From IMG/VR virus record IMGVR_UViG_3300010213_000001, positions 52,701-116,700 of that record: DNA of 64,000 nt. One strand, written 5' to 3'. This DNA comes from a virus. Its lineage: Duplodnaviria; Heunggongvirae; Uroviricota; Caudoviricetes. Positions within the stretch are counted from its first letter, which is position 1; the number at the start of each line of letters is the position of its first letter. Below, one piece after another: positions 1 to 64,000 of the stretch. The notes beneath the pieces are model-generated. The model worked only from the letters and a program-made list of their open reading frames with translations. It had not been told where the DNA came from and made no database searches. Made by a program: the position numbers and the translations under genes.

Positions 1-1
1 T

Positions 2-172
2 GATGGTAACTTGCAGAATAGAGCTACTCAACCTAAACTTCAACAAGGAGGACAGTATCCAATAGGTAAGGAGTTCCTTATAAGAAATAAGGATATGTTT
101 AAAGAAAGAAACATTAAAGAATATATAAAGAATTACTCATCTAGAATAAGCCCAACTTATTTTAATCAATAA
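2..172 (+). CDS. 3' end of a virion-arm protein (partial, runs off the window edge)
   Basis: Open frame from 2 to TAA at 170-172: DGNLQNRATQPKLQQGGQYP...YFNQ*. Contains the xxGG motif shared with downstream genes; the next ATG is 5 nt later. Confidence 0.7.
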   Translation, partial: DGNLQNRATQPKLQQGGQYPIGKEFLIRNKDMFKERNIKEYIKNYSSRISPTYFNQ

Positions 173-177
173 TAACA

Positions 178-501
178 ATGAAATATAATATCTATAAGAA
201 ATCTAATGTAATCCCTACTGGAGTTCTTCACAAAGAAAAAAATGACTTACCAGCATCTTTTAAACTAGGGACGAAAGGCATACCAATAGTATCTTGTGAT
301 ATTAATACTAAAGTATGTGCTAAAGCTGCTGAAGTAGAGAAAGAAGAGTTAATAATCCATAGTGAATTATCTAAGGAGGTTGAGAGACTAGCTACATTGT
401 ATTTATCTTCTAAAGATCCAAGAATAGCTCTAGATTTGGGAAAGCTTATGTACAATCAAATTAATAATAACACACAGGATTATAGTGGTAAATACAAATA
501 G
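178..501 (+). CDS. Conserved crAss-like phage protein (virion module)
   Basis: NVIPTGVLH...KGIPIV...AEVEKEELI...LGKL...NTQDYSG resembles a domain I recall from crAss-like phage structural-module proteins; gene packing is tight. Confidence 0.6.
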   Translation: MKYNIYKKSNVIPTGVLHKEKNDLPASFKLGTKGIPIVSCDINTKVCAKAAEVEKEELIIHSELSKEVERLATLYLSSKDPRIALDLGKLMYNQINNNTQDYSGKYK

Positions 502-509
502 ATTATAAG

Positions 510-1124
510 ATGAAGAATAAAAGTAGATTAACAGCTGTAACTATAGGAGATAAGGAATATACATGTATTATTCCTCAATCTTCTAAAGAAGGATTATTAA
601 ACTATAATAAAGGAGAATTAGGAGAATATGGAATGCTATTCTCTTTTCCTTCTAGAGACGTTACAATAACATCACATGGAATGAAATTCCCAATTAATAT
701 AGTTATTATACAAGATTACAAGATAAAAGATATTATATATTTAACTCCTAATAATATACTTGAGACAGAAGGACAATATGCTGTAGAGTTTGATTCTATA
801 GCAGATATTTCTTCTATTAAGAAGGGAGACACAGCCAAAATACTAAATTCAATGGGAGATACAGTAAAAGTAAGAGTACGTTTACCAAAACACGAAGCAG
901 GAGGTCAGCCTCACTATCAAGATACATTCTTACTAGATGAGAAAGGACACGTACAAATGATATTACATGGTAAAGAGAGAATTTTTAGTAGAGAGCATAC
1001 TAACAAAATTATGAATTTAGTAAGCAAAAAGCCTACAATTGAGAATCTCATGAAGCTTGGACAATTAGTAGCTAACATAGTAAAGATACATTCTGAGCAA
1101 AAACAAGAGTATGTTGAAGAATAA
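510..1124 (+). CDS. DUF192-like protein with crAss-type C-terminal domain
   Basis: GMLFSF...GMKFPINIVII...YAVEF matches the DUF192 pattern GMLFxF...MKxTxxPLDIIF...VLE. The C-terminal LDEKGHVQMILHGKERIFSR is typical of crAss-like homologs. Confidence 0.65.
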   Translation: MKNKSRLTAVTIGDKEYTCIIPQSSKEGLLNYNKGELGEYGMLFSFPSRDVTITSHGMKFPINIVIIQDYKIKDIIYLTPNNILETEGQYAVEFDSIADISSIKKGDTAKILNSMGDTVKVRVRLPKHEAGGQPHYQDTFLLDEKGHVQMILHGKERIFSREHTNKIMNLVSKKPTIENLMKLGQLVANIVKIHSEQKQEYVEE

Positions 1125-1187
1125 TTTATCTTTATAATTGTATTTTATTAAATTTATATACAATAAGAAATTTTAACAAATTAAATA

Positions 1188-1616
1188 ATGAAACTAGTAG
1201 CAACAAATCCTAATAAATTTAAAGCTAATGCTTACGCAGCATATGACTTTATAAACAACAGAAGAAGTGTTCCTTTATATCAAGCTGGAGGAGTGGCTCC
1301 AGATCCTGAAATGGCTCCTGATGCACAACCAGCTCAACCAGATGTTCAAACTTTAATGCAAGAGTTTAGTCAGACTCAAGATCCAAATATTGCAATTCAG
1401 ATATTGCAGATGTTGGCTCAACCTGAAACAGCAGCTCAAGCAGTAAGTATGCTAATGCAGGCAATGCAATCTCAAACTACAGAGGCAGCTCCAGCTGAGC
1501 CAGGTACTGAAGTACCAGCAGCTGCTAATGGAATGAGTTTAGATGATTTAAAGTTAGAGAATTCTCTATTTGATAGAATATATAAAGAAGTAACAGGAAA
1601 AACTTTAAAGAAATAA
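1188..1616 (+). CDS. Small Q/A/P-rich virion cargo-like protein
   Basis: YQAGG motif, low-complexity PQ/A linker and C-terminal YKEVTGK. Confidence 0.55.
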   Translation: MKLVATNPNKFKANAYAAYDFINNRRSVPLYQAGGVAPDPEMAPDAQPAQPDVQTLMQEFSQTQDPNIAIQILQMLAQPETAAQAVSMLMQAMQSQTTEAAPAEPGTEVPAAANGMSLDDLKLENSLFDRIYKEVTGKTLKK

Positions 1617-1622
1617 TTAATA

Positions 1623-2369
1623 ATGAGTACTCACCCTATGGATATTGGAAACTTTTCAGATTGGGCAGTTATATTCTTATTAGTTAAAGAAATATTTAAT
1701 TGGATTAAGCAAAGTAAATTTGAATTAGTTTTAAAAACTGTTTTAGATCATTTTGCCGATAGACGTAACCAAAAGAATAAATTATCTGATAAGTATATTA
1801 AAGAATTATCTGGTAAAGTATCAGAGCTAGAAGAAGCTAATTCCCACTTATATAAAGAGTTAAAAAAGTCCTCTAGTATTGATAGGGTGCTAGATGCTAT
1901 AAGAGATAAGTATAACTTTAGACGAGCTTATACTATAATATTTAGCAATGGTACAGTTGATCTAGCAGGAGCAGGAATTTTCTATTACTCTATAGTAAAT
2001 GAATGTAGTATATACCATGAGCCACCTATTAAATCTTTATATAATAAGAAATCTTTATCTGAGATATCATCTTGGATAAATCAAGTTAAAGATGTAAAAA
2101 TATGGGACAGCAATTCATATATAGATGAAGATACAACAGTAAAAATATCATCAGATATAAAGGATTATATGTTGGTACACTCTATAGATAGATTAATTGC
2201 AGCTCCTATATTTCTAAATAATATATTAATAGGGGCTTTATGCTTAGAAATAAAATCATATAGCTCATTTCCAAACACTACAATGAGGAAAAATTCTTAC
2301 GAGGAAGCTCTATCAGATATACTATTACATAAACATACTATTGAAGCTATTTATCAAAAATATAAATAA
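1623..2369 (+). CDS. Putative holin with GAF-like C-terminal domain (T4 T-holin-like architecture)
   Basis: N-terminal hydrophobic segment (WAVIFLLVKEIFNWI), a coiled coil, then RRAYTIIFSNG...APIFLNNILIGALCLE, a GAF-like pattern. Lies directly upstream of the endolysin candidate. Confidence 0.5.
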   Translation: MSTHPMDIGNFSDWAVIFLLVKEIFNWIKQSKFELVLKTVLDHFADRRNQKNKLSDKYIKELSGKVSELEEANSHLYKELKKSSSIDRVLDAIRDKYNFRRAYTIIFSNGTVDLAGAGIFYYSIVNECSIYHEPPIKSLYNKKSLSEISSWINQVKDVKIWDSNSYIDEDTTVKISSDIKDYMLVHSIDRLIAAPIFLNNILIGALCLEIKSYSSFPNTTMRKNSYEEALSDILLHKHTIEAIYQKYK

Positions 2370-2375
2370 TAAATT

Positions 2376-3296
2376 ATGAGTTGGTGGAGGAAATTACTAG
2401 AAAAACTTAACATCGTAAAAAAGAAAGAATCTATTAAAACAAAAGAGTCGGCAGATGTTGTTGAAGAATCTGTTAATGATACTGAAGATGATAAAGAAGA
2501 TATTACTGAAAATACAGTTGAAGAAGATAAAGACAGTGAAATTGTTCCTGAAATAGTAGATGAAAATACTACACCAGTTACAAATTTAAATATGGAGCAG
2601 CTTTTATCTTTGTGTGAGAGTGATATAGAGTATATAAAAAATAATGCCATATTAGATAAGTTATTTACTAATATTGTTGATTTTTCAATTAAAAACGAAT
2701 ATACTATATTCTCAGATAATACATACAACTATAATATAAACCTATGGTTTATAAGAAACAGTAGTGTAACAGAGGATGCTTTTAATGATGTAGTTTTTGT
2801 TTTCTATAAAGAGTCAATAACAAATATATGGAAAGGTAAATTGTTTAGATTAACTACTAATCCAGGATTATACTATCTTAATAATCCAGCACATAAAGAT
2901 GGTACAGCTATAATAGCTCCAGGACAATATATTGGAACTCATAAGATAGATATTCATAGAAGAAATACATCATCAGCACATGAAGCGTTGTGCCATAGAC
3001 GTGGTATAGTTAAAGTGTTTAGAGATAATAATATGGATTCTGTACTAGACATATCTGGAAGTATATACTTAAATGGTGCTGGATTAAACTGTCATCAACC
3101 TACTGTGTACTCAGAAAATACTGGTAAAGTAAATAGAAGCTCAGCTGGTTGTTTAGTACATAGAACTAGAAAACAGTTTGATTCTAAACAAGACTTAAAA
3201 ACAGAGAATACATTTATGGGATTACTAAGATTGTCAGTAGATAATTGGGGAGAATGGGTTAGTATAACTTTAATAGAGTCAAATAAACTAATGTAA
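2376..3296 (+). CDS. Putative endolysin, L,D-transpeptidase (YkuD)-like cysteine peptidase
   Basis: TTNPG...GTAIIAPGQY...VFRDNN...GLNCH(x15)SAGCLV carries the His...SxGC catalytic motif of the YkuD family. The N-terminus is an amphipathic helix plus an acidic linker. Confidence 0.65.
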   Translation: MSWWRKLLEKLNIVKKKESIKTKESADVVEESVNDTEDDKEDITENTVEEDKDSEIVPEIVDENTTPVTNLNMEQLLSLCESDIEYIKNNAILDKLFTNIVDFSIKNEYTIFSDNTYNYNINLWFIRNSSVTEDAFNDVVFVFYKESITNIWKGKLFRLTTNPGLYYLNNPAHKDGTAIIAPGQYIGTHKIDIHRRNTSSAHEALCHRRGIVKVFRDNNMDSVLDISGSIYLNGAGLNCHQPTVYSENTGKVNRSSAGCLVHRTRKQFDSKQDLKTENTFMGLLRLSVDNWGEWVSITLIESNKLM

Positions 3297-3345
3297 TTTG
3301 CTCAATATATTACTCAAATTATGATAATGATATAATACTTCATAC

Positions 3346-3376
3346 ACAGAATAACAATATTGTTATTCTGTTTTTT
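3346..3376 (+). terminator. Rho-independent terminator (26-bp perfect palindrome + T tract)
   Basis: ACAGAATAACAAT|ATTGTTATTCTGT followed by a T run, downstream of the lysis genes. Confidence 0.7.
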
Positions 3377-3416
3377 GTTTAAATTTATAAACTAGTAATA
3401 TAACTAGATAATTAAT

Positions 3417-5231
3417 ATGAAAAAAACTAATAAAAGAATCCCTAAACATGAAAAGGGAGCAGTAATAAAACAAAAGCTAGTTGATTGGTTGAATAAGAAT
3501 GGCTCGTCTATATCTAGAATAGAGGCTGCTGAATTAAGAAAAGGTATTGAGGATCTAAATCCCGATATGTTTTATTCTATAAATGAAGACAAAGAAGGCT
3601 ACTTAACTTTTAAACAAGATGATTCTGGAAAATGGAATGAGTCTTCTGATTTTGGAGCTGGTATTTATAAAAAAGATGGTAAGTTATCAAGGAACAGAAG
3701 TGGATTTCTTCAAACTCTGTCAGGCAACAGAAAGTATGCAGCCTATGGAGGTAGAGAAAACCCTAGAAGAATAAAAGATGCTTTAATTAAGGCTAAGGAG
3801 CTTAATATATTACGCAACATTAAGGATGAAGAAGGTCAATCAAAGAGTACTGATACTACAGGCAATTCTAATGCTGCTACTAGTATAGATGATTTAATAG
3901 GAACTACTCCAACTAATGTTCTAAATAAAAACGGTATTGATTACGTTACTGTTGATGGTCAAGAGATACCTGTTAAGATAGGACCAGATGGTAAAATACA
4001 AAGTATAATCGCAATAGAGGATGTTGCTATTGATGCTGTAGAAGGAACAGGACAAGATGCAAAATTTAAAGATGGGATAGATCCATATACTACAGGAGTA
4101 GACTTATTTGATGAGTCTAGCAATAATCAAGACGCCTCCACATCAGACACTATACCTACTGATGAAGAAGGGAATATTGTATTTACAGACGGTAGACTAT
4201 TTCAAAAGTATCTTATAGATAAAGCTAAGGCAGCTAACATGACCGTTACAGGTAGAATGTTAGGAGTAAAGACTGCAGTTGATACCCACAATGGAGTTCC
4301 TATAGATGGTAAAGTTGGAGATTTAACTATGGCATTAGCAACTAAGTTAGGAGTTGCTGATAAGTGGAAAGGTAATATGTTTAAGAATAAAAAAGTAACT
4401 GTTACACAAGATTCTCCTCAGAATGTTGATGAAGATATTAGTGATGATCCAATTAAAGATAAAGATACTAAATTAAAAGAGATAGAAGATGAAGTAAAAA
4501 GAATAATAGATCCTACTAGCGCACAATATGGATATGTTAAAAGACTACAAGAGTTATTTACTGAGTATGCTAATTTAACTGGTAAGTTTTATCCCAACGC
4601 TGACACACTTCTTAAGATGACTGAACAAGCTAGTAAGACTGAAGATTCTCCAACTTTAGAAGCCAAGATAAGAGATAATAACATGGATCGTGTAAATCAT
4701 GAAGGCAGGATACAATATGGTAATACAGATGATCTTAGATATAAGTTCAGACCAGACATATATACTGGAAGTCAAGGTACTAGCAATACATCCACATCAT
4801 CTACTTCAGTAGACCTTAATCAAGGAAAGCAGATAACTAAAGGTAGTGAATTATTTCCCTTTTTTGGTATAAAGTCAGGAGAATATTCTAAAGAAGATAA
4901 ACAAAAAGACATAGATACACTAAATAAGAAAATAGAAGGATTATCTAGATTTAAAGACAGTAATCCTAAAGCATATGAACAAAGTCTAACTAAACTTCTA
5001 AAAGAATATAAGGAACTAACTGGGCAAGACCATCCTGTAGCATCTATGAAAACTGGAGGTGTTGTAAGTAAGTATGAGAATGGAGGCAGTTTAGACCTAT
5101 CTTATTTAGATGATCTATTAAGTTTCTCAACTAGTTATGAATCTGGCAGCCTACAAGATTACTTTAATAAAAAGAGTGCAAGAAAGGAGGAGTCACAACC
5201 AGTAAATTTTACCAAGAAGGGGGCTCTCTAA
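3417..5231 (+). CDS. Virion cargo/ejection protein, N-terminal part of a putative frameshift fusion
   Basis: 604 aa with no Cys and several xxGG motifs. Contains a PG-binding-like IDGKVGDLTMAL and two helical-hairpin repeats ending EYxxLTG. Confidence 0.6.
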   Translation: MKKTNKRIPKHEKGAVIKQKLVDWLNKNGSSISRIEAAELRKGIEDLNPDMFYSINEDKEGYLTFKQDDSGKWNESSDFGAGIYKKDGKLSRNRSGFLQTLSGNRKYAAYGGRENPRRIKDALIKAKELNILRNIKDEEGQSKSTDTTGNSNAATSIDDLIGTTPTNVLNKNGIDYVTVDGQEIPVKIGPDGKIQSIIAIEDVAIDAVEGTGQDAKFKDGIDPYTTGVDLFDESSNNQDASTSDTIPTDEEGNIVFTDGRLFQKYLIDKAKAANMTVTGRMLGVKTAVDTHNGVPIDGKVGDLTMALATKLGVADKWKGNMFKNKKVTVTQDSPQNVDEDISDDPIKDKDTKLKEIEDEVKRIIDPTSAQYGYVKRLQELFTEYANLTGKFYPNADTLLKMTEQASKTEDSPTLEAKIRDNNMDRVNHEGRIQYGNTDDLRYKFRPDIYTGSQGTSNTSTSSTSVDLNQGKQITKGSELFPFFGIKSGEYSKEDKQKDIDTLNKKIEGLSRFKDSNPKAYEQSLTKLLKEYKELTGQDHPVASMKTGGVVSKYENGGSLDLSYLDDLLSFSTSYESGSLQDYFNKKSARKEESQPVNFTKKGAL

Positions 5232-5238
5232 AGCTCCC
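5185..5238 (+). promoter_or_regulatory. Putative programmed -1 ribosomal frameshift cassette
   Basis: AGGAGG (5185-5190), in-frame slippery heptamer A_AAT_TTT (5204-5210), 8-nt spacer, GC-rich stem-loop GGGGGCT-ctctaa-AGCTCCC (5219-5238). The -1 frame is open into the 5258 ORF. Confidence 0.6.
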
Positions 5239-5257
5239 GAATACTTCCATTAAATAT

Positions 5258-6820
5258 GTGAAGTATGATAAAGGTGGTAAGGTGCTAAGAGGTAGTCCAT
5301 ATTATGATACTGTATTAGACAAAATAATAAATCCAAGTGATAAAGTTTATAATCCTGAATCATATAGTGCTATTCCAGTAAGTGAAATGGAGAAGTTCAA
5401 AGCTAATAGAGACAATAGAATGCAGCCTAAGGATATTCTCAATCCAAATAATGATAAAACTAAGTTATTAGGAAATGATAATAAAGAGAGAGAACTTGAT
5501 ATCTTATCACCTAATAAAACTTCTGATTTGGAAAATGTAGGTGGTTTATCGCCTAATGATAATACTAGAGAATTGGATAGAAAGGGCTCAAGTTTTGAGA
5601 ATACCGGCAACAGACAAAATCAAGATATAGCTAACAAAGTTAATTATGGAACTGGGTTAGACCATACTACTGCTCAATATGTAACTGCCATAGGAACATC
5701 AGCTGCCAATTTTGGATATGTCCCACAAAGAAAGAATGTAAAAAGAAATGTATTTATTAGTGATATAGAAAAGAAAGCTTACAATTCTTTGCAAAATAAG
5801 ATGAATCAGCAATTTGCTGATCAAAGATCTAGGACACCTAAGACTAGTGATGCTACATTGAATACTCTATCTCAACAAGCGACAACAGAGAATGCATATC
5901 AACAAAATCTAAGCTTAGCACAGTCAGAAGCTCAAGATATTAATAGACAGAAAGATTTACAATATGGACAACGTATGCAAGCTGATGCACAAAGAGTAGC
6001 AGAATTAAATCAAAGCATTGCTATTGATAATGCAGAAGCACTAGCTAAAGATAAAGCTAAAGATATGTTTAGAACTACTGTAGCTCAGACTACTATGGAT
6101 TATGCAGATACTAAGAAACTTGAAAAGGAACAACAAAGACAATTAGCTGAGAATTTATTTATTAGTAAACAGAACCAAGAAATTGAAAAACAAATATCTG
6201 AATTATCAAACAAGAAAGCTAAATTATTAGGACCTGCTACACAAAGAGATAGAATTAACTATGCTTTGTCTATAGGTCAAATAGACGATGCTCAAGTACA
6301 AATAGCAGCTAAGAATGCCATAGATCAATTTAATACATTATATCCAGAAGATAAAGTATCCGACTTCGCATCTCTGGATTCAGCTTTAACACAAAAAATA
6401 AATGATTTAGATACTGAGATGGGGAATCTTAGAGAAGCTGCTAATAATAATGCTTTAGAGATAAGAGCTAAGGGTGCGTTAGTTCAAGGATATCAGTATG
6501 CTCCAACAAGTAACCAATACGGACATTTGAATAATTCATCAACAGGACAGCAATTCAATCCTAATAATCCAATTGGAAAACAATTGTTTAAGAAAGGTGG
6601 TAAGACTAAATCAGATTATCAATTTGAAGCTTATAAACATGAATTGAGAAAAGAAGCAGCAAGAAGTAAGGAAGAAATGAAATATGATAATGCTGCTAAA
6701 ATAGAACAGTTAAAAATTTCAATGAAAATAGCAGAGAATAATATAAGAAATTTTACTAAATCAATAGAAGCTTACAATAAAGATATACATAATATATATA
6801 ATAAGGGCAAGAATAAGTAA
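5258..6820 (+). CDS. Coiled-coil virion cargo protein, probably the -1 frame extension of 3417..5231
   Basis: Only a GTG start; the frame is open upstream to 5171. Q/N/K-rich helical sequence with YDKGG and FKKGG motifs. Confidence 0.6.
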   Translation: MKYDKGGKVLRGSPYYDTVLDKIINPSDKVYNPESYSAIPVSEMEKFKANRDNRMQPKDILNPNNDKTKLLGNDNKERELDILSPNKTSDLENVGGLSPNDNTRELDRKGSSFENTGNRQNQDIANKVNYGTGLDHTTAQYVTAIGTSAANFGYVPQRKNVKRNVFISDIEKKAYNSLQNKMNQQFADQRSRTPKTSDATLNTLSQQATTENAYQQNLSLAQSEAQDINRQKDLQYGQRMQADAQRVAELNQSIAIDNAEALAKDKAKDMFRTTVAQTTMDYADTKKLEKEQQRQLAENLFISKQNQEIEKQISELSNKKAKLLGPATQRDRINYALSIGQIDDAQVQIAAKNAIDQFNTLYPEDKVSDFASLDSALTQKINDLDTEMGNLREAANNNALEIRAKGALVQGYQYAPTSNQYGHLNNSSTGQQFNPNNPIGKQLFKKGGKTKSDYQFEAYKHELRKEAARSKEEMKYDNAAKIEQLKISMKIAENNIRNFTKSIEAYNKDIHNIYNKGKNK

Positions 6821-6875
6821 TTTTTATTTAAATTTAAATACAATAACAACAATTAATAATTAATTATTTTAATAA

Positions 6876-7223
6876 ATGGAGACAACTAATATGGAGCCAG
6901 GAATGGACATGGAACAAAATATGCAACAGCCTATGATGCATCCTGGAGAAATAATCATAGCTGCTGCTGAAGAACTAGCAGATAAATATCTTAAATTAAA
7001 AGTTAAATATTTGGCTAAAGAGATAGAAGAAGAATATTCAGGAGAGAGTTCTGATGAAATGGAAGAGCCTATTGATCATAAGTTAATGAAATGCTTAGAT
7101 TTTACAACTAATATCATGCGTGTTATTACGGATCATGTTAATATGTTAGCAGGAGGAATGCCGCAAGAAGATGATTTTGAAGAAGAAGCTATTGAAGAGG
7201 ACGACGAAGAATTTGTAGATTAA
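6876..7223 (+). CDS. Small acidic hypothetical protein
   Basis: ATG start with an AT-rich leader; M/Q-rich N-terminus and very acidic C-terminus. Confidence 0.6.
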   Translation: METTNMEPGMDMEQNMQQPMMHPGEIIIAAAEELADKYLKLKVKYLAKEIEEEYSGESSDEMEEPIDHKLMKCLDFTTNIMRVITDHVNMLAGGMPQEDDFEEEAIEEDDEEFVD

Positions 7224-7258
7224 TACTAGGCTACACAACCTTAATAATAGATATTAGT

Positions 7259-7289
7259 AAAAGAGTAATAAATTTATTACTCTTTTTTT
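7259..7289 (+). terminator. Terminator (28-bp perfect palindrome + T tract)
   Basis: AAAAGAGTAATAAA|TTTATTACTCTTTT followed by TTT. Confidence 0.65.
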
Positions 7290-7310
7290 ATTTATAACAA
7301 ATACAATAAT

Positions 7311-7703
7311 ATGGCAACCAATAAGAAAAACCTTAAACCTACTAATACTAGATCTGGCAATACTAAAGCTAAAGGCGCAAACTTCAAGAAAGAAGAAATA
7401 ATATCAGTATCAGATAAGCTACTAACAACAATACAAGAGTCCAACAAGAAGCTAGTGGATGTTATCCATTTACTACTAAAACTTAAAGAAGATCAAGATA
7501 TCTATGTAGTTAATGTTGGAGACGACAATACTAAGTGGTCATTCATAATATCAGATGTAGAAGATCCAGCTAAAGATATAAAGTTTAGAGTTGATTATGA
7601 ATTCAACCCACTTGAACTTGAAGTTAGTATTATAAACACAATACTTATAAGTCAACTAGAGCTAATAATTAAAAGTAGTGTACAACCTTCTAAAGTCCTA
7701 TAA
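7311..7703 (+). CDS. Hypothetical protein
   Basis: 130-aa ORF with a basic N-terminus, flanked by hairpins. Confidence 0.55.
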   Translation: MATNKKNLKPTNTRSGNTKAKGANFKKEEIISVSDKLLTTIQESNKKLVDVIHLLLKLKEDQDIYVVNVGDDNTKWSFIISDVEDPAKDIKFRVDYEFNPLELEVSIINTILISQLELIIKSSVQPSKVL

Positions 7704-7722
7704 TTTATAGGACTTTTATTTT
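7692..7722 (+). terminator. Terminator hairpin overlapping the stop codon
   Basis: AAAGTCCTATAA-t-TTATAGGACTTT followed by a T-rich tract. Confidence 0.6.
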
Positions 7723-7847
7723 ATTATTATATAATATAGTTTTAATGTAGTATCTTTATATACTATAAGTAAATACTAATATAATAATTTACATTATAAA
7801 ACTAAATTATTATAATAATATTATAATATATTTAATTATAAGATATA

Positions 7848-9719
7848 ATGGACAATACATTTGAAGATATAAGTTTGGAACAATATGATGAAATAGACGC
7901 AACATCTATTTATCAAGAAGGTGGAACTTTTGAAGTACCATCTTTCCAGCCTGTTGTACGGCAGTTTAACCCTGTACAAATGAGGTTTAATGCTCAAGAA
8001 TCAGATTTCATAAAGAGTCCTGGTATACCTCAAATACCAGATATAGACTATGATGGGTTAGATAAACTACAAGGTAAGGGGCATACAAATGATGTAAATA
8101 ATTACATAAACTCTAAAAAGCAAGCACAATACGAGCTGCAAAGTTTAGTTACCAAGTATGGATACGAAGCCACTAAGCTGCCTATATTTGGAGAGATGAT
8201 AAATAGAATGAAAGTTGATCCCGCAGAGCTTAATGAATTAATAGTTAGAAAAGAGATGTCTAAGGAGTTTGCTGATATTAATAAAGCTAATGGAGGGGAA
8301 AACGAATGGGTAACTGATGCTAATGGTAGTATACTAGTACAAAACAGTGAAGGAAATTATGAATATGTAGATCCCTATGTATTAATGACGTCCAAAGATA
8401 AAGTTCCTATAACAAGTTCAGATGCAATACAAAGAAATGATAGAGATAATAAACTAACTAGAAATCAAGATATTATGCCTGCTGTTGCCCAAGTTTGGGG
8501 CGGGGATAAAGCTCTAGATCATCTTAATTCACAATTAGATAAGATAGGATCTACAGAGCGTCAAAGAGCTAGTGAAGCCATAGCTGGATTAGGTAATTTA
8601 AATGGTTCAAATGTATTTGGTAAAGCTGGATCAGATAGAACACTATCATCAAATGAAAAGCAAGTAATAGATTTGTATCAGTCATTAATGAGAACCATGG
8701 ATACAGCAGCTAAAAATTACTTTAGAAATAAGGCTATACAATCTATAGGTAAAGTTGATTTAGATAGAGAAACATATGAGAGAGCAGTTAATGAAGCCAC
8801 TGGCAAGCTAGTATTATCTTACGTTAGTAAAGTTCTAGACACTAAAGACATATCTAAAAATACAGTTGATATTGATGCTACTCTAACTAAAGGAATTAAA
8901 GGCGGAGCAGGTTGGGAAATGCCAGATGAAGCTGAGTGGCTAATGTCTACAGCTCAAGGATACTATATGCGAGAAGTAGATGGTAAACTAGTTGTAGATG
9001 ATGGTTGGGATAAATCTAATATTTATAATTATGATCCTGAAACTGGTCAAATGATGCAGACAGACGCTTATTTTTATACTGATTTAGGACAAGAAGAAAA
9101 AGAAAGAGTTCAGCAGCCTATTGGTACTTCATTAGAAGGAACAAGAGTACAATTTAATTCTGGAATACCAGTAACATTAAAAGGCGGTATTCAAGCTGGA
9201 GCTAATCCTCAATTGATAGGATTTATAGATAAAGATGGTAGACATCAACTTAAAGTAAAGACAGCTGGAGTTTTCAAAGCTAGTGAACTAGAAGGTCAGA
9301 CTATAATGGTTTATAATAAAGAAAAGAGAAAGTTCGAGAGTCAACCTATTGTACAAGATGGAGAGATAACTGATGCGGCAAAGCAATTATTAAAGGCTAA
9401 AGAAGTAGTAGGAGCAGGAATGTTTTTTGGAAATAGTAGAGATGAGGGTATTGAGACCCTTGTAGCAAATGGATTCAGTAAAGAAGAGGCGGAAGCAATA
9501 GTAGCTCCCACTGATAAATGGGGACCAAGTGATGAAGGTATGTATGTGATACCATTTATGGATGACTATACAACAACTCAAGCACATCAGAGAAATCATG
9601 GAAAGGTAGCAAATAGAAAACAATTGTCATTGGAGAATAGAATAAAAGTTAGTGGTGCTCAAGAAGCACAGCAAGCTGAAAATCAAATTAGAGAAATGAG
9701 TATCCGTCTAGGATTATAA
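7848..9719 (+). CDS. Virion cargo/ejection protein
   Basis: 623 aa, Cys-free, N-terminal YQEGG motif. Sits immediately before the giant proteins, as in crAss-like genomes. Confidence 0.6.
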   Translation: MDNTFEDISLEQYDEIDATSIYQEGGTFEVPSFQPVVRQFNPVQMRFNAQESDFIKSPGIPQIPDIDYDGLDKLQGKGHTNDVNNYINSKKQAQYELQSLVTKYGYEATKLPIFGEMINRMKVDPAELNELIVRKEMSKEFADINKANGGENEWVTDANGSILVQNSEGNYEYVDPYVLMTSKDKVPITSSDAIQRNDRDNKLTRNQDIMPAVAQVWGGDKALDHLNSQLDKIGSTERQRASEAIAGLGNLNGSNVFGKAGSDRTLSSNEKQVIDLYQSLMRTMDTAAKNYFRNKAIQSIGKVDLDRETYERAVNEATGKLVLSYVSKVLDTKDISKNTVDIDATLTKGIKGGAGWEMPDEAEWLMSTAQGYYMREVDGKLVVDDGWDKSNIYNYDPETGQMMQTDAYFYTDLGQEEKERVQQPIGTSLEGTRVQFNSGIPVTLKGGIQAGANPQLIGFIDKDGRHQLKVKTAGVFKASELEGQTIMVYNKEKRKFESQPIVQDGEITDAAKQLLKAKEVVGAGMFFGNSRDEGIETLVANGFSKEEAEAIVAPTDKWGPSDEGMYVIPFMDDYTTTQAHQRNHGKVANRKQLSLENRIKVSGAQEAQQAENQIREMSIRLGL

Positions 9720-9734
9720 TATAAATAAAACATT

Positions 9735-12700
9735 ATGCCAGAACCTAAAAAACTTAATAGAGAGATAGACTTCAGTAAAGTTATTGAAGCTGGAATGCAA
9801 TCAGGTAGTACATTGTCACCTATACAATTAGCTGGGTTATTAGATTACGAAAAGACTAATTTTGGAAGTGCGACTACTTTTAAGTTAAATGAAGATAATT
9901 TAAGTCAGTATACTCCTGAAGTAAAGAATAAAATAAAAGACTTATATACTCAAACACAAGCAGTGTATGGAGCATATAAACAAGCTGGAGCATTTCCAAT
10001 AAAAGCACCTAGATTTGGTAAAAATAAGGTAATGGAGCTATTCTATCCAAATATGGAATACTCTAAAGGTATAAAGTATGATGCTCCAGATTTAGAGTTC
10101 TACTGGAATGGTAGTATGGTTCCTTCTAGAAATATGACTAGTCAAGAGATTAGAGATATAGCACCATTCTATTTAGATACTAAGGCAAATGAAATAAAGT
10201 CTCTAGATAAAACTAAATTAGAGCAATTTTCTGATGGTTGGAGTTTCTCTAATATTGGACAAAGTTTTATCAATGATCCTTTAAAAGCTATTAAAACAGG
10301 ATTAGGCATTGAATTACCAAATGTAAATGACAGTATTGCAGATCTTGGGTTTTCTACTAATCCTAAACTAGCTGTAGCTAATTATGGTGATATTGCTAAG
10401 CTTAATACAGAAGAAGGTAAAGCAGCTGCACAAATGTTAGCTTTAGGTATTGTTAATCCTAGAACAGAGTATAAGAAGAAAGCTGATGATGGTGCTGAAT
10501 ATTATTTATGGAAGACATTAGATGAAACACATGATAGTTTCCAGGAAGAAGTTAGAAGTGTGTGGGGTCCTAAGACTATGTACCACAATAACTACTTTTC
10601 AGAAGGATTAGAGGCTGCTAATGACTTTTTAATGAATAGTTTAGATGGAGCTAATTTTATATTTAACTATGCTCCAAAGAAGATTATAGGAGGATTAGGA
10701 TCCAGATATTTATTTGATGGCACATTTGATAAGCAAATAGAGAAGGAATATAATGCTTATAATGCTTGGTCATCTTCTAGGAAATCTCAAGCATCTGAAG
10801 AAGATGCTGAATCTTGGACGTCTAATCCTATTAATTTTACTAAAGGTATAATAGATGGAGCTGCTCAACTAGCATTGACATTAGCAACAGGAGGGCTTGG
10901 AAAAGGGCTAGTATGGGGAATGGGTAAAGCATCAGCTTCATTAAGTGCTAATAACTTATTAAAGTTGTCTGCCAGACGAGCTCAGAACTTGGTTACTGTT
11001 CCAGCTACAGCTTATGGATATTCTTATGCTGCCTCCGCAGCCAATAAGGAGGCTCGTCAAGCAGGAATAAACCCTGAAGCAGCTATGATTATGTCTGGAA
11101 TAGCAGCAGCAGCTATAGCTGGTTCAGAGCGATTAACTGGTGGTAATTGGGTAAAGAAGTTATTAGGTAAAGATATAGCTCAAGGATATGGATCTAAAAT
11201 AGCTAAGGAACTAACAACAGAAGTTATGAGAGCTAATAGATTAAATAATACTAGCTTGATAACATCTGATGTATTAAACTCTGAAGCATCCAAAGGAGCG
11301 ATTAAGAAAGTTTTAGGTGCAGCATATGATTATATATCAAAAGATGCAGAGACTAGAACAGGAGCGTTATTACAAGGATTCCTAAAGGAAGGTGTTCAAG
11401 AGTTAACTGAAGATAGTATAAATAAGCTTAGTCAAGCAGGTTTTAATCTAGTTGGAGACATTACAAAGAAAGTTGGACTTGATTGGATAAATGATAAAGA
11501 AAGATATAAGATAGAAACTAATAATCTATTTGAAGACTTATTAGGTTCATTTGTTATTGGTGGTATTGTAGGAGGTGGAGCAGGTGCTATGCTTCATTCT
11601 AAACCTAAGGTCGATGAGCAATTAGAAAATAATAGATCATATTGGTTAGTTGACTTAGCACTAAAAGGAGAGAAAGAACAAGCTAGATTCTTTGAAGAGT
11701 TAGAGGATATGAAAAAGAACGAGCTTTTAGGTATAGCTGACTTATCTGCAGAGGTTGATAAAGATAGTAAAAATGGATTAGTTAGAAAGCTATTAGGCAA
11801 TAAGGCGACAAGAAAGACATCAGATTTAGAGATAGATGACAATGAATTTAATTATAATTTATTTAAGGCTAAAGCAGAGTTTGTGTTTGGTGAAACAGCT
11901 AGAGTTAGTAAGTTATTAGAAGATTCTATTGGAGAGCCTATAGATAGAGCTAATAAGAAAACTGCTGGATTAATTTCTGATATATTAGGATTAAGTCAAG
12001 AACCAACTTCAAATGAAGGTATGTTCTCTATTAAATCTTTATTACCAGAATACAACACTAATGTAGTAACTATAAAAGACTCAGAAGGTAATCTAGTAGG
12101 TATAAGTCAAGAGAGATATGATGAGATTACTCAGGGAAAGTCTATTGAAGAGATTAATAAAAACTTTAAGATCTTAACTCCATTAGAAAGAGCTCAAGAG
12201 GAGGCTAGAATACTAACAACATCGCTTAATCAAGCAATACATTCAGAGAGTATTTTTGTTAAATCTCAATTAGAGAAAACAAATAATAGAATAGCTCACT
12301 TACTACAAACTAAAGAGAATAATGCCGACAGTAAACTAGCTGCCATTAACCCTGATAATATCATATCATACAATGGTAATATGAAGGCTATTAAACGGGA
12401 AGATAGTAATGAAATAGATAACACTGAAGCATATTTTGATAAAGAAGTAAAATTAGAATTCTCAGAAGCTCAAAAGAAATTAAGAAATTTAGAAGAAGAT
12501 AAAGATATAAGAAAATCAATTAATTCTATTAAAGATCTAGAGAAACAGTTAGAAGAGTTAGAGTTTAGATCTAAGAGAGAACCAGAACTAAGAGAGTTTC
12601 TAGATAAACAAAAAGAAGACAAGTTAAAAGAAATCGAAGTTGCAGAAACTCAATTACATGAACAAATAGAGCAGAAGGGATTAGTATCTAGTGCTAAAAT

Positions 12701-15700
12701 AAAAGACTTAGTATCTTTATTAAGAACAAAAGATACTTACAATAATTATTTAACAAATAACTTAACTACTAGACTAAATTACTTTAAAACTAAATCTATT
12801 ATTAATGCGGCTGCTTTTAATAAATTAGGTAATTTAATTAGTAAAGCTGCTGAGAATGGAGTATCTAAGAGAATTTTATCTCCTTACACAAAAGAAGAAA
12901 AAGATAGAAGAAAGAGATATTATGTTAATAGAATTAAGTCCGAAGAGCAAGCAGCTAAAAAGCTAAATGAAGAACAGAAGTTAAAATCTACGGAGTTAGC
13001 AAAGAAGATAACTGAATCTAAAGAAGGCTTCACAGAATCTATTGCAGAAGAACTAATTAAATATTTTGAAGAAAATCCTTTAGCTGGTAGAACTCAGGAA
13101 CTATCAGACTTACTTATTGAAAATGTAACAGATATTTCAGCAGAAATATCAAAGTTATTTCAGGGTATTAGCCAATATGCTGTTGATGAAGCATTCTTAA
13201 TACAGTTAGATGGTCAAACAACTGTGCCTGGTATATTAAACTCATTAGAAAAGCAGGCACTAGCTTATAAAGAGTATAATGATACATCTGAAGTAATAGA
13301 AGCTGCATCTACATCTTTTAGATTACTATCAGATTTATTAAATAATCTAAATAATAAAAATATATCTTCTAAACTATTAGAAATTAAGAAAGCTTTAGGA
13401 ACAACTGAAGTATTTCCTTTAATTCAAGAACTTATAACTTTAGTTGAGACAGAAGTAGAAAATGTAGAAGAGTTATTGAAAAAGAGCAAGTTTGATACAG
13501 ATACTAACTTTCCAACCCCAACTATTTATGAAGCTTATACAGAAGTAGATATATCAAACAGTATAGAAGAATTTATACAAGATATAATTAGAAGTCATAG
13601 TGACAACACTATATATAAAAACATAATAGAAGATTTTAAGTCTACTAGTGATAATCCTAAAGCATCCAGAATAAATTTTGTTAATAGATTTAATAATAAG
13701 CTACAAGGCATCCTAAAAAGAGATATCCTTGGTGATGTTACTCAAGAAAAAGAAGAGGATCTAGAGAAAGAGTTTTACTTAAATGATCATTCTATTCTAA
13801 TAGATAACAGAAATATAGCTATTCCTACAGAAATAGAAAATAATCTTAGATCATATTTATTAGATGAATGGGATGAGATAGATGTCAATAAATTAACTGA
13901 GAATGTTAAGAAGTTGTACGAGCCATTACTTTCTATAGTACTAGATCATTATGTTGATAAAGTCAATGGTAATACATTACCAAGCTCTATATTTAATGAA
14001 GATTCTAGTATTGATAGATTATTACTAGATAGATTAACTTCAAGAGTAGATGAAGAAGGTAGATTAGAACTAGAAAAAATCTCACGAGTGTATCAAGAAT
14101 TAGTAATGTATAATGCTTCAAAAGTAGAAGGGTATACAGACATGAAGTTGGAAGATTTCAGTGCCTTCTCTAGAGCTGTGTTAAGTATATTAACTGGAGA
14201 GCAAGTTATAGAAAAGGTAGGACTAAAACTAAAGTCAAGACTTGTACAAGATACTGAATATAGAGCTAAGTATCTAGATTACTATTCTAAATTACTAAAA
14301 GAAATAAATAGCTTGTTAGATGAAGACGATGAGACAAACACATTATTAGATACACTATCAAATAATATAATTGACCTAGAAACAGAATTAGGAATAAAGT
14401 TAAATGAAGATCTTCCTACTGAAGAAGGTAAATCTAAAGAAGTAGATTCAGCAATTAATGTGTTGTTATCAGATTTAAAAACTATAGAACTACAAGTTAG
14501 TAATAGGATTAATAAATTACCAATAGGTGAATTAAATACATTAATTAGAAAGGTTACTGAAGATTATTCAGCAGAAGCAATAACCAATTTATATAAAACT
14601 GAGAATGGTGAGATTGAATCTCCACTAATGCCTAGAACTAAGTTATCTACAGAAGAATTAGAAGCTAAGATTAATTTCTTACAAGCATTATATACAAATA
14701 AGCTAGATAAGTTTTATACAGCACTCCACGATACTGTCAAACTAACTAACTTTAATGAGGATTTTATTAGTACATTTGAACAGCAACAAGTAACTAAAGG
14801 ATTGTATTCATTATACTCTAATAACAAGAGAAACGCTTTTCATAAAGAACTATCAGCAATTATAAATGAAGCTAATATTAGCAAGAAGTCTGTTTTTTAT
14901 AATGATCAAGGAATACAAAGAAATGTCAAATCTAATAAAGATAGAATTAGAGCATTATCAAATATGATGATGGTAAGAGGATACGCTGGAGTTGGTAAGA
15001 CTACCTTTGTTATAAAAGAAATTATGAAGATTTTGAGTCAGTTGGAAGACTATAAAGGAAGAAAAGTTAGAATATTGGTATCAGCTCCTGGAGCTAGTCA
15101 ATTAGAAACTATAGGTAAATCTGTAGCTGAATTACAAGATTTCTTAAAACAGAATAACATAGATAATATAGAGATAAGTCTTAAGAATCTAGATTATATC
15201 AAGAGTACAGAAAATTTAAGTAGTTTGTATGATTCAATCATTATTGATGAAGCAACTTTAGTATCTAGACAAGATACTATGCATAATATTACTGGTAGCA
15301 TTAGCCTATTAGATAGATTAATTGAATTTGGTAAGCCAGTAATTTTAACTGGAGATGAAATTCAAAAAAGTAATGGTGACTTTGGATCTAGTCCTTGGAC
15401 TAGAGGGAATCCTTCAGCTGCTTTTTACATACCAAGGACAACATCTTTAGTTAATCCTATGAGAACAGGTAAGATAGACTCTTTTAACTTACAAAAGAAT
15501 CTTATATCCTCTATTGTAGAATTATCTAAATTAAATGAAATTTATATAAGAGATGGTGTGGATTATGTTGCGTCTAATAAGGATATTATAAAGTTATTAG
15601 GTAGTAAGCCAATAAAAGTTAGTAAATCAAACTTTGCTAATATTGCTGCTAGAATACTAATTAATACTCTTTATAAGCCCACAAATACTAGATTCAGTGT

Positions 15701-18653
15701 TAAATCTGGAGATATAGAAGAGGGTGTTAGAGTACTAAAGAATGGACTGAGTAACAGTGTCGCTTCTTATTTTAAGACACATATACAAAATGATCCTAAC
15801 AGTGGAGCTAGATTAATTGTTATAAATCCAGACCAAAAAGATAGTTCTGGAGAGGAGAAATTAAAAGAACAGATAAGAAAGCAGTTTGATCTACCAGCAA
15901 ATATGATATTAACAGCAACTGAAGCACAAGGTAAATCAATTGAACATGTTTATTTGTATACACCTGAGAGTATAGATATGGATTCTTCTACACTACTAAT
16001 GTTCTTAAAAGATCTCTTTGTTGGTATTAGTAGAGAGAAGAAGTCCGTAACATTATCATTGCCTAGTATAACTGGAGTTGATAGTGCTATAACTAATGGA
16101 GTGAGTTCTATTTCTGTTGCCAATAATACTTTAATTAATAAGTTTACATCATCTTTAGGTGAAGATGGTAAGATAAATCAAGACTTACTAAATAGACAAA
16201 TATCTACTGTGAATCTACTAGAACTTTATACAAATAATATAAATAATATTAGTGATGATTCTTCTACTGAAGAAGTTGATACTCCTCTAAAACCTAACAA
16301 ACAAACTACTGATCAAGGAGAACCAGCGTTGGCTATAGATGTCTCTAAAGACAAAGTATATAATATAGACGATGCTCCAGACATTAAGATAAGCAAGTTA
16401 GAAGAAGAGATAGCTACACTAGAAAATGCTTTAACTAAAGCAACTGAAGCTAATAATCAAGAAATAATAGATAGGATAACTCCTATATTAAACAGCTTAG
16501 TACAGGATAAGTCAGACATAGAACGTGCACTTGAGTTGGCTCAGGCAGCTTCTGCAGAAAGTGTCAAATTATCTGATAGGGTGGAGCTTGGTATCAAATT
16601 AGTATGGTATTCTATAGATAAAGAAGGAAATAATATATATAGTGATATTATAGTAGAAAATATAAATAGAAACAATAACAGAGTGACTATTAGAGTCGTG
16701 GATACCGATTCTACAGTAGAATTAAATCTATCAAGTTTAGATAATACTATATCCAATGTTCCCGTTTTCCAGTTACCTGGAGAAATGTTACAAGTACAAC
16801 AGACAGTTACTATTAATTCTTCTCAATCAGTTGTTGAACCTACTACTAGTAAACCAGACAAGATAGATAAAGTGCAGGAGAAAGATGATATAGTTATTGG
16901 AACTGAAGTTCAGGTTTACAACACAAAAACACAAACTTATAAATCTAGTCATGTTGTTGAAGTATCAGCAAATAGTATAACTATAAAATTTAATAGTGGT
17001 ACAATTGCTAGAGTAAAAAGGAACAGTTTAAACAACAAGATTGGAAGTATTCCTCAATATAGAATAATTAAAGATGTAGAAGATGAGCAGGACTTGAATA
17101 GTAAGATAACTAATAAATTAACTTTCTCTCCTCTAACAATTGCTGAAGATCAAGAAGTAAGCAAGATTGTAGAGAATTTTAAACTATTCTTAGAAGACTT
17201 GTTTAACCAGAACAATCAATTAATTAGTCAAGACTTATTCTCTGATCTTACAGCTCTAGTAGGTTCTTTTGTATCGACATTAGATACTAAACTAAATCAG
17301 GCTATATCAGATGGTATCATTTACATGATATCTAAAAATAATTATATAGTATTGAATGGTAAGAAGGTTAGATATAATAGAACTCAAGTAGTTAATGACT
17401 TTACAAAAGTAGCGTATGATGTAGTCAGAGAGTACAGACAAAAGTATATAGATAGTAATGAAAATGTTGAAGCTGACTCAATTGTTGAATTGTTAGATCA
17501 TATTATAGGATCGATAGGATCAGTTAAAATAGCATTATCTAATAATATTAAAGCTAAAATAGATTTATTTAATTCCAAATCTGTAAATGTGAGTAAGTCC
17601 ACTAGAACTGTAATATCAGAAGAAACATCAAAAGCTGAAGATAGAAATGAGCAGGAGTTTAAGGAAATATTAATGTTGAATGGAATTTTAACTCCAGCAA
17701 TAGAAAAACAAATAGATAATTTTAGTAAGTATGTCTTAGGTGTAGATAGTGTAAAATACACAAAGGCAGATATACAAAATATAGCAGATACATCTATAGA
17801 AAAGCAGGGAAATAAGACTATACTCAATATAATTATATCTACTAGAGATATAACAGATAAGAGTGCTATTATGCCTTTAATTGCTTATAAATTAACTAAT
17901 AGTATTCCAGCTTTAGTAGATGAAGATCTTATGAATTACATTCATTTTAGGGGAGTTGGTAGAGTACCTAATAGTGTATTTTATAGCGACTCCAAAGTCA
18001 ATTTTGCGTCTATGTTTTATCCAGTAGTTACTAAGTTTTTTAGTGCTGTTGAAGCAGACAAATTAAGATTAAATAGTGCTATTAATTTAGCTGCAAATAA
18101 CTTACCAAAAAATAAACAAGAGCAGTTTAAAAGATTAGTGAGTGAAGATGTATTCTCAGATAGGATTATTCGTATCTTGTCACAAGAGCCTATGACATCT
18201 AAAGAGAAATTAGAATATAATAAACTATTGTTTTCTATCTTAAAACAAATATATAAAGATCCTAGAATAGCTGACGTTGCTAGAGGTTTTAAGTTAATCA
18301 ATGAAAATGGAGAATCTATATCCTTATTAGGAGAAATAACTAGAGTCTCTATTGAGACGATAACTATGGGTAAGAAAGGAGTAATAGATAACTTACAAAG
18401 TATAATAAATACTATAACTGAATTAAGTGCATTAAGAATGGAACATGCTAATATACATAGTTCTGAAACAATAATTGTTGAAGAGCAAAACGAAACTACA
18501 GAAAATAAAATAGAGAATGAATTAGCTAATGATTTTGAATTAAATGAGTTAGTGATAAAGGAGGAGTCTATGATAGATTTAATCAATACTATATCTACAG
18601 CATTAGATACTGATATACCTTTAGATATTCAATTCTTTAAAAACTGTTTATAA
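9735..18653 (+). CDS. Giant ejected virion protein with membrane-channel-like N-terminus and SF1 helicase domain
   Basis: G/A-rich hydrophobic segments and EGVQELTED at aa ~370-620. SF1 motifs: GYAGVGKT (14979), IIIDEA, LTGDEIQ, MRTG, TATEAQGKS, FVGISRE. Two SH3/Tudor-like repeats; sole Cys at the C-terminus. Confidence 0.75.
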   Translation: MPEPKKLNREIDFSKVIEAGMQSGSTLSPIQLAGLLDYEKTNFGSATTFKLNEDNLSQYTPEVKNKIKDLYTQTQAVYGAYKQAGAFPIKAPRFGKNKVMELFYPNMEYSKGIKYDAPDLEFYWNGSMVPSRNMTSQEIRDIAPFYLDTKANEIKSLDKTKLEQFSDGWSFSNIGQSFINDPLKAIKTGLGIELPNVNDSIADLGFSTNPKLAVANYGDIAKLNTEEGKAAAQMLALGIVNPRTEYKKKADDGAEYYLWKTLDETHDSFQEEVRSVWGPKTMYHNNYFSEGLEAANDFLMNSLDGANFIFNYAPKKIIGGLGSRYLFDGTFDKQIEKEYNAYNAWSSSRKSQASEEDAESWTSNPINFTKGIIDGAAQLALTLATGGLGKGLVWGMGKASASLSANNLLKLSARRAQNLVTVPATAYGYSYAASAANKEARQAGINPEAAMIMSGIAAAAIAGSERLTGGNWVKKLLGKDIAQGYGSKIAKELTTEVMRANRLNNTSLITSDVLNSEASKGAIKKVLGAAYDYISKDAETRTGALLQGFLKEGVQELTEDSINKLSQAGFNLVGDITKKVGLDWINDKERYKIETNNLFEDLLGSFVIGGIVGGGAGAMLHSKPKVDEQLENNRSYWLVDLALKGEKEQARFFEELEDMKKNELLGIADLSAEVDKDSKNGLVRKLLGNKATRKTSDLEIDDNEFNYNLFKAKAEFVFGETARVSKLLEDSIGEPIDRANKKTAGLISDILGLSQEPTSNEGMFSIKSLLPEYNTNVVTIKDSEGNLVGISQERYDEITQGKSIEEINKNFKILTPLERAQEEARILTTSLNQAIHSESIFVKSQLEKTNNRIAHLLQTKENNADSKLAAINPDNIISYNGNMKAIKREDSNEIDNTEAYFDKEVKLEFSEAQKKLRNLEEDKDIRKSINSIKDLEKQLEELEFRSKREPELREFLDKQKEDKLKEIEVAETQLHEQIEQKGLVSSAKIKDLVSLLRTKDTYNNYLTNNLTTRLNYFKTKSIINAAAFNKLGNLISKAAENGVSKRILSPYTKEEKDRRKRYYVNRIKSEEQAAKKLNEEQKLKSTELAKKITESKEGFTESIAEELIKYFEENPLAGRTQELSDLLIENVTDISAEISKLFQGISQYAVDEAFLIQLDGQTTVPGILNSLEKQALAYKEYNDTSEVIEAASTSFRLLSDLLNNLNNKNISSKLLEIKKALGTTEVFPLIQELITLVETEVENVEELLKKSKFDTDTNFPTPTIYEAYTEVDISNSIEEFIQDIIRSHSDNTIYKNIIEDFKSTSDNPKASRINFVNRFNNKLQGILKRDILGDVTQEKEEDLEKEFYLNDHSILIDNRNIAIPTEIENNLRSYLLDEWDEIDVNKLTENVKKLYEPLLSIVLDHYVDKVNGNTLPSSIFNEDSSIDRLLLDRLTSRVDEEGRLELEKISRVYQELVMYNASKVEGYTDMKLEDFSAFSRAVLSILTGEQVIEKVGLKLKSRLVQDTEYRAKYLDYYSKLLKEINSLLDEDDETNTLLDTLSNNIIDLETELGIKLNEDLPTEEGKSKEVDSAINVLLSDLKTIELQVSNRINKLPIGELNTLIRKVTEDYSAEAITNLYKTENGEIESPLMPRTKLSTEELEAKINFLQALYTNKLDKFYTALHDTVKLTNFNEDFISTFEQQQVTKGLYSLYSNNKRNAFHKELSAIINEANISKKSVFYNDQGIQRNVKSNKDRIRALSNMMMVRGYAGVGKTTFVIKEIMKILSQLEDYKGRKVRILVSAPGASQLETIGKSVAELQDFLKQNNIDNIEISLKNLDYIKSTENLSSLYDSIIIDEATLVSRQDTMHNITGSISLLDRLIEFGKPVILTGDEIQKSNGDFGSSPWTRGNPSAAFYIPRTTSLVNPMRTGKIDSFNLQKNLISSIVELSKLNEIYIRDGVDYVASNKDIIKLLGSKPIKVSKSNFANIAARILINTLYKPTNTRFSVKSGDIEEGVRVLKNGLSNSVASYFKTHIQNDPNSGARLIVINPDQKDSSGEEKLKEQIRKQFDLPANMILTATEAQGKSIEHVYLYTPESIDMDSSTLLMFLKDLFVGISREKKSVTLSLPSITGVDSAITNGVSSISVANNTLINKFTSSLGEDGKINQDLLNRQISTVNLLELYTNNINNISDDSSTEEVDTPLKPNKQTTDQGEPALAIDVSKDKVYNIDDAPDIKISKLEEEIATLENALTKATEANNQEIIDRITPILNSLVQDKSDIERALELAQAASAESVKLSDRVELGIKLVWYSIDKEGNNIYSDIIVENINRNNNRVTIRVVDTDSTVELNLSSLDNTISNVPVFQLPGEMLQVQQTVTINSSQSVVEPTTSKPDKIDKVQEKDDIVIGTEVQVYNTKTQTYKSSHVVEVSANSITIKFNSGTIARVKRNSLNNKIGSIPQYRIIKDVEDEQDLNSKITNKLTFSPLTIAEDQEVSKIVENFKLFLEDLFNQNNQLISQDLFSDLTALVGSFVSTLDTKLNQAISDGIIYMISKNNYIVLNGKKVRYNRTQVVNDFTKVAYDVVREYRQKYIDSNENVEADSIVELLDHIIGSIGSVKIALSNNIKAKIDLFNSKSVNVSKSTRTVISEETSKAEDRNEQEFKEILMLNGILTPAIEKQIDNFSKYVLGVDSVKYTKADIQNIADTSIEKQGNKTILNIIISTRDITDKSAIMPLIAYKLTNSIPALVDEDLMNYIHFRGVGRVPNSVFYSDSKVNFASMFYPVVTKFFSAVEADKLRLNSAINLAANNLPKNKQEQFKRLVSEDVFSDRIIRILSQEPMTSKEKLEYNKLLFSILKQIYKDPRIADVARGFKLINENGESISLLGEITRVSIETITMGKKGVIDNLQSIINTITELSALRMEHANIHSSETIIVEEQNETTENKIENELANDFELNELVIKEESMIDLINTISTALDTDIPLDIQFFKNCL

Positions 18654-18663
18654 TATAAATGAT

Positions 18664-21600
18664 ATGTTAAAAATTACTTCAATAATATGCTCGTTCATAA
18701 ATAGAGCAGCTGTTAAGTTAAATGCTGAATCATTAATAAAGTCCCTAATGATGTCGTATAGAGAAGATGTTAAATCTCTAATGGATATAGTATCTCTCAA
18801 TATAAAGATGGGCAGTATAATGCAAGAAGCTTTAGAGCAGAAAGATGAAAATGGTAATAAACCTAATCCAGATGCTATGTATTTGGGGGCGTTCATGGCT
18901 ATGAACAGTATTTACCCTCTTGTTCTTGCTGCTGAGACAAATCCAGCAGCATATGACGCATTAAATAAATTAATGGGCGGAGCTTTAGATTATTATCCAG
19001 AAGCTTTAAGTACGGAACTAAACTTTGCTAAGCAATATCTACAAGGGGATGAAAATGGTAGCGTAAAAGATAATATTTTATCCCAACGTAAGTCTTCTTT
19101 AGATATGTATGATTTTGTTCAGTTTATTACACCAGAATTACCTATTGAGTTAGCTACTGATACAGATGCAAATGATATTGATAATCCTATACTAGATAAT
19201 GACACAACAATAGATGATTACAATGAGACGGAGTTAAATAAGGCTAAAACTACTATAGAGCAATTTGCGGATCAGGTTAGTGATGCTAAAACTAATACAA
19301 CTATAGAAGAATTGCCCGAACTCCAAGCTGATGGAGACCCAGATATAGATGAAGATGATTTATCTCAAGATCAAGACAATGAAGATATATTTGATGATTT
19401 TGATATAGATGATGATGATAATGACACTAAGCCATTTACAAATGAAGAAGTTGAAGAGTTGGAATTAATAAGTAGATTAAAAGAAGTATTTGACAATGAA
19501 GAATTTCCAAGATTAAATAACTCTAATATATCTGACTTTTTTGAGTTTATAAAATTAAGTGATATTGCAGACAGAGAGGTGCTTAGTACAGACGTTAACT
19601 CATCTGAAGTATTATTGTTTGTAAATAATGGATTAAATAGAGAATACTCAATTATTATAAATAAAGACCTAAAGGGGAGTAAGTATATATATACTTATAC
19701 TCTGAATTCTGGACCTGATAATTATATTCCTATGTCAGGCAATTTAAGAGAGTTAAGTAATTTAATTGCTAAAAAGTACAAGTTTGGAAGATTAGGTAAG
19801 ATTAATCCTTCAGATATATATGATCTTGATAAAGACATTCCAGCTCGTAATGTTGTTAGAGACAATAATAATCAAGCTATAACTTATGCTAATACATTAC
19901 CTGTAGAATTACATAGTATAAGTCTCTTTTCACAAAATGCTCAAGTTACTAGGGATTATCTAAGATTAAAGAATTTAATATTTGGAGAGTTAATGTCCAA
20001 GTCATCTACAGATATAGTTCTAGATGAAGATACTTTAAGAAAGGTAGTAATGAAAGCATTCACAGGTATGGTAGGGTTGAATAATGCCAATAAATTAGCA
20101 GTATTAAATAACTATAGATTTAACCTGGTAATTGAAAAGGATACAGTATCTTATCCACAAGATAGAGTAGTAGCATCAACTATAAGATTTAAGGATAAAT
20201 CTGGAAGTACTACATACTATACACCAGAAAGATTAACAACATCAATACATATACAAGACGCTTCTGGAAATTATGTAGATTTAAGTAATATAGGAGTCAA
20301 CTTACCAAACATAATAAAATTAAGTAACTTAAGATTACCTAACTCCACAAGTGATTTTAGTCCTTATGCTGAAGAGTATTATAAGCTACAATCTGCTCTA
20401 AATACTAGATTAATTCAAGGAGATGGTCCTATTGTAGCAACAGGTTTGGTTATAGAAGCTAATAATAAAGCTGAGCAAGACCTACTTAATATCTATCAAC
20501 CTCCGCAGTATTACAATGGAGTTGGTAGTGAAGTAAATCAATATAGACTTCATATTAATGAAAGCTATAGAATAGGTAATACTGATGTTGAATTATCAAC
20601 TCAAGAGTTATTAGAGATAGGAAATAATCTTGTTATAATGAAATCTCTAGGTTATGATGTACATCTAACAAGTAGAGAGTTGTATGATATGCTTATGGAA
20701 GTTGAAGATGATTTTATAGAATCTACTACTTCAATAAATTCTATGAATAATAGGATGCTAACCATATTAAATAATATCGCTCAAGATAATCCAGCATTAC
20801 TAGCGAGTAAAGATAAATCATCAGTATTTTATATACTGAAGTCCATTAGAGATAATGAGAATGGAATAGCTTCAAGTGAACAGTTAGAAGAACTTTCAAA
20901 ATTTAGAGAATTACTAAAACAGCCTTTAACTTTTCCTCAATACTATCATTCTTTATTATTAAAGGAGTTAGGATTTTCAACAACAGAAAGTATTATTGCA
21001 CAACCTGGAGATTTTTCTGGAAATAGTGCTGTAGTATATAAATCTGAGAATACTGCTATACTATCTAAATCAGATAGATATAACAGTACGCCATCTATTC
21101 AATCTAAGAACTCTAATGCTTCTGTGGCTTTAACTTCTAGAAGTAAGATAACTCCATTAGATTTGATGCAAGAATCTTTAGAATCTCCTGAATCTAAGAA
21201 GTCTTTACTAGGAGTGACTCAAGCACCTTATTTCTATGCTCAAACTTTACAATATATCAAAGGATTAGAAGATAGGTTGAATAGGTTAGATACTGAGCCT
21301 ATAACTATAGGAACATACGTTAGGCATGAGAATGAGACATACATTGTTATACAAGACAATATGTCTGGAAACAGAGTACAGTTGTATAATCCAAAGATTG
21401 GAGTTAATTCTAAAATAGTTGTAGATAGATCATCTATATCATCTCTAAATAAGAAAGGTACTTTTGTACAATACAAAGGTAAAAACTATTTGGTAACTGA
21501 TAGTGATGTCATAATATCAACACTAACATATTCTCAAATATTTGAAAAGCCAAACGCTACAAGTAAGGCAATTATTGATGAGAAGTATAAGATAGTTGAG

Positions 21601-24600
21601 AATGAGAAAAAGCAACAAGCAAGTAAGTCACAAGAAACACTAGATTTAAGAGCTGCTATAAGCAAAGCTAAAGCCAGCTTGTTTGATCCAAGTAATCCTT
21701 ATGGTTTAGGTTATAGTAATATTGCTAATATTGGTAATATGACTAAAGAAGAAGTCGAGACATTAATAAACGGTAATAAAGATGTAGGAATTCAAGGAAT
21801 TAGAGATAAGATACTTAATGAGTTTGCTTTTACTTTAAGACAGTTACAAGAAACTGCTAACCTAAAAGGAGTATCGTCTCTTCAAGACCGAGTATATAAA
21901 TATAACTTGAGAACTACTTTTAGATCTAGAGAAATTGTTGATATTAGTAATGAATATGCTAAACAAAGTAATTTACCAGATACTATTACTAGTGATATTA
22001 CTATAAATAATCAAGATGGTACTACAGACAATTATAATAATGTTAATATAGAATATATTACTTTAGATGTTGCAGGAGAGTATCCAAGCGAATATAATGA
22101 TATATACCCAGATAAAAACATAAAACTAATTGTTCTAAATAATCCAAGTCCAAATAGTAAGAAAGATTTGGGAGGATCATTTTTAATTCCATTATCTTCT
22201 TTTGATAATCAAGATAGATTAATTAAACATCCAAAGAACATAGTAACTGTAACTTATACAGTTAATGGGCAATCAATAACTGAAGATTTTGTTAAAATTA
22301 GAAAACATTGGAATGATTCTAAATTATTCTATTCGTGGTATTCCGTAGATGGAAAGTATAAATATATAGGAACTCTCTTACCTAGAGAAGATGGTGGATT
22401 TAGTGTAGCAACACTAAGCTCTATGAAAACTTTAGAGTTTATAAAGTATGGAGAAGCTAAATATGAAGAATTTAAACAACTAGAAACTTTACAAGAACAA
22501 TTAGATGTAATCAATGAAAATAGTACAAGACTATTTGGAAGTTATAGTGACCTAAAAACTAATATTAATGGGGAGATTATTGCTGAGAAAAACTTAGAAA
22601 AAGAAAGTAATAAGATTTCATCATCAATTATTGTTAATAGTCCAAATATGATTAACAGTCCATCTTTTGGTGATGTAGACACCTCTGAACCTACAACTGC
22701 TAATGTGGCTAAGAAACTTCAATCTGGAGGAATAAGAAACAAAGATATATTAGCTATATATGATTCAGACTTATATACTGGTGAGACTATGGAATATGCA
22801 ATAGAGGCTACAAAAGAATTAACAGTAAACATAGTCTATAACCCCATTGTTAATTATAAATCTAGTGAGAAGTCTGGAATAAGTGGTAAGGAAGTGCCTC
22901 CTCAGATACGTGATACAACTCAACAAGCTAATATATATGTGCAAAATGATATATTCCCTATGTTTCCACATATGGTAATAAATTTATCTTTAAATCAATC
23001 TAATTTATACAATAACAATAGTGTAGTAGCCAATAGAATAGATGCATCAGGAGTATTATCTGGAGAGTTAGCTCAAATAGCTGAGCCTATCAATATTGAT
23101 GATTTCCAGTTTCCAATAGAGGAACCAATATCTGTATCAACAGAAGATGTTAATGAACAAGTAACAGATGTAGTTGATACTGTAGAACAAGATGAGACTA
23201 GTGATGTAGAGTTTGAAGAGCAATTAGGTGATATTGATTTTCTACTTGATGAAGATGATGAGTTTCTAATTTCTGATAAAGACATAAGTAACGATAATAC
23301 TGGAGCTGACGACATAGAAGATTCTATGGATGACATATTTGGTAGGCTGGAGACTACATTGGCTGACTATACTATGAGTGAAGATGATATACTTACATTA
23401 TATAATCAGATTTTAGGTATAAATGCTATTGTTATAGATCAAGTAAGTTATAATAAATTACCAGATTCTAAAAAAAGAGATAATTTCTACATAATAAAGT
23501 CTAATAACAAATTCAGACTATCTGACGGCTTAACATACTTAGGATTTGCGTCTAAGGGATTAAATGCATTACATACATCTAATGATTTATATAGCTTTAC
23601 TCTAGCTAAACATGAGATATTGCATACTATTCTTAATGAGTATATGCCTGCAACTAGAAGACAAAAGATACTTCAAGAAGTAAGAATTTTGTTAAAAGCT
23701 GACAAAGATAGGTCACAAGAATATTTAGATGTAGATAATCTTACAAACAGACAGCTAGAAGAGTATCTGGTACTTTTAAAAGAAAGTACTGATCTAGGAA
23801 ATGACTGGAGAAAGATAAATGAAAACAGTATAGTAAGATTTATAGATAAGACTATTGTAGGTAAGTTTATAAATAGAATTTTAGGAAGCAACAATGCAAT
23901 TACTGATTTTCTATCTTGGATAGTTAGTACATATAAGAAAACTATAAACTTTAATCAATCCGAATTAGACAAATTTATAATAGATTTATCATATAATAGA
24001 TTTAGAAGAGCGGAAGGTTCTTACGATTCATATAACCAAGAAACAGGACAGAAAGAAGAACCTAATATTAGAGGTAGACTAGATTCAGAAGTAGAAGCTA
24101 AATCTAATCAAGCAAAAAGATTAAATAGTGCTTTTGGATACCCACATGAATTAAATGAGGAAACTAAAGTACTTAATGGTAGTAGAAGATTTAGTAGGTA
24201 TAAACAGCAAATCGCATCTTTGATTGTAGAATATCAATTTGTGACTGCAAGTATAGATTTGTATAAGCAAAGAAGATCTTTGGGAGAAATCATAGATAGA
24301 GTACAAAGTAAGTACATTAGTGATGTAATTAAACAAATAGATGAATCTCCTCTTTTGAGACAAGTGTTAGAAAAGAAAGATAATAAAAGTGATGTAGAAA
24401 ATATCTTTATACAAGATTATCTTACTCTTAAAAAGGTAGATAGAAATAAAACTGCTGTTTCTTACAAAGAGCTTCAAAATATATCAAATAGAATACAGAA
24501 GTTCCTATATAGCCAATTTGATAGTGATCAATTTACAGATAAGAATAATAAGATAAACAAAGCATATTATACATTAGCTGTATTAGCTAATAAGAATGAG

Positions 24601-27600
24601 ATATTATCATATATGTATGAAGATATTGAATTTGATGCTTGGAATGATACTGTTGAGGAAGATGATGGTTCTATAGAGATTGGAAGTAGTTGGCAAGCAA
24701 AGGAAGCTACTCACTTAACTACTCTAGACACACTATCTAAAAAGGTAAAGAATCATATATACAATACATCATATTTCTATGAAGATTCTTTTGGTAATAA
24801 AGTATACGAACTAGTTGATCCTAAAACAGTTCAGGATATATTAACAAGTGTATTCGAGAATGCACAGCAATTAAGTAGAAAGAATAACAATGATGCTATA
24901 AGTGCTCTAAATGAGGCTTGGAGGCTATATTTACAAGATTTAGGTACATCTTCTCCTGACAGTTACTCTTATTATGAAGCAAGAGCTCTATATGATAAAG
25001 TATTTAAAATTGATGATGATTTTATACCTATATCGCCTAATAGTACATATAAGAGTAGTTACAAGTATTCTTATGCTCAAGTAGCTTTTAATCACGAGAG
25101 TATTACAAGTGTAAATCCAAATATAGCTGAATCTACCTATAAGTATCTAACTAAGTGGACAACTAAGTTTAACAATGCTATTAATACTAAGAATATTAAT
25201 GATATAAAATCTTTAATGACAGAATTAACAGCTGTTAATGCTAAGAATAATCAATCTAGATTAGATGCTATAGCTAAGATATTCAAAGATTTAAACTTAG
25301 AAAAAGAGTATAATAAAGCTATGCTGGAGTATAATAACTTTAAGCAAGGTGATAATATTGAAAAATTAAAAGCACTTAATAAGTCTATTACTAAGCTTAC
25401 ATCTATTGTATCTAACTATACAACAGTTAATCAATCTATATTGCAGTTACATCAAGATGCTTATAATTCTGTTGTATCTATGTTTGCATCAAACTGGAAG
25501 GTATCATTCTCTAAAGTTGGGGTAACCAAGAATATAGTGAAGACTCACACTGATGTTGGTAGTAAGAAAGATAGTGGTTTTAATCTTTCTGTGAAAACTG
25601 GTATAATTAATACAGTCTATAACAGTAGACTTGAGATACATAAAGAAAATATAGTAAAGCAGATTATTTCACATACACCAGATAAATCTAAAGTTAATAC
25701 TGGTAACTATCTTAGTATTAATACTCTACAAGATCCAAGATCTAAGTATAAAATATCACATAATAAAAGCTCTATTACGTTTGAATTCCCTTACAATTTT
25801 AAAGGAGAGGATAATGTTATTAAAATTGTACTGAATGAATCTGATTTAATAACTAGAGGAGAGTTTAAAGATATTACAAAAGATAAACTAAAGAGAATAT
25901 ATGAACAGTTGACATCAGTTCCATATCAAGGTTATAAAGTAGACATTATACCTAACGTTGTTGCTAGCTTCTATCAAACAATAGGATTTCAATTAGATAG
26001 AAGAGCAGTCAGAACTCTACAGAGAGTGGAAGGAATAGAGAATACAAACCCTAAAGAAGGGGTATTAAGGTTGATACATCATATGTTACAATCATATGCT
26101 GTTATACAGGCTGCATATGAAGAAGAGAATGGAGTCTTCTATTCTAGAAAGCAACCTGACACTAATAGAGGAGAAGTAAGAGGTACTAGCTTATTAAGTA
26201 AGTTTGTAAGTCGCAAAGATGACGTGGATATTAATGCTACAACTGACTCTAGTGGAACTAGACAGAGTACTTTAACAGAGGAAGGTGAAGACGAGAATTC
26301 AAGTCAAATCAATGAAGATACTCCATATATGTTTACCCCAAGTAGGGACTATGATGATGTACTGACTAGATTAATAGAGTATAATAAGAGATTTAAGCAA
26401 GCTGTACAAAAAGATAGTGTGTATTTTGGTGAGAATCGTTATGGACTTAATGTTTATACTACTCCACTATATGAACATTTGCAGGAATTAACAACTATAG
26501 AAAAAGATAATATTTTTGATCAGTTAACTACACTTAAAGCTAGGATAGAAAACGAGAACAGGCAATTAATTAGTTCCGCAGAAGGATTAGCTGAAATAGA
26601 TAGATTATATAAAGAAGCTAGAGCTAATTTATTATCAGAGTATAAGTTTATGTCATCCCCAATCTATACAAATAGATTGATAGATATGTATACAGTAAAT
26701 GGTAAATTAGAAAAGAATTTAATAGCTAAGAATTGGTCTATATTTAACTATATAAATAATAGTTCTTCTGGTAAAGGGAAAAGCTTCCTTAATTTTACAA
26801 TTAAAGAGCTTCAGAGACAAGCTGTTAATGATTTCTTCCTGTATCCTGGACAAAGTGGAAACAAATATGGTGCTTATAATTCAGCTAGACACAATGAATA
26901 TAAGCAGACATTAGAAGCTCAGGCGAACAGGGGACAATTACCAATAGTTGAATTAGATAGTAAGGTATTTTATGATTATGAAAAGGGAGATGAGTCTATG
27001 TTTGCAGATGATAAAGGTAATATAAGTAATAACCTTGTTGTCTCCAAATACAAGCTAGGTGCAGATGCAGAGAGTAAATTATTCAATGTATACTCTTCTT
27101 CAAATTCCTATATGTATAATACATTAAAGGAAACTGAAACTGTTCTTGGCTATGAATCAAATAGTGATTTAGGTATAGGTATTGACACTACATATCTTAA
27201 TAAGTTAATGGATATATCTATTGATGTTAATGCTAAGTTGGCTGAAGTAGGAAATAATCCATTAAAGGTATTCTTAGAGTTTAAAAGATTAGTCAATTTA
27301 TATAAAGCTAATTCTGAGAATGTAGAGTATTATGATGAAGTTAGACAGATAACTACTAATATTACTGGGTTTGAAGTTATGGCTATTAATAATATTGATA
27401 GTGTTATTGAGCAGATTAAAAACAAGTTAAGTAAAGCATCAAATCCTACTTTAATAGATTTCTTGAATAAAACTTTGCAAGAATACACATCTGTAAGAAA
27501 TAATCCAGAGCAATTAAGTTTAATAGCTGGAGAATATAGTAAGATATATAAAGAAGCTTATCTAAATAGACTTAAGGAATCATATTTGATGGCTAATCAA

Positions 27601-30600
27601 TATATGATAAATGATGGCTTTGGGGATCCAGCTAAAAAGGAGCAGAATGCTAAAATATTAAATGGTTTAAGACAAACTTATATAAGACTAGATAAATTTC
27701 TAGAAAAACCTGCTAATACTTTAGATGGTTTTGATAATAGATATTTGGATGCTATATATAAAAGACTTGGAGATATAGGTAATAATATGGATTCTGCAGC
27801 TGGAACTTCAAGTGAGGTAAAGGATTTCATACGTTATGAGCCATTACCTAGTGAGACTTTAAGTAGTGCTATATCTAGAAATTTATCTAGAACAGCTCAA
27901 TTATTGAATGATCAATTAGCTGTTATGTCTAAAGCTAATAAGAACAAGTTAATGGGGCAATTGACTTTACATAGACACTATGATAAGACAAGCTCTATAT
28001 TTTCTATAAATGGACTTACAGGATTTACTTTATCAGAGGCTATCCAGAGATTACCTAAAGACCAAAGAGAAAAGTCTGCAGAAACTATAAAAAGTTTTGT
28101 AGCTATAGAGAGAGCTATATCAAAGAAGAATTTAACTATAGATGATATAATAAAAGTAGCTAATAATAATGATACTATTCATGATGAAGTATTGAGCGCA
28201 ATAGCAAATGATATTAAGGCCGGTAATCCTAATATACAAGGTCCTGATATTAATAATACCAAAGAATTTATACAGTTATATAACAATATAAAAGCTAATC
28301 TTGAAGCTAACGGAATAACCTCCGTAAAGAGTACTAAGGCTATGACTATAGGTCAACTTTTGTATGAAGACGTCACCAAATCCTTTTCAGAATATATCAA
28401 AGAGATAAAAGAAGAGATGGTTAGATTTGGATTACAAGCAGTTCAAGAAGAAGTAGAAATTACAGGTATTATATCTTCAAAGTACGATAGTGGAGTAATG
28501 AGTTATGGTCCTAAAAGGAACATTGACTCTAACAATAGATATGATAAAGCCTTTATAGATAACTTCCCAACTTACTTTGAATTAGATCCTAATACAGGAA
28601 GTTATACTCTAGTAGAACATAGAATTAAACCTATTGAGTATACAATCAATGGTAAGAAGTTGTATAATTCTGCAGGAAAGAAGTTTATTTATGACGATAA
28701 GAATTCTAACTCTGGTAGAAAATATAATGATCAAGTTCCTACAGTAAATCCAGGAAGTTTCTTATTCTTCTCCAATACTTATCAAGGAAGCGAGTCTAGA
28801 GAAGAAAGATTATCTTTATTTAAGCAATTACCTATCGATGATCAATTAGATAACATAAATCCAATATTCCTAGATTATTTCTTAACTAATAAGGTTAATG
28901 GCTTCTATTTGGGACAGTATATAGATGGGGATATCTATAGATATAAAGGTAAGACTACAACTGCTAAGTTGATTGATATGGTTAAGCGTATTGGTACTAA
29001 TACTACACCTGGTACTAAGCCTACTTTTAGAGAGGTTATATCTTTAAACAATAAACAGAAAACTATAAACAATAATGGATTATCTACTCATCACAATGTA
29101 GCTAATATACCTGATGAGGTTTACGATATAATGAATCAAGAGTATAAATACTTTAGAGATGTATCAGCTTTAACTTATGATGATGATAACCAAGCTCTTA
29201 AAAGTATTGTGGAAAATATGATATATCATGGAGAAATAAGTGCAACTCAAGCTGCTACACTAACAGTTGGTAGTTTAGATGTACTTAAGATAGAAGATTC
29301 ATCCAGTAAATATAATAGAGGTATCTATGTTAGAGAAGGAGCAAGATATGGTATTGATACCTCAATAGAAGGAAATCCAACTATTATACTTTTAGAAGAA
29401 GGTTCAATAAGAGGAAGATCTGGAGAGTTATTAGATAGTTTTGAAGCTTGGGACGGTGTAACATTTATGAGTAATTTAGCTGGACTATTAATTATAAATT
29501 CTTATGGAAATAAGGAAGGTATTGATATGACTCAACAAGGTCTAAAGATGATAAATAACAATCTAGATGCTAAGACCCAGAATGGTGTATCAATGAAATC
29601 TTTGCAAGTTAAGTTTACCTCTAAATTTATATTTAATTCTTCTGAATCAGTAAAAACATTAGTTAAAGAAGGATATAGATCTGGTATATTAAATGAAGAC
29701 TTTATAAAAGATCACACTTATAAGAAAGGTACAAATGCTATAATAAATGGAGAAGAGGTCGTACTTAATGAAGATTTATCTATACAGGTTCCTGACGGAG
29801 AATGGAATTTATACGGTGAATTTGTTCCTCCTCAACTAAATCTTATAACAGATAAAGATGGAAAGTTTAGTTGGAATATTCCTTCTAGAAAGAAGACTTT
29901 ATATGATGTATATTGGGAAAACGGAGGGTGGAATCCTAACCAATCAGGAGTATTTGAAACAGTATACTTTGATGGTTCTACTACTGCTGTAGATTCAGAG
30001 CAACACTCAACATTAAAAATAAGCAAGTCAGACTTTGAAGTATATAAAGCATATATAAAGAATAGAGAGGATAATGCTTTTATGGTTAAAGATAAGTCAA
30101 ATAATACATTATTGACTTTAGATGAATTGCTAGGTAAAATAAAGAATAATGATAGTAATTATTCTGATTTATTAAATAGAAATATAAATACTATTCAAGA
30201 TTTAATAAAAGCTATTAATGTTGCAGATAGATTTGTTTATATGGATTCTGTAATGTTATTTAATCCTGCTTCTGGTACTAAGAAGGGGACTAGAGATACT
30301 AACCCTAACTTCAAAGGTAATTATTCTGATGAATTTACTAATATACATACTCAATCTTTAGAGAATTTTAGTTACATTATAACTATTAATAAGAAAGACA
30401 AAGATGGTCAGGATGTGGCACTTTCTACACAATTTACTTACCTGTTAGGTATGGAGAACAATGTGTTTGAAGCCCAGGATGTTTATAATGTTATTGCTAG
30501 CTTATCTAAAGAGCAGAGAAAAGATTTTGAAGGTAAAATAAAGAAGATAAGAAATGAGCTTTTAAAGTCTAATTCTTTAGAAAAGATTAAAGAAACTTTA

Positions 30601-32613
30601 AACCAGTTAAATGGTAAAAGAGAACTTAATAACAATTTATCTCCACAGTTAATAAATCTTATAACTACTACTAGATTGGAAAATATGAAGTTAGAAGGTA
30701 GATTAACTGCTAAGACTTTAAATACTGAAGCTGAGAGACTATTAAGTGTGAATAAGTTTTCTACAGAGGAAATAAATTTCATAGCAGACTCTATATTAGA
30801 TAGTGTCTCTGTTAAAAAGTATATGATGGAGATAGTTAGATCTAATGCAGAAGCAAGTGCAGAATTTAATCAAGTTTGGGAACATGTTTCTAATCAAGAG
30901 AATCTTGATGAAATGACCATATCTAATCCAGTACTATTTAATAAGTTATTTAGTGATGTAGCTGCTAGAGTATCTAAAGGTATGGCACTTAGAGTAAATG
31001 GTAAGAAAGCTGTACAGATGCCAATTACTCAAATGAAGAAGGTTTATGAGTGGAATGGTAGATTACATACTAAATTAGATATATTTAATATACTAAAAGC
31101 AGCATCTCCAAACAAGTCTAATACAACTATATATAAACAAATAGACGATTTAATTCGAACTAGGACAATTAAAGAAAGAAGTGTCAGCTATGGTAATCCT
31201 AATCAAGATACGGATAAGATTACACATACAGAAGTAGAAGCAAGTAATCCATTTTATGTTAAGTACTCATTCTTGAAAGATATATCTTTGAGAGAGATGT
31301 TTGATATTTATGATAATAATAGAATGTTGAGATCTTTAGAGTCTAAAACTTATGAAGATATAAACACTGATTCTTTAGCTTTGGAAGAGTATCTTAACGA
31401 TTTAGTAGATGGAGGAGAAGCTAGTACATTAGCTAAAATATACAAATCTCCATTATTTAAGATGTTAAAAGCAGATGTTAATGACAAGATTCAACTATTA
31501 GAGAGATCTAAGAAAATAGATGAATACCTTAGAAAACAATTAATAAATAATCCTCAAGCTGTTGAGGAGGCTAGAGAGTTATATAAATCTATCTTAGAAG
31601 ATAAGTTGTCCGAGTACAATGATAGATTACAAGAGGAAGAGAATCCTGAAAATAGAGAATCAATTAAAGGTTATATTCAAACTCTAGAACAACAAATTAA
31701 AGATGCAGATACATTAGAAGATGCTAAACTTATAAGTTATCTTAATACAAGTGTTAAATTTAACAAGTCAAAATTAATAAAATTAACACAATATATGGAA
31801 TTCTTAAATCGAGTAGAGAAAGGAAGATTTAATACTAAAGATGGAAATATATCCAAGTTAAATAATGACTTTGTTAAACTAACTAAGAGAGCAAATAAAG
31901 CACTTTATGGAATAATGTCTCGTGTACCTAATACAGGGTTGAACTCTAACTCATTCTTTAAGATTGTTACATTCAATAATGAATATGGTAACTCTGTATT
32001 TATACCTGCTGAATGGTTGAATATATCAGGATCTGACCATGATGGGGATACATTACAGCTGTGGACATTTGATCCTTATGGTAGGAATAAATACTCAGAT
32101 TTAGCTCTAGAAAAAGCAGCTGACATCATGACTAAGTATGATAATACAGCTTCTATATTCTCTAAACTAGACTTATCACTAAAACCTATTCAAGATGAAG
32201 CTACTAAGAAATATAATGAGCCTGGTATGTATTTGAAGCCTTATGATGCGCACTCTTTCTTTACTGTAGTCTCACAGAATGCTGTAGGTTCCACAGTTGT
32301 AGGTTCTTCTGCCTTACTAGGTAAGAATTATACTTATGCCAACCAAGTTATAAAGAGTATGATTTCTTATATTTCTAAGCAAGAAGATTTAAATAACGTT
32401 AATAGATTAGAAGTTTCTAAAGGAGAAGAGATAGAAGTTCAACCAGATATTTCAAATGTTAATGAAAGTTTAGAAGAAATAGACAATGAAATTATTCAAG
32501 TATTGTTTGAAAGTGTTGATACTCAAGAGGAGTTAATGGAGTTATTAGATGCTATGGAATTGTCAACAGAAGAAAAAGGAGAGATAATCCGTAAGTATTG
32601 TATGAATAACTAA
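18664..32613 (+). CDS. Giant virion RNA polymerase polyprotein (two-barrel, crAss/phi14:2 gp66-like), catalytic part
   Basis: DMVKRIG..TPG, WDG, KSLQ, SRVPNTG (31921), IPAEW..SGSDHDGDT (DxDGD at 32035-32049) and NAVGSTVVG. Zincin motif HEILH at 23611. Confidence 0.8.
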   Translation: MLKITSIICSFINRAAVKLNAESLIKSLMMSYREDVKSLMDIVSLNIKMGSIMQEALEQKDENGNKPNPDAMYLGAFMAMNSIYPLVLAAETNPAAYDALNKLMGGALDYYPEALSTELNFAKQYLQGDENGSVKDNILSQRKSSLDMYDFVQFITPELPIELATDTDANDIDNPILDNDTTIDDYNETELNKAKTTIEQFADQVSDAKTNTTIEELPELQADGDPDIDEDDLSQDQDNEDIFDDFDIDDDDNDTKPFTNEEVEELELISRLKEVFDNEEFPRLNNSNISDFFEFIKLSDIADREVLSTDVNSSEVLLFVNNGLNREYSIIINKDLKGSKYIYTYTLNSGPDNYIPMSGNLRELSNLIAKKYKFGRLGKINPSDIYDLDKDIPARNVVRDNNNQAITYANTLPVELHSISLFSQNAQVTRDYLRLKNLIFGELMSKSSTDIVLDEDTLRKVVMKAFTGMVGLNNANKLAVLNNYRFNLVIEKDTVSYPQDRVVASTIRFKDKSGSTTYYTPERLTTSIHIQDASGNYVDLSNIGVNLPNIIKLSNLRLPNSTSDFSPYAEEYYKLQSALNTRLIQGDGPIVATGLVIEANNKAEQDLLNIYQPPQYYNGVGSEVNQYRLHINESYRIGNTDVELSTQELLEIGNNLVIMKSLGYDVHLTSRELYDMLMEVEDDFIESTTSINSMNNRMLTILNNIAQDNPALLASKDKSSVFYILKSIRDNENGIASSEQLEELSKFRELLKQPLTFPQYYHSLLLKELGFSTTESIIAQPGDFSGNSAVVYKSENTAILSKSDRYNSTPSIQSKNSNASVALTSRSKITPLDLMQESLESPESKKSLLGVTQAPYFYAQTLQYIKGLEDRLNRLDTEPITIGTYVRHENETYIVIQDNMSGNRVQLYNPKIGVNSKIVVDRSSISSLNKKGTFVQYKGKNYLVTDSDVIISTLTYSQIFEKPNATSKAIIDEKYKIVENEKKQQASKSQETLDLRAAISKAKASLFDPSNPYGLGYSNIANIGNMTKEEVETLINGNKDVGIQGIRDKILNEFAFTLRQLQETANLKGVSSLQDRVYKYNLRTTFRSREIVDISNEYAKQSNLPDTITSDITINNQDGTTDNYNNVNIEYITLDVAGEYPSEYNDIYPDKNIKLIVLNNPSPNSKKDLGGSFLIPLSSFDNQDRLIKHPKNIVTVTYTVNGQSITEDFVKIRKHWNDSKLFYSWYSVDGKYKYIGTLLPREDGGFSVATLSSMKTLEFIKYGEAKYEEFKQLETLQEQLDVINENSTRLFGSYSDLKTNINGEIIAEKNLEKESNKISSSIIVNSPNMINSPSFGDVDTSEPTTANVAKKLQSGGIRNKDILAIYDSDLYTGETMEYAIEATKELTVNIVYNPIVNYKSSEKSGISGKEVPPQIRDTTQQANIYVQNDIFPMFPHMVINLSLNQSNLYNNNSVVANRIDASGVLSGELAQIAEPINIDDFQFPIEEPISVSTEDVNEQVTDVVDTVEQDETSDVEFEEQLGDIDFLLDEDDEFLISDKDISNDNTGADDIEDSMDDIFGRLETTLADYTMSEDDILTLYNQILGINAIVIDQVSYNKLPDSKKRDNFYIIKSNNKFRLSDGLTYLGFASKGLNALHTSNDLYSFTLAKHEILHTILNEYMPATRRQKILQEVRILLKADKDRSQEYLDVDNLTNRQLEEYLVLLKESTDLGNDWRKINENSIVRFIDKTIVGKFINRILGSNNAITDFLSWIVSTYKKTINFNQSELDKFIIDLSYNRFRRAEGSYDSYNQETGQKEEPNIRGRLDSEVEAKSNQAKRLNSAFGYPHELNEETKVLNGSRRFSRYKQQIASLIVEYQFVTASIDLYKQRRSLGEIIDRVQSKYISDVIKQIDESPLLRQVLEKKDNKSDVENIFIQDYLTLKKVDRNKTAVSYKELQNISNRIQKFLYSQFDSDQFTDKNNKINKAYYTLAVLANKNEILSYMYEDIEFDAWNDTVEEDDGSIEIGSSWQAKEATHLTTLDTLSKKVKNHIYNTSYFYEDSFGNKVYELVDPKTVQDILTSVFENAQQLSRKNNNDAISALNEAWRLYLQDLGTSSPDSYSYYEARALYDKVFKIDDDFIPISPNSTYKSSYKYSYAQVAFNHESITSVNPNIAESTYKYLTKWTTKFNNAINTKNINDIKSLMTELTAVNAKNNQSRLDAIAKIFKDLNLEKEYNKAMLEYNNFKQGDNIEKLKALNKSITKLTSIVSNYTTVNQSILQLHQDAYNSVVSMFASNWKVSFSKVGVTKNIVKTHTDVGSKKDSGFNLSVKTGIINTVYNSRLEIHKENIVKQIISHTPDKSKVNTGNYLSINTLQDPRSKYKISHNKSSITFEFPYNFKGEDNVIKIVLNESDLITRGEFKDITKDKLKRIYEQLTSVPYQGYKVDIIPNVVASFYQTIGFQLDRRAVRTLQRVEGIENTNPKEGVLRLIHHMLQSYAVIQAAYEEENGVFYSRKQPDTNRGEVRGTSLLSKFVSRKDDVDINATTDSSGTRQSTLTEEGEDENSSQINEDTPYMFTPSRDYDDVLTRLIEYNKRFKQAVQKDSVYFGENRYGLNVYTTPLYEHLQELTTIEKDNIFDQLTTLKARIENENRQLISSAEGLAEIDRLYKEARANLLSEYKFMSSPIYTNRLIDMYTVNGKLEKNLIAKNWSIFNYINNSSSGKGKSFLNFTIKELQRQAVNDFFLYPGQSGNKYGAYNSARHNEYKQTLEAQANRGQLPIVELDSKVFYDYEKGDESMFADDKGNISNNLVVSKYKLGADAESKLFNVYSSSNSYMYNTLKETETVLGYESNSDLGIGIDTTYLNKLMDISIDVNAKLAEVGNNPLKVFLEFKRLVNLYKANSENVEYYDEVRQITTNITGFEVMAINNIDSVIEQIKNKLSKASNPTLIDFLNKTLQEYTSVRNNPEQLSLIAGEYSKIYKEAYLNRLKESYLMANQYMINDGFGDPAKKEQNAKILNGLRQTYIRLDKFLEKPANTLDGFDNRYLDAIYKRLGDIGNNMDSAAGTSSEVKDFIRYEPLPSETLSSAISRNLSRTAQLLNDQLAVMSKANKNKLMGQLTLHRHYDKTSSIFSINGLTGFTLSEAIQRLPKDQREKSAETIKSFVAIERAISKKNLTIDDIIKVANNNDTIHDEVLSAIANDIKAGNPNIQGPDINNTKEFIQLYNNIKANLEANGITSVKSTKAMTIGQLLYEDVTKSFSEYIKEIKEEMVRFGLQAVQEEVEITGIISSKYDSGVMSYGPKRNIDSNNRYDKAFIDNFPTYFELDPNTGSYTLVEHRIKPIEYTINGKKLYNSAGKKFIYDDKNSNSGRKYNDQVPTVNPGSFLFFSNTYQGSESREERLSLFKQLPIDDQLDNINPIFLDYFLTNKVNGFYLGQYIDGDIYRYKGKTTTAKLIDMVKRIGTNTTPGTKPTFREVISLNNKQKTINNNGLSTHHNVANIPDEVYDIMNQEYKYFRDVSALTYDDDNQALKSIVENMIYHGEISATQAATLTVGSLDVLKIEDSSSKYNRGIYVREGARYGIDTSIEGNPTIILLEEGSIRGRSGELLDSFEAWDGVTFMSNLAGLLIINSYGNKEGIDMTQQGLKMINNNLDAKTQNGVSMKSLQVKFTSKFIFNSSESVKTLVKEGYRSGILNEDFIKDHTYKKGTNAIINGEEVVLNEDLSIQVPDGEWNLYGEFVPPQLNLITDKDGKFSWNIPSRKKTLYDVYWENGGWNPNQSGVFETVYFDGSTTAVDSEQHSTLKISKSDFEVYKAYIKNREDNAFMVKDKSNNTLLTLDELLGKIKNNDSNYSDLLNRNINTIQDLIKAINVADRFVYMDSVMLFNPASGTKKGTRDTNPNFKGNYSDEFTNIHTQSLENFSYIITINKKDKDGQDVALSTQFTYLLGMENNVFEAQDVYNVIASLSKEQRKDFEGKIKKIRNELLKSNSLEKIKETLNQLNGKRELNNNLSPQLINLITTTRLENMKLEGRLTAKTLNTEAERLLSVNKFSTEEINFIADSILDSVSVKKYMMEIVRSNAEASAEFNQVWEHVSNQENLDEMTISNPVLFNKLFSDVAARVSKGMALRVNGKKAVQMPITQMKKVYEWNGRLHTKLDIFNILKAASPNKSNTTIYKQIDDLIRTRTIKERSVSYGNPNQDTDKITHTEVEASNPFYVKYSFLKDISLREMFDIYDNNRMLRSLESKTYEDINTDSLALEEYLNDLVDGGEASTLAKIYKSPLFKMLKADVNDKIQLLERSKKIDEYLRKQLINNPQAVEEARELYKSILEDKLSEYNDRLQEEENPENRESIKGYIQTLEQQIKDADTLEDAKLISYLNTSVKFNKSKLIKLTQYMEFLNRVEKGRFNTKDGNISKLNNDFVKLTKRANKALYGIMSRVPNTGLNSNSFFKIVTFNNEYGNSVFIPAEWLNISGSDHDGDTLQLWTFDPYGRNKYSDLALEKAADIMTKYDNTASIFSKLDLSLKPIQDEATKKYNEPGMYLKPYDAHSFFTVVSQNAVGSTVVGSSALLGKNYTYANQVIKSMISYISKQEDLNNVNRLEVSKGEEIEVQPDISNVNESLEEIDNEIIQVLFESVDTQEELMELLDAMELSTEEKGEIIRKYCMNN

Positions 32614-32627
32614 TAATTTAAATAATT

Positions 32628-32665
32628 TACTAGTACCTATATATAATACAAAATAGGTACTAGTA
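32628..32665 (+). other. Intergenic 13-bp stem-loop between the two RNAP-related genes
   Basis: TACTAGTACCTAT-(12 nt)-ATAGGTACTAGTA with only a short T tract. Confidence 0.55.
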
Positions 32666-32701
32666 CTTTAATAAATAAAAACTTAATAAATAAATAAAGA
32701 T

Positions 32702-35700
32702 ATGGCTAAGTTAGGATTCAAATGTCCAAATAAGAATCTACAAGAATGGAAAGATTTAGTTGAAATACAAGGAGAGCAAACAGCTCATTACTTATGGAAT
32801 AAATTTGATGCAATTCCAGAACAATATTATAAGGAGATATATAATATAACTTCAACAATAACGCCTCAGCAATCTACTAGCCTGGTAGAGGCTACAGAGC
32901 TAGTAATGAAATCTATTTCAAGCAGAATTAATGTACCTTTAGCAGAGGTATATGATAAAAACAGAATTATTACTACTAGTAAGAACATAGATAGAGAATC
33001 TATAGAATATTTTATTAGTACTTTAATTGGAGGTAATGTTAGTGATTTGGAAGGAGATATTCTTTATCAAGATGGTAAAGAATATAGTATCCCAAATAAA
33101 TATACTAAAAATTTAGGGTTAACTTCAGAAGATTACTTTTTATCAAAAGTATTAGATAAAGAAAAAGACTTAACAACTGGAGCAAGAGTAATTAAAGACG
33201 GAGTAAAACTATCAATTAGAGATTCTATATTGTCTAAAATAGAGGAGAAGTATAACTCTCTAGTTAACAATTTAGAACAATCACCTTATGTAATCAAAGA
33301 AATGTCAGATTCCTACATTCAGTTTGCCGCTAGAGTAGCTGAAAATAATGGAGATTTTAGTAAAGCTCAACAAATAAGAAATTTTACTCCTCAACAAAAG
33401 AAGGATAACGCTGAGTTAATTAGAAATAATCAAATCAAAGATTTACAACCTTGGATAAATTATTTGAATAGTAGACCTGATTATCCAATAGAGTTTAAGT
33501 ACTTAATTCTATCTGACATATTAAAGTACAATGTAAATGAAGTTAATTTAAAATCTAACTATGTTAGACTTAATAAAAGAAATAACACATCAGTAAATTC
33601 TTTTGAAAGTTTCAACGCTAGAGGAATTGCTAGTGTATTTGAGAAACCTACCAGTTCAAATATGTTTCTAGTAGATTATACTTTAGAGTTAGCAAATAAA
33701 GCAGCTACAGAAGCTCCAACAGAAAAACAATTTAGTAGAACTAATAAAGGTATTTGGTATAAATTTATTAATGGAGATGCCAAAGAATTATCTAGTTTAG
33801 TTAGAGATACTCCTTGGTGTACAGGAAGTGAGAGTACTGCAGCTAGTCAACTAAGTGTAGGAGATTTTTATGTATTTGTACCTTTTAATAATGAAGAAAA
33901 TGAAAAAATAGCTATTAAGTTTGAAGGAGAGACTATAGCTGAAGTTAGAGGAACGCTTAATGGGCAAGAGTTAAAAGATAGCTCCACTCCTATAGTAGAC
34001 GATTTCGTAACTACTAACTTTCCTAATCAAACAAATGCTTTAAATAAAATAGCTTATTTAAAACTTAGAGGTAGATTTATAGAAAATGAAGAGTTGTGGA
34101 GAGATAAAGGGCTTGTAAGAGAACTGTATGAGCTATCTCAATATAATGATGCGTATGAAGATGATCCGTTTTTAGTAGAAAATGAGAATTATATTTTTGA
34201 TGTAGTAAAAGAAATTTTAGAAGAAGTAGCCTACAACTACTCTCCTGAAATAGAAAGAATTTACTCCACAAGAGTAGAAGAATATAAAATTAGAGAAAAT
34301 GAAGATAGAGTTTATTTCTATTTAGAAGATGGTACCATAGTTAAAATAGATATAACTAACAAAAATTTATATATTAATCAAAGAAATAGAAATAGAAATA
34401 ATTATATAGAATCATTTATTTATAGTGACAAAGCTAAAAGGGTAAACTTAGACATAGATAAAAATACATACCTTGGCGTGAATCTGAGAAAAGGTATAAC
34501 AAACTTAAAAGATATAGCTAATGAAGCTACTGATGTAGATATTAAATACTGGCATAATAATGCAGTTCCCAAAATTGCGAAAGAATTTATAGTAGAAGGT
34601 CAGTACTATGAAGGTTTGAAAGCTTCTTTTAGAGGAGGTAAATTAGAATCTTCTGTAGGAAAGGCAGCACATATCAAGATTTTACTTAAAGTAAATCCAG
34701 ATCTATTAAATACGTTTAAGTTAAATAATCACTATAAACATACTATAGATAATGACGTTGTTAATAATCTTAGTATAGACGCTTTATTAAAAATTATTTC
34801 CCCTAAACTTCAAGGTGATTTAGAAGAAAATATTATCTATTTAGATGCTAGTACTTTAGATGCTAGTACTTTTTTCAAGATTTGGGATGCTTTATCCATA
34901 GAAGAGAAAGATAATATTACTATACAAAATATGTCACCCAGTTTATATGAAGATATAAGTTTAGGTATAGATAATATAAATTTATATTATACTAATAATT
35001 ATATCTTAACTGAGGGACAGTGGGTTGGAAATACATACGTACAGGAATACAATACTATTCCATTAATTAAGAATGGTAAAGTAGAGTTACAAGATTCTGT
35101 CTATAAGGATATAGATGAAGAATATACTAAGATTCCTAGAACATATACCTTTAAAAACTACCAACTAGTTTCTGCTGTTTATGATGAGAATTCAGATAGA
35201 TATTCAAAATATTTTGAATATTTTAATACTAAAAATTTATCTGATTTAGAGTATTATGAAGAAAAGTATGGTAGTTTATATCAAAAAGATAAAGATCTTA
35301 TAAGGGGTGTATTTACTAGATTAGCTACGGACAAGTCTTTAATTCTTTTACATAAAGACGCCAACATTACTACTCCACTACATGAGTTAGCTCACTTATG
35401 GGAAACTGTTCTGACCTCTGATGAGAAATCTACAATATTAAATTGGACTAAGCAATCTACATGGGACAGAAATACAAGCGAGAGGTTTGCTAAAGGATTT
35501 GAGCAGTATGTATATGAAGGTGTAAAGACAGGAGATAGTAAAGTAGATAGTTTATTTGAGAAGTTTAAAACTTGGTTCACATCTATAATAGATAACTTTA
35601 ATAAGTATTTCAAAGGTAGTGATCTTAACAAAGATATTAAAGCTATATATAATAAGATGCTTATATCTGGGAACAAGCTAAATGAAAACTTTAGTTCTTT

Positions 35701-38700
35701 ACAAGAAGAACAATTGATATCTATTTATAATGAACTTAATATATTTGATAAAGAAGGAATTACAAATCAAGTAGAACCAACTAAAAAAGTAGATGTATTA
35801 GCTAAACTAAAAGCTTTGACTGATAAGAAGAAGGCTCTTAAGGAAACACTCTATCCAGAACAAGACAAACAGGATGGTGCTCCTAAACAAATTAAGAATT
35901 TATCAACACTTGTTAATCATAGTGGAGGAGCTGTAGGATCCGACACAGAGTGGGATACTATTGGCAGTGATTTTGGTATGGTTACTAACAGACATTATTA
36001 TTTTGAAGAGAGGACTCCTCGAGGTAATGTAGAGATATCAGAAATTGATTCTGAAGAAGGTAAGATAGAAGCTGCAAAAGCAGCTAAGAGAAACTTTGGT
36101 TATAAGTTTAAAACTATGAAAGATAGTAGACTTATTAGGAATTGGAGTCAAGTAAAATATTCTGATGCTGTTTTTGCTATTGGTAAAATAGTAGATAAAG
36201 GAGAGAAGTTATTCCCCAACCAATCTAACGATACAAGAACAGCATTGGTTCCTTCAGTAACAGGTGGAACAGGTTATGCTGTAGGAATGGCTATTAATCA
36301 AAACAAACCTGTATATGTATTTAATCAAGAAAAAAGTGAATCTTCAAACAAATTTATTTCTGCAAAAGGAAAGATGACATTTTCTTATGGAAATAATAAA
36401 AGAGATGATGTAAAGTCTGATACTACTTTTGAAGCCATTCAAAACGGAGAAAGAACTGCTACTACAAGATATGAGTCTGATGGTCATATAAATTATTGGA
36501 AAAATCTTAAAATAGGGGATATTGTAGAATGGGAAGGAGCTAATGGTGAAAAACAATTAGTCGAAATAACCAAACCTTTACATAAATTAACAGGAAGCGG
36601 TAAAACCGCAGAAGAATGGAGCAAGCTGGAAGGTTGGTCAGTTGATTATTTTAACAGTAAAGTCAAACCAAAATTAAACGATGCTTGGCAAATAGAGTAT
36701 AAATCTGTTAGTGATAAAAAAGGTTATGATGTTGGTTGGTACAGATGGGACTATGCTTCTAAAGATTTCACAAGAACAGAAACTCCAATATTAACTAAAA
36801 ATTTTGCAGGAATTGGAACTAGAAATATCAATAATGCAGGGAAGCAAGCAATTAGAGATGTTTATAGTAAAACTACAGAGTCTATTAATGGAAATGCAGC
36901 ATCTAGCGTTAGCTTACAGTTAAATAAGTTGGATTTATCAAATGCTTCAACAGATTTGCTTGAATTAAATTATAGAATTAAGCAATTAGCCAGAAAGTAT
37001 GACTATAATTATAATGATAGAACAATACAAAAAATATGGAATCATATTAAAACTAACTACTACAAGAGATTTGCTATAAACCCAGAGTTGGGTATAGTAA
37101 CAGATAGCAATTTGTCAAAGCAGGATATATTAAATAGTAAAGAATTACTAGTAGCTGCAGTAGCTAAGTTATTAGAAAGTAATTTAGATCAGAGTACTAA
37201 GCAAGTATATATAAATCAAATTAGACAACAGATTATACAGGCAACTTCTAATTATGATCCCAACTTTGAATTATCTGCCACTCAGGAAAACATAATATAT
37301 GTCCTAGATTCTATAGGAGTAGTTAATTATAATTATAATATAGAGAACACTACTACAATTCCTGATATACCAGATATATTACAAGCCGAAATAAATGAAT
37401 GGTATAATAGAGAATTATCAAATGAGGAGATATTTAAGTATAGAGAAGCGCTAGAACCTAAGATAGGCATACCATATCTTATAGAAAATACACAGTCTAA
37501 TTACGCATATGAAATAGAGCAAGCTAAGTTTGTAGCGGGAGACGATGATAGTAGAGGCAATAAAGTTAATAAATGGATTGAATCTTTAATTCAATCAGCA
37601 GTAGATAATGCTAAATATTTAGCTTTGGGAGCTCTTCAATTAAGTTTGAGTAACGCTGATATACAGTCAGCTATTACATTCTTAGGTATTAGTAAAGAAG
37701 CTATTATACGATTACTGACAAGTAAGCAATTTTCAGAGTTTTTTAAGGAGCATGCTTTATACGATGATATTATGGAACTGAAGGGTACATCTTGGGAAAC
37801 ATCATTATATAGATATGCTAGAAAATATAATCTAGGTATTGATAGAGAGAATACTTTGGGAGATTCCATAAATTATATAAATGCTGCAAATACCAATGGA
37901 GTAGTAAATAAAAATTTAGTTAATAGAGAGTATGTGTATCATATGATGAATATTCTAATATCATATTCTAAAGAGTATAGTAGTTTGAATGATTCATTAA
38001 AAGCAACCTACCCAATTAAAGGTAGACCTACTCAACAAGAGACCCAAATAAGAACTATATTGGAAGGACTGGGATTAAAAGATATGGGGCTAGAAGCTCT
38101 AGAAGATGTATTAGATGGTTTAGAGAAGCACATAAATCAAGGAAACTCAGTATATAGTTCAAGATATTTCAAAAAAGCTATGGCTTCTAGTGGAAATGGG
38201 TTATTACCTAAAGGTATAGTAGCTTTATCATTTCCTCACGTTAGAGAAATGTTAAGGTCACACCTCCAATTTCATAGCATTAAACAAATGAACCATCTAT
38301 TGCATAGTCCAGTTATAAAAGAGTTTATTGGAGAATTACAAAGCCAATTAGATACTGTTCAAGTAAATAGAACAAATAGTGGTAATAAAGTTTGGAACGC
38401 TATGTATAATGCAATAAGTAATATATTTTTAAGAGAGTCTTATACTAAAGAGTCTGATGTATTTGCTGATATCCTAGACAAGGAAGATGGTATGTTTAGA
38501 CAAATTGAATTGGATTCTTTGGCAACTCCTGACAGTATAACAAACAATCAAGAACACTTTCAATTGTTTAAACCTAAGGAAACTGAAGAGTTTCTTAGTC
38601 ACGCTGCCAGTGTTGTAAGAGAAATAAAGAAGAAGTACCCTAATAACCCAAGATATAGATTTATATATTCACTTGATTTAGAAGGGGATACTATTAAGCT

Positions 38701-40291
38701 TAGAGGTTCTGAACAAATGATGAATGATGAAAGATTAGTTGCAGAGTATAAAGCACAATTTGAGTTGTTACCTGACAAGCTTAAGGACATGTTATTTAAG
38801 TACTTGTTATCTCATAGATCTTATGGGCTAAATTACAGTGTTGACAGTTGGTTTGGGTTCATGAACTACAAAATGTTTAAAAACTTTAATAAATTCTTAT
38901 TTAGAGCTGAAACTGTTCCTGGAGCTTTGCTGAAGCCAGAATATTTAATGAGACAAATATCTAACTTTGTTATGCAGCATCCTGAGCTAGTTAGACAATT
39001 TCCAAAGACTAGATTTTGGAACGGAGATCAAAATGTAAATACCATATTAAATAATACTGATATGTCTTACTCGTCTGCTGTAATGAGATTACCAGACAAG
39101 TTACCTGCTTTCACAATGGTTGAGGCTGGTCATTTAGAAACTGCATATGAAAGTCCTACTATTAACAAAGCAAAAACTAAACTACAATATCTATTTGATA
39201 TGGAAGTAGAGGGAGTAGAATCATTTAATAGTTTGTTTAAGAAATCTCTTAAGACTAAGAAGACCTTACTCAATAGAGTGAGTGATGCTCATAGTAAAAT
39301 TGTTGAAGAACTTGATAAACTTGAAGATAATGAATTCAAAAAAGCAGCACTAGGATCAGCATTTGATGTGAATGATAATATTAGTTGGTTGTCAAGCTTT
39401 ATTGAATATAAAGAGTATGGTGTATCCCCTGACCTATTCTCCACACTTAGCACATTCTATGATAATATAGATGGTAGCTTGTCTAAAGATATTGTAGACT
39501 TATATTTATCAACAGGAGTAAAGTATGTAAAATCTATTAACGATAATATACAGCAGACTAAAGATGAGTTAAGAAGTATTAAACAAAAGCTGAATAATAA
39601 TGGAGCTGTAGACATAACTTATCAAGGTAAAACTCAGACTTATGATAGTTGGTATAGAGAACTTCAACTTGATATTATGACTGAAGAGCAGATTATTCAA
39701 GATGAGCAGTTATCACAAACTTTAAATGATTTAGAACTATTACTAGATGATAGTATTATACAACTAAATAGTAGAAAGATTTCACTAGAAAATCAATTAA
39801 GTTCCAATATAGAAGATAGAAATAACTTATTCAAATATACTCCACAGACATTATATCTACCACAACCTCACTTTTATACATTAACTAAGTATAACGATTC
39901 TAAGGGCAATGCATATAAGAAACCTATAGTAGCGTTGTATATGGCTACTCCTTCTGTGTTAGAGCATGAGTATAAAGGCGATGTGCCATATGATCCAAAT
40001 GATTTTCCTCTTGTATATAGAAGAGTGTACAATTATAATGCTGATAGTAATATTAACCCATATTTTGTTACAGTTAATCTATTTAGTAATCAACTAAAAG
40101 GAGCTATGTTTAATAGTAGGAATAGTGGCAAAGACTTTATAGATGTTGGATGGAAATTAAATAGAAGAAACCAAGGTTCTATGTATCTAGATCAGATGTT
40201 ATCATCTTTAAATGATGATGCTGCCTACTTGAAATCTTTAATGGAAAGTGATAATAGAATTGATGATTTACATTGTCCACCTAATAAATAA
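32702..40291 (+). CDS. Giant polyvalent ejected protein carrying the probable C-terminal part of the virion RNAP
   Basis: N-terminal CPNKNLQEWKDLV; WCT...GDFYV...EVRG domain; zincin HELAH (35381). SLOG-like domain (HSGGAVGSD/GGTGYAV/FAGIGTR) with a nested ASCH-like insert; SAVDNAK at 37598. Confidence 0.7.
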   Translation: MAKLGFKCPNKNLQEWKDLVEIQGEQTAHYLWNKFDAIPEQYYKEIYNITSTITPQQSTSLVEATELVMKSISSRINVPLAEVYDKNRIITTSKNIDRESIEYFISTLIGGNVSDLEGDILYQDGKEYSIPNKYTKNLGLTSEDYFLSKVLDKEKDLTTGARVIKDGVKLSIRDSILSKIEEKYNSLVNNLEQSPYVIKEMSDSYIQFAARVAENNGDFSKAQQIRNFTPQQKKDNAELIRNNQIKDLQPWINYLNSRPDYPIEFKYLILSDILKYNVNEVNLKSNYVRLNKRNNTSVNSFESFNARGIASVFEKPTSSNMFLVDYTLELANKAATEAPTEKQFSRTNKGIWYKFINGDAKELSSLVRDTPWCTGSESTAASQLSVGDFYVFVPFNNEENEKIAIKFEGETIAEVRGTLNGQELKDSSTPIVDDFVTTNFPNQTNALNKIAYLKLRGRFIENEELWRDKGLVRELYELSQYNDAYEDDPFLVENENYIFDVVKEILEEVAYNYSPEIERIYSTRVEEYKIRENEDRVYFYLEDGTIVKIDITNKNLYINQRNRNRNNYIESFIYSDKAKRVNLDIDKNTYLGVNLRKGITNLKDIANEATDVDIKYWHNNAVPKIAKEFIVEGQYYEGLKASFRGGKLESSVGKAAHIKILLKVNPDLLNTFKLNNHYKHTIDNDVVNNLSIDALLKIISPKLQGDLEENIIYLDASTLDASTFFKIWDALSIEEKDNITIQNMSPSLYEDISLGIDNINLYYTNNYILTEGQWVGNTYVQEYNTIPLIKNGKVELQDSVYKDIDEEYTKIPRTYTFKNYQLVSAVYDENSDRYSKYFEYFNTKNLSDLEYYEEKYGSLYQKDKDLIRGVFTRLATDKSLILLHKDANITTPLHELAHLWETVLTSDEKSTILNWTKQSTWDRNTSERFAKGFEQYVYEGVKTGDSKVDSLFEKFKTWFTSIIDNFNKYFKGSDLNKDIKAIYNKMLISGNKLNENFSSLQEEQLISIYNELNIFDKEGITNQVEPTKKVDVLAKLKALTDKKKALKETLYPEQDKQDGAPKQIKNLSTLVNHSGGAVGSDTEWDTIGSDFGMVTNRHYYFEERTPRGNVEISEIDSEEGKIEAAKAAKRNFGYKFKTMKDSRLIRNWSQVKYSDAVFAIGKIVDKGEKLFPNQSNDTRTALVPSVTGGTGYAVGMAINQNKPVYVFNQEKSESSNKFISAKGKMTFSYGNNKRDDVKSDTTFEAIQNGERTATTRYESDGHINYWKNLKIGDIVEWEGANGEKQLVEITKPLHKLTGSGKTAEEWSKLEGWSVDYFNSKVKPKLNDAWQIEYKSVSDKKGYDVGWYRWDYASKDFTRTETPILTKNFAGIGTRNINNAGKQAIRDVYSKTTESINGNAASSVSLQLNKLDLSNASTDLLELNYRIKQLARKYDYNYNDRTIQKIWNHIKTNYYKRFAINPELGIVTDSNLSKQDILNSKELLVAAVAKLLESNLDQSTKQVYINQIRQQIIQATSNYDPNFELSATQENIIYVLDSIGVVNYNYNIENTTTIPDIPDILQAEINEWYNRELSNEEIFKYREALEPKIGIPYLIENTQSNYAYEIEQAKFVAGDDDSRGNKVNKWIESLIQSAVDNAKYLALGALQLSLSNADIQSAITFLGISKEAIIRLLTSKQFSEFFKEHALYDDIMELKGTSWETSLYRYARKYNLGIDRENTLGDSINYINAANTNGVVNKNLVNREYVYHMMNILISYSKEYSSLNDSLKATYPIKGRPTQQETQIRTILEGLGLKDMGLEALEDVLDGLEKHINQGNSVYSSRYFKKAMASSGNGLLPKGIVALSFPHVREMLRSHLQFHSIKQMNHLLHSPVIKEFIGELQSQLDTVQVNRTNSGNKVWNAMYNAISNIFLRESYTKESDVFADILDKEDGMFRQIELDSLATPDSITNNQEHFQLFKPKETEEFLSHAASVVREIKKKYPNNPRYRFIYSLDLEGDTIKLRGSEQMMNDERLVAEYKAQFELLPDKLKDMLFKYLLSHRSYGLNYSVDSWFGFMNYKMFKNFNKFLFRAETVPGALLKPEYLMRQISNFVMQHPELVRQFPKTRFWNGDQNVNTILNNTDMSYSSAVMRLPDKLPAFTMVEAGHLETAYESPTINKAKTKLQYLFDMEVEGVESFNSLFKKSLKTKKTLLNRVSDAHSKIVEELDKLEDNEFKKAALGSAFDVNDNISWLSSFIEYKEYGVSPDLFSTLSTFYDNIDGSLSKDIVDLYLSTGVKYVKSINDNIQQTKDELRSIKQKLNNNGAVDITYQGKTQTYDSWYRELQLDIMTEEQIIQDEQLSQTLNDLELLLDDSIIQLNSRKISLENQLSSNIEDRNNLFKYTPQTLYLPQPHFYTLTKYNDSKGNAYKKPIVALYMATPSVLEHEYKGDVPYDPNDFPLVYRRVYNYNADSNINPYFVTVNLFSNQLKGAMFNSRNSGKDFIDVGWKLNRRNQGSMYLDQMLSSLNDDAAYLKSLMESDNRIDDLHCPPNK

Positions 40292-40308
40292 ATTAAATAA
40301 TAAAACAA

Positions 40309-43300
40309 ATGAAATGTAGATTTGTACCAAAAGCTAAAGATAATTCTGGAGCTTCTATAAGTTACTTAGAACTAAACTCTATATTTAATATAGACAATAG
40401 TGAACTTAAAGAAAATAAGATAAAAGAATTATATAAGTTAGTTAGTAGTGATGTATTTCTTAATGAGTATAAGAAATATAATCCAGAACTTATACAAGGT
40501 GAGATAAGTCCATTTAACTTAGTTAAGTATATAAATAAAGCTTCGACACAAGAGAAATTTCCAGCTATAAGTGCTCTTTTATATGATGTAAGTGAAGGGA
40601 GTGATATAAATACCACATCATTATATACTATAGAATCTTTATCTAACTTATTAGGGATAAACTATAAACTAGATTATTCTACAGACTCACAAGCAATAGC
40701 ATACTATGAAAACGGAACTACTGTATTTAATGTGAAGAATCTTAATAACAGAGAAGATGCTGATAATATAATCTATCATGAGTTTACCCACCCAATAATA
40801 GATCATATACAGAGTAATGATTCTAGATTGTTTGATTTCTTTGTAAAAGAAGCTAAGAATATTCTTAGTAGTCAGGAAATGTCCGAAATAAGAAAGTTAT
40901 ATGATAAAGAAGATGCGCTAACACTATCTAAAGAGATAATTGTTAGAGCAGTAGATAAATTAAGAAACTCAACAGAACAAGACAAACCTAACAATCTACT
41001 GCAAACTCTTAAGAAGTACATCAAGTATGTACTTTCTAACTTATTTTCTAATATTGCTGGACCAACTCACTTTAATAAGTATCAAATTGATACTTTACAA
41101 GATGTAGCTCAGTTTATGAGACAATTACCAAACTCTCTAACTAATTTTAAGCTAGACATTGATACTAGTCTTAAATCTGCAGTACGTCAGAAGTATATTG
41201 GTTCCCAAGAAGAAGCTCCTGATGCTATAAAGAAAATGGGGTTGGAAGACGTAATAAATAGACTGTTTGATTATAAGTCTAATGGAACAACTAAGGTTAT
41301 TCAGGGGATAGAAAACTTTAGTATTGATAATTCTGAAGCTAGTAACTTCTTTTCAATAGACTATACTAGATCTACTTTAAAAGTAACGTATCCAAACGGA
41401 GAAACTAAATCAATTAGATTCAAAGACATATCACAACTTCGAACTATTATAGAAAGTGAAAAAAGACTATTAATTAAAGCTGTTGAAGCTTATGCGGAGA
41501 AATACTCCAGTGATCTATCAAGAATAATGAATATAAGAATGCCAGATCCAGGAGATAAAAGAGCTATAGAAAACTATGAGAAAGAGTTACAGAATATAAA
41601 TACAAGATATACTATTGATATGATGGGCTCTTTAATATATGATATTAGTAATAATAAGCCTGATGAAGTATATAACTACGCTACATTTAAGCAACTTTTC
41701 CCAACTCTAGCTATGCCTAATTTTAACGATGATAACTTAATTGTTACTGTTAGAAATGTAAAAGATAAAAATGGTAATACTATTAATAAAGTATATAACT
41801 TAATATCTCCTTACGTTGGATTTAATGATAGAACAAAAGAATATGAGTCATTTGCTAAAAAAATATACAAGAGTGACAGCATAGCAAGACAAAATGGTTT
41901 TACTATTAGTGATAATATAAAAGGTATTAAATCTATTAATGCTGCGATGCTAGCTATGCATATAGCTATTAATGATAATACTGCTAAATTTGAATCAGTT
42001 AAAACATTTAATATATTCGATCCAAGAACAATAGAAGAAATCAATCTAGAGGAAGCTGTATCTAATATACTTTCATTAGAGAGTAATCTACCAGACTTTA
42101 TATCCTTTATATCATTAAATAATGAGTATAAAGAACTTAAACCACTAGAAGAGCAAATCAAAAGTTTAGCAGAGAATGTTTCTAAAATGAAATCAGATAG
42201 GAGAAATAGTGTATTTAAGCAATCGTATATTCAATTACTATTCTCTCACGATCTTGGAAGAAAGAATTCACAAGGTGTAAGTTACAACTTATTTCAGAAC
42301 TTTAATACTTCAGATATAGAGAATGATCAACCATTAAGAGATAGACTTAAACGATCTATTGAAAAGAGATTGAGAACAATCGTAAAAAATTATGAGCACA
42401 GTATTGATGGTCTTACAGGAAAACGTAAGTTTGAATCTTTAAATACTGATATAGGTAAGGAGTATTTACTATTATCTTTAGCATTAATGGAACTAGATGG
42501 TAATAGGTATGGAGTAGATTTAACTCAACTCAATAGAGATATGACAATGGATAATAGTCTTGAGTCTTGGATTAAAGGGCAGGGGGACTACTTTGATTCT
42601 TTTACTAACTTTGTTATGAGCAATGTTAGAAAGATTATGGCTAGAGTTAAAGAGAAATTTATAATCTACCAAAGAGAGAAAAATAAATTCTTTGAGGACT
42701 ATTTTAAAGAACTAAAAGAATTCAATTCATTTAAGAACATAGCCTTTAACTATAAAGAAGATCTTTATACTAATTTATATGAGTATAAAATGGTTAGAGT
42801 AATGGATAAAGTACCAATTAAGAATAAAGACAATAGAGATAAAATTATTACTAATAATGTATTTCGTAAAGATGCTAATGGTGAATTTATTAAAAAAAGA
42901 GTAAAAACTGGCAGACTAAAGGATCCAACTACTTCAGGGTTAACTAAGTTTGAAAAACAGTTGATATTAAAAACTGCTAAGACTATAAGAGATGCAGTAA
43001 AAGAATTAGTTAGATCTAAGTATGATAATGGAGAATTACCTAGCGCTTTCCAATCTAAAGGAAATTTTGAAGAGGCTTTCGCAGACTGGGAATTACAAAG
43101 TATGGGAGCTACATTTAAGGGCAATACAAATGATGAAACTGTTTGGGGTAATTATCTAATGTTACCAGCTGTAAAGAAGGATGTTATAGCCTCTATACTA
43201 TCTGGAAATTTTAGAGAAGCTATAGATAACTTTGCTGAGCTAGAGTTTAATATGAATAATATGAGTCTAGATAAAGATTCGAAGCACGATTCTAAAAGTT

Positions 43301-44973
43301 TAGGCTTATTAGAGGTGTTTGTAAATAGAGCATCAAATTCTCCAGAAGTAAATAATATTTATGGAAATAGGCTTGGAGCTTTAGGGTTGGAAACGGATCA
43401 TAGTGGAGAAGTTTATCTTGTAAATGAAACTAAGAATAAGGGCATATCCATGGATTTGCAGTCATCTCTAGATTTCTATATGATGAAGTTATACAAACAA
43501 CAGGAAGCTAATGACTTAAATTATTTATATTATGTTGGTAGAACAGGGTTAATATATGAAGAGTTAAGAAGTAGAAAGAACAAAACAGTAGAGTTAGATA
43601 CATTAGAGCATGTGTTTATGCATATAGTTCATGACGAAATGCAGAAGGCTGGATTTGGAACAGGTAATAAGGATGTATCAAAAGTCATATCTGGTACCAC
43701 AGCATTAACTTCTAAGATAATACTATCTTACAATATTCCTTCTGCTGTTGTGGCTGTTGTAGGAGCTAACATGAGTTTGTTTACAACTGCATTAAGTAAG
43801 AAGTATGGAGAGCGATTCTTTACAGTAAAAGACTGGGCTTCTGCTACTAAATTTGTATTAAATCCTTCCAACCAGAAACTAGTTAATCATATAATGCATA
43901 CTATGCAATTTCATTCTAGTGATGAAAAGTCACTTATTTTTAATGAGAATCTAAAAGCTGGAACAAAAGATTGGGGACAGTTCAAGGGTATGTTAGTTGG
44001 TAGAAATTCTATGTATCTACAAGGTTTAGGAGATTATGAAGCAAAGGCAATAATGTTAGTGGCACAATTAAAGAAAGATGGTATCTTAGAATATTTTACG
44101 TTTGATAAAGATGGTAATTTGTATTATGATTGGGATGCGGAAGAGAGGGACGCTAAAACAACGCCTAATAAATTCAGTAAGTTTAGAAATAGAGATAGAG
44201 AAGTACATAAACAAGAATTAAAAAGAGACAATAGAGCTATGTACACTATTACTAAGACTGTAAAAGGTAAAACTGTGAGCATTGAGAACCCTCTTGTTCC
44301 TTATGATGAAAGAATGATGGATAGTCTATCTACTATTGCAAGTCATATGTTAGGTCAAGTATCTGATAAGCAGAGAGGTAAGTCTGATACTAACACTTGG
44401 GCTAAAGCATTTTTTCAGATGAAGTCTTACATAAGAGCAAGAGCTAATAACTTTTATTCTAGAGGATTTACCAATCCAAATATATCGTGGTATGATGTTG
44501 ATACAGACGGTAATACTAAGATTGAATTTTACTATCAAGAAGGAGCTGTAAATACCTTAATTAGTTATATTAAGTTAGTGAGGCAATTAGGACTTGGTAA
44601 TGCTGTGGAGGCTCTGGGACAGCTTAAGCCTGAACAACAAGCTAACTTAAAAAAGATGTTAATAGAATTTATTATATTTGCAGCTGCAGCAGCTGCATAC
44701 GGATTTGGAGTAGATGACGAAGATAAGAATAAAAATCCTTATCATTTCTATATAAAACAAGCAATAAATGACATTGTAGGTATTTATAATCCAATGGATT
44801 ATTTTGGAGCAATAACAACTCCAGCTACAATTGTATATGCTACAAGATTAGGAAATGCACTATTAGATGGTATGCAATTTGAATTTGATTCAGCATTAAA
44901 ACTGTCTGGAGCCACTAAGAATTTTACTCAAGTAACTTCGTTTTTTGACCAGCTTGAAGCAAATATAAAGTAA
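40309..44973 (+). CDS. Large ejected virion protein with zincin-like domain and C-terminal hydrophobic helix
   Basis: IYHEFTHP (40777)...KEIIVRAV; C-terminal LIEFIIFAAAAAAYGFGV; sole Cys at residue 3. Last gene of the + arm. Confidence 0.65.
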   Translation: MKCRFVPKAKDNSGASISYLELNSIFNIDNSELKENKIKELYKLVSSDVFLNEYKKYNPELIQGEISPFNLVKYINKASTQEKFPAISALLYDVSEGSDINTTSLYTIESLSNLLGINYKLDYSTDSQAIAYYENGTTVFNVKNLNNREDADNIIYHEFTHPIIDHIQSNDSRLFDFFVKEAKNILSSQEMSEIRKLYDKEDALTLSKEIIVRAVDKLRNSTEQDKPNNLLQTLKKYIKYVLSNLFSNIAGPTHFNKYQIDTLQDVAQFMRQLPNSLTNFKLDIDTSLKSAVRQKYIGSQEEAPDAIKKMGLEDVINRLFDYKSNGTTKVIQGIENFSIDNSEASNFFSIDYTRSTLKVTYPNGETKSIRFKDISQLRTIIESEKRLLIKAVEAYAEKYSSDLSRIMNIRMPDPGDKRAIENYEKELQNINTRYTIDMMGSLIYDISNNKPDEVYNYATFKQLFPTLAMPNFNDDNLIVTVRNVKDKNGNTINKVYNLISPYVGFNDRTKEYESFAKKIYKSDSIARQNGFTISDNIKGIKSINAAMLAMHIAINDNTAKFESVKTFNIFDPRTIEEINLEEAVSNILSLESNLPDFISFISLNNEYKELKPLEEQIKSLAENVSKMKSDRRNSVFKQSYIQLLFSHDLGRKNSQGVSYNLFQNFNTSDIENDQPLRDRLKRSIEKRLRTIVKNYEHSIDGLTGKRKFESLNTDIGKEYLLLSLALMELDGNRYGVDLTQLNRDMTMDNSLESWIKGQGDYFDSFTNFVMSNVRKIMARVKEKFIIYQREKNKFFEDYFKELKEFNSFKNIAFNYKEDLYTNLYEYKMVRVMDKVPIKNKDNRDKIITNNVFRKDANGEFIKKRVKTGRLKDPTTSGLTKFEKQLILKTAKTIRDAVKELVRSKYDNGELPSAFQSKGNFEEAFADWELQSMGATFKGNTNDETVWGNYLMLPAVKKDVIASILSGNFREAIDNFAELEFNMNNMSLDKDSKHDSKSLGLLEVFVNRASNSPEVNNIYGNRLGALGLETDHSGEVYLVNETKNKGISMDLQSSLDFYMMKLYKQQEANDLNYLYYVGRTGLIYEELRSRKNKTVELDTLEHVFMHIVHDEMQKAGFGTGNKDVSKVISGTTALTSKIILSYNIPSAVVAVVGANMSLFTTALSKKYGERFFTVKDWASATKFVLNPSNQKLVNHIMHTMQFHSSDEKSLIFNENLKAGTKDWGQFKGMLVGRNSMYLQGLGDYEAKAIMLVAQLKKDGILEYFTFDKDGNLYYDWDAEERDAKTTPNKFSKFRNRDREVHKQELKRDNRAMYTITKTVKGKTVSIENPLVPYDERMMDSLSTIASHMLGQVSDKQRGKSDTNTWAKAFFQMKSYIRARANNFYSRGFTNPNISWYDVDTDGNTKIEFYYQEGAVNTLISYIKLVRQLGLGNAVEALGQLKPEQQANLKKMLIEFIIFAAAAAAYGFGVDDEDKNKNPYHFYIKQAINDIVGIYNPMDYFGAITTPATIVYATRLGNALLDGMQFEFDSALKLSGATKNFTQVTSFFDQLEANIK

Positions 44974-44984
44974 TATAAGCATTT

Positions 44985-45025
44985 AAAAAAATCCCCTAAC
45001 TAGTTAAAGTTAGGGGATGATTTTT
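44985..45025. terminator. Bidirectional rho-independent terminator between convergent arms
   Basis: A6-ATCCCCTAACT-agttaa-AGTTAGGGGAT-gaTTTTT, located at the point of strand convergence. Confidence 0.85.
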
Positions 45026-45593
45026 ATGTGTCAGTTCTTACATAATTATATTTCGAGATAGTTGTATACATAAATCTGGGGAATGTCTCTTTAAAGAATA
45101 AGTCTTTTTCTAGAATATCAAAATCTTCTAATTCTCCTCCAAATAGTAATGCTTCTTTCTTCTTTCTCTTTTTATATTCTTCTTCTGTTTCTTCTATTTT
45201 CTTATTAAGATTTATAGACCAACTATTTATTTCAGCATTTCCACCATATCTTAGATTAGGAATATCTATAACTATAAACTCAACTATATCTAATGGAATG
45301 TAATCAGGTCTAATTATTGTTATATCTTGCTCTGTACAAGTTCTGTACATTATAGATATTTGAGAGAAAATTCCTTGATTGGAGTCATTAAGAGTGATAT
45401 AAATCACTTCATATTCAATATTACCAATATACGCTTTAGGAGCAGATTTAATTTCTATTCCGAGATCTAAATTACTTATTACTAAATATAGTAGCTTATG
45501 AATATCAGATGGAGTGTAGATCTCTAGTTCCTCATCTCTTATCTTTGAATTATATATTGTTGGTATTTTAGAATGTATATTACTTATTGCCAT
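45024..45593 (-). CDS. Hypothetical protein
   Basis: 189-aa ORF in a tightly packed - strand operon. Confidence 0.55.
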   Translation of the reverse strand: MAISNIHSKIPTIYNSKIRDEELEIYTPSDIHKLLYLVISNLDLGIEIKSAPKAYIGNIEYEVIYITLNDSNQGIFSQISIMYRTCTEQDITIIRPDYIPLDIVEFIVIDIPNLRYGGNAEINSWSINLNKKIEETEEEYKKRKKKEALLFGGELEDFDILEKDLFFKETFPRFMYTTISKYNYVRTDT

Positions 45594-46110
45594 AATAATT
45601 ACTTACGCTTACCTTCTTAGCATCTAATGGGTCATTTTCTAACTCTAAGATTATTTTGGGATATTCCACCGTTATTGTATAACCTAAAAGACTATCGTGT
45701 CCATTCTTAGCATCCCAGTTACATAACTCTGAATCATAGTAGATATATTCTTCTATTGATTGACAGATTTCTTCTTTTGACCAATATTCTATGCTTACAG
45801 GTTTATTCTCAAATATCTTTTTATATAATAAAGGAAACATATTATCTATAGTGTGAAGATTATAAATAATAACTGGAAAGTTAGGATTTATCACACCTCC
45901 TTGCTCTTTAATATAAATGATATTTAATAATCTGTCTACTTCTTTTATATAATCTAAATCTCTACTTGTAAAAGGTAGAGTTCTATTTCTAGTTGAGTTA
46001 GAAAATACTAACTTAGTATTTATAGTGATGTCTTGTGTATATCTCTCTATAGGTATATTAAACTTTTTAGCTTCTATAGCTTTCTTAACTTGATCTATTG
46101 TTGTGTTCAT
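45580..46110 (-). CDS. Hypothetical protein
   Basis: 176-aa ORF overlapping both neighbours, consistent with translational coupling. Confidence 0.55.
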   Translation of the reverse strand: MNTTIDQVKKAIEAKKFNIPIERYTQDITINTKLVFSNSTRNRTLPFTSRDLDYIKEVDRLLNIIYIKEQGGVINPNFPVIIYNLHTIDNMFPLLYKKIFENKPVSIEYWSKEEICQSIEEYIYYDSELCNWDAKNGHDSLLGYTITVEYPKIILELENDPLDAKKVSVSNYYGNK

Positions 46111-46625
46111 TAGTTTATTTCTTTAGTTACGTGTAGTATATTGGTATATCGCTCTAATATAGTATAAATTATTTCTTTTACTTCGTTACAGTAAAATTCT
46201 CTATAATTTCTTACTATAATATGATTACTGTTAAGTATGCTGTTAGTTAGCACTTCTTCTAGTTTAGCTATCTCTTCAGCTTCTTGCATAAATTTCATAT
46301 ATCTTGTTGAGTTGTTATTCAATAGTTCTGGTAACATCTCTGAAGCACATAAAGCGTCAGATATTCTTTCATATATGAATCTTTGGCAAGGTATGTATAT
46401 AATATACGCTTTTAGAGTATCAGATACAATACATGAGACATCTTTTTCATCAATTATAGTATGCGGCTTAGTATCAGGACCTTCTATTGCTTTCACATAA
46501 TCTGTTATATCTTTGCTAAACTTACAATCGGTTACTTTTATAGGTAGAAGTGAGTTTATAGTACTTAAACTCATTGTCTTAAGCTCCTCTTCTGTAAATT
46601 CTACATATTTAGTAGTACTCTGCAT
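46110..46625 (-). CDS. Hypothetical protein
   Basis: 171-aa ORF with a 1-nt overlap with the downstream gene. Confidence 0.55.
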   Translation of the reverse strand: MQSTTKYVEFTEEELKTMSLSTINSLLPIKVTDCKFSKDITDYVKAIEGPDTKPHTIIDEKDVSCIVSDTLKAYIIYIPCQRFIYERISDALCASEMLPELLNNNSTRYMKFMQEAEEIAKLEEVLTNSILNSNHIIVRNYREFYCNEVKEIIYTILERYTNILHVTKEIN

Positions 46626-46626
46626 A

Positions 46627-48246
46627 TTAAAACTCAGTTGGGTTGGTGCTAGGTATACTGTAAACTACTCCCTTAGATAATAGAAGAAGAGAAGCAATAG
46701 AAGCAGCATTTTCAAGAGCCAAACGAGATACTTTAGTTGGGTCAATAATGCCGTTATCTATTAAGTTCTCCATTGTATATGTATGAGCATTATATCCCAT
46801 ATTGAAATCAGCACAATCTATAATTTCCTTTTCAGGAACTTGATAATCTTTGCCAGTGTTAGAGATAATGGCTCTAAATGGTGACTTTATAGCTTCTAAT
46901 ATAATCTTAAATCCTTCTTCTTCCCCCTCATTTAAACATAGATCTTTGTAGGTTTTACCCAGCTCATATGCTATTCTTAATAAGGCAACGCCACCACCTG
47001 GTACTACACCTTCTTGTACGGCTGCACGAGTTGCGTGAAGAGCATCATCTACTCTGTCTTTTTTCTCCTTCATTTCTACTTCTGTCGCTGCACCTACACT
47101 TATAACTGCTATACCTCCAATTAATTTAGCCAATCTTTCTTTTAGCTTATCTAAAGTAATTTGAGAGTTAGCATTTCTTACTTCAGTCTCTATCTCCCCT
47201 TTAATAAAGTTTATTCTCTTACTTATCTTTTCTTTATTTCCAGCTCCATCCATTAATAGTGTACTACTCTCTGAGACAATAGCTGTTTGTACTTTCCCTA
47301 AATCTGATAGACTTACATTATCTATAGACACTCCTCTAGTTTCAGAAATAAAGGTACCTCCAGTTAATATTGCTATATCTTCTAATACATCAGATCTTCT
47401 AGATCCAAAATGAGGTGCTTTAATAGCGACTACATTAAGATTAGCTCTCGTCTTATTCATTATAAGTAGACTTAGAGCACTAGCTTCAACTTCTTCCGCA
47501 ATTATTAATAAAGAGCCACCATCTTCAATTAGCTCTTCTAGAATAGGTATTAATTCTTCAGCTTTTGATAGCTTTTTATCACAACAAAGAACATAACAAT
47601 CTTCATAAGTAGCTGTACTATTTTCTTTGTTTATAAAGAATCTACTTGTAGATAGATAGCCTGTAGATAGTTCCATACCTTCTACAATCTTACACTCTAA
47701 TTCTGATGTATTTCCTTCTTCTACTGTGATAACGCCATCTTTTCCAACTTTATCCATCGCATCAGCAATCATTTTACCGATTTCCATGTCGTTATTGGCA
47801 GAAATTGCACCTACTTGTGCTACTTCTGAAATTGAAGAGATTTGTTTTGATTTTAATCTTAGACTCTCAACTATCTCTGTAACAGCTTTGTCCATACCAC
47901 GTTTCAAATCCATTGGATTTGTTCCAATCGTAACGTTTTTGATACCTGCATTAAAGATAGCTCCTGCTAGAACTGTAGCAGTAGACGTTCCATCGCCCAC
48001 TGCATTAGATACTTTTGAAGCTACTTCTTTTACAAGCTGTGCGCCCATATTTTCGATAGGGTCAACTAAACTTATGCTATTAGCTACTGATACACCATCT
48101 TTAGTAAGGACATATTCTCCGTACCCCTTGTCAAGTATGATGGGAGTACCACTTGGTCCTAATGTGGCTGAAACAATGTTTGCTAATTTATCAATTCCTT
48201 GTTTTAATTTTTGTCGATGTTCATTAATTACAATTTCCTTTTTCAT
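46627..48246 (-). CDS. groEL: Chaperonin GroEL (Cpn60)
   Basis: TLGPSG, TKDGVSVA, GDGTSTATVLA, NPMDLKRG, VGKDGVITVEE, KDRVDDALHATRAAVQEGVVPGGG, GIIDPTKV. No GGM tail. Confidence 0.97.
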   Translation of the reverse strand: MKKEIVINEHRQKLKQGIDKLANIVSATLGPSGTPIILDKGYGEYVLTKDGVSVANSISLVDPIENMGAQLVKEVASKVSNAVGDGTSTATVLAGAIFNAGIKNVTIGTNPMDLKRGMDKAVTEIVESLRLKSKQISSISEVAQVGAISANNDMEIGKMIADAMDKVGKDGVITVEEGNTSELECKIVEGMELSTGYLSTSRFFINKENSTATYEDCYVLCCDKKLSKAEELIPILEELIEDGGSLLIIAEEVEASALSLLIMNKTRANLNVVAIKAPHFGSRRSDVLEDIAILTGGTFISETRGVSIDNVSLSDLGKVQTAIVSESSTLLMDGAGNKEKISKRINFIKGEIETEVRNANSQITLDKLKERLAKLIGGIAVISVGAATEVEMKEKKDRVDDALHATRAAVQEGVVPGGGVALLRIAYELGKTYKDLCLNEGEEEGFKIILEAIKSPFRAIISNTGKDYQVPEKEIIDCADFNMGYNAHTYTMENLIDNGIIDPTKVSRLALENAASIASLLLLSKGVVYSIPSTNPTEF

Positions 48247-48249
48247 AGT

Positions 48250-48465
48250 TTATTTATTTATAGGTTTTATCAAGTCTACCACCTCATCTTTTACTATTGA
48301 TGGATTTAAATTTATACTTTTAAATCTAGCTGTATTTATAAACTTATTTGGAAGACTTACTATCTCAAATAGTACTCTCTGATTATGGATATAATCCATA
48401 TAAGGAATATAAATAGTATCTCCTATGTTGTATTTACTTACTAGGCTTCGTTTGACATTACCCAT
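48250..48465 (-). CDS. Small hypothetical protein
   Basis: 71 aa, packed 3 nt upstream of groEL; KYNIGDTIYI. Confidence 0.45.
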   Translation of the reverse strand: MGNVKRSLVSKYNIGDTIYIPYMDYIHNQRVLFEIVSLPNKFINTARFKSINLNPSIVKDEVVDLIKPINK

Positions 48466-48472
48466 AGTTTAT

Positions 48473-48841
48473 TTAGTTTATGTTAAATGCATTAAATATA
48501 TACTCTACAAAATTTTCAGTTGTTATAATATCAGAACCATCTAGTCCTAATAGATCTTCTTTAGAGTTAGTTTTATAAATTCTAACCATATTCTCAATCC
48601 ACCATTTTAAATGTTTTACAATCTCTGCATTTCTTAATTCATCAACACTAATTAATCTAGCTATAGTAGCTAGCCCACTATCTATAATAAAGTCTACTTG
48701 TTGAATATTTATAGAAACTTTATTCTTTTCCATATCCACTAATAACAATTTATATGCTAATATATTATTTAGCGCTATCGTTGCTGTGAATTTATTTCTT
48801 TTTATTATCTGATCATCAGAATAGAATCTAGCTTTTTGCAT
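48473..48841 (-). CDS. Hypothetical protein
   Basis: 122-aa ORF in the operon. Confidence 0.5.
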   Translation of the reverse strand: MQKARFYSDDQIIKRNKFTATIALNNILAYKLLLVDMEKNKVSINIQQVDFIIDSGLATIARLISVDELRNAEIVKHLKWWIENMVRIYKTNSKEDLLGLDGSDIITTENFVEYIFNAFNIN

Positions 48842-49070
48842 TGTTATTTAGTTTTTCAGTTAATATTTTAATTTCTTTGTTATTTAATTTTCTTATATAC
48901 AAATGCTCTTTATCAGCTGTTAAACAATCAAAAGTCTGTAGTGTCTTTAATGATTTTGTATTAATATCATTAATTCCAAATGCCTTCATACCTTTAATTA
49001 AGTCTGATAAATTATTTGCTATTGATATATCTAATGTATGGTCTTTGGTAGATACCAATAAATATTTCAT
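48828..49070 (-). CDS. Hypothetical protein
   Basis: 80-aa ORF with an A-rich leader. Confidence 0.5.
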   Translation of the reverse strand: MKYLLVSTKDHTLDISIANNLSDLIKGMKAFGINDINTKSLKTLQTFDCLTADKEHLYIRKLNNKEIKILTEKLNNNAKS

Positions 49071-49087
49071 ATTTTGTTTATTTTATT

Positions 49088-49122
49088 TAAAAACGAAGAA
49101 GGTAGTAATAACCACCTTCCTC
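49088..49122 (-). terminator. Terminator hairpin
   Basis: Minus strand GAAGGTGGT-tatt-ACTACCTTC followed by ttcgTTTT. Confidence 0.5.
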
Positions 49123-49157
49123 ATAATTCCAAATTAATACTTTAAACTATTAAATGA

Positions 49158-49553
49158 CTAGATTAAAGATATTTGATACAAGAATTTATTTATTCTAGAC
49201 AGAATATCATCAATAGTATTATTCAATGTCTTAAGCTCCAGTCCTAAACTATCTTTAATTTTCTGAATTGCTACAGATACATTATAAAAGTAGAACTTTA
49301 TTTCATCAGTATCATCTGGTTGTTTAAGTGTCAGTAGTTGAATGGGATCAAAACTAAGTGTGTATTCTGGGTTTTCAACTCTATTTAATCCAATATACTC
49401 TTCAACTAAATCGTCAAACAGCTCTCCTAAATCATCATAGAATGTTCCTACGTGCATATGAGCTCCAGCTAGAGTTAGGTTAAAATGGTAAACCTTAGCT
49501 TGTACTACAGCTGTATTAAGTATATTTATTAGCTTATTTATATTATTATTCAT
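49158..49553 (-). CDS. Dps/ferritin-like protein
   Basis: KVYHFNL...AHMHVGTFYDDLGELFDDLVEEYIG matches the Dps pattern HW-x..H..(F/Y)..L....D..AE. Confidence 0.75.
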   Translation of the reverse strand: MNNNINKLINILNTAVVQAKVYHFNLTLAGAHMHVGTFYDDLGELFDDLVEEYIGLNRVENPEYTLSFDPIQLLTLKQPDDTDEIKFYFYNVSVAIQKIKDSLGLELKTLNNTIDDILSRINKFLYQISLI

Positions 49554-49557
49554 GTTT

Positions 49558-50649
49558 TTACTTGTCTAAAACAAAGCCTAGTGCTACTGGGAATCTTAAG
49601 GACCCTTTATTAGTGAATCCAAAGAATCTAACCTCAACGACTTGTCCTATATACTTTTCCTTATTTGTTAATAAATCTTCTCTAAATTCATGAGAGCCTT
49701 TCATATTGCAATCTACTCTCTCTCCATTGACTTCACAAACTAATTTTCCATGTGTTGTGTATACTTCAGATGGTACTATATCTAACACCTCCAATTTTAT
49801 ATCATCAAACGACTTATATTTTAGGAGTCCTTTTGATCTAGCATTATATTTATACTTATCTTCTAAATCTCTTATCATAACACCTTCAAAACCATTCTCA
49901 ACAGCTTTATCATGTTCTTTTATTATGGAGTCTTCATCCTGTAAAACTAATCTTACTTCATCAACTAATTTTATATGTTCTAGTTGTTTAAGTTCTATTA
50001 TTTCTTCTAGAATAGCTCTTCTTTCTCTGTAAGTTAAATCAGGGTTAGCTATATCATAAACATGATATGATATAGATTGACTAGAATCAGTCTGTTTCTT
50101 TAATAAGCTCATAGTAGTCTGGAAATCCAGTCCATGATTATATAGCTCTCCATCAAGATCAAGCTTTATATTATTATACTTCTCAACTGTATTAATAGTT
50201 TCAAATAAAGAGCCTAATTCCTCCAAAATATGTGACATAGTGTCTATTTGAATGTTATTTCTAGATAATAGTACTTTATCTTTTGAATTATACTTTGCTC
50301 TTTGTCCATCAAGTTTAATTTGAATAGCTACTTCCTTTCCAATAAGATGATTCTTATTGTCTTTATAGTTAAGAGCTAACATAGGTAGTTCTGGAACCTT
50401 AGCATCTCCAACATTATAGACATACCCAGCATCTAGTTTCTTGTTTATTCTAGATTGCATCTCCATAACAGCTTGCTGCTCAGGAGTGGTCTCATTTGAT
50501 CTACCAATATTCTTACCCTTACACTCTTTGACTGCTTTAACTAACTTACCATCTTTTAATCCACTGTATTGTATGAGTTTATTACCTTCTACAGTAAATC
50601 TAATTACTCTAACTTTACCTTTTGAATCTAACTTATATAGTGTTGTCAT
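49558..50649 (-). CDS. ATP-dependent DNA ligase
   Basis: KLDGQR (motif I), LDGELY, YHVYD, FEGVMIR, LLKYK, SLRFP. Confidence 0.93.
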   Translation of the reverse strand: MTTLYKLDSKGKVRVIRFTVEGNKLIQYSGLKDGKLVKAVKECKGKNIGRSNETTPEQQAVMEMQSRINKKLDAGYVYNVGDAKVPELPMLALNYKDNKNHLIGKEVAIQIKLDGQRAKYNSKDKVLLSRNNIQIDTMSHILEELGSLFETINTVEKYNNIKLDLDGELYNHGLDFQTTMSLLKKQTDSSQSISYHVYDIANPDLTYRERRAILEEIIELKQLEHIKLVDEVRLVLQDEDSIIKEHDKAVENGFEGVMIRDLEDKYKYNARSKGLLKYKSFDDIKLEVLDIVPSEVYTTHGKLVCEVNGERVDCNMKGSHEFREDLLTNKEKYIGQVVEVRFFGFTNKGSLRFPVALGFVLDK

Positions 50650-50659
50650 TTAATTTTAT

Positions 50660-51229
50660 TTATATGTAATATACAAATACGTCTCTATCATCTAATACTT
50701 CAAGAACTGTTGGTGCTATGTATAGTTTGAAATATTCTAAGTCTGTCATATCTGCTGTCTTTTTGTTTGTATCAGCTGCCAGACCAGAAGCAAGAAGAGG
50801 TATTCCTAATCTTTTATCTTTTAAGTTAGTATTATCTTTTATTTGATGAAGACAATCCTTCAAGAATACTAATCTATTATTCATATTGTCAGCAATCTCT
50901 ATTTCTGCAAATCTAAAGTTTAATCCTGAAGATGAATTAATAATAGTGTCGTACTTAAATAGCTTATCTGTTGGACCCCCAATATAATACTGGCTATACA
51001 TATTACAAATATATTTATTTTCTTCTACTTCAATCAAGTGATTGATACCAATTAAATCAAAATCTTTTCTAACAACTTCATCCATTCTTTCAGATATAGG
51101 AAAGTTTACAGCTATTTGCTTAGCTACTCCTGCCCCCATGCCTTTAGTACAATTACACTGATGTGCTATAATGTCGATTTCATTATTCATAAAACCCACA
51201 ATAATGTCTTTATTTATAAAATGTAGCAT
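50660..51229 (-). CDS. Macrodomain (ADP-ribose binding/hydrolase) protein
   Basis: IIAHQCNCTKGMGAGVAKQI...ICNMYSQ...LGIPLLASGLA. Confidence 0.85.
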   Translation of the reverse strand: MLHFINKDIIVGFMNNEIDIIAHQCNCTKGMGAGVAKQIAVNFPISERMDEVVRKDFDLIGINHLIEVEENKYICNMYSQYYIGGPTDKLFKYDTIINSSSGLNFRFAEIEIADNMNNRLVFLKDCLHQIKDNTNLKDKRLGIPLLASGLAADTNKKTADMTDLEYFKLYIAPTVLEVLDDRDVFVYYI

Positions 51230-51263
51230 TTGATATATTTTAATTAATATAATTATATACTAA

Positions 51264-51458
51264 CTACTTTTCCTCCTCAAAAGAAGTACACTTTTTATCT
51301 ATATGATTATATTGAGTTCTTTCGTAGAATGTAGTATAATTATTACTGGTGTAATTTTTATGTTTAACACATGCATTCTTCTCTGGGCAATTCACTCCCT
51401 TACACCCCATTACTTTCTTCTTTTTAAATCCAAATATATTTAGTATCATATTATTCAA
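51264..51458 (-). CDS. Small Cys-rich putative Zn-binding protein
   Basis: CKGVNCPEKNAC...KKC. Confidence 0.5.
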   Translation of the reverse strand: MNNMILNIFGFKKKKVMGCKGVNCPEKNACVKHKNYTSNNYTTFYERTQYNHIDKKCTSFEEEK

Positions 51459-51489
51459 TTTTAGTTTGTTATGAAATATAATCTATATA

Positions 51490-51526
51490 AAATAAAAATA
51501 TGCAAAAGAAAATTTTCTTTTGCATA
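51490..51526 (-). terminator. Terminator (28-bp perfect palindrome) downstream of nrdA
   Basis: TATGCAAAAGAAAA|TTTTCTTTTGCATA with an adjacent A tract (T tract on the - strand). Confidence 0.65.
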
Positions 51527-51581
51527 CTCTTAATTATTCGTAACTTAATATTAGAACTACTTATAACTTTCTATTATAATA

Positions 51582-54050
51582 TTACACAGTACATCCAATA
51601 CAGTCTATCTCTCCATTACTGACTTGTTTAGTACGTTGTTTAGAGCTAGATATTCCTAATGCCTTATCAGCAGAATTGGCTGGCAAACTTCTTAGATAAT
51701 ACATACCTGTTTTTAAGCCTTTTTTCCATGCATGTAAATGCATAGAAGTAAGTTTGTTTCTATCTGGTCTTCCCATCCAAAGATTCATTGACTGTGTCTG
51801 GTCTATGAAAGGTTGTCTAGCAGCTGCTAAGTTAATAATAGGCTTAGCTCCCAACTCCCAAGCTGTTCTATATTTACTCTTAATTTTCTGTATTCTAGCT
51901 GAGATATATTCAAATCCTTTTTCTTCTATTACTTTAGCTGTCTTACTAGAACTATATCTCTCAAGGAAGATATTAGACAAAGACTCTTCTTCTAATATTT
52001 GGTCTTTTAAACTTTCACACCAAAGTCCTAAATCCTCTAAATCTTTTATCATATATTTATTAACTATAGCAAACTCACCTGATAGTAACTTCCTTTTAAA
52101 TATTAGGTCTGTTACTGGCTCATCTGCTTCATTACATCCTTGAATTGCAGCAGAAGAAGCCGTAGGCATTCTAGCTACCAATAAAGAATTGAGCAGTCCA
52201 TGTTCTTTAATATCTTCCTTTAATCCTTCCCAATCTAGTTTGGTCTTATAGTTAATATTCTTACCTCTTAAGTATTTGTCGAAGTGAAGGATGCCTTTAG
52301 CGTAATCACTATCTTTGAACGAAGGATATGTCCTACCTTGTTCTTTAGCTAATTCATTACTAGCTTTAAGTGTATAATAATATATATATTCAGCTATAGA
52401 GGTACTTAATTCAATAGCTTCTTGAGAGTCATAATCTAAATCAAGACCAAACAATAGATCAGCAAATCCCATAGTACCTACCGCAATAGCTCTTTGTTCT
52501 TTCCCGCCTTTCTCTGTCTGAGGCGTAGGATATCTATTTATATCACATAATTTATTTAAGTATTTAACAGTTTGATATACTGCTTCTTCTAATAGTTCAA
52601 AGTTAAATACTAAATTACCATTATTATTTACTATATAAGTTTTGTTACCTATAGGAATAGCAGATAGTATGCAATTAGCTACTGTAGTTTCATCTGTGTA
52701 TTGTATAATTTCGTTGCAGAGGTTACTCTGTTTTATAACTCCCATATTAGACTGCATATTACTTTCATTTACTCTATCTTTGTATGTAATATAAGGCATG
52801 CCTGATTCTTGTTGAGAGTTAGTTATACTAGTCCAAATGTCTAGAATATCTAAGGTTTTCTTCTTTACATTAGGGTCTGCTTCAGCTTTTTCATAAACCT
52901 CTTTAAAGGCATTCCCAAACAAAGTCTGTAGATCAGGATATCCATTTATCTTAAGTTCATTAGGACAGAATAAAGTCCAGTTAGTATGGTCACTTTTACC
53001 TTCTGTTACCCTTCTTTCCAACCTTTGCATAAATAAATCATTCATCCATATAGCTATAAATATATCTCTACAAGCTGTATCAGAATCAGCTGTTATCCTT
53101 CTAACTCCTAGAAAGTCTTCAATATCCATATGCCAAGGTTCTATATACAAAGCTGCAGCTCCTTTTCTTTTACCACTTTGGTCGTAAGCTAACATCAAAG
53201 AGTTGATAGGCTTCATCATAATTTTATGTACACCGGCAGCTTTACCATTAGTGGTACTTAACATAGATGATCTACTTCTTATTGGTGTTACATTTAATCC
53301 TATTCCAGCAGCTCCACTCGATAATTTGGATGCTTGTAAATAAGTATTGTGGATACCTTCTAAACTATCAGGATCTTTATATTCGCCAGTCAATTGATCT
53401 GTAGAAGATAACATACTTATCAAGTTACAACTTACTAGAGTTGACTTCTTCGTACCAGAATTAAATATTATTGGACTTGCAGGGGATATTAATCTTAGTG
53501 ATAGATATTTGTATAGCTCAATAGCCTCATCTTCTGTATCTGTAAGAAAAGTAGCTACCCTCATATGCATATGTTGAGGGCGTTCAACTACTTTACCATC
53601 TTTATCTTTCATTAGATACACAGTAGATAAAGTGCAAGCTGCTAAGAAATCATAATCCATATCTCTACTATAAACTATAGCAGATTCTAGCCTATTTAAA
53701 TCATATGATTTTATTTTATTGTAGTACGCTTCTGATAAATATCCACTATTGTTTAATGTCTCTATACTATCTATAAATTTAGAAGGTGTGGTTTTATATA
53801 AAGAATCAATTACTAACCTTGCAGCTAGTATAGAGTATTCATAACTTATATTTATTTTGTAAGCTGAAATAGCTGCAGATAGCTCACTTATTTCTTTGGT
53901 AGTGATACCATCTATGATATTAGAGATAATTTGTTGAGATAAAGAATCCCTATCTATATTCTTTAAGTCCTTAGATAGGGAATTAATTTTATTAACTATT
54001 TTATTAGGTAAAAATCCTTCTTTCTTACCATTTGATTGTAATACTATCAT
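51582..54050 (-). CDS. nrdA: Ribonucleotide reductase class Ia alpha subunit with ATP cone
   Basis: ERPQHM, SPIIFNSG, LVSC, YIEPWH, SNLCNEI, MPTASSA, IDQTQSMN, GLKTGMYYLR and C-terminal CIGC. Confidence 0.95.
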   Translation of the reverse strand: MIVLQSNGKKEGFLPNKIVNKINSLSKDLKNIDRDSLSQQIISNIIDGITTKEISELSAAISAYKINISYEYSILAARLVIDSLYKTTPSKFIDSIETLNNSGYLSEAYYNKIKSYDLNRLESAIVYSRDMDYDFLAACTLSTVYLMKDKDGKVVERPQHMHMRVATFLTDTEDEAIELYKYLSLRLISPASPIIFNSGTKKSTLVSCNLISMLSSTDQLTGEYKDPDSLEGIHNTYLQASKLSSGAAGIGLNVTPIRSRSSMLSTTNGKAAGVHKIMMKPINSLMLAYDQSGKRKGAAALYIEPWHMDIEDFLGVRRITADSDTACRDIFIAIWMNDLFMQRLERRVTEGKSDHTNWTLFCPNELKINGYPDLQTLFGNAFKEVYEKAEADPNVKKKTLDILDIWTSITNSQQESGMPYITYKDRVNESNMQSNMGVIKQSNLCNEIIQYTDETTVANCILSAIPIGNKTYIVNNNGNLVFNFELLEEAVYQTVKYLNKLCDINRYPTPQTEKGGKEQRAIAVGTMGFADLLFGLDLDYDSQEAIELSTSIAEYIYYYTLKASNELAKEQGRTYPSFKDSDYAKGILHFDKYLRGKNINYKTKLDWEGLKEDIKEHGLLNSLLVARMPTASSAAIQGCNEADEPVTDLIFKRKLLSGEFAIVNKYMIKDLEDLGLWCESLKDQILEEESLSNIFLERYSSSKTAKVIEEKGFEYISARIQKIKSKYRTAWELGAKPIINLAAARQPFIDQTQSMNLWMGRPDRNKLTSMHLHAWKKGLKTGMYYLRSLPANSADKALGISSSKQRTKQVSNGEIDCIGCTV

Positions 54051-54118
54051 TTTATTATTTTAAATTAGTTTATTGCTAGTTTATTACATCATTTTAATTA
54101 TATATTTAAATTCTTAGA

Positions 54119-55105
54119 TTAGAAATCTTCAGTAAGTTCAATATTACCATTTCCTAGAGAGCTAGCTGTGTATTCAGTTGGTCTAAACTCAAAGAAGTTA
54201 GTCTTATTTTTTAGGGCTATCATTTCCATAAAAGGAAAGGGATTAGAATCATTATACATTCCTTGCTCATCATCAGTGAGATCTATATATAAATTATTAG
54301 CTACATGTCTGATATATTGAGCCATTTTATCTGCATCCATACCTATTAAGCTCACAGGCAAAGCTTTACTAACAAATTCTACTTCCACTTCTACAGCAGA
54401 TGATATCATTTGTTTGATACGCTCATTATCTAATTTATAATCTTCATTGACATAATATCTATAAAGATATACAGCAAAGTCCCTGTGATAAGCTTCATCT
54501 CTAGCTATATAATCATTGGCTTCACTCAAAGCGGGTAATAATTTTTTACTTTTCATATAATATATAGCACAGAAACTAGCAGAAAACATAATTCCTTCTA
54601 CAATTGAAAAGGCTATTAACTTATCAACTATATTACCTTTATCTATCCAGTCTATAGCCCATTGACTCTTTTTCTTAACTGCAGGCATAGTGTTTAATGA
54701 ATCTAATAAAGTAAGCTTCTCATCCTCTGTTATACCAGCAGCTAAAATTAATTTACTGTATACATCTGAGTGTACAAATTCTTGTGCTATTTGTTCGGAG
54801 TAGAACAACTCTGCTTCTGTAATACCTACTTCGGTTTGCATATTAACTGCTAAATTTTCATTGACAATTCCATCAGAAGCTGCAAAAAAGGCGAGTACGT
54901 GTTTTACAAAATGTTTTTCATTTTCATTTAGTGTTTCCTCCCAGTCCTTTTTATCTTCATGATAAGGTATAGAATCAACATGCCATATACTAGATTGTAT
55001 ACCTCTGTAGAACTTATACAAATCTTCATGTTGTAAAGGATGCAAAGTATACCTTTTTGAGTTTTCTTTAGTTTTGAATATTGTCTTATTAATATTATTG
55101 CTCAT
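54119..55105 (-). CDS. nrdB: Ribonucleotide reductase class Ia beta subunit
   Basis: HVLAFFAASDGIVNENL, EFVHSDVY, VEGIMF, IARDEAYH, KTNFFE. Confidence 0.95.
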   Translation of the reverse strand: MSNNINKTIFKTKENSKRYTLHPLQHEDLYKFYRGIQSSIWHVDSIPYHEDKKDWEETLNENEKHFVKHVLAFFAASDGIVNENLAVNMQTEVGITEAELFYSEQIAQEFVHSDVYSKLILAAGITEDEKLTLLDSLNTMPAVKKKSQWAIDWIDKGNIVDKLIAFSIVEGIMFSASFCAIYYMKSKKLLPALSEANDYIARDEAYHRDFAVYLYRYYVNEDYKLDNERIKQMISSAVEVEVEFVSKALPVSLIGMDADKMAQYIRHVANNLYIDLTDDEQGMYNDSNPFPFMEMIALKNKTNFFEFRPTEYTASSLGNGNIELTEDF

Positions 55106-55232
55106 GTTTATTTTTATAGTTGATCGTTTTAGTTAACTATTATATTTTAGTCTTTCATCTATAAATACGTATCAATTTATAAGATAAAATTTAAGATTAA
55201 AAATATTTCTTAATCATTTACTTTATAGTAGA

Positions 55233-56588
55233 TTAATACAATTTTACATTTCTAGATTTAACAATACTTCTAAAATCTATAGTTTTATTCTCAAGTTTTC
55301 TTTCAAGAGCTTCTTTCTCTGCCTGATATTGAATAATATTTCTATCTTTGTCATTCTCGCATATAATATATTCAACTTGATTTGAAGATGGACCATCTAA
55401 TGAAAGCTCTATCGGCGTATAGTCAGGATTATAATCAATAGATGCCTGCAATAATAAGTCATTTGAGTCTTTAAGACTATCATTATGAAATGTGATAAGC
55501 TCATCTATATTCTTAAATTCTATAAATGGAAATACTTCATAAGCTCTTAGTTTATAACTATCTTGATTTGGAACAGAAACAACCTTAGATGGACAAAACA
55601 AACAACCTAGTAAGGAATCTCCAAAACTTGAGAAGCTAAATTCAACAGACCCCAAATGAATACCTTTACTACAAGCATTATTAGGATTGATATCCACCAC
55701 ATCTTCGCTATAAGGTTTATTTAATGTGAAGAACTTTCTATTTCTCGGACTAGTAGAATACCAATGCGTAAATATATCTGTATCTACCCACTTACCAACG
55801 TAGTTGTTCTTATTGATACTTATATGTGAACTATTAGGAACTCTATCATCTATAGTGTACGCATCCCCAGATTTAAAATTAGCATTGGTATCTACAAATA
55901 GGTCATAATCTCTAATGTTCTTATTAGGATTATTCGCTTTCCAGTTATTGATTATTGATGGGATGAAATCTAATTTTATAGCTGCTCTATAACCTATTAG
56001 TAATCCTTCATTATTAATAACCAAACCATTTGATTTAATCCAATTAAATAGTTGTTGGCGTATATAAGGTATTGGATTAGATAAACATCTTTCCCAAAAC
56101 TTAATATATTTGCTATAGTCCACATTCTTGTTAAGGAACACTTGTAGCATGGAGTCTGGCATATAGACCTCTGTTCCAACTTTTCTCATACTTACAATAC
56201 CTGAAAGATTATTATAAGATAATAGATAATCTTTTTCAATATATTGCTTCATATTTGCTTTAATAATACTGTAACCAGCCTCAGAGTGTATATATACAGT
56301 AGATTCTAAATAGTCTTCTACTTCTTTAAGTCTAGCTGTATAGTGCTCTCTGTTAGGACTGAAATAATCCTCTATTTCATCTATGATATCATCTAGCTCA
56401 TCTTCTGGGTAAGACAAATAATCCTCTTCGTCCATAGTATCAGCTAGAAATTCAGTGTTATATCGGTCTATTAAATCTTCTAATTCTTGAGAATACTCAC
56501 CACTAAAAAGTTTCACTCCTGCATCATATCTATCAGATACAATAACTAACATTACATTATTGTCTTCTTTTGTTAATATGTTTATCAT
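55233..56588 (-). CDS. rIIB: rIIB-like protein
   Basis: RQQLFNWI...GLLIGYR...NNACSKGIH...VVSVP...KLR; adjacent to an rIIA-like gene. Confidence 0.8.
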   Translation of the reverse strand: MINILTKEDNNVMLVIVSDRYDAGVKLFSGEYSQELEDLIDRYNTEFLADTMDEEDYLSYPEDELDDIIDEIEDYFSPNREHYTARLKEVEDYLESTVYIHSEAGYSIIKANMKQYIEKDYLLSYNNLSGIVSMRKVGTEVYMPDSMLQVFLNKNVDYSKYIKFWERCLSNPIPYIRQQLFNWIKSNGLVINNEGLLIGYRAAIKLDFIPSIINNWKANNPNKNIRDYDLFVDTNANFKSGDAYTIDDRVPNSSHISINKNNYVGKWVDTDIFTHWYSTSPRNRKFFTLNKPYSEDVVDINPNNACSKGIHLGSVEFSFSSFGDSLLGCLFCPSKVVSVPNQDSYKLRAYEVFPFIEFKNIDELITFHNDSLKDSNDLLLQASIDYNPDYTPIELSLDGPSSNQVEYIICENDKDRNIIQYQAEKEALERKLENKTIDFRSIVKSRNVKLY

Positions 56589-59032
56589 TATTCAGTCATT
56601 TTATAGATAAATTCTATATTCATATTTGATATACAAGCTTTAAGCTTATTAAACAATAGATCTACTTTATTAAATTGTTCTTTATAATCTAATTGTGTAA
56701 TGTCTTCTATAACTTTCTTATTATCTATACACTGAGATTTATTACCTAAAGCTTTATTATTTATGTCAAATATACTTAAAGATACGATATTAATTATATC
56801 ATTATTTATTATACCTATTAATTGATTTAATAAATTATATCTACTATAGCTGGGTATTAATGAGCTTTCGGATTTAGATTCCTCTACTATATAATCTTGT
56901 GTTTCATATATAGCTATTGTTATATATAATATAACAGGTAAAGTAGTAAATAAAGTATCTGACTTTAATATTGAGAAATAATCGTCAGACTCTATTCTAA
57001 TGACTCTATCTTTTACTCCTAAAGATTCAGCTTTCATTAATAATTTATCTATACTGATACCTGATGTAGATATGTATTTATAGTTTGTATCAAATTGATG
57101 TCGGTATACTTGTCTATAGCAACGCAACTCAGTAGGAAATCTATCTTTATTTCTAGGCTTACTATCAGAATTATAATCTATATACAATATCTTTTTATCT
57201 GAGTTCATAAATTTCTCATCTAATAACTCTCCAATTTTTATTTTGTGGTAATAATTATCAGCATTGTAAACAGGTATTACTTCATCTGTAGTTACTGTTG
57301 TTATACCCTTCAAATCATTATCAGATATATCACTATACATTATAAATCCAAATTCCCTAGCATCTTTCTCAATTTCTGCTACTAATAGTTTTTGCTTGGA
57401 GTCTATATCACTTAGTTTATTACTACTTATTTGATATAAATTATCAATTTTTTTACTCTCTATATATTTATTCTTAGCCTTATCTATCTTATTCCCTACA
57501 ATAAATATTGTATTTTTCTTATCACATAGATCTATATTCTCACTTCTATACTCTTTAGGATAATTAAATTCTTGCTTAATTAAATTAAGCTTATCATTAT
57601 ACTTTTGCCAATCACTAGGTATTGTTCCAATACGTAATTCATCATATATACTATTTCTAGGTAAATCAAATGTAGTTGACATCTCTCCATTTCCTATATT
57701 AAATGTTGTCATTTGTGGGGCATATAAATATGTAAAGATATTATCAGTTCTTGAACTGTGATTAAGTGTCAAATACTCTTGGAATTCTTTAATAGACTCC
57801 TCAATCTTATCTAATATTAAATCAACAACATTAATTGTCTTTCTTATATAGCCTTCTTTGATCGTATGAGTTTGTAAATCTATTGCCTCTGTTACAGAGC
57901 ATCTTTCCTCAGTGTTACCATCTACTTTATAATATACATATATATCACCTAAAATAATGCTTTCTCTAGATTCATTTGGTAATAAATCTGACGTCCCCAT
58001 CTTTATAGCCATACACATGTAATTGTGAGAATAATAACTATATCCATTAGATAAGTAATTGTAAATGTTTAAATATCTGTTTCTGGGGTCTGCAGAATCA
58101 ATAGTTACTGGAACTCTATAAGGTACTTTGTCTAATAGTACAGTCACACCACGATTATTACCTTCACTTACGTAACTATCCCATTCGTTCATTCCAAACG
58201 ATCTAAATAACTCATTTCTTTTTGTGTAAGTTGATAACTTGGAATCTATTGAACTAATTATAAAATTATTAAATTGGTAGAGTATATTCTCGTTTAAAAA
58301 TTTTTCTATTTTATAGAAATCTGGAATAGAGTATGCAATATTAGTAAAGAATTGCAATTGTTTAAATATCTCAAATAGAGCTCTTTTATGATCTTCCTCT
58401 TTTATAGGTATTATAACTTCAGTATAGTTAGTCTCATTCCTATAACTATCTACTACTGTAGATCTATCTAAATTTGTAGTGAAATTGGTAACTAATTGAG
58501 GGCTAGTTATCATAACTAACTGACCAAACCTAGACTCTTCCTTATACCTACTAAGTGTGTAGTTAGTTAATGTACCTTCAAAATAAGTATTATATACTAC
58601 TGCTTCTGTATATGTTAGCGTTGAGAGACGACCCTTGCCTTTCTGCCCAATGAAATCCTCACTGTTTTCTTTGGTTGACTTATTAAGGAATAAAAATACT
58701 TCATTCATTCTCTCTTGACTTATACCAACTCCACTAGATTCTTTAATAGTTAAGATATATCCTTGACCGTTTTCATTTTTATTAAAACTAACTACAACAG
58801 GATTATTAATAATATATTCTTGTTTATCTATTCCCAACTGTATAGCTCTTTCTATAGTAGCATCATATGCATTTGATACTAGTTCTGTTATAAATCTAAA
58901 TTTATTTACATATATATCAATACTAGCTTCTAATATCTTAGACTTATTGTCTATTGATATTTCAATATCTTGTACTTTCTTATCTTTTGAGTTTATATCT
59001 ACTTTATTTAGTAGAGCTTTATTGTTTATCAT
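56588..59032 (-). CDS. rIIA: rIIA-like protein (GHKL/HATPase N-terminus)
   Basis: ITELVSNAYDA, GVGIS, STKENSEDFIGQKGKG; 1-nt overlap with rIIB. Confidence 0.8.
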   Translation of the reverse strand: MINNKALLNKVDINSKDKKVQDIEISIDNKSKILEASIDIYVNKFRFITELVSNAYDATIERAIQLGIDKQEYIINNPVVVSFNKNENGQGYILTIKESSGVGISQERMNEVFLFLNKSTKENSEDFIGQKGKGRLSTLTYTEAVVYNTYFEGTLTNYTLSRYKEESRFGQLVMITSPQLVTNFTTNLDRSTVVDSYRNETNYTEVIIPIKEEDHKRALFEIFKQLQFFTNIAYSIPDFYKIEKFLNENILYQFNNFIISSIDSKLSTYTKRNELFRSFGMNEWDSYVSEGNNRGVTVLLDKVPYRVPVTIDSADPRNRYLNIYNYLSNGYSYYSHNYMCMAIKMGTSDLLPNESRESIILGDIYVYYKVDGNTEERCSVTEAIDLQTHTIKEGYIRKTINVVDLILDKIEESIKEFQEYLTLNHSSRTDNIFTYLYAPQMTTFNIGNGEMSTTFDLPRNSIYDELRIGTIPSDWQKYNDKLNLIKQEFNYPKEYRSENIDLCDKKNTIFIVGNKIDKAKNKYIESKKIDNLYQISSNKLSDIDSKQKLLVAEIEKDAREFGFIMYSDISDNDLKGITTVTTDEVIPVYNADNYYHKIKIGELLDEKFMNSDKKILYIDYNSDSKPRNKDRFPTELRCYRQVYRHQFDTNYKYISTSGISIDKLLMKAESLGVKDRVIRIESDDYFSILKSDTLFTTLPVILYITIAIYETQDYIVEESKSESSLIPSYSRYNLLNQLIGIINNDIINIVSLSIFDINNKALGNKSQCIDNKKVIEDITQLDYKEQFNKVDLLFNKLKACISNMNIEFIYKMTE

Positions 59033-59049
59033 AGTAAACTTTATAGAAT

Positions 59050-59077
59050 TAAAAAGGATAGTAATTACTATCCTTTT
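59050..59077 (-). terminator. Terminator-like 26-bp perfect palindrome
   Basis: AAAAGGATAGTAA|TTACTATCCTTTT. Confidence 0.6.
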
Positions 59078-59108
59078 ATATTAAATTAATAAGTATTTTA
59101 GAGATTGA

Positions 59109-59366
59109 TTACACTAAATCAGTATCATATCCTTCTTTTTGTAACTCTGCTAATTCTCTAGTAAAATCTCTAGCAGATAGAGTGATTGCTACTCCTGAAG
59201 GAAGAGCACAAAGCTCAGCTAGATCGCCAACTAAATCTTTACTCAAATCATCAGCAATAATTGTTATTACATACTGCCCTTTATTGTTAAGTGTAAAACG
59301 TACTTTGCCAGTAGCTAGAAAAACTGTATCTGTACTTTGGTTTGGTGTTAGATTATCTTGATTCAT
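59109..59366 (-). CDS. Hypothetical protein
   Basis: 85-aa ORF in the operon. Confidence 0.5.
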   Translation of the reverse strand: MNQDNLTPNQSTDTVFLATGKVRFTLNNKGQYVITIIADDLSKDLVGDLAELCALPSGVAITLSARDFTRELAELQKEGYDTDLV

Positions 59367-59372
59367 GTTAGT

Positions 59373-59681
59373 TTATTTTTTAAGTTTATTTATTTCTTTT
59401 TCAGATGCACAAAGCTTCACTATAATACCATATACTTTATCACTAAATATAGGACATCTTAATTCTTCCGATACATTTATATCACTGAGTACAGAATTAT
59501 TCAACTTGCTTGAGCTTCTTGATGTATAAGCTGCAGATTCTTCCATGTCTAGTAATATATGGATATTAGATAGTAAACTTATTCTATCTTCACTTGATAG
59601 TGAGTACCATATTTTTATTCCTAAGTCTGTAACATCACTTATTACTTGATCTACAGCATCTTTTGGTTCATTAACTTTCAT
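59373..59681 (-). CDS. Hypothetical protein
   Basis: 102-aa ORF in the operon. Confidence 0.5.
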   Translation of the reverse strand: MKVNEPKDAVDQVISDVTDLGIKIWYSLSSEDRISLLSNIHILLDMEESAAYTSRSSSKLNNSVLSDINVSEELRCPIFSDKVYGIIVKLCASEKEINKLKK

Positions 59682-59710
59682 AGTTTATTTATATTACGTA
59701 TTATGATCAT

Positions 59711-60580
59711 TTATAATTCATCTGGATCTATTCCAAATGTATCAAACCACCATTCTTTTGGTTTATATTTAAATTTAGCTTTTTGTGAATTTCTATTATA
59801 ATTATCCATTGCTTTTTTATATATTTTAATCTCTTCTTTATAAACTGATTGAGTTGATAATCTTGTGAAATCTTGATTCTTTGTTATTCTATAGTATAAT
59901 CTAATTAATTTACGTAAAATATATCCTTGCTTTTTGTTTGACGGAATTATATTAGAATTAATTAACTCTAGTATAGTTTCTTCTAATACTCTTTGTTGGC
60001 TATAATCCTCCCCATTTACAATCATATTTAATCTCTCTAGACCAAATCCAACATCTATACAATCTTTATTGGGATTAACTATATTACCAATCTCTATATA
60101 TTCATTATTATAGTAAGCATAGAACTCTGTACAATAACCTTCACTAATTCCGTCGGACCAAAAACATTCTAAATCTTCTCTAACTTCGACATCATAGTCT
60201 TCATAATAACTTGTCCACTCTTTATTGTTCGGGTGTATAGTTACATGATTGACTTCTATATTTAGACCAAGTAGAAATCCCATCCAAAAGTCTATTGCTT
60301 CCTTTACAGACAATTGTCTAAAGGAAAATAATCCAATCATATTAAAATATAATAGATGTGTACCATCTCCGACTTCTTCAATATCATTCATACGAAGACA
60401 CGGTTGTATATTAGCTATAGTTCCTTTATAATTTGTCTTTATTAAATGATTATATTGCTGGATTCCAGCAGGACAAAATAATGTAGAATCATTATAGGAC
60501 AATATACTTAGTCTTTTATTGTCAAAAGATATATTTTTCTCATTGCAATAATCTATAAACTCTTGCTTAATATCTATCAT
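59711..60580 (-). CDS. Truncated alanyl-tRNA synthetase-like protein (aminoacylation domain only)
   Basis: DSTLFCPAG, IQPCLRMNDIEEVGDGTHLLYFNMIGLFSF, CTEF, EIGNIV, IDVGFGLERL, SNKKQGYILRKLIR. Confidence 0.88.
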   Translation of the reverse strand: MIDIKQEFIDYCNEKNISFDNKRLSILSYNDSTLFCPAGIQQYNHLIKTNYKGTIANIQPCLRMNDIEEVGDGTHLLYFNMIGLFSFRQLSVKEAIDFWMGFLLGLNIEVNHVTIHPNNKEWTSYYEDYDVEVREDLECFWSDGISEGYCTEFYAYYNNEYIEIGNIVNPNKDCIDVGFGLERLNMIVNGEDYSQQRVLEETILELINSNIIPSNKKQGYILRKLIRLYYRITKNQDFTRLSTQSVYKEEIKIYKKAMDNYNRNSQKAKFKYKPKEWWFDTFGIDPDEL

Positions 60581-60588
60581 TTTTATTA

Positions 60589-61320
60589 TTAATTATTAAT
60601 ATAATTGATTAGTTCTTTAGACGATACTAATTTTGCTCCTAACTTAATACAAGCTTCAAAGTAATCCTGATGTACATCATAATGAGGATGTCCTTCAGCA
60701 TTGTGAAAGAAGGGAACATATTTAGTTTCTTCAGTTAAATTCTTAACAAATGAATGTAGTTTATCTAAATCTCTACACGCTAAATGAGAATGATCTTTCC
60801 ACGACTTTCTAGGAGTATCTATAACTATGGGAGTTTCTTCATTATTAGATAAATCTTCAACGCTACAATGATATATAGGACTGTCTGAGTTTATAGCAAA
60901 TCTAGTATATCTCTTATACTCAATTCCGTCAACTAATCGACTATAATCAGAGCGATTATACTTAATATGAGAGTCATCTTGCTCTATAAATACCATAGCT
61001 GATTTAGGTACAAGTATTAAATGTTTGCTTTTATCGACTTCAACTTCAGCATTTATAAAAGACAGAATAAGATAATCTTCTAGGTTAATGTTACTTATAG
61101 ATTGTAACTTACTACTAAGTTTTAGTAATTCTATATGTAGTTTTACTGTAAGTAGGTACAGAAATGTAGCGTCGGCTTCTCTCTTATCGTCATTGTCAAC
61201 TATATTAAGTGCAGTCTTTACAGGGACTATCCTATCTAGTTTGATTTTTCTTGGTATCAATCCTATTTTGACAATTGGCAATATACCCGACATGTCCCCA
61301 CATGTTATATATTCAATCAT
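60589..61320 (-). CDS. Hypothetical protein with C-terminal DUF4031-like domain
   Basis: SHLACRDLDKLHSFV...FHNAEGHPHYDV...IKLGAKLVSSKEL resembles DUF4031. Confidence 0.6.
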   Translation of the reverse strand: MIEYITCGDMSGILPIVKIGLIPRKIKLDRIVPVKTALNIVDNDDKREADATFLYLLTVKLHIELLKLSSKLQSISNINLEDYLILSFINAEVEVDKSKHLILVPKSAMVFIEQDDSHIKYNRSDYSRLVDGIEYKRYTRFAINSDSPIYHCSVEDLSNNEETPIVIDTPRKSWKDHSHLACRDLDKLHSFVKNLTEETKYVPFFHNAEGHPHYDVHQDYFEACIKLGAKLVSSKELINYINN

Positions 61321-62513
61321 AATGATTCAATGTAAAATAATCCTAATTTGTTTAATAAATATTTTAAAGTGTAATAATGTTTTATATATACGTGAGAGTT
61401 ATCTAGAGAATCAAGAGTTTCATAATCTTTATTGATATCTTTACAATATTTTAATAGATAATTATATAATAAAGATGGGTTAAGTAACATTTTACTTTTA
61501 TATATTAAAAACTCTATTTCATTAGATACAACATCTAATGAATGTTTAGAATAGTCAATTGGTAAATTATGTAACCTTGCTGAAGTATAACTAACATATA
61601 ATCCTGGAGATTGTTTGAAATCTTTTATATTATCTAGATTTATATTTAGATTCTTAGTAGGATTTGAGAGTAGAATATAAGAAGCTAATATATTATAAGA
61701 TAATTCTATAGAGTTAAAATCTAAATTAATCTCATCAATAATATCATCCATATAAATAACATTACCTTTTCTAGATGACATCTTCTCTCCCTTTAAGTTT
61801 ATTAATCCCAAACCTAAATGAGTAATGTTATCCTTATATCTGCTTAGTCCTACAACTTGTTTCAATTGATCAAAATGATTAGACTGCTCTCTACCTGTTA
61901 AGTATAGAGTTTTGTTGTCCAACTCTTCGACTAGAGCTACATCTTGATAAAAGTATGTAGTAGATTGGTTAGATTTTACACCAACTAGTTTATCTCCATT
62001 ATGTAATGTGAAGACTTTGGTTCCTTCATAATCATCTTTTCCTTCCTTTAGTAGTGATTTGTCCTTTAGGTTCTGTTTACTAGCAAAATACACCTTGTCT
62101 ACATTATAGCCAAAGTTAGTATAATTAATATTATCTAGATCTGTTCCTTCTAATGTATCACCATAGATAGCTATAGTATTCTTCGCTATTCCTAAACTAT
62201 CAAAAGCCTTAGCGTATACTAAATTACTAAAGTGTCCTATATGTAACTTCTTATTTAAGTTAGGACTGAACCCATCCATATATTCATATATAAAACTAGA
62301 TTTAATATATCTAATACAAATGTATGTATAATTATTAATGTATTCTATATTAACTATTTCAACTTCACAATTAGCACAATCAATATCTTTAGTTTCAAAC
62401 TTGCCATAACAACATAGTACTAGTAAACTAGAATCACTATCTATTAATTTACTAGTATCTATATTTGATGGTGGTGTGTTAAAGCTACAGAGTTTTACTT
62501 TGTAAGTAGACAT
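61317..62513 (-). CDS. Miniature arginyl-tRNA synthetase-like protein
   Basis: FSPNLNKKLHIGH (HIGH), TYFYQD, EQSNHF, KMSSRKGN (KMSKS) and GLYVSYTSARL (start of the DALR domain). Confidence 0.88.
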   Translation of the reverse strand: MSTYKVKLCSFNTPPSNIDTSKLIDSDSSLLVLCCYGKFETKDIDCANCEVEIVNIEYINNYTYICIRYIKSSFIYEYMDGFSPNLNKKLHIGHFSNLVYAKAFDSLGIAKNTIAIYGDTLEGTDLDNINYTNFGYNVDKVYFASKQNLKDKSLLKEGKDDYEGTKVFTLHNGDKLVGVKSNQSTTYFYQDVALVEELDNKTLYLTGREQSNHFDQLKQVVGLSRYKDNITHLGLGLINLKGEKMSSRKGNVIYMDDIIDEINLDFNSIELSYNILASYILLSNPTKNLNINLDNIKDFKQSPGLYVSYTSARLHNLPIDYSKHSLDVVSNEIEFLIYKSKMLLNPSLLYNYLLKYCKDINKDYETLDSLDNSHVYIKHYYTLKYLLNKLGLFYIESL

Positions 62514-62518
62514 AAAAA

Positions 62519-63238
62519 TTATATTAAATTTAAATCAAGTAAAATACTATTAACCTGTTTAGTTAAGTCTTCAATAGATCCATTATTATATATAGTATAA
62601 TCAGCTTTATTATTATCTAGTTCTGTCTCTGATCTATGACTATCGTGATCTATATCTCTATTAACTCTTATTATAATCCCTTCATTCTTTGTTATTGCTT
62701 CATATTCATTATTGAATCTTACATCATCAATAACCCATTTGGAATCTTTTGTATACTTATTGAATAATGAATTTACCCAAGTATTGGGATGTATAATATC
62801 TCTAAAACAATCAGTACCAATTAGTTGCATTAGTAATCTAGGAGTCATTTCTTGTTTTTTAACACCTAATACTAATGAAGGTCTAAACTCTTCAAGTATA
62901 GAAACATTAGTCTCTATGTCTTTAATATACTGAATTGCTTCCTGTTCTGTAGAATAAATCTTAATAGTGCTGTTACTTAGTCTATTAACAACTAGCCATC
63001 TATCCCAACTACTATCAAGCTTCTTGTTTTTGAATTCGTGGTGTTCCAAATCTTCTCTAGTACAATCTATAAGAATACATACTATATCTTTTAGTTTTCC
63101 AGCATATTTTTCCACTTTCCAAGACTCTGCACCACTAAGACCTTCATCTTTGTTTAATATTGTTGTAATAATGGATGATACAGTTGATTTACCAGAATAT
63201 ATTTTACCTACAATTCCTATAAGATTAATCTGCTTCAT
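62519..63238 (-). CDS. Deoxynucleoside monophosphate kinase (T4 gp1-like)
   Basis: GKIYSGKST, YAGKLK, TPRLLMQLIGTD, IDDVRFNNE, HRSE. Confidence 0.88.
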   Translation of the reverse strand: MKQINLIGIVGKIYSGKSTVSSIITTILNKDEGLSGAESWKVEKYAGKLKDIVCILIDCTREDLEHHEFKNKKLDSSWDRWLVVNRLSNSTIKIYSTEQEAIQYIKDIETNVSILEEFRPSLVLGVKKQEMTPRLLMQLIGTDCFRDIIHPNTWVNSLFNKYTKDSKWVIDDVRFNNEYEAITKNEGIIIRVNRDIDHDSHRSETELDNNKADYTIYNNGSIEDLTKQVNSILLDLNLI

Positions 63239-63527
63239 TTGTTTTGTATATAAGTAATTTACAATCTTTAATTATATTTAATATATCAGAATACTTTCCC
63301 TTATATTGAGTTGTCCACTCTTTATTGAAAAATGTTCTATTTTCATTTAGTTTATAAAATGATAGACTGAATTCTCCTTCCCTACGGAATATACTTTGAT
63401 ATATATCGAAGGTAATATTAGTAGTCTTATCTTTATATACTAACTTAAGCTTGTCATTTTTTATACATGGAATAGTTCTTCCATCTGTTATAAATAATTC
63501 GTAACCTGTAAAAGATATCCTATACAT
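63225..63527 (-). CDS. Hypothetical protein
   Basis: 100-aa ORF overlapping both neighbours. Confidence 0.5.
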   Translation of the reverse strand: MYRISFTGYELFITDGRTIPCIKNDKLKLVYKDKTTNITFDIYQSIFRREGEFSLSFYKLNENRTFFNKEWTTQYKGKYSDILNIIKDCKLLIYKTNEAD

Positions 63528-63979
63528 TAGTCTTTAATTCTATTGTATTGCTCTCTAAACCTCTGTTTAGTTCTAAAGTATTCATCGAATATACTATCTT
63601 TCATACATTTGTGGGTATTATTTGTTAAATCAAAATGCTCTTCAAAAGTCATCAACCATATGTTGTTCTTATTAAATTTCCATTTAGGAAAAGCTCCTTT
63701 AGGTAGAACATGTTCGAACTGCCCAACCCAATTAGGATGATCTTGACCTACAAGGAGCTTACCAGATATTTGGGATACATGAGGTCTCTCATTCCATATC
63801 TCTTTAAACATTTCTAACTGACTATTGGAGCTTGTTACAATATTAATCTTTGGATTTACCTTAACATTATTTTTAGATTTTGACTTTTGTAAAATACTAC
63901 ACGGCTTACACATTTTATTAGCCCATATATACTTGTCTTTATTACAAGATGTACAAGTCTTTTTCTTACGTTTTATCAC
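63527..63979 (-). CDS. HNH/NinG-like nuclease-fold protein with N-terminal Zn ribbon
   Basis: CTSC...CKPC; EIWNERPH...EHVLPKG...NNIWLM...EEH. Confidence 0.6.
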   Translation of the reverse strand: MIKRKKKTCTSCNKDKYIWANKMCKPCSILQKSKSKNNVKVNPKINIVTSSNSQLEMFKEIWNERPHVSQISGKLLVGQDHPNWVGQFEHVLPKGAFPKWKFNKNNIWLMTFEEHFDLTNNTHKCMKDSIFDEYFRTKQRFREQYNRIKD

Positions 63980-64000
63980 TATTAAATATGTTGTAGTTTA

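Follow-up and report, generated by a model that had tools for sequence, protein, structure and literature searches.

Two long open reading frames meet out of frame on the plus strand of the 245-kb genome of an uncultured crAss-like phage, and their junction raises the question of whether they are two genes or one protein gene completed by a change of reading frame. The window analysed was a 64,000-nt stretch of this genome (positions 52,701 to 116,700 of IMG/VR record IMGVR_UViG_3300010213_000001), and the features of the junction are given below in its coordinates and lie on the plus strand. ORF1 (3417..5231, zero frame) encodes 604 aa (67 kDa) and corresponds to the N-terminal half of fused relatives. 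ORF2 (5210..6820, -1 frame) has 536 codons counted from the candidate shift site, or 520 aa if counted from a GTG at 5258. The -1 frame is open from 5171 to 6820, and, as a first-pass annotation had described, GTG 5258 is the first listed start in it, with the first ATG only at 5387. That annotation proposed that a -1 frameshift at a slippery heptamer fuses the two ORFs; fused relatives, a switch in codon usage and the occlusion of the GTG all support this, the slippage itself being predicted. We consider it probable that -1 frameshifting yields two forms, of 604 aa and 1134 aa, from one protein gene split over two frames.

The elements expected of a -1 frameshift cassette were found at the junction. 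An SD-like AGGAGG (5185..5190) lies 13 nt upstream of the heptamer A_AAT_TTT (5204..5210), which conforms to X_XXY_YYZ, is in frame with ORF 3417-5231 (AAT at 5205, TTT at 5208) and is the predicted shift site, at Asn597-Phe598. An 8-nt spacer (5211..5218) separates it from hairpin 1 (5219..5238), a predicted 3' stimulator of 7 bp, one of them G-U, with a 6-nt loop and a folding energy of -11.9 kcal/mol; the zero-frame TAA (5229-5231) sits inside this loop. The positions of all these elements, reported earlier, were confirmed in the sequence, the fold being predicted. The annotation's cassette did not include a second hairpin (hairpin 2, 5241..5266; 10 bp with one bulge), which pairs over GTG 5258-5260, is predicted to disfavour independent initiation and possibly adds to the stimulator. 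When a pseudoknot was sought, only loop complements of 4-5 nt, 50-80 nt downstream, were found. Hairpin 1 was also considered as a terminator and was not among the three terminator-like sites found; two such sites, each a consensus match only, are located just upstream of ORF1 (3346..3371) and after two small genes 3' of ORF2 (7692..7716).

To judge how unusual this arrangement is, we compared it with shuffled sequences and with the rest of the genome. Hairpin 1 alone was modestly and not significantly more stable than its own shuffles (z -1.6 to -2.2; 17/200, 7/200 and 15/200 shuffles folded as well in three windows), and region 5211-5280, containing both hairpins, reached -21.9 kcal/mol (z -3.8), which none of 200 shuffles equalled. 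The genome has 292 in-frame X_XXY_YYZ heptamers, and when these were ranked by the hairpin that begins 5-9 nt after them, this site came first; the ranking used a 36-nt span and therefore missed long stems. An upstream SD 5-mer was present at 4 and a -1 frame of at least 100 codons at 9 of these 292 heptamers, A_AAT_TTT 5204-5210 being included in both sets and the sole case combining these features with the top-ranked hairpin. When 69 heptamers of the window were scanned with looser criteria, one other site folded slightly more strongly (-12.2) but had only 20 open -1 codons. Following A/T runs in intact genes, hairpins of -10 kcal/mol or stronger occurred at 3 of 687 runs; AGGAGG preceded none of the 687 and an SD 5-mer preceded 10. 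The seven codons that form hairpin 1 are rare: among 72,806 windows of seven codons, 27 are as atypical, an indication that selection acts on the RNA.

Comparable junctions were sought beyond this locus. Ten positionally comparable gut crassvirus genes contained no comparable cassette at internal junctions; one strong hairpin was seen among them, at codon 18 of one gene. Scanning for the pattern of a heptamer that leads into the motif returned 26 loci, none with the same anatomy and none related by tblastn, and the back-translated junction pattern matched 13 metagenome loci, all GC-rich and unrelated, and no viral loci. Elsewhere in the same genome, at positions 179018-179012 of the genome, a second cassette was observed, with A_AAA_AAG, AGGAGG and a -27 kcal/mol stem (z -3.2), opening a 233-codon -1 frame whose first ATG lies 73 codons in.

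Searches among 1.84 billion protein representatives found three relatives, designated P0002, P0004 and P0005 and encoded on contigs of 5.6, 25 and 65 kb, respectively. Two of the three, P0004 (1100 aa) and P0005 (1213 aa), are single ORFs colinear with both halves, which answers the earlier question of whether homologs are fused. ORF1 aligned to P0004 residues 1-506 (35% identity, E 2e-82) and to P0005 residues 19-571 (32%, E 9e-71), and ORF2 was 42% identical to P0002, 35% to P0004 residues 609-1084 and 34% to P0005 residues 671-1208. Judged from this colinearity, ORF1 and ORF2 are the halves of one protein, and, as two of three relatives are fused in the same order, a full-length product is a normal condition for the family. 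Those two relatives make the long form without a frameshift. P0002, a 518-aa protein from a different source (41-42% identical), starts at the same motif as ORF2, as expected if it were split at the same junction. That split is read from a predicted protein; a contig edge or the choice of a gene caller could look alike, and its Met may be a true start. The DNA of the relatives was not confirmed in any of the viral contigs, metagenome contigs, prokaryote genomes or named phages searched, in searches that may leave out near-identical records. No relative of ORF1 alone was found among the fewer than 8,000 candidates scored per search; of these searches, the alignment-based one did not recover P0004 or P0005 either, both of which fall within its length range. 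An intron at the junction was rejected, there being no intron-sized extra sequence relative to the fused proteins; nor is an alternative genetic code needed, the long ORFs being open under table 11. Neither Pfam nor PHROGs gave a meaningful family for ORF1 or ORF2, and fold comparison with an AlphaFold model of pTM 0.28 gave no PDB match at E <=0.001 and only Atlas matches below 0.9.

Where the reading frame switches was examined by codon usage and by alignment. Over 5175-5210 the zero frame is coding, with a codon-usage log-ratio of +6.6 against a mean of 5.5 in 183 true-frame windows, and none of 392 windows would reach +6.6 were the -1 frame coding. The running codon-usage sum peaks and turns at the heptamer (5205-5208). 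This puts the frame switch no earlier than the heptamer. Scored against P0004, the best switch points fall at residues 594-602 (score 86-91), those within the G run (residues 600-602) doing equally well, and the P0005 alignment scores the candidate points too alike (67-76) to choose among them. AAA_AAG at 5169-5174 (T_AAA_AAG, 5168..5174), which had been offered as an alternative shift site, was rejected: the zero frame remains coding through 5175-5210, the P0004 score drops to 64-65 and no stimulator is nearby. AGGAGG and AAATTT might simply reflect Lys-Gly-Gly and Lys-Phe encoded in the -1 frame; this idea was likewise discarded, since the codon test rejects that frame for 5175-5210. A -1 reading of this interval would also add a Cys, and the Cys count is zero in all five proteins of the family.

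The main rival to frameshifting is the loss of one base from a single 1134-codon ORF, in T4 (5207-5210) or G5 (5219-5223), through an assembly error or a defective genotype, and we regard it as unlikely. The fusion of two relatives fits such a loss as well, the switch interval 5205-5222 holds both runs, and losing a T from the run after AA would by itself create the X_XXY_YYZ pattern; moreover, the ORF1 and ORF2 proteins each occur on only two contigs, from one source and maybe the same assembly. A lost base nevertheless leaves unexplained why a rare-codon hairpin lies exactly 8 nt past the run, why AGGAGG lies upstream and why hairpin 2 covers the GTG, given the low frequencies of such features noted above, as well as the same start in P0002 and the second junction with the same anatomy. 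The adjoining ORFs of 1554 to 4649 codons are also unbroken. Across the genome, 20 other genes of more than 500 aa (74 kb, with 208 homopolymer runs of at least 5) are unbroken, a somewhat circular count, as open frames were what defined a gene.

Completed gene fission, in which ORF2 is translated from GTG 5258 or by termination coupling at 5231, leaving the cassette as a relic or a coincidence, appears improbable. GTG 5258 lies 26 nt past the ORF1 stop, the first block that all relatives conserve comes two codons after this GTG, and the Met of P0002 stands at nearly the same position as the GTG; other functions of the cargo block seem to be spread over several genes, the crAss001 C1 N-terminal part matching a separate 301-aa gene. 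Against this, the GTG is paired in hairpin 2 and its context is poor: among 240 genes, 23 score as low or lower for start context, and 2 fold as stably around the start. ATG 5387 has a worse context still (1/240), and starting there would remove a block conserved in all four sequences. In the model of hairpin 2, GTG 5258 is a weak, occluded start. Of the window's 33 listed non-overlapping ORFs, only two start with GTG, and the other one has a 128-aa ATG start. Furthermore, the -1 frame upstream of the GTG encodes YQEGG, which aligns with FKQGG of the fused relatives and which a separate start would leave untranslated. The first-pass annotation had noted that a shift creates a copy of a recurring motif, and this transframe YQEGG is indeed letter-identical to the motif at residue 22 of a 623-aa ORF at 7848.

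Transcriptional slippage sites usually need longer homopolymers. Slippage of the polymerase on A3T4 or G5, adding a base during transcription, would give the same two products, and the phage probably has large polymerase-type genes of its own (by position only, with no catalytic DxDxD found), but these runs are short and the heptamer phase and 8-nt spacer fit ribosome geometry (5-9 nt; PMC5009743), so that this origin is highly improbable.

Frameshifting by the ribosome thus remains the preferred reading, and within its cassette the SD-like element is the weakest part and of doubtful function. At the bacterial -1 sites described in PMC5009743, SD spacing is 9-14 nt and the stem-loop spacer 5-9 nt. 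The claim of an upstream SD held for the sequence and its 13-nt spacing, and its action is doubtful: Bacteroidia ribosomes sequester their anti-SD, and those of Flavobacterium johnsoniae do not normally engage even the SD of prfB (PMC10798248). SD-like start regions were found in 6 of 240 genes of the genome, and a search of the genome for a phage bS21 gave no match.

We propose that ribosomes decoding A_AAT_TTT would meet the hairpin and that some would slip back one base, probably with tRNA-Asn and tRNA-Phe slipping in tandem under the influence of hairpin 1 and perhaps hairpin 2, with the SD giving little or conditional help. Those that slip would produce the full-length protein of 598+536 = 1134 aa, with a predicted mass of 127 kDa, and those that do not would stop in the hairpin loop to release the 604-aa form; the sizes predicted earlier (604 and ~1134 aa) agree with these computed lengths. 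Both forms may be internal virion (cargo) proteins, in a ratio set by the shift, with the C-terminal helical region carried by the long form only. ORF1 contains aromatic/Met-x-x-Gly-Gly motifs at residues 544 and 553, with variants at 11 and 574, and ORF2 opens with two Gly-Gly motifs (5210-5224 and 5264-5278) followed by a low-confidence linker and predicted long helices.

That the protein is cargo is probable from gene position and the Gly-Gly motifs. 'Cargo motif' serves only to describe: in the crAss001 structure paper 'motif' is found a single time, within the title of a cited work. The split gene lies in the cargo block, ahead of a C2-sized gene and giant genes, with two small genes intervening, and in MT835470 and MT835492 the same position holds one gene, of 1554 aa or 1474 aa, with weak similarities between neighbours. 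A link to crassvirus capsids was observed: tblastn with the major capsid protein gave 20 records, all at 20-28% identity and most annotated as 'cr' phage capsid genes, and the protein matched crAss001 gp32 (E 9e-6). The giant genes occupy the place expected for the virion RNA polymerase, where a simple DxDxD pattern gave only an Asp-rich stretch, and phmmer searches of the genome with gp47, gp49 and gp50 gave no match. By neither profile nor transmembrane tests does the protein belong to the crAss001 C1 family. PF25725 has no candidate in the genome; a profile of eight C1 sequences and its sub-blocks miss ORF1, ORF2, P0002, P0004 and P0005 (hhalign probability <1%); and no transmembrane-like segment was found (peak 19-residue hydropathy 0.87 in ORF1 and 0.51 in ORF2). 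The C1 N-terminal profile matches a different gene of the genome, and ORF2 shows a weak pairwise match to the C-terminal part of crAss001 gp45 (23%, E 6e-5); beyond this there is only an Atlas lead at 0.85.

A further, tentative and on balance doubtful, suggestion is that the family makes a short and a long cargo protein at the same junction by mirror-image recoding, the -1 slip extending the protein here and truncating it in the fused relatives. P0004 and P0005 have a common junction block, sharing 19 of 24 residues and ending SQGFFKQGG. If this were encoded with GGT TTT TTT AAA, a -1 slip would meet TAA immediately, and an AGGAG could lie within the codons for the preceding Glu-Gly-Glu/Asp, 13 nt upstream as in the phage cassette. 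Frameshifting at Gly-Gly module joints could then be a general crassvirus way to set cargo stoichiometry, with SD-type stimulators used in a phylum whose ribosomes normally ignore the SD.

If -1 frameshifting operates at this junction, recoding is how a crAss-like phage expresses what is probably an internal cargo gene, and gene callers split this gene into two unrelated hypothetical genes, missing the long form. The junction would also be a small -1 cassette of natural origin, from a translation system that lacks SDs, with which one could learn whether elongating Bacteroidota ribosomes can use an SD for -1 shifts, the published test being on the +1 prfB site. Comparison of fused and split members of one family may further address why a virion would need one cargo protein in two lengths.

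Mechanistically this is textbook -1 frameshifting; our searches found no report of it in this gene class. The dnaX frameshift truncates its protein, whereas the shift here would extend the product. As described in PMC5009743, E. coli dnaX and IS3-family elements such as IS911 likewise have an upstream SD-like element, a heptamer, a 5-9-nt spacer and a 3' stem-loop; their heptamer is A_AAA_AAG rather than A_AAU_UUU, and the dnaX stem has 11 bp rather than 7. The probable host of this phage, unlike theirs, is SD-blind. Like those sites, the junction has an in-frame heptamer before the stop, a predicted structure 5-9 nt downstream and a conserved -1 continuation. The likeness to crAss001 gp45 (C1; PF25725; PMC10172136) lies in position, running from a tail-end structural gene to a ~60-kDa gene and then giant genes, and it extends to repeated aromatic/Met/His-x-x-Gly-Gly motifs, 3-6 in each of eight C1 proteins. 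It differs in that ORF1 and ORF2 have no C1 profile match or transmembrane-like segment, and eight of nine C1 loci examined are single ORFs, cr112_1 being annotated as three genes, with an endonuclease named among them in the RefSeq copy. The carboxysome proteins CsoS2A and CsoS2B (PMC10484944) are similarly short and long forms, made by frameshifting, of a largely disordered, motif-repeat shell protein. In that system it is the in-frame product that is long, and the frameshift truncates it; no sequence relation is implied, and a shell role here would be conjectural.

Further parallels are the frameshift extensions of phage structural proteins covered in PMC5009743, namely lambda gpG/gpGT, T7/T3 capsid gene 10, and the capsid and tail proteins of Lactobacillus A2 and Listeria A118, A500 and PSA. 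In these examples, a fraction of ribosomes likewise shifts near the end of a late gene and adds a C-terminal domain, and related phages can carry the same kind of domain in frame, as the fused relatives do here. Compared with those cases, the present gene is not a tail chaperone, capsid or tail subunit, and its 536-aa extension is predicted to be helical rather than Ig-like and would restore the full length of its relatives.

When the -1 frame was searched against 1.84 billion protein representatives, three relatives were found besides the window's own protein (P0002, P0004 and P0005). P0004 (1100 aa) and P0005 (1213 aa) are single ORFs whose C-terminal halves match ORF2, the -1 frame continuation at 5210-6820, and whose N-terminal halves match ORF1, the zero-frame 604-aa ORF at 3417-5231, with 35% and 32% identity to ORF1, respectively. 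Fusion in homologs, the check proposed by the first-pass annotation that suggested a -1 frameshift here, was thus found in two of the three relatives, and on this homology ORF1 and ORF2 are parts of one gene. The nearest relative, P0002 (518 aa, 41-42% identity to ORF2), is encoded on a 5.6-kb contig whose source differs from the window's, and it aligns at its N-terminus with the second Gly-Gly motif of ORF2; this start may also reflect a genuine initiation codon or the end of the contig. At the junction, both fused proteins read SQGFFKQGG, compared with SQPVNF and then YQEGG in the predicted transframe product. P0004 (residues ~580-603) and P0005 (~645-668) are identical at 19 of 24 positions there, in a middle region otherwise poorly conserved (best 13, median 6 in 24-residue comparisons elsewhere), and a nucleotide-level signal could be the cause.

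All the elements listed in the first pass were present on the plus strand. An SD-like AGGAGG (5185-5190) precedes the slippery heptamer A_AAT_TTT (5204-5210), which is read in phase with the 604-aa ORF. A spacer of 8 nt separates the heptamer from hairpin 1 (5219-5238), whose stem has 7 bp, one of them G-U, and whose loop carries the zero-frame stop codon. The -1 frame is open over 5171-6820. A second hairpin (hairpin 2, 5241-5266) pairs over GTG 5258, the first in-frame start codon of ORF2. Hairpin 1 alone was not significant against shuffled sequence (z -1.6 to -2.2), and the two hairpins together gave z -3.8, with 0 of 200 shuffles folding as well. Controls across the genome gave stronger evidence. 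Among 292 in-frame heptamers, the cassette has the best hairpin at 5-9-nt spacing; an SD 5-mer accompanies four and a -1 frame of at least 100 codons nine, and only the cassette combines all three. In intact genes, 3 of 687 A/T runs (at least 5) are followed by a hairpin at or below -10 kcal/mol, and none is preceded by AGGAGG. The seven hairpin-forming codons are equalled in atypicality by 27 of 72,806 windows. The cassette is real and well formed, and shifting is predicted from its sequence.

Codon usage, trained on other late genes, favoured the zero frame by +6.6 across 5175-5210 (true-frame windows, mean 5.5, n = 183; 0 of 392 reach +6.6 if the -1 frame is coding), and its running sum peaked at 5205-5208. 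Alignment to P0004 scored 86-91 for a switch at residues 594-602; scores against P0005 were flat across switch points (67-76) and non-discriminating. Codon usage and the P0004 alignment place the switch within ~5205-5222, an interval that includes the heptamer. The AAA_AAG offered in the first pass as an alternative shift site was rejected, since codon usage keeps the zero frame coding over 5175-5210 and the P0004 score there is only 64-65.

We consider it probable that ribosomes paused at hairpin 1 shift to the -1 frame on A_AAT_TTT. The pause would leave Asn and Phe tRNAs on AAU UUU; some ribosomes would re-pair on AAA UUU and read on through the 536-codon frame, and unshifted ribosomes would terminate seven codons past Phe. 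The predicted products are 598 + 536 = 1134 aa (~127 kDa) with a shift at the heptamer versus 67 kDa without it. Loss of one base from a single ORF is an improbable alternative, for which the T4 and G5 runs in the switch interval are possible indel places; two junctions of the same anatomy in one genome would, however, be harder to explain by random errors. The second junction, likewise only a candidate, was found in a genome scan outside the window (genome 179018-179012, minus strand), where A_AAA_AAG immediately precedes the TAG of a 297-aa gene adjoining a family A DNA polymerase gene. AGGAGG lies 7 nt ahead, shorter than the usual SD spacing, and a long stem (-27.3 kcal/mol, z -3.2, matched by 2 of 200 shuffles) starts 4 nt past the heptamer; the -1 frame has 233 codons, with its first ATG 73 codons in. 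The 297-aa product, hydrophobic in its N-terminal half, is a probable membrane protein for which searches found no relatives and no family. Far from the cargo block, a 1044-aa gene (genome 18040-21174) with five aromatic-x-x-Gly-Gly motifs ends with A_AAA_AAG and a 259-codon -1 frame, without a hairpin.

Completed fission, which would leave two separate genes, appears quite unlikely. Separate initiation of ORF2 is itself unlikely, because GTG 5258 has a poor start context (equal or lower in 23 of 240 ATG-started genes) and is folded (as stable in only 2 of 240 genes), and ATG 5387 ranks lower still (1 of 240), with a start there dropping residues conserved in all four sequences. Slippage during transcription rather than translation we regard as highly improbable.

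The virus record, of which the window covers bases 52,701-116,700, is a single 244,700-base sequence (30% G+C, completeness estimate 96%) whose major capsid protein has 20-28% identity to crassvirus capsids (crAss001 gp32, E 9e-6). The capsid gene is followed by ring-sized genes, a 1960-aa virion structural gene (PHROG 15100; called 'muzzle' by position only), the motif-bearing block and giant ORFs of 2972, 4649, 2529 and 1554 aa, an order similar to that of crAss001 and two gut phage records, in one of which (MT835492) ORFs are long only if TAG is read as Gln. The 2972-aa protein (9735-18653) has a superfamily-1 helicase-like AAA domain at residues ~1743-2106, and a simple pattern search recognised no RNA polymerase catalytic motif in the other three (18664-44973). 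A GroEL chaperonin gene (46627-48246, minus strand) lies near ATP-dependent ligase, ribonucleotide reductase and rIIA/rIIB-like genes. From the few SD-like 4-mers (6 of 240 gene starts) and the frequent A at -3 (68%), we infer a Bacteroidota host.

The SD is the weak point of the cassette. Listed in the first pass as part of the canonical architecture, AGGAGG does fall within the 9-14 nt described upstream of -1 sites (PMC5009743), but its action is doubtful, as the Flavobacterium johnsoniae prfB frameshift normally proceeds with the SD unpaired and is boosted only by mutating bS21, although the prfB SD is kept in several orders and slightly affects fitness (PMC10798248). bS21 is encoded by some Bacteroidetes phages (PMC9723584), and no match to it was found in this phage genome. 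A contribution of the SD to shifting seems rather unlikely.

Pfam and PHROG searches gave no fitting family for ORF1 or ORF2, and no structural match was found to the ORF2 model, in which long helices accompany a linker of low confidence; its overall confidence is also low (pTM 0.28). Aromatic/Met/His-x-x-Gly-Gly motifs number 10 in the 6,842 aa of this 13-gene block versus 26 in 67,917 aa elsewhere, and each of eight C1 proteins, the crassvirus cargo family of crAss001 gp45, carries 3-6 copies; the available text of the crAss001 structure paper (PMC10172136) does not describe the motif. In pairwise comparison, ORF2 resembles the gp45 C-terminal region only weakly (E 6e-5), and profile tests for C1 membership fail for the ORF1/ORF2 protein. 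The N-terminal ~270 positions of the C1 profile match a separate 301-aa gene (genome 50106-51011, E 1e-15) that follows the 1960-aa gene, which suggests that C1 functions may be divided among several genes in this phage. Given the motifs and the gp45 likeness, the probable role of the ORF1/ORF2 protein is that of an internal cargo or scaffold resembling C1, with C1 membership unsupported by profiles.

Extension of phage structural proteins by a -1 shift is well known (PMC5009743). Full-text searches, covering main texts mostly outside subscription journals, returned no account of a frameshift in any crAss-like phage or in any gene for a cargo or ejection protein, and the passage on the topic in bioRxiv 10.64898/2026.08.21.746148 is a general remark only. 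The closest functional analogy is carboxysome CsoS2A/B, a motif-repeat protein made in two lengths (PMC10484944).
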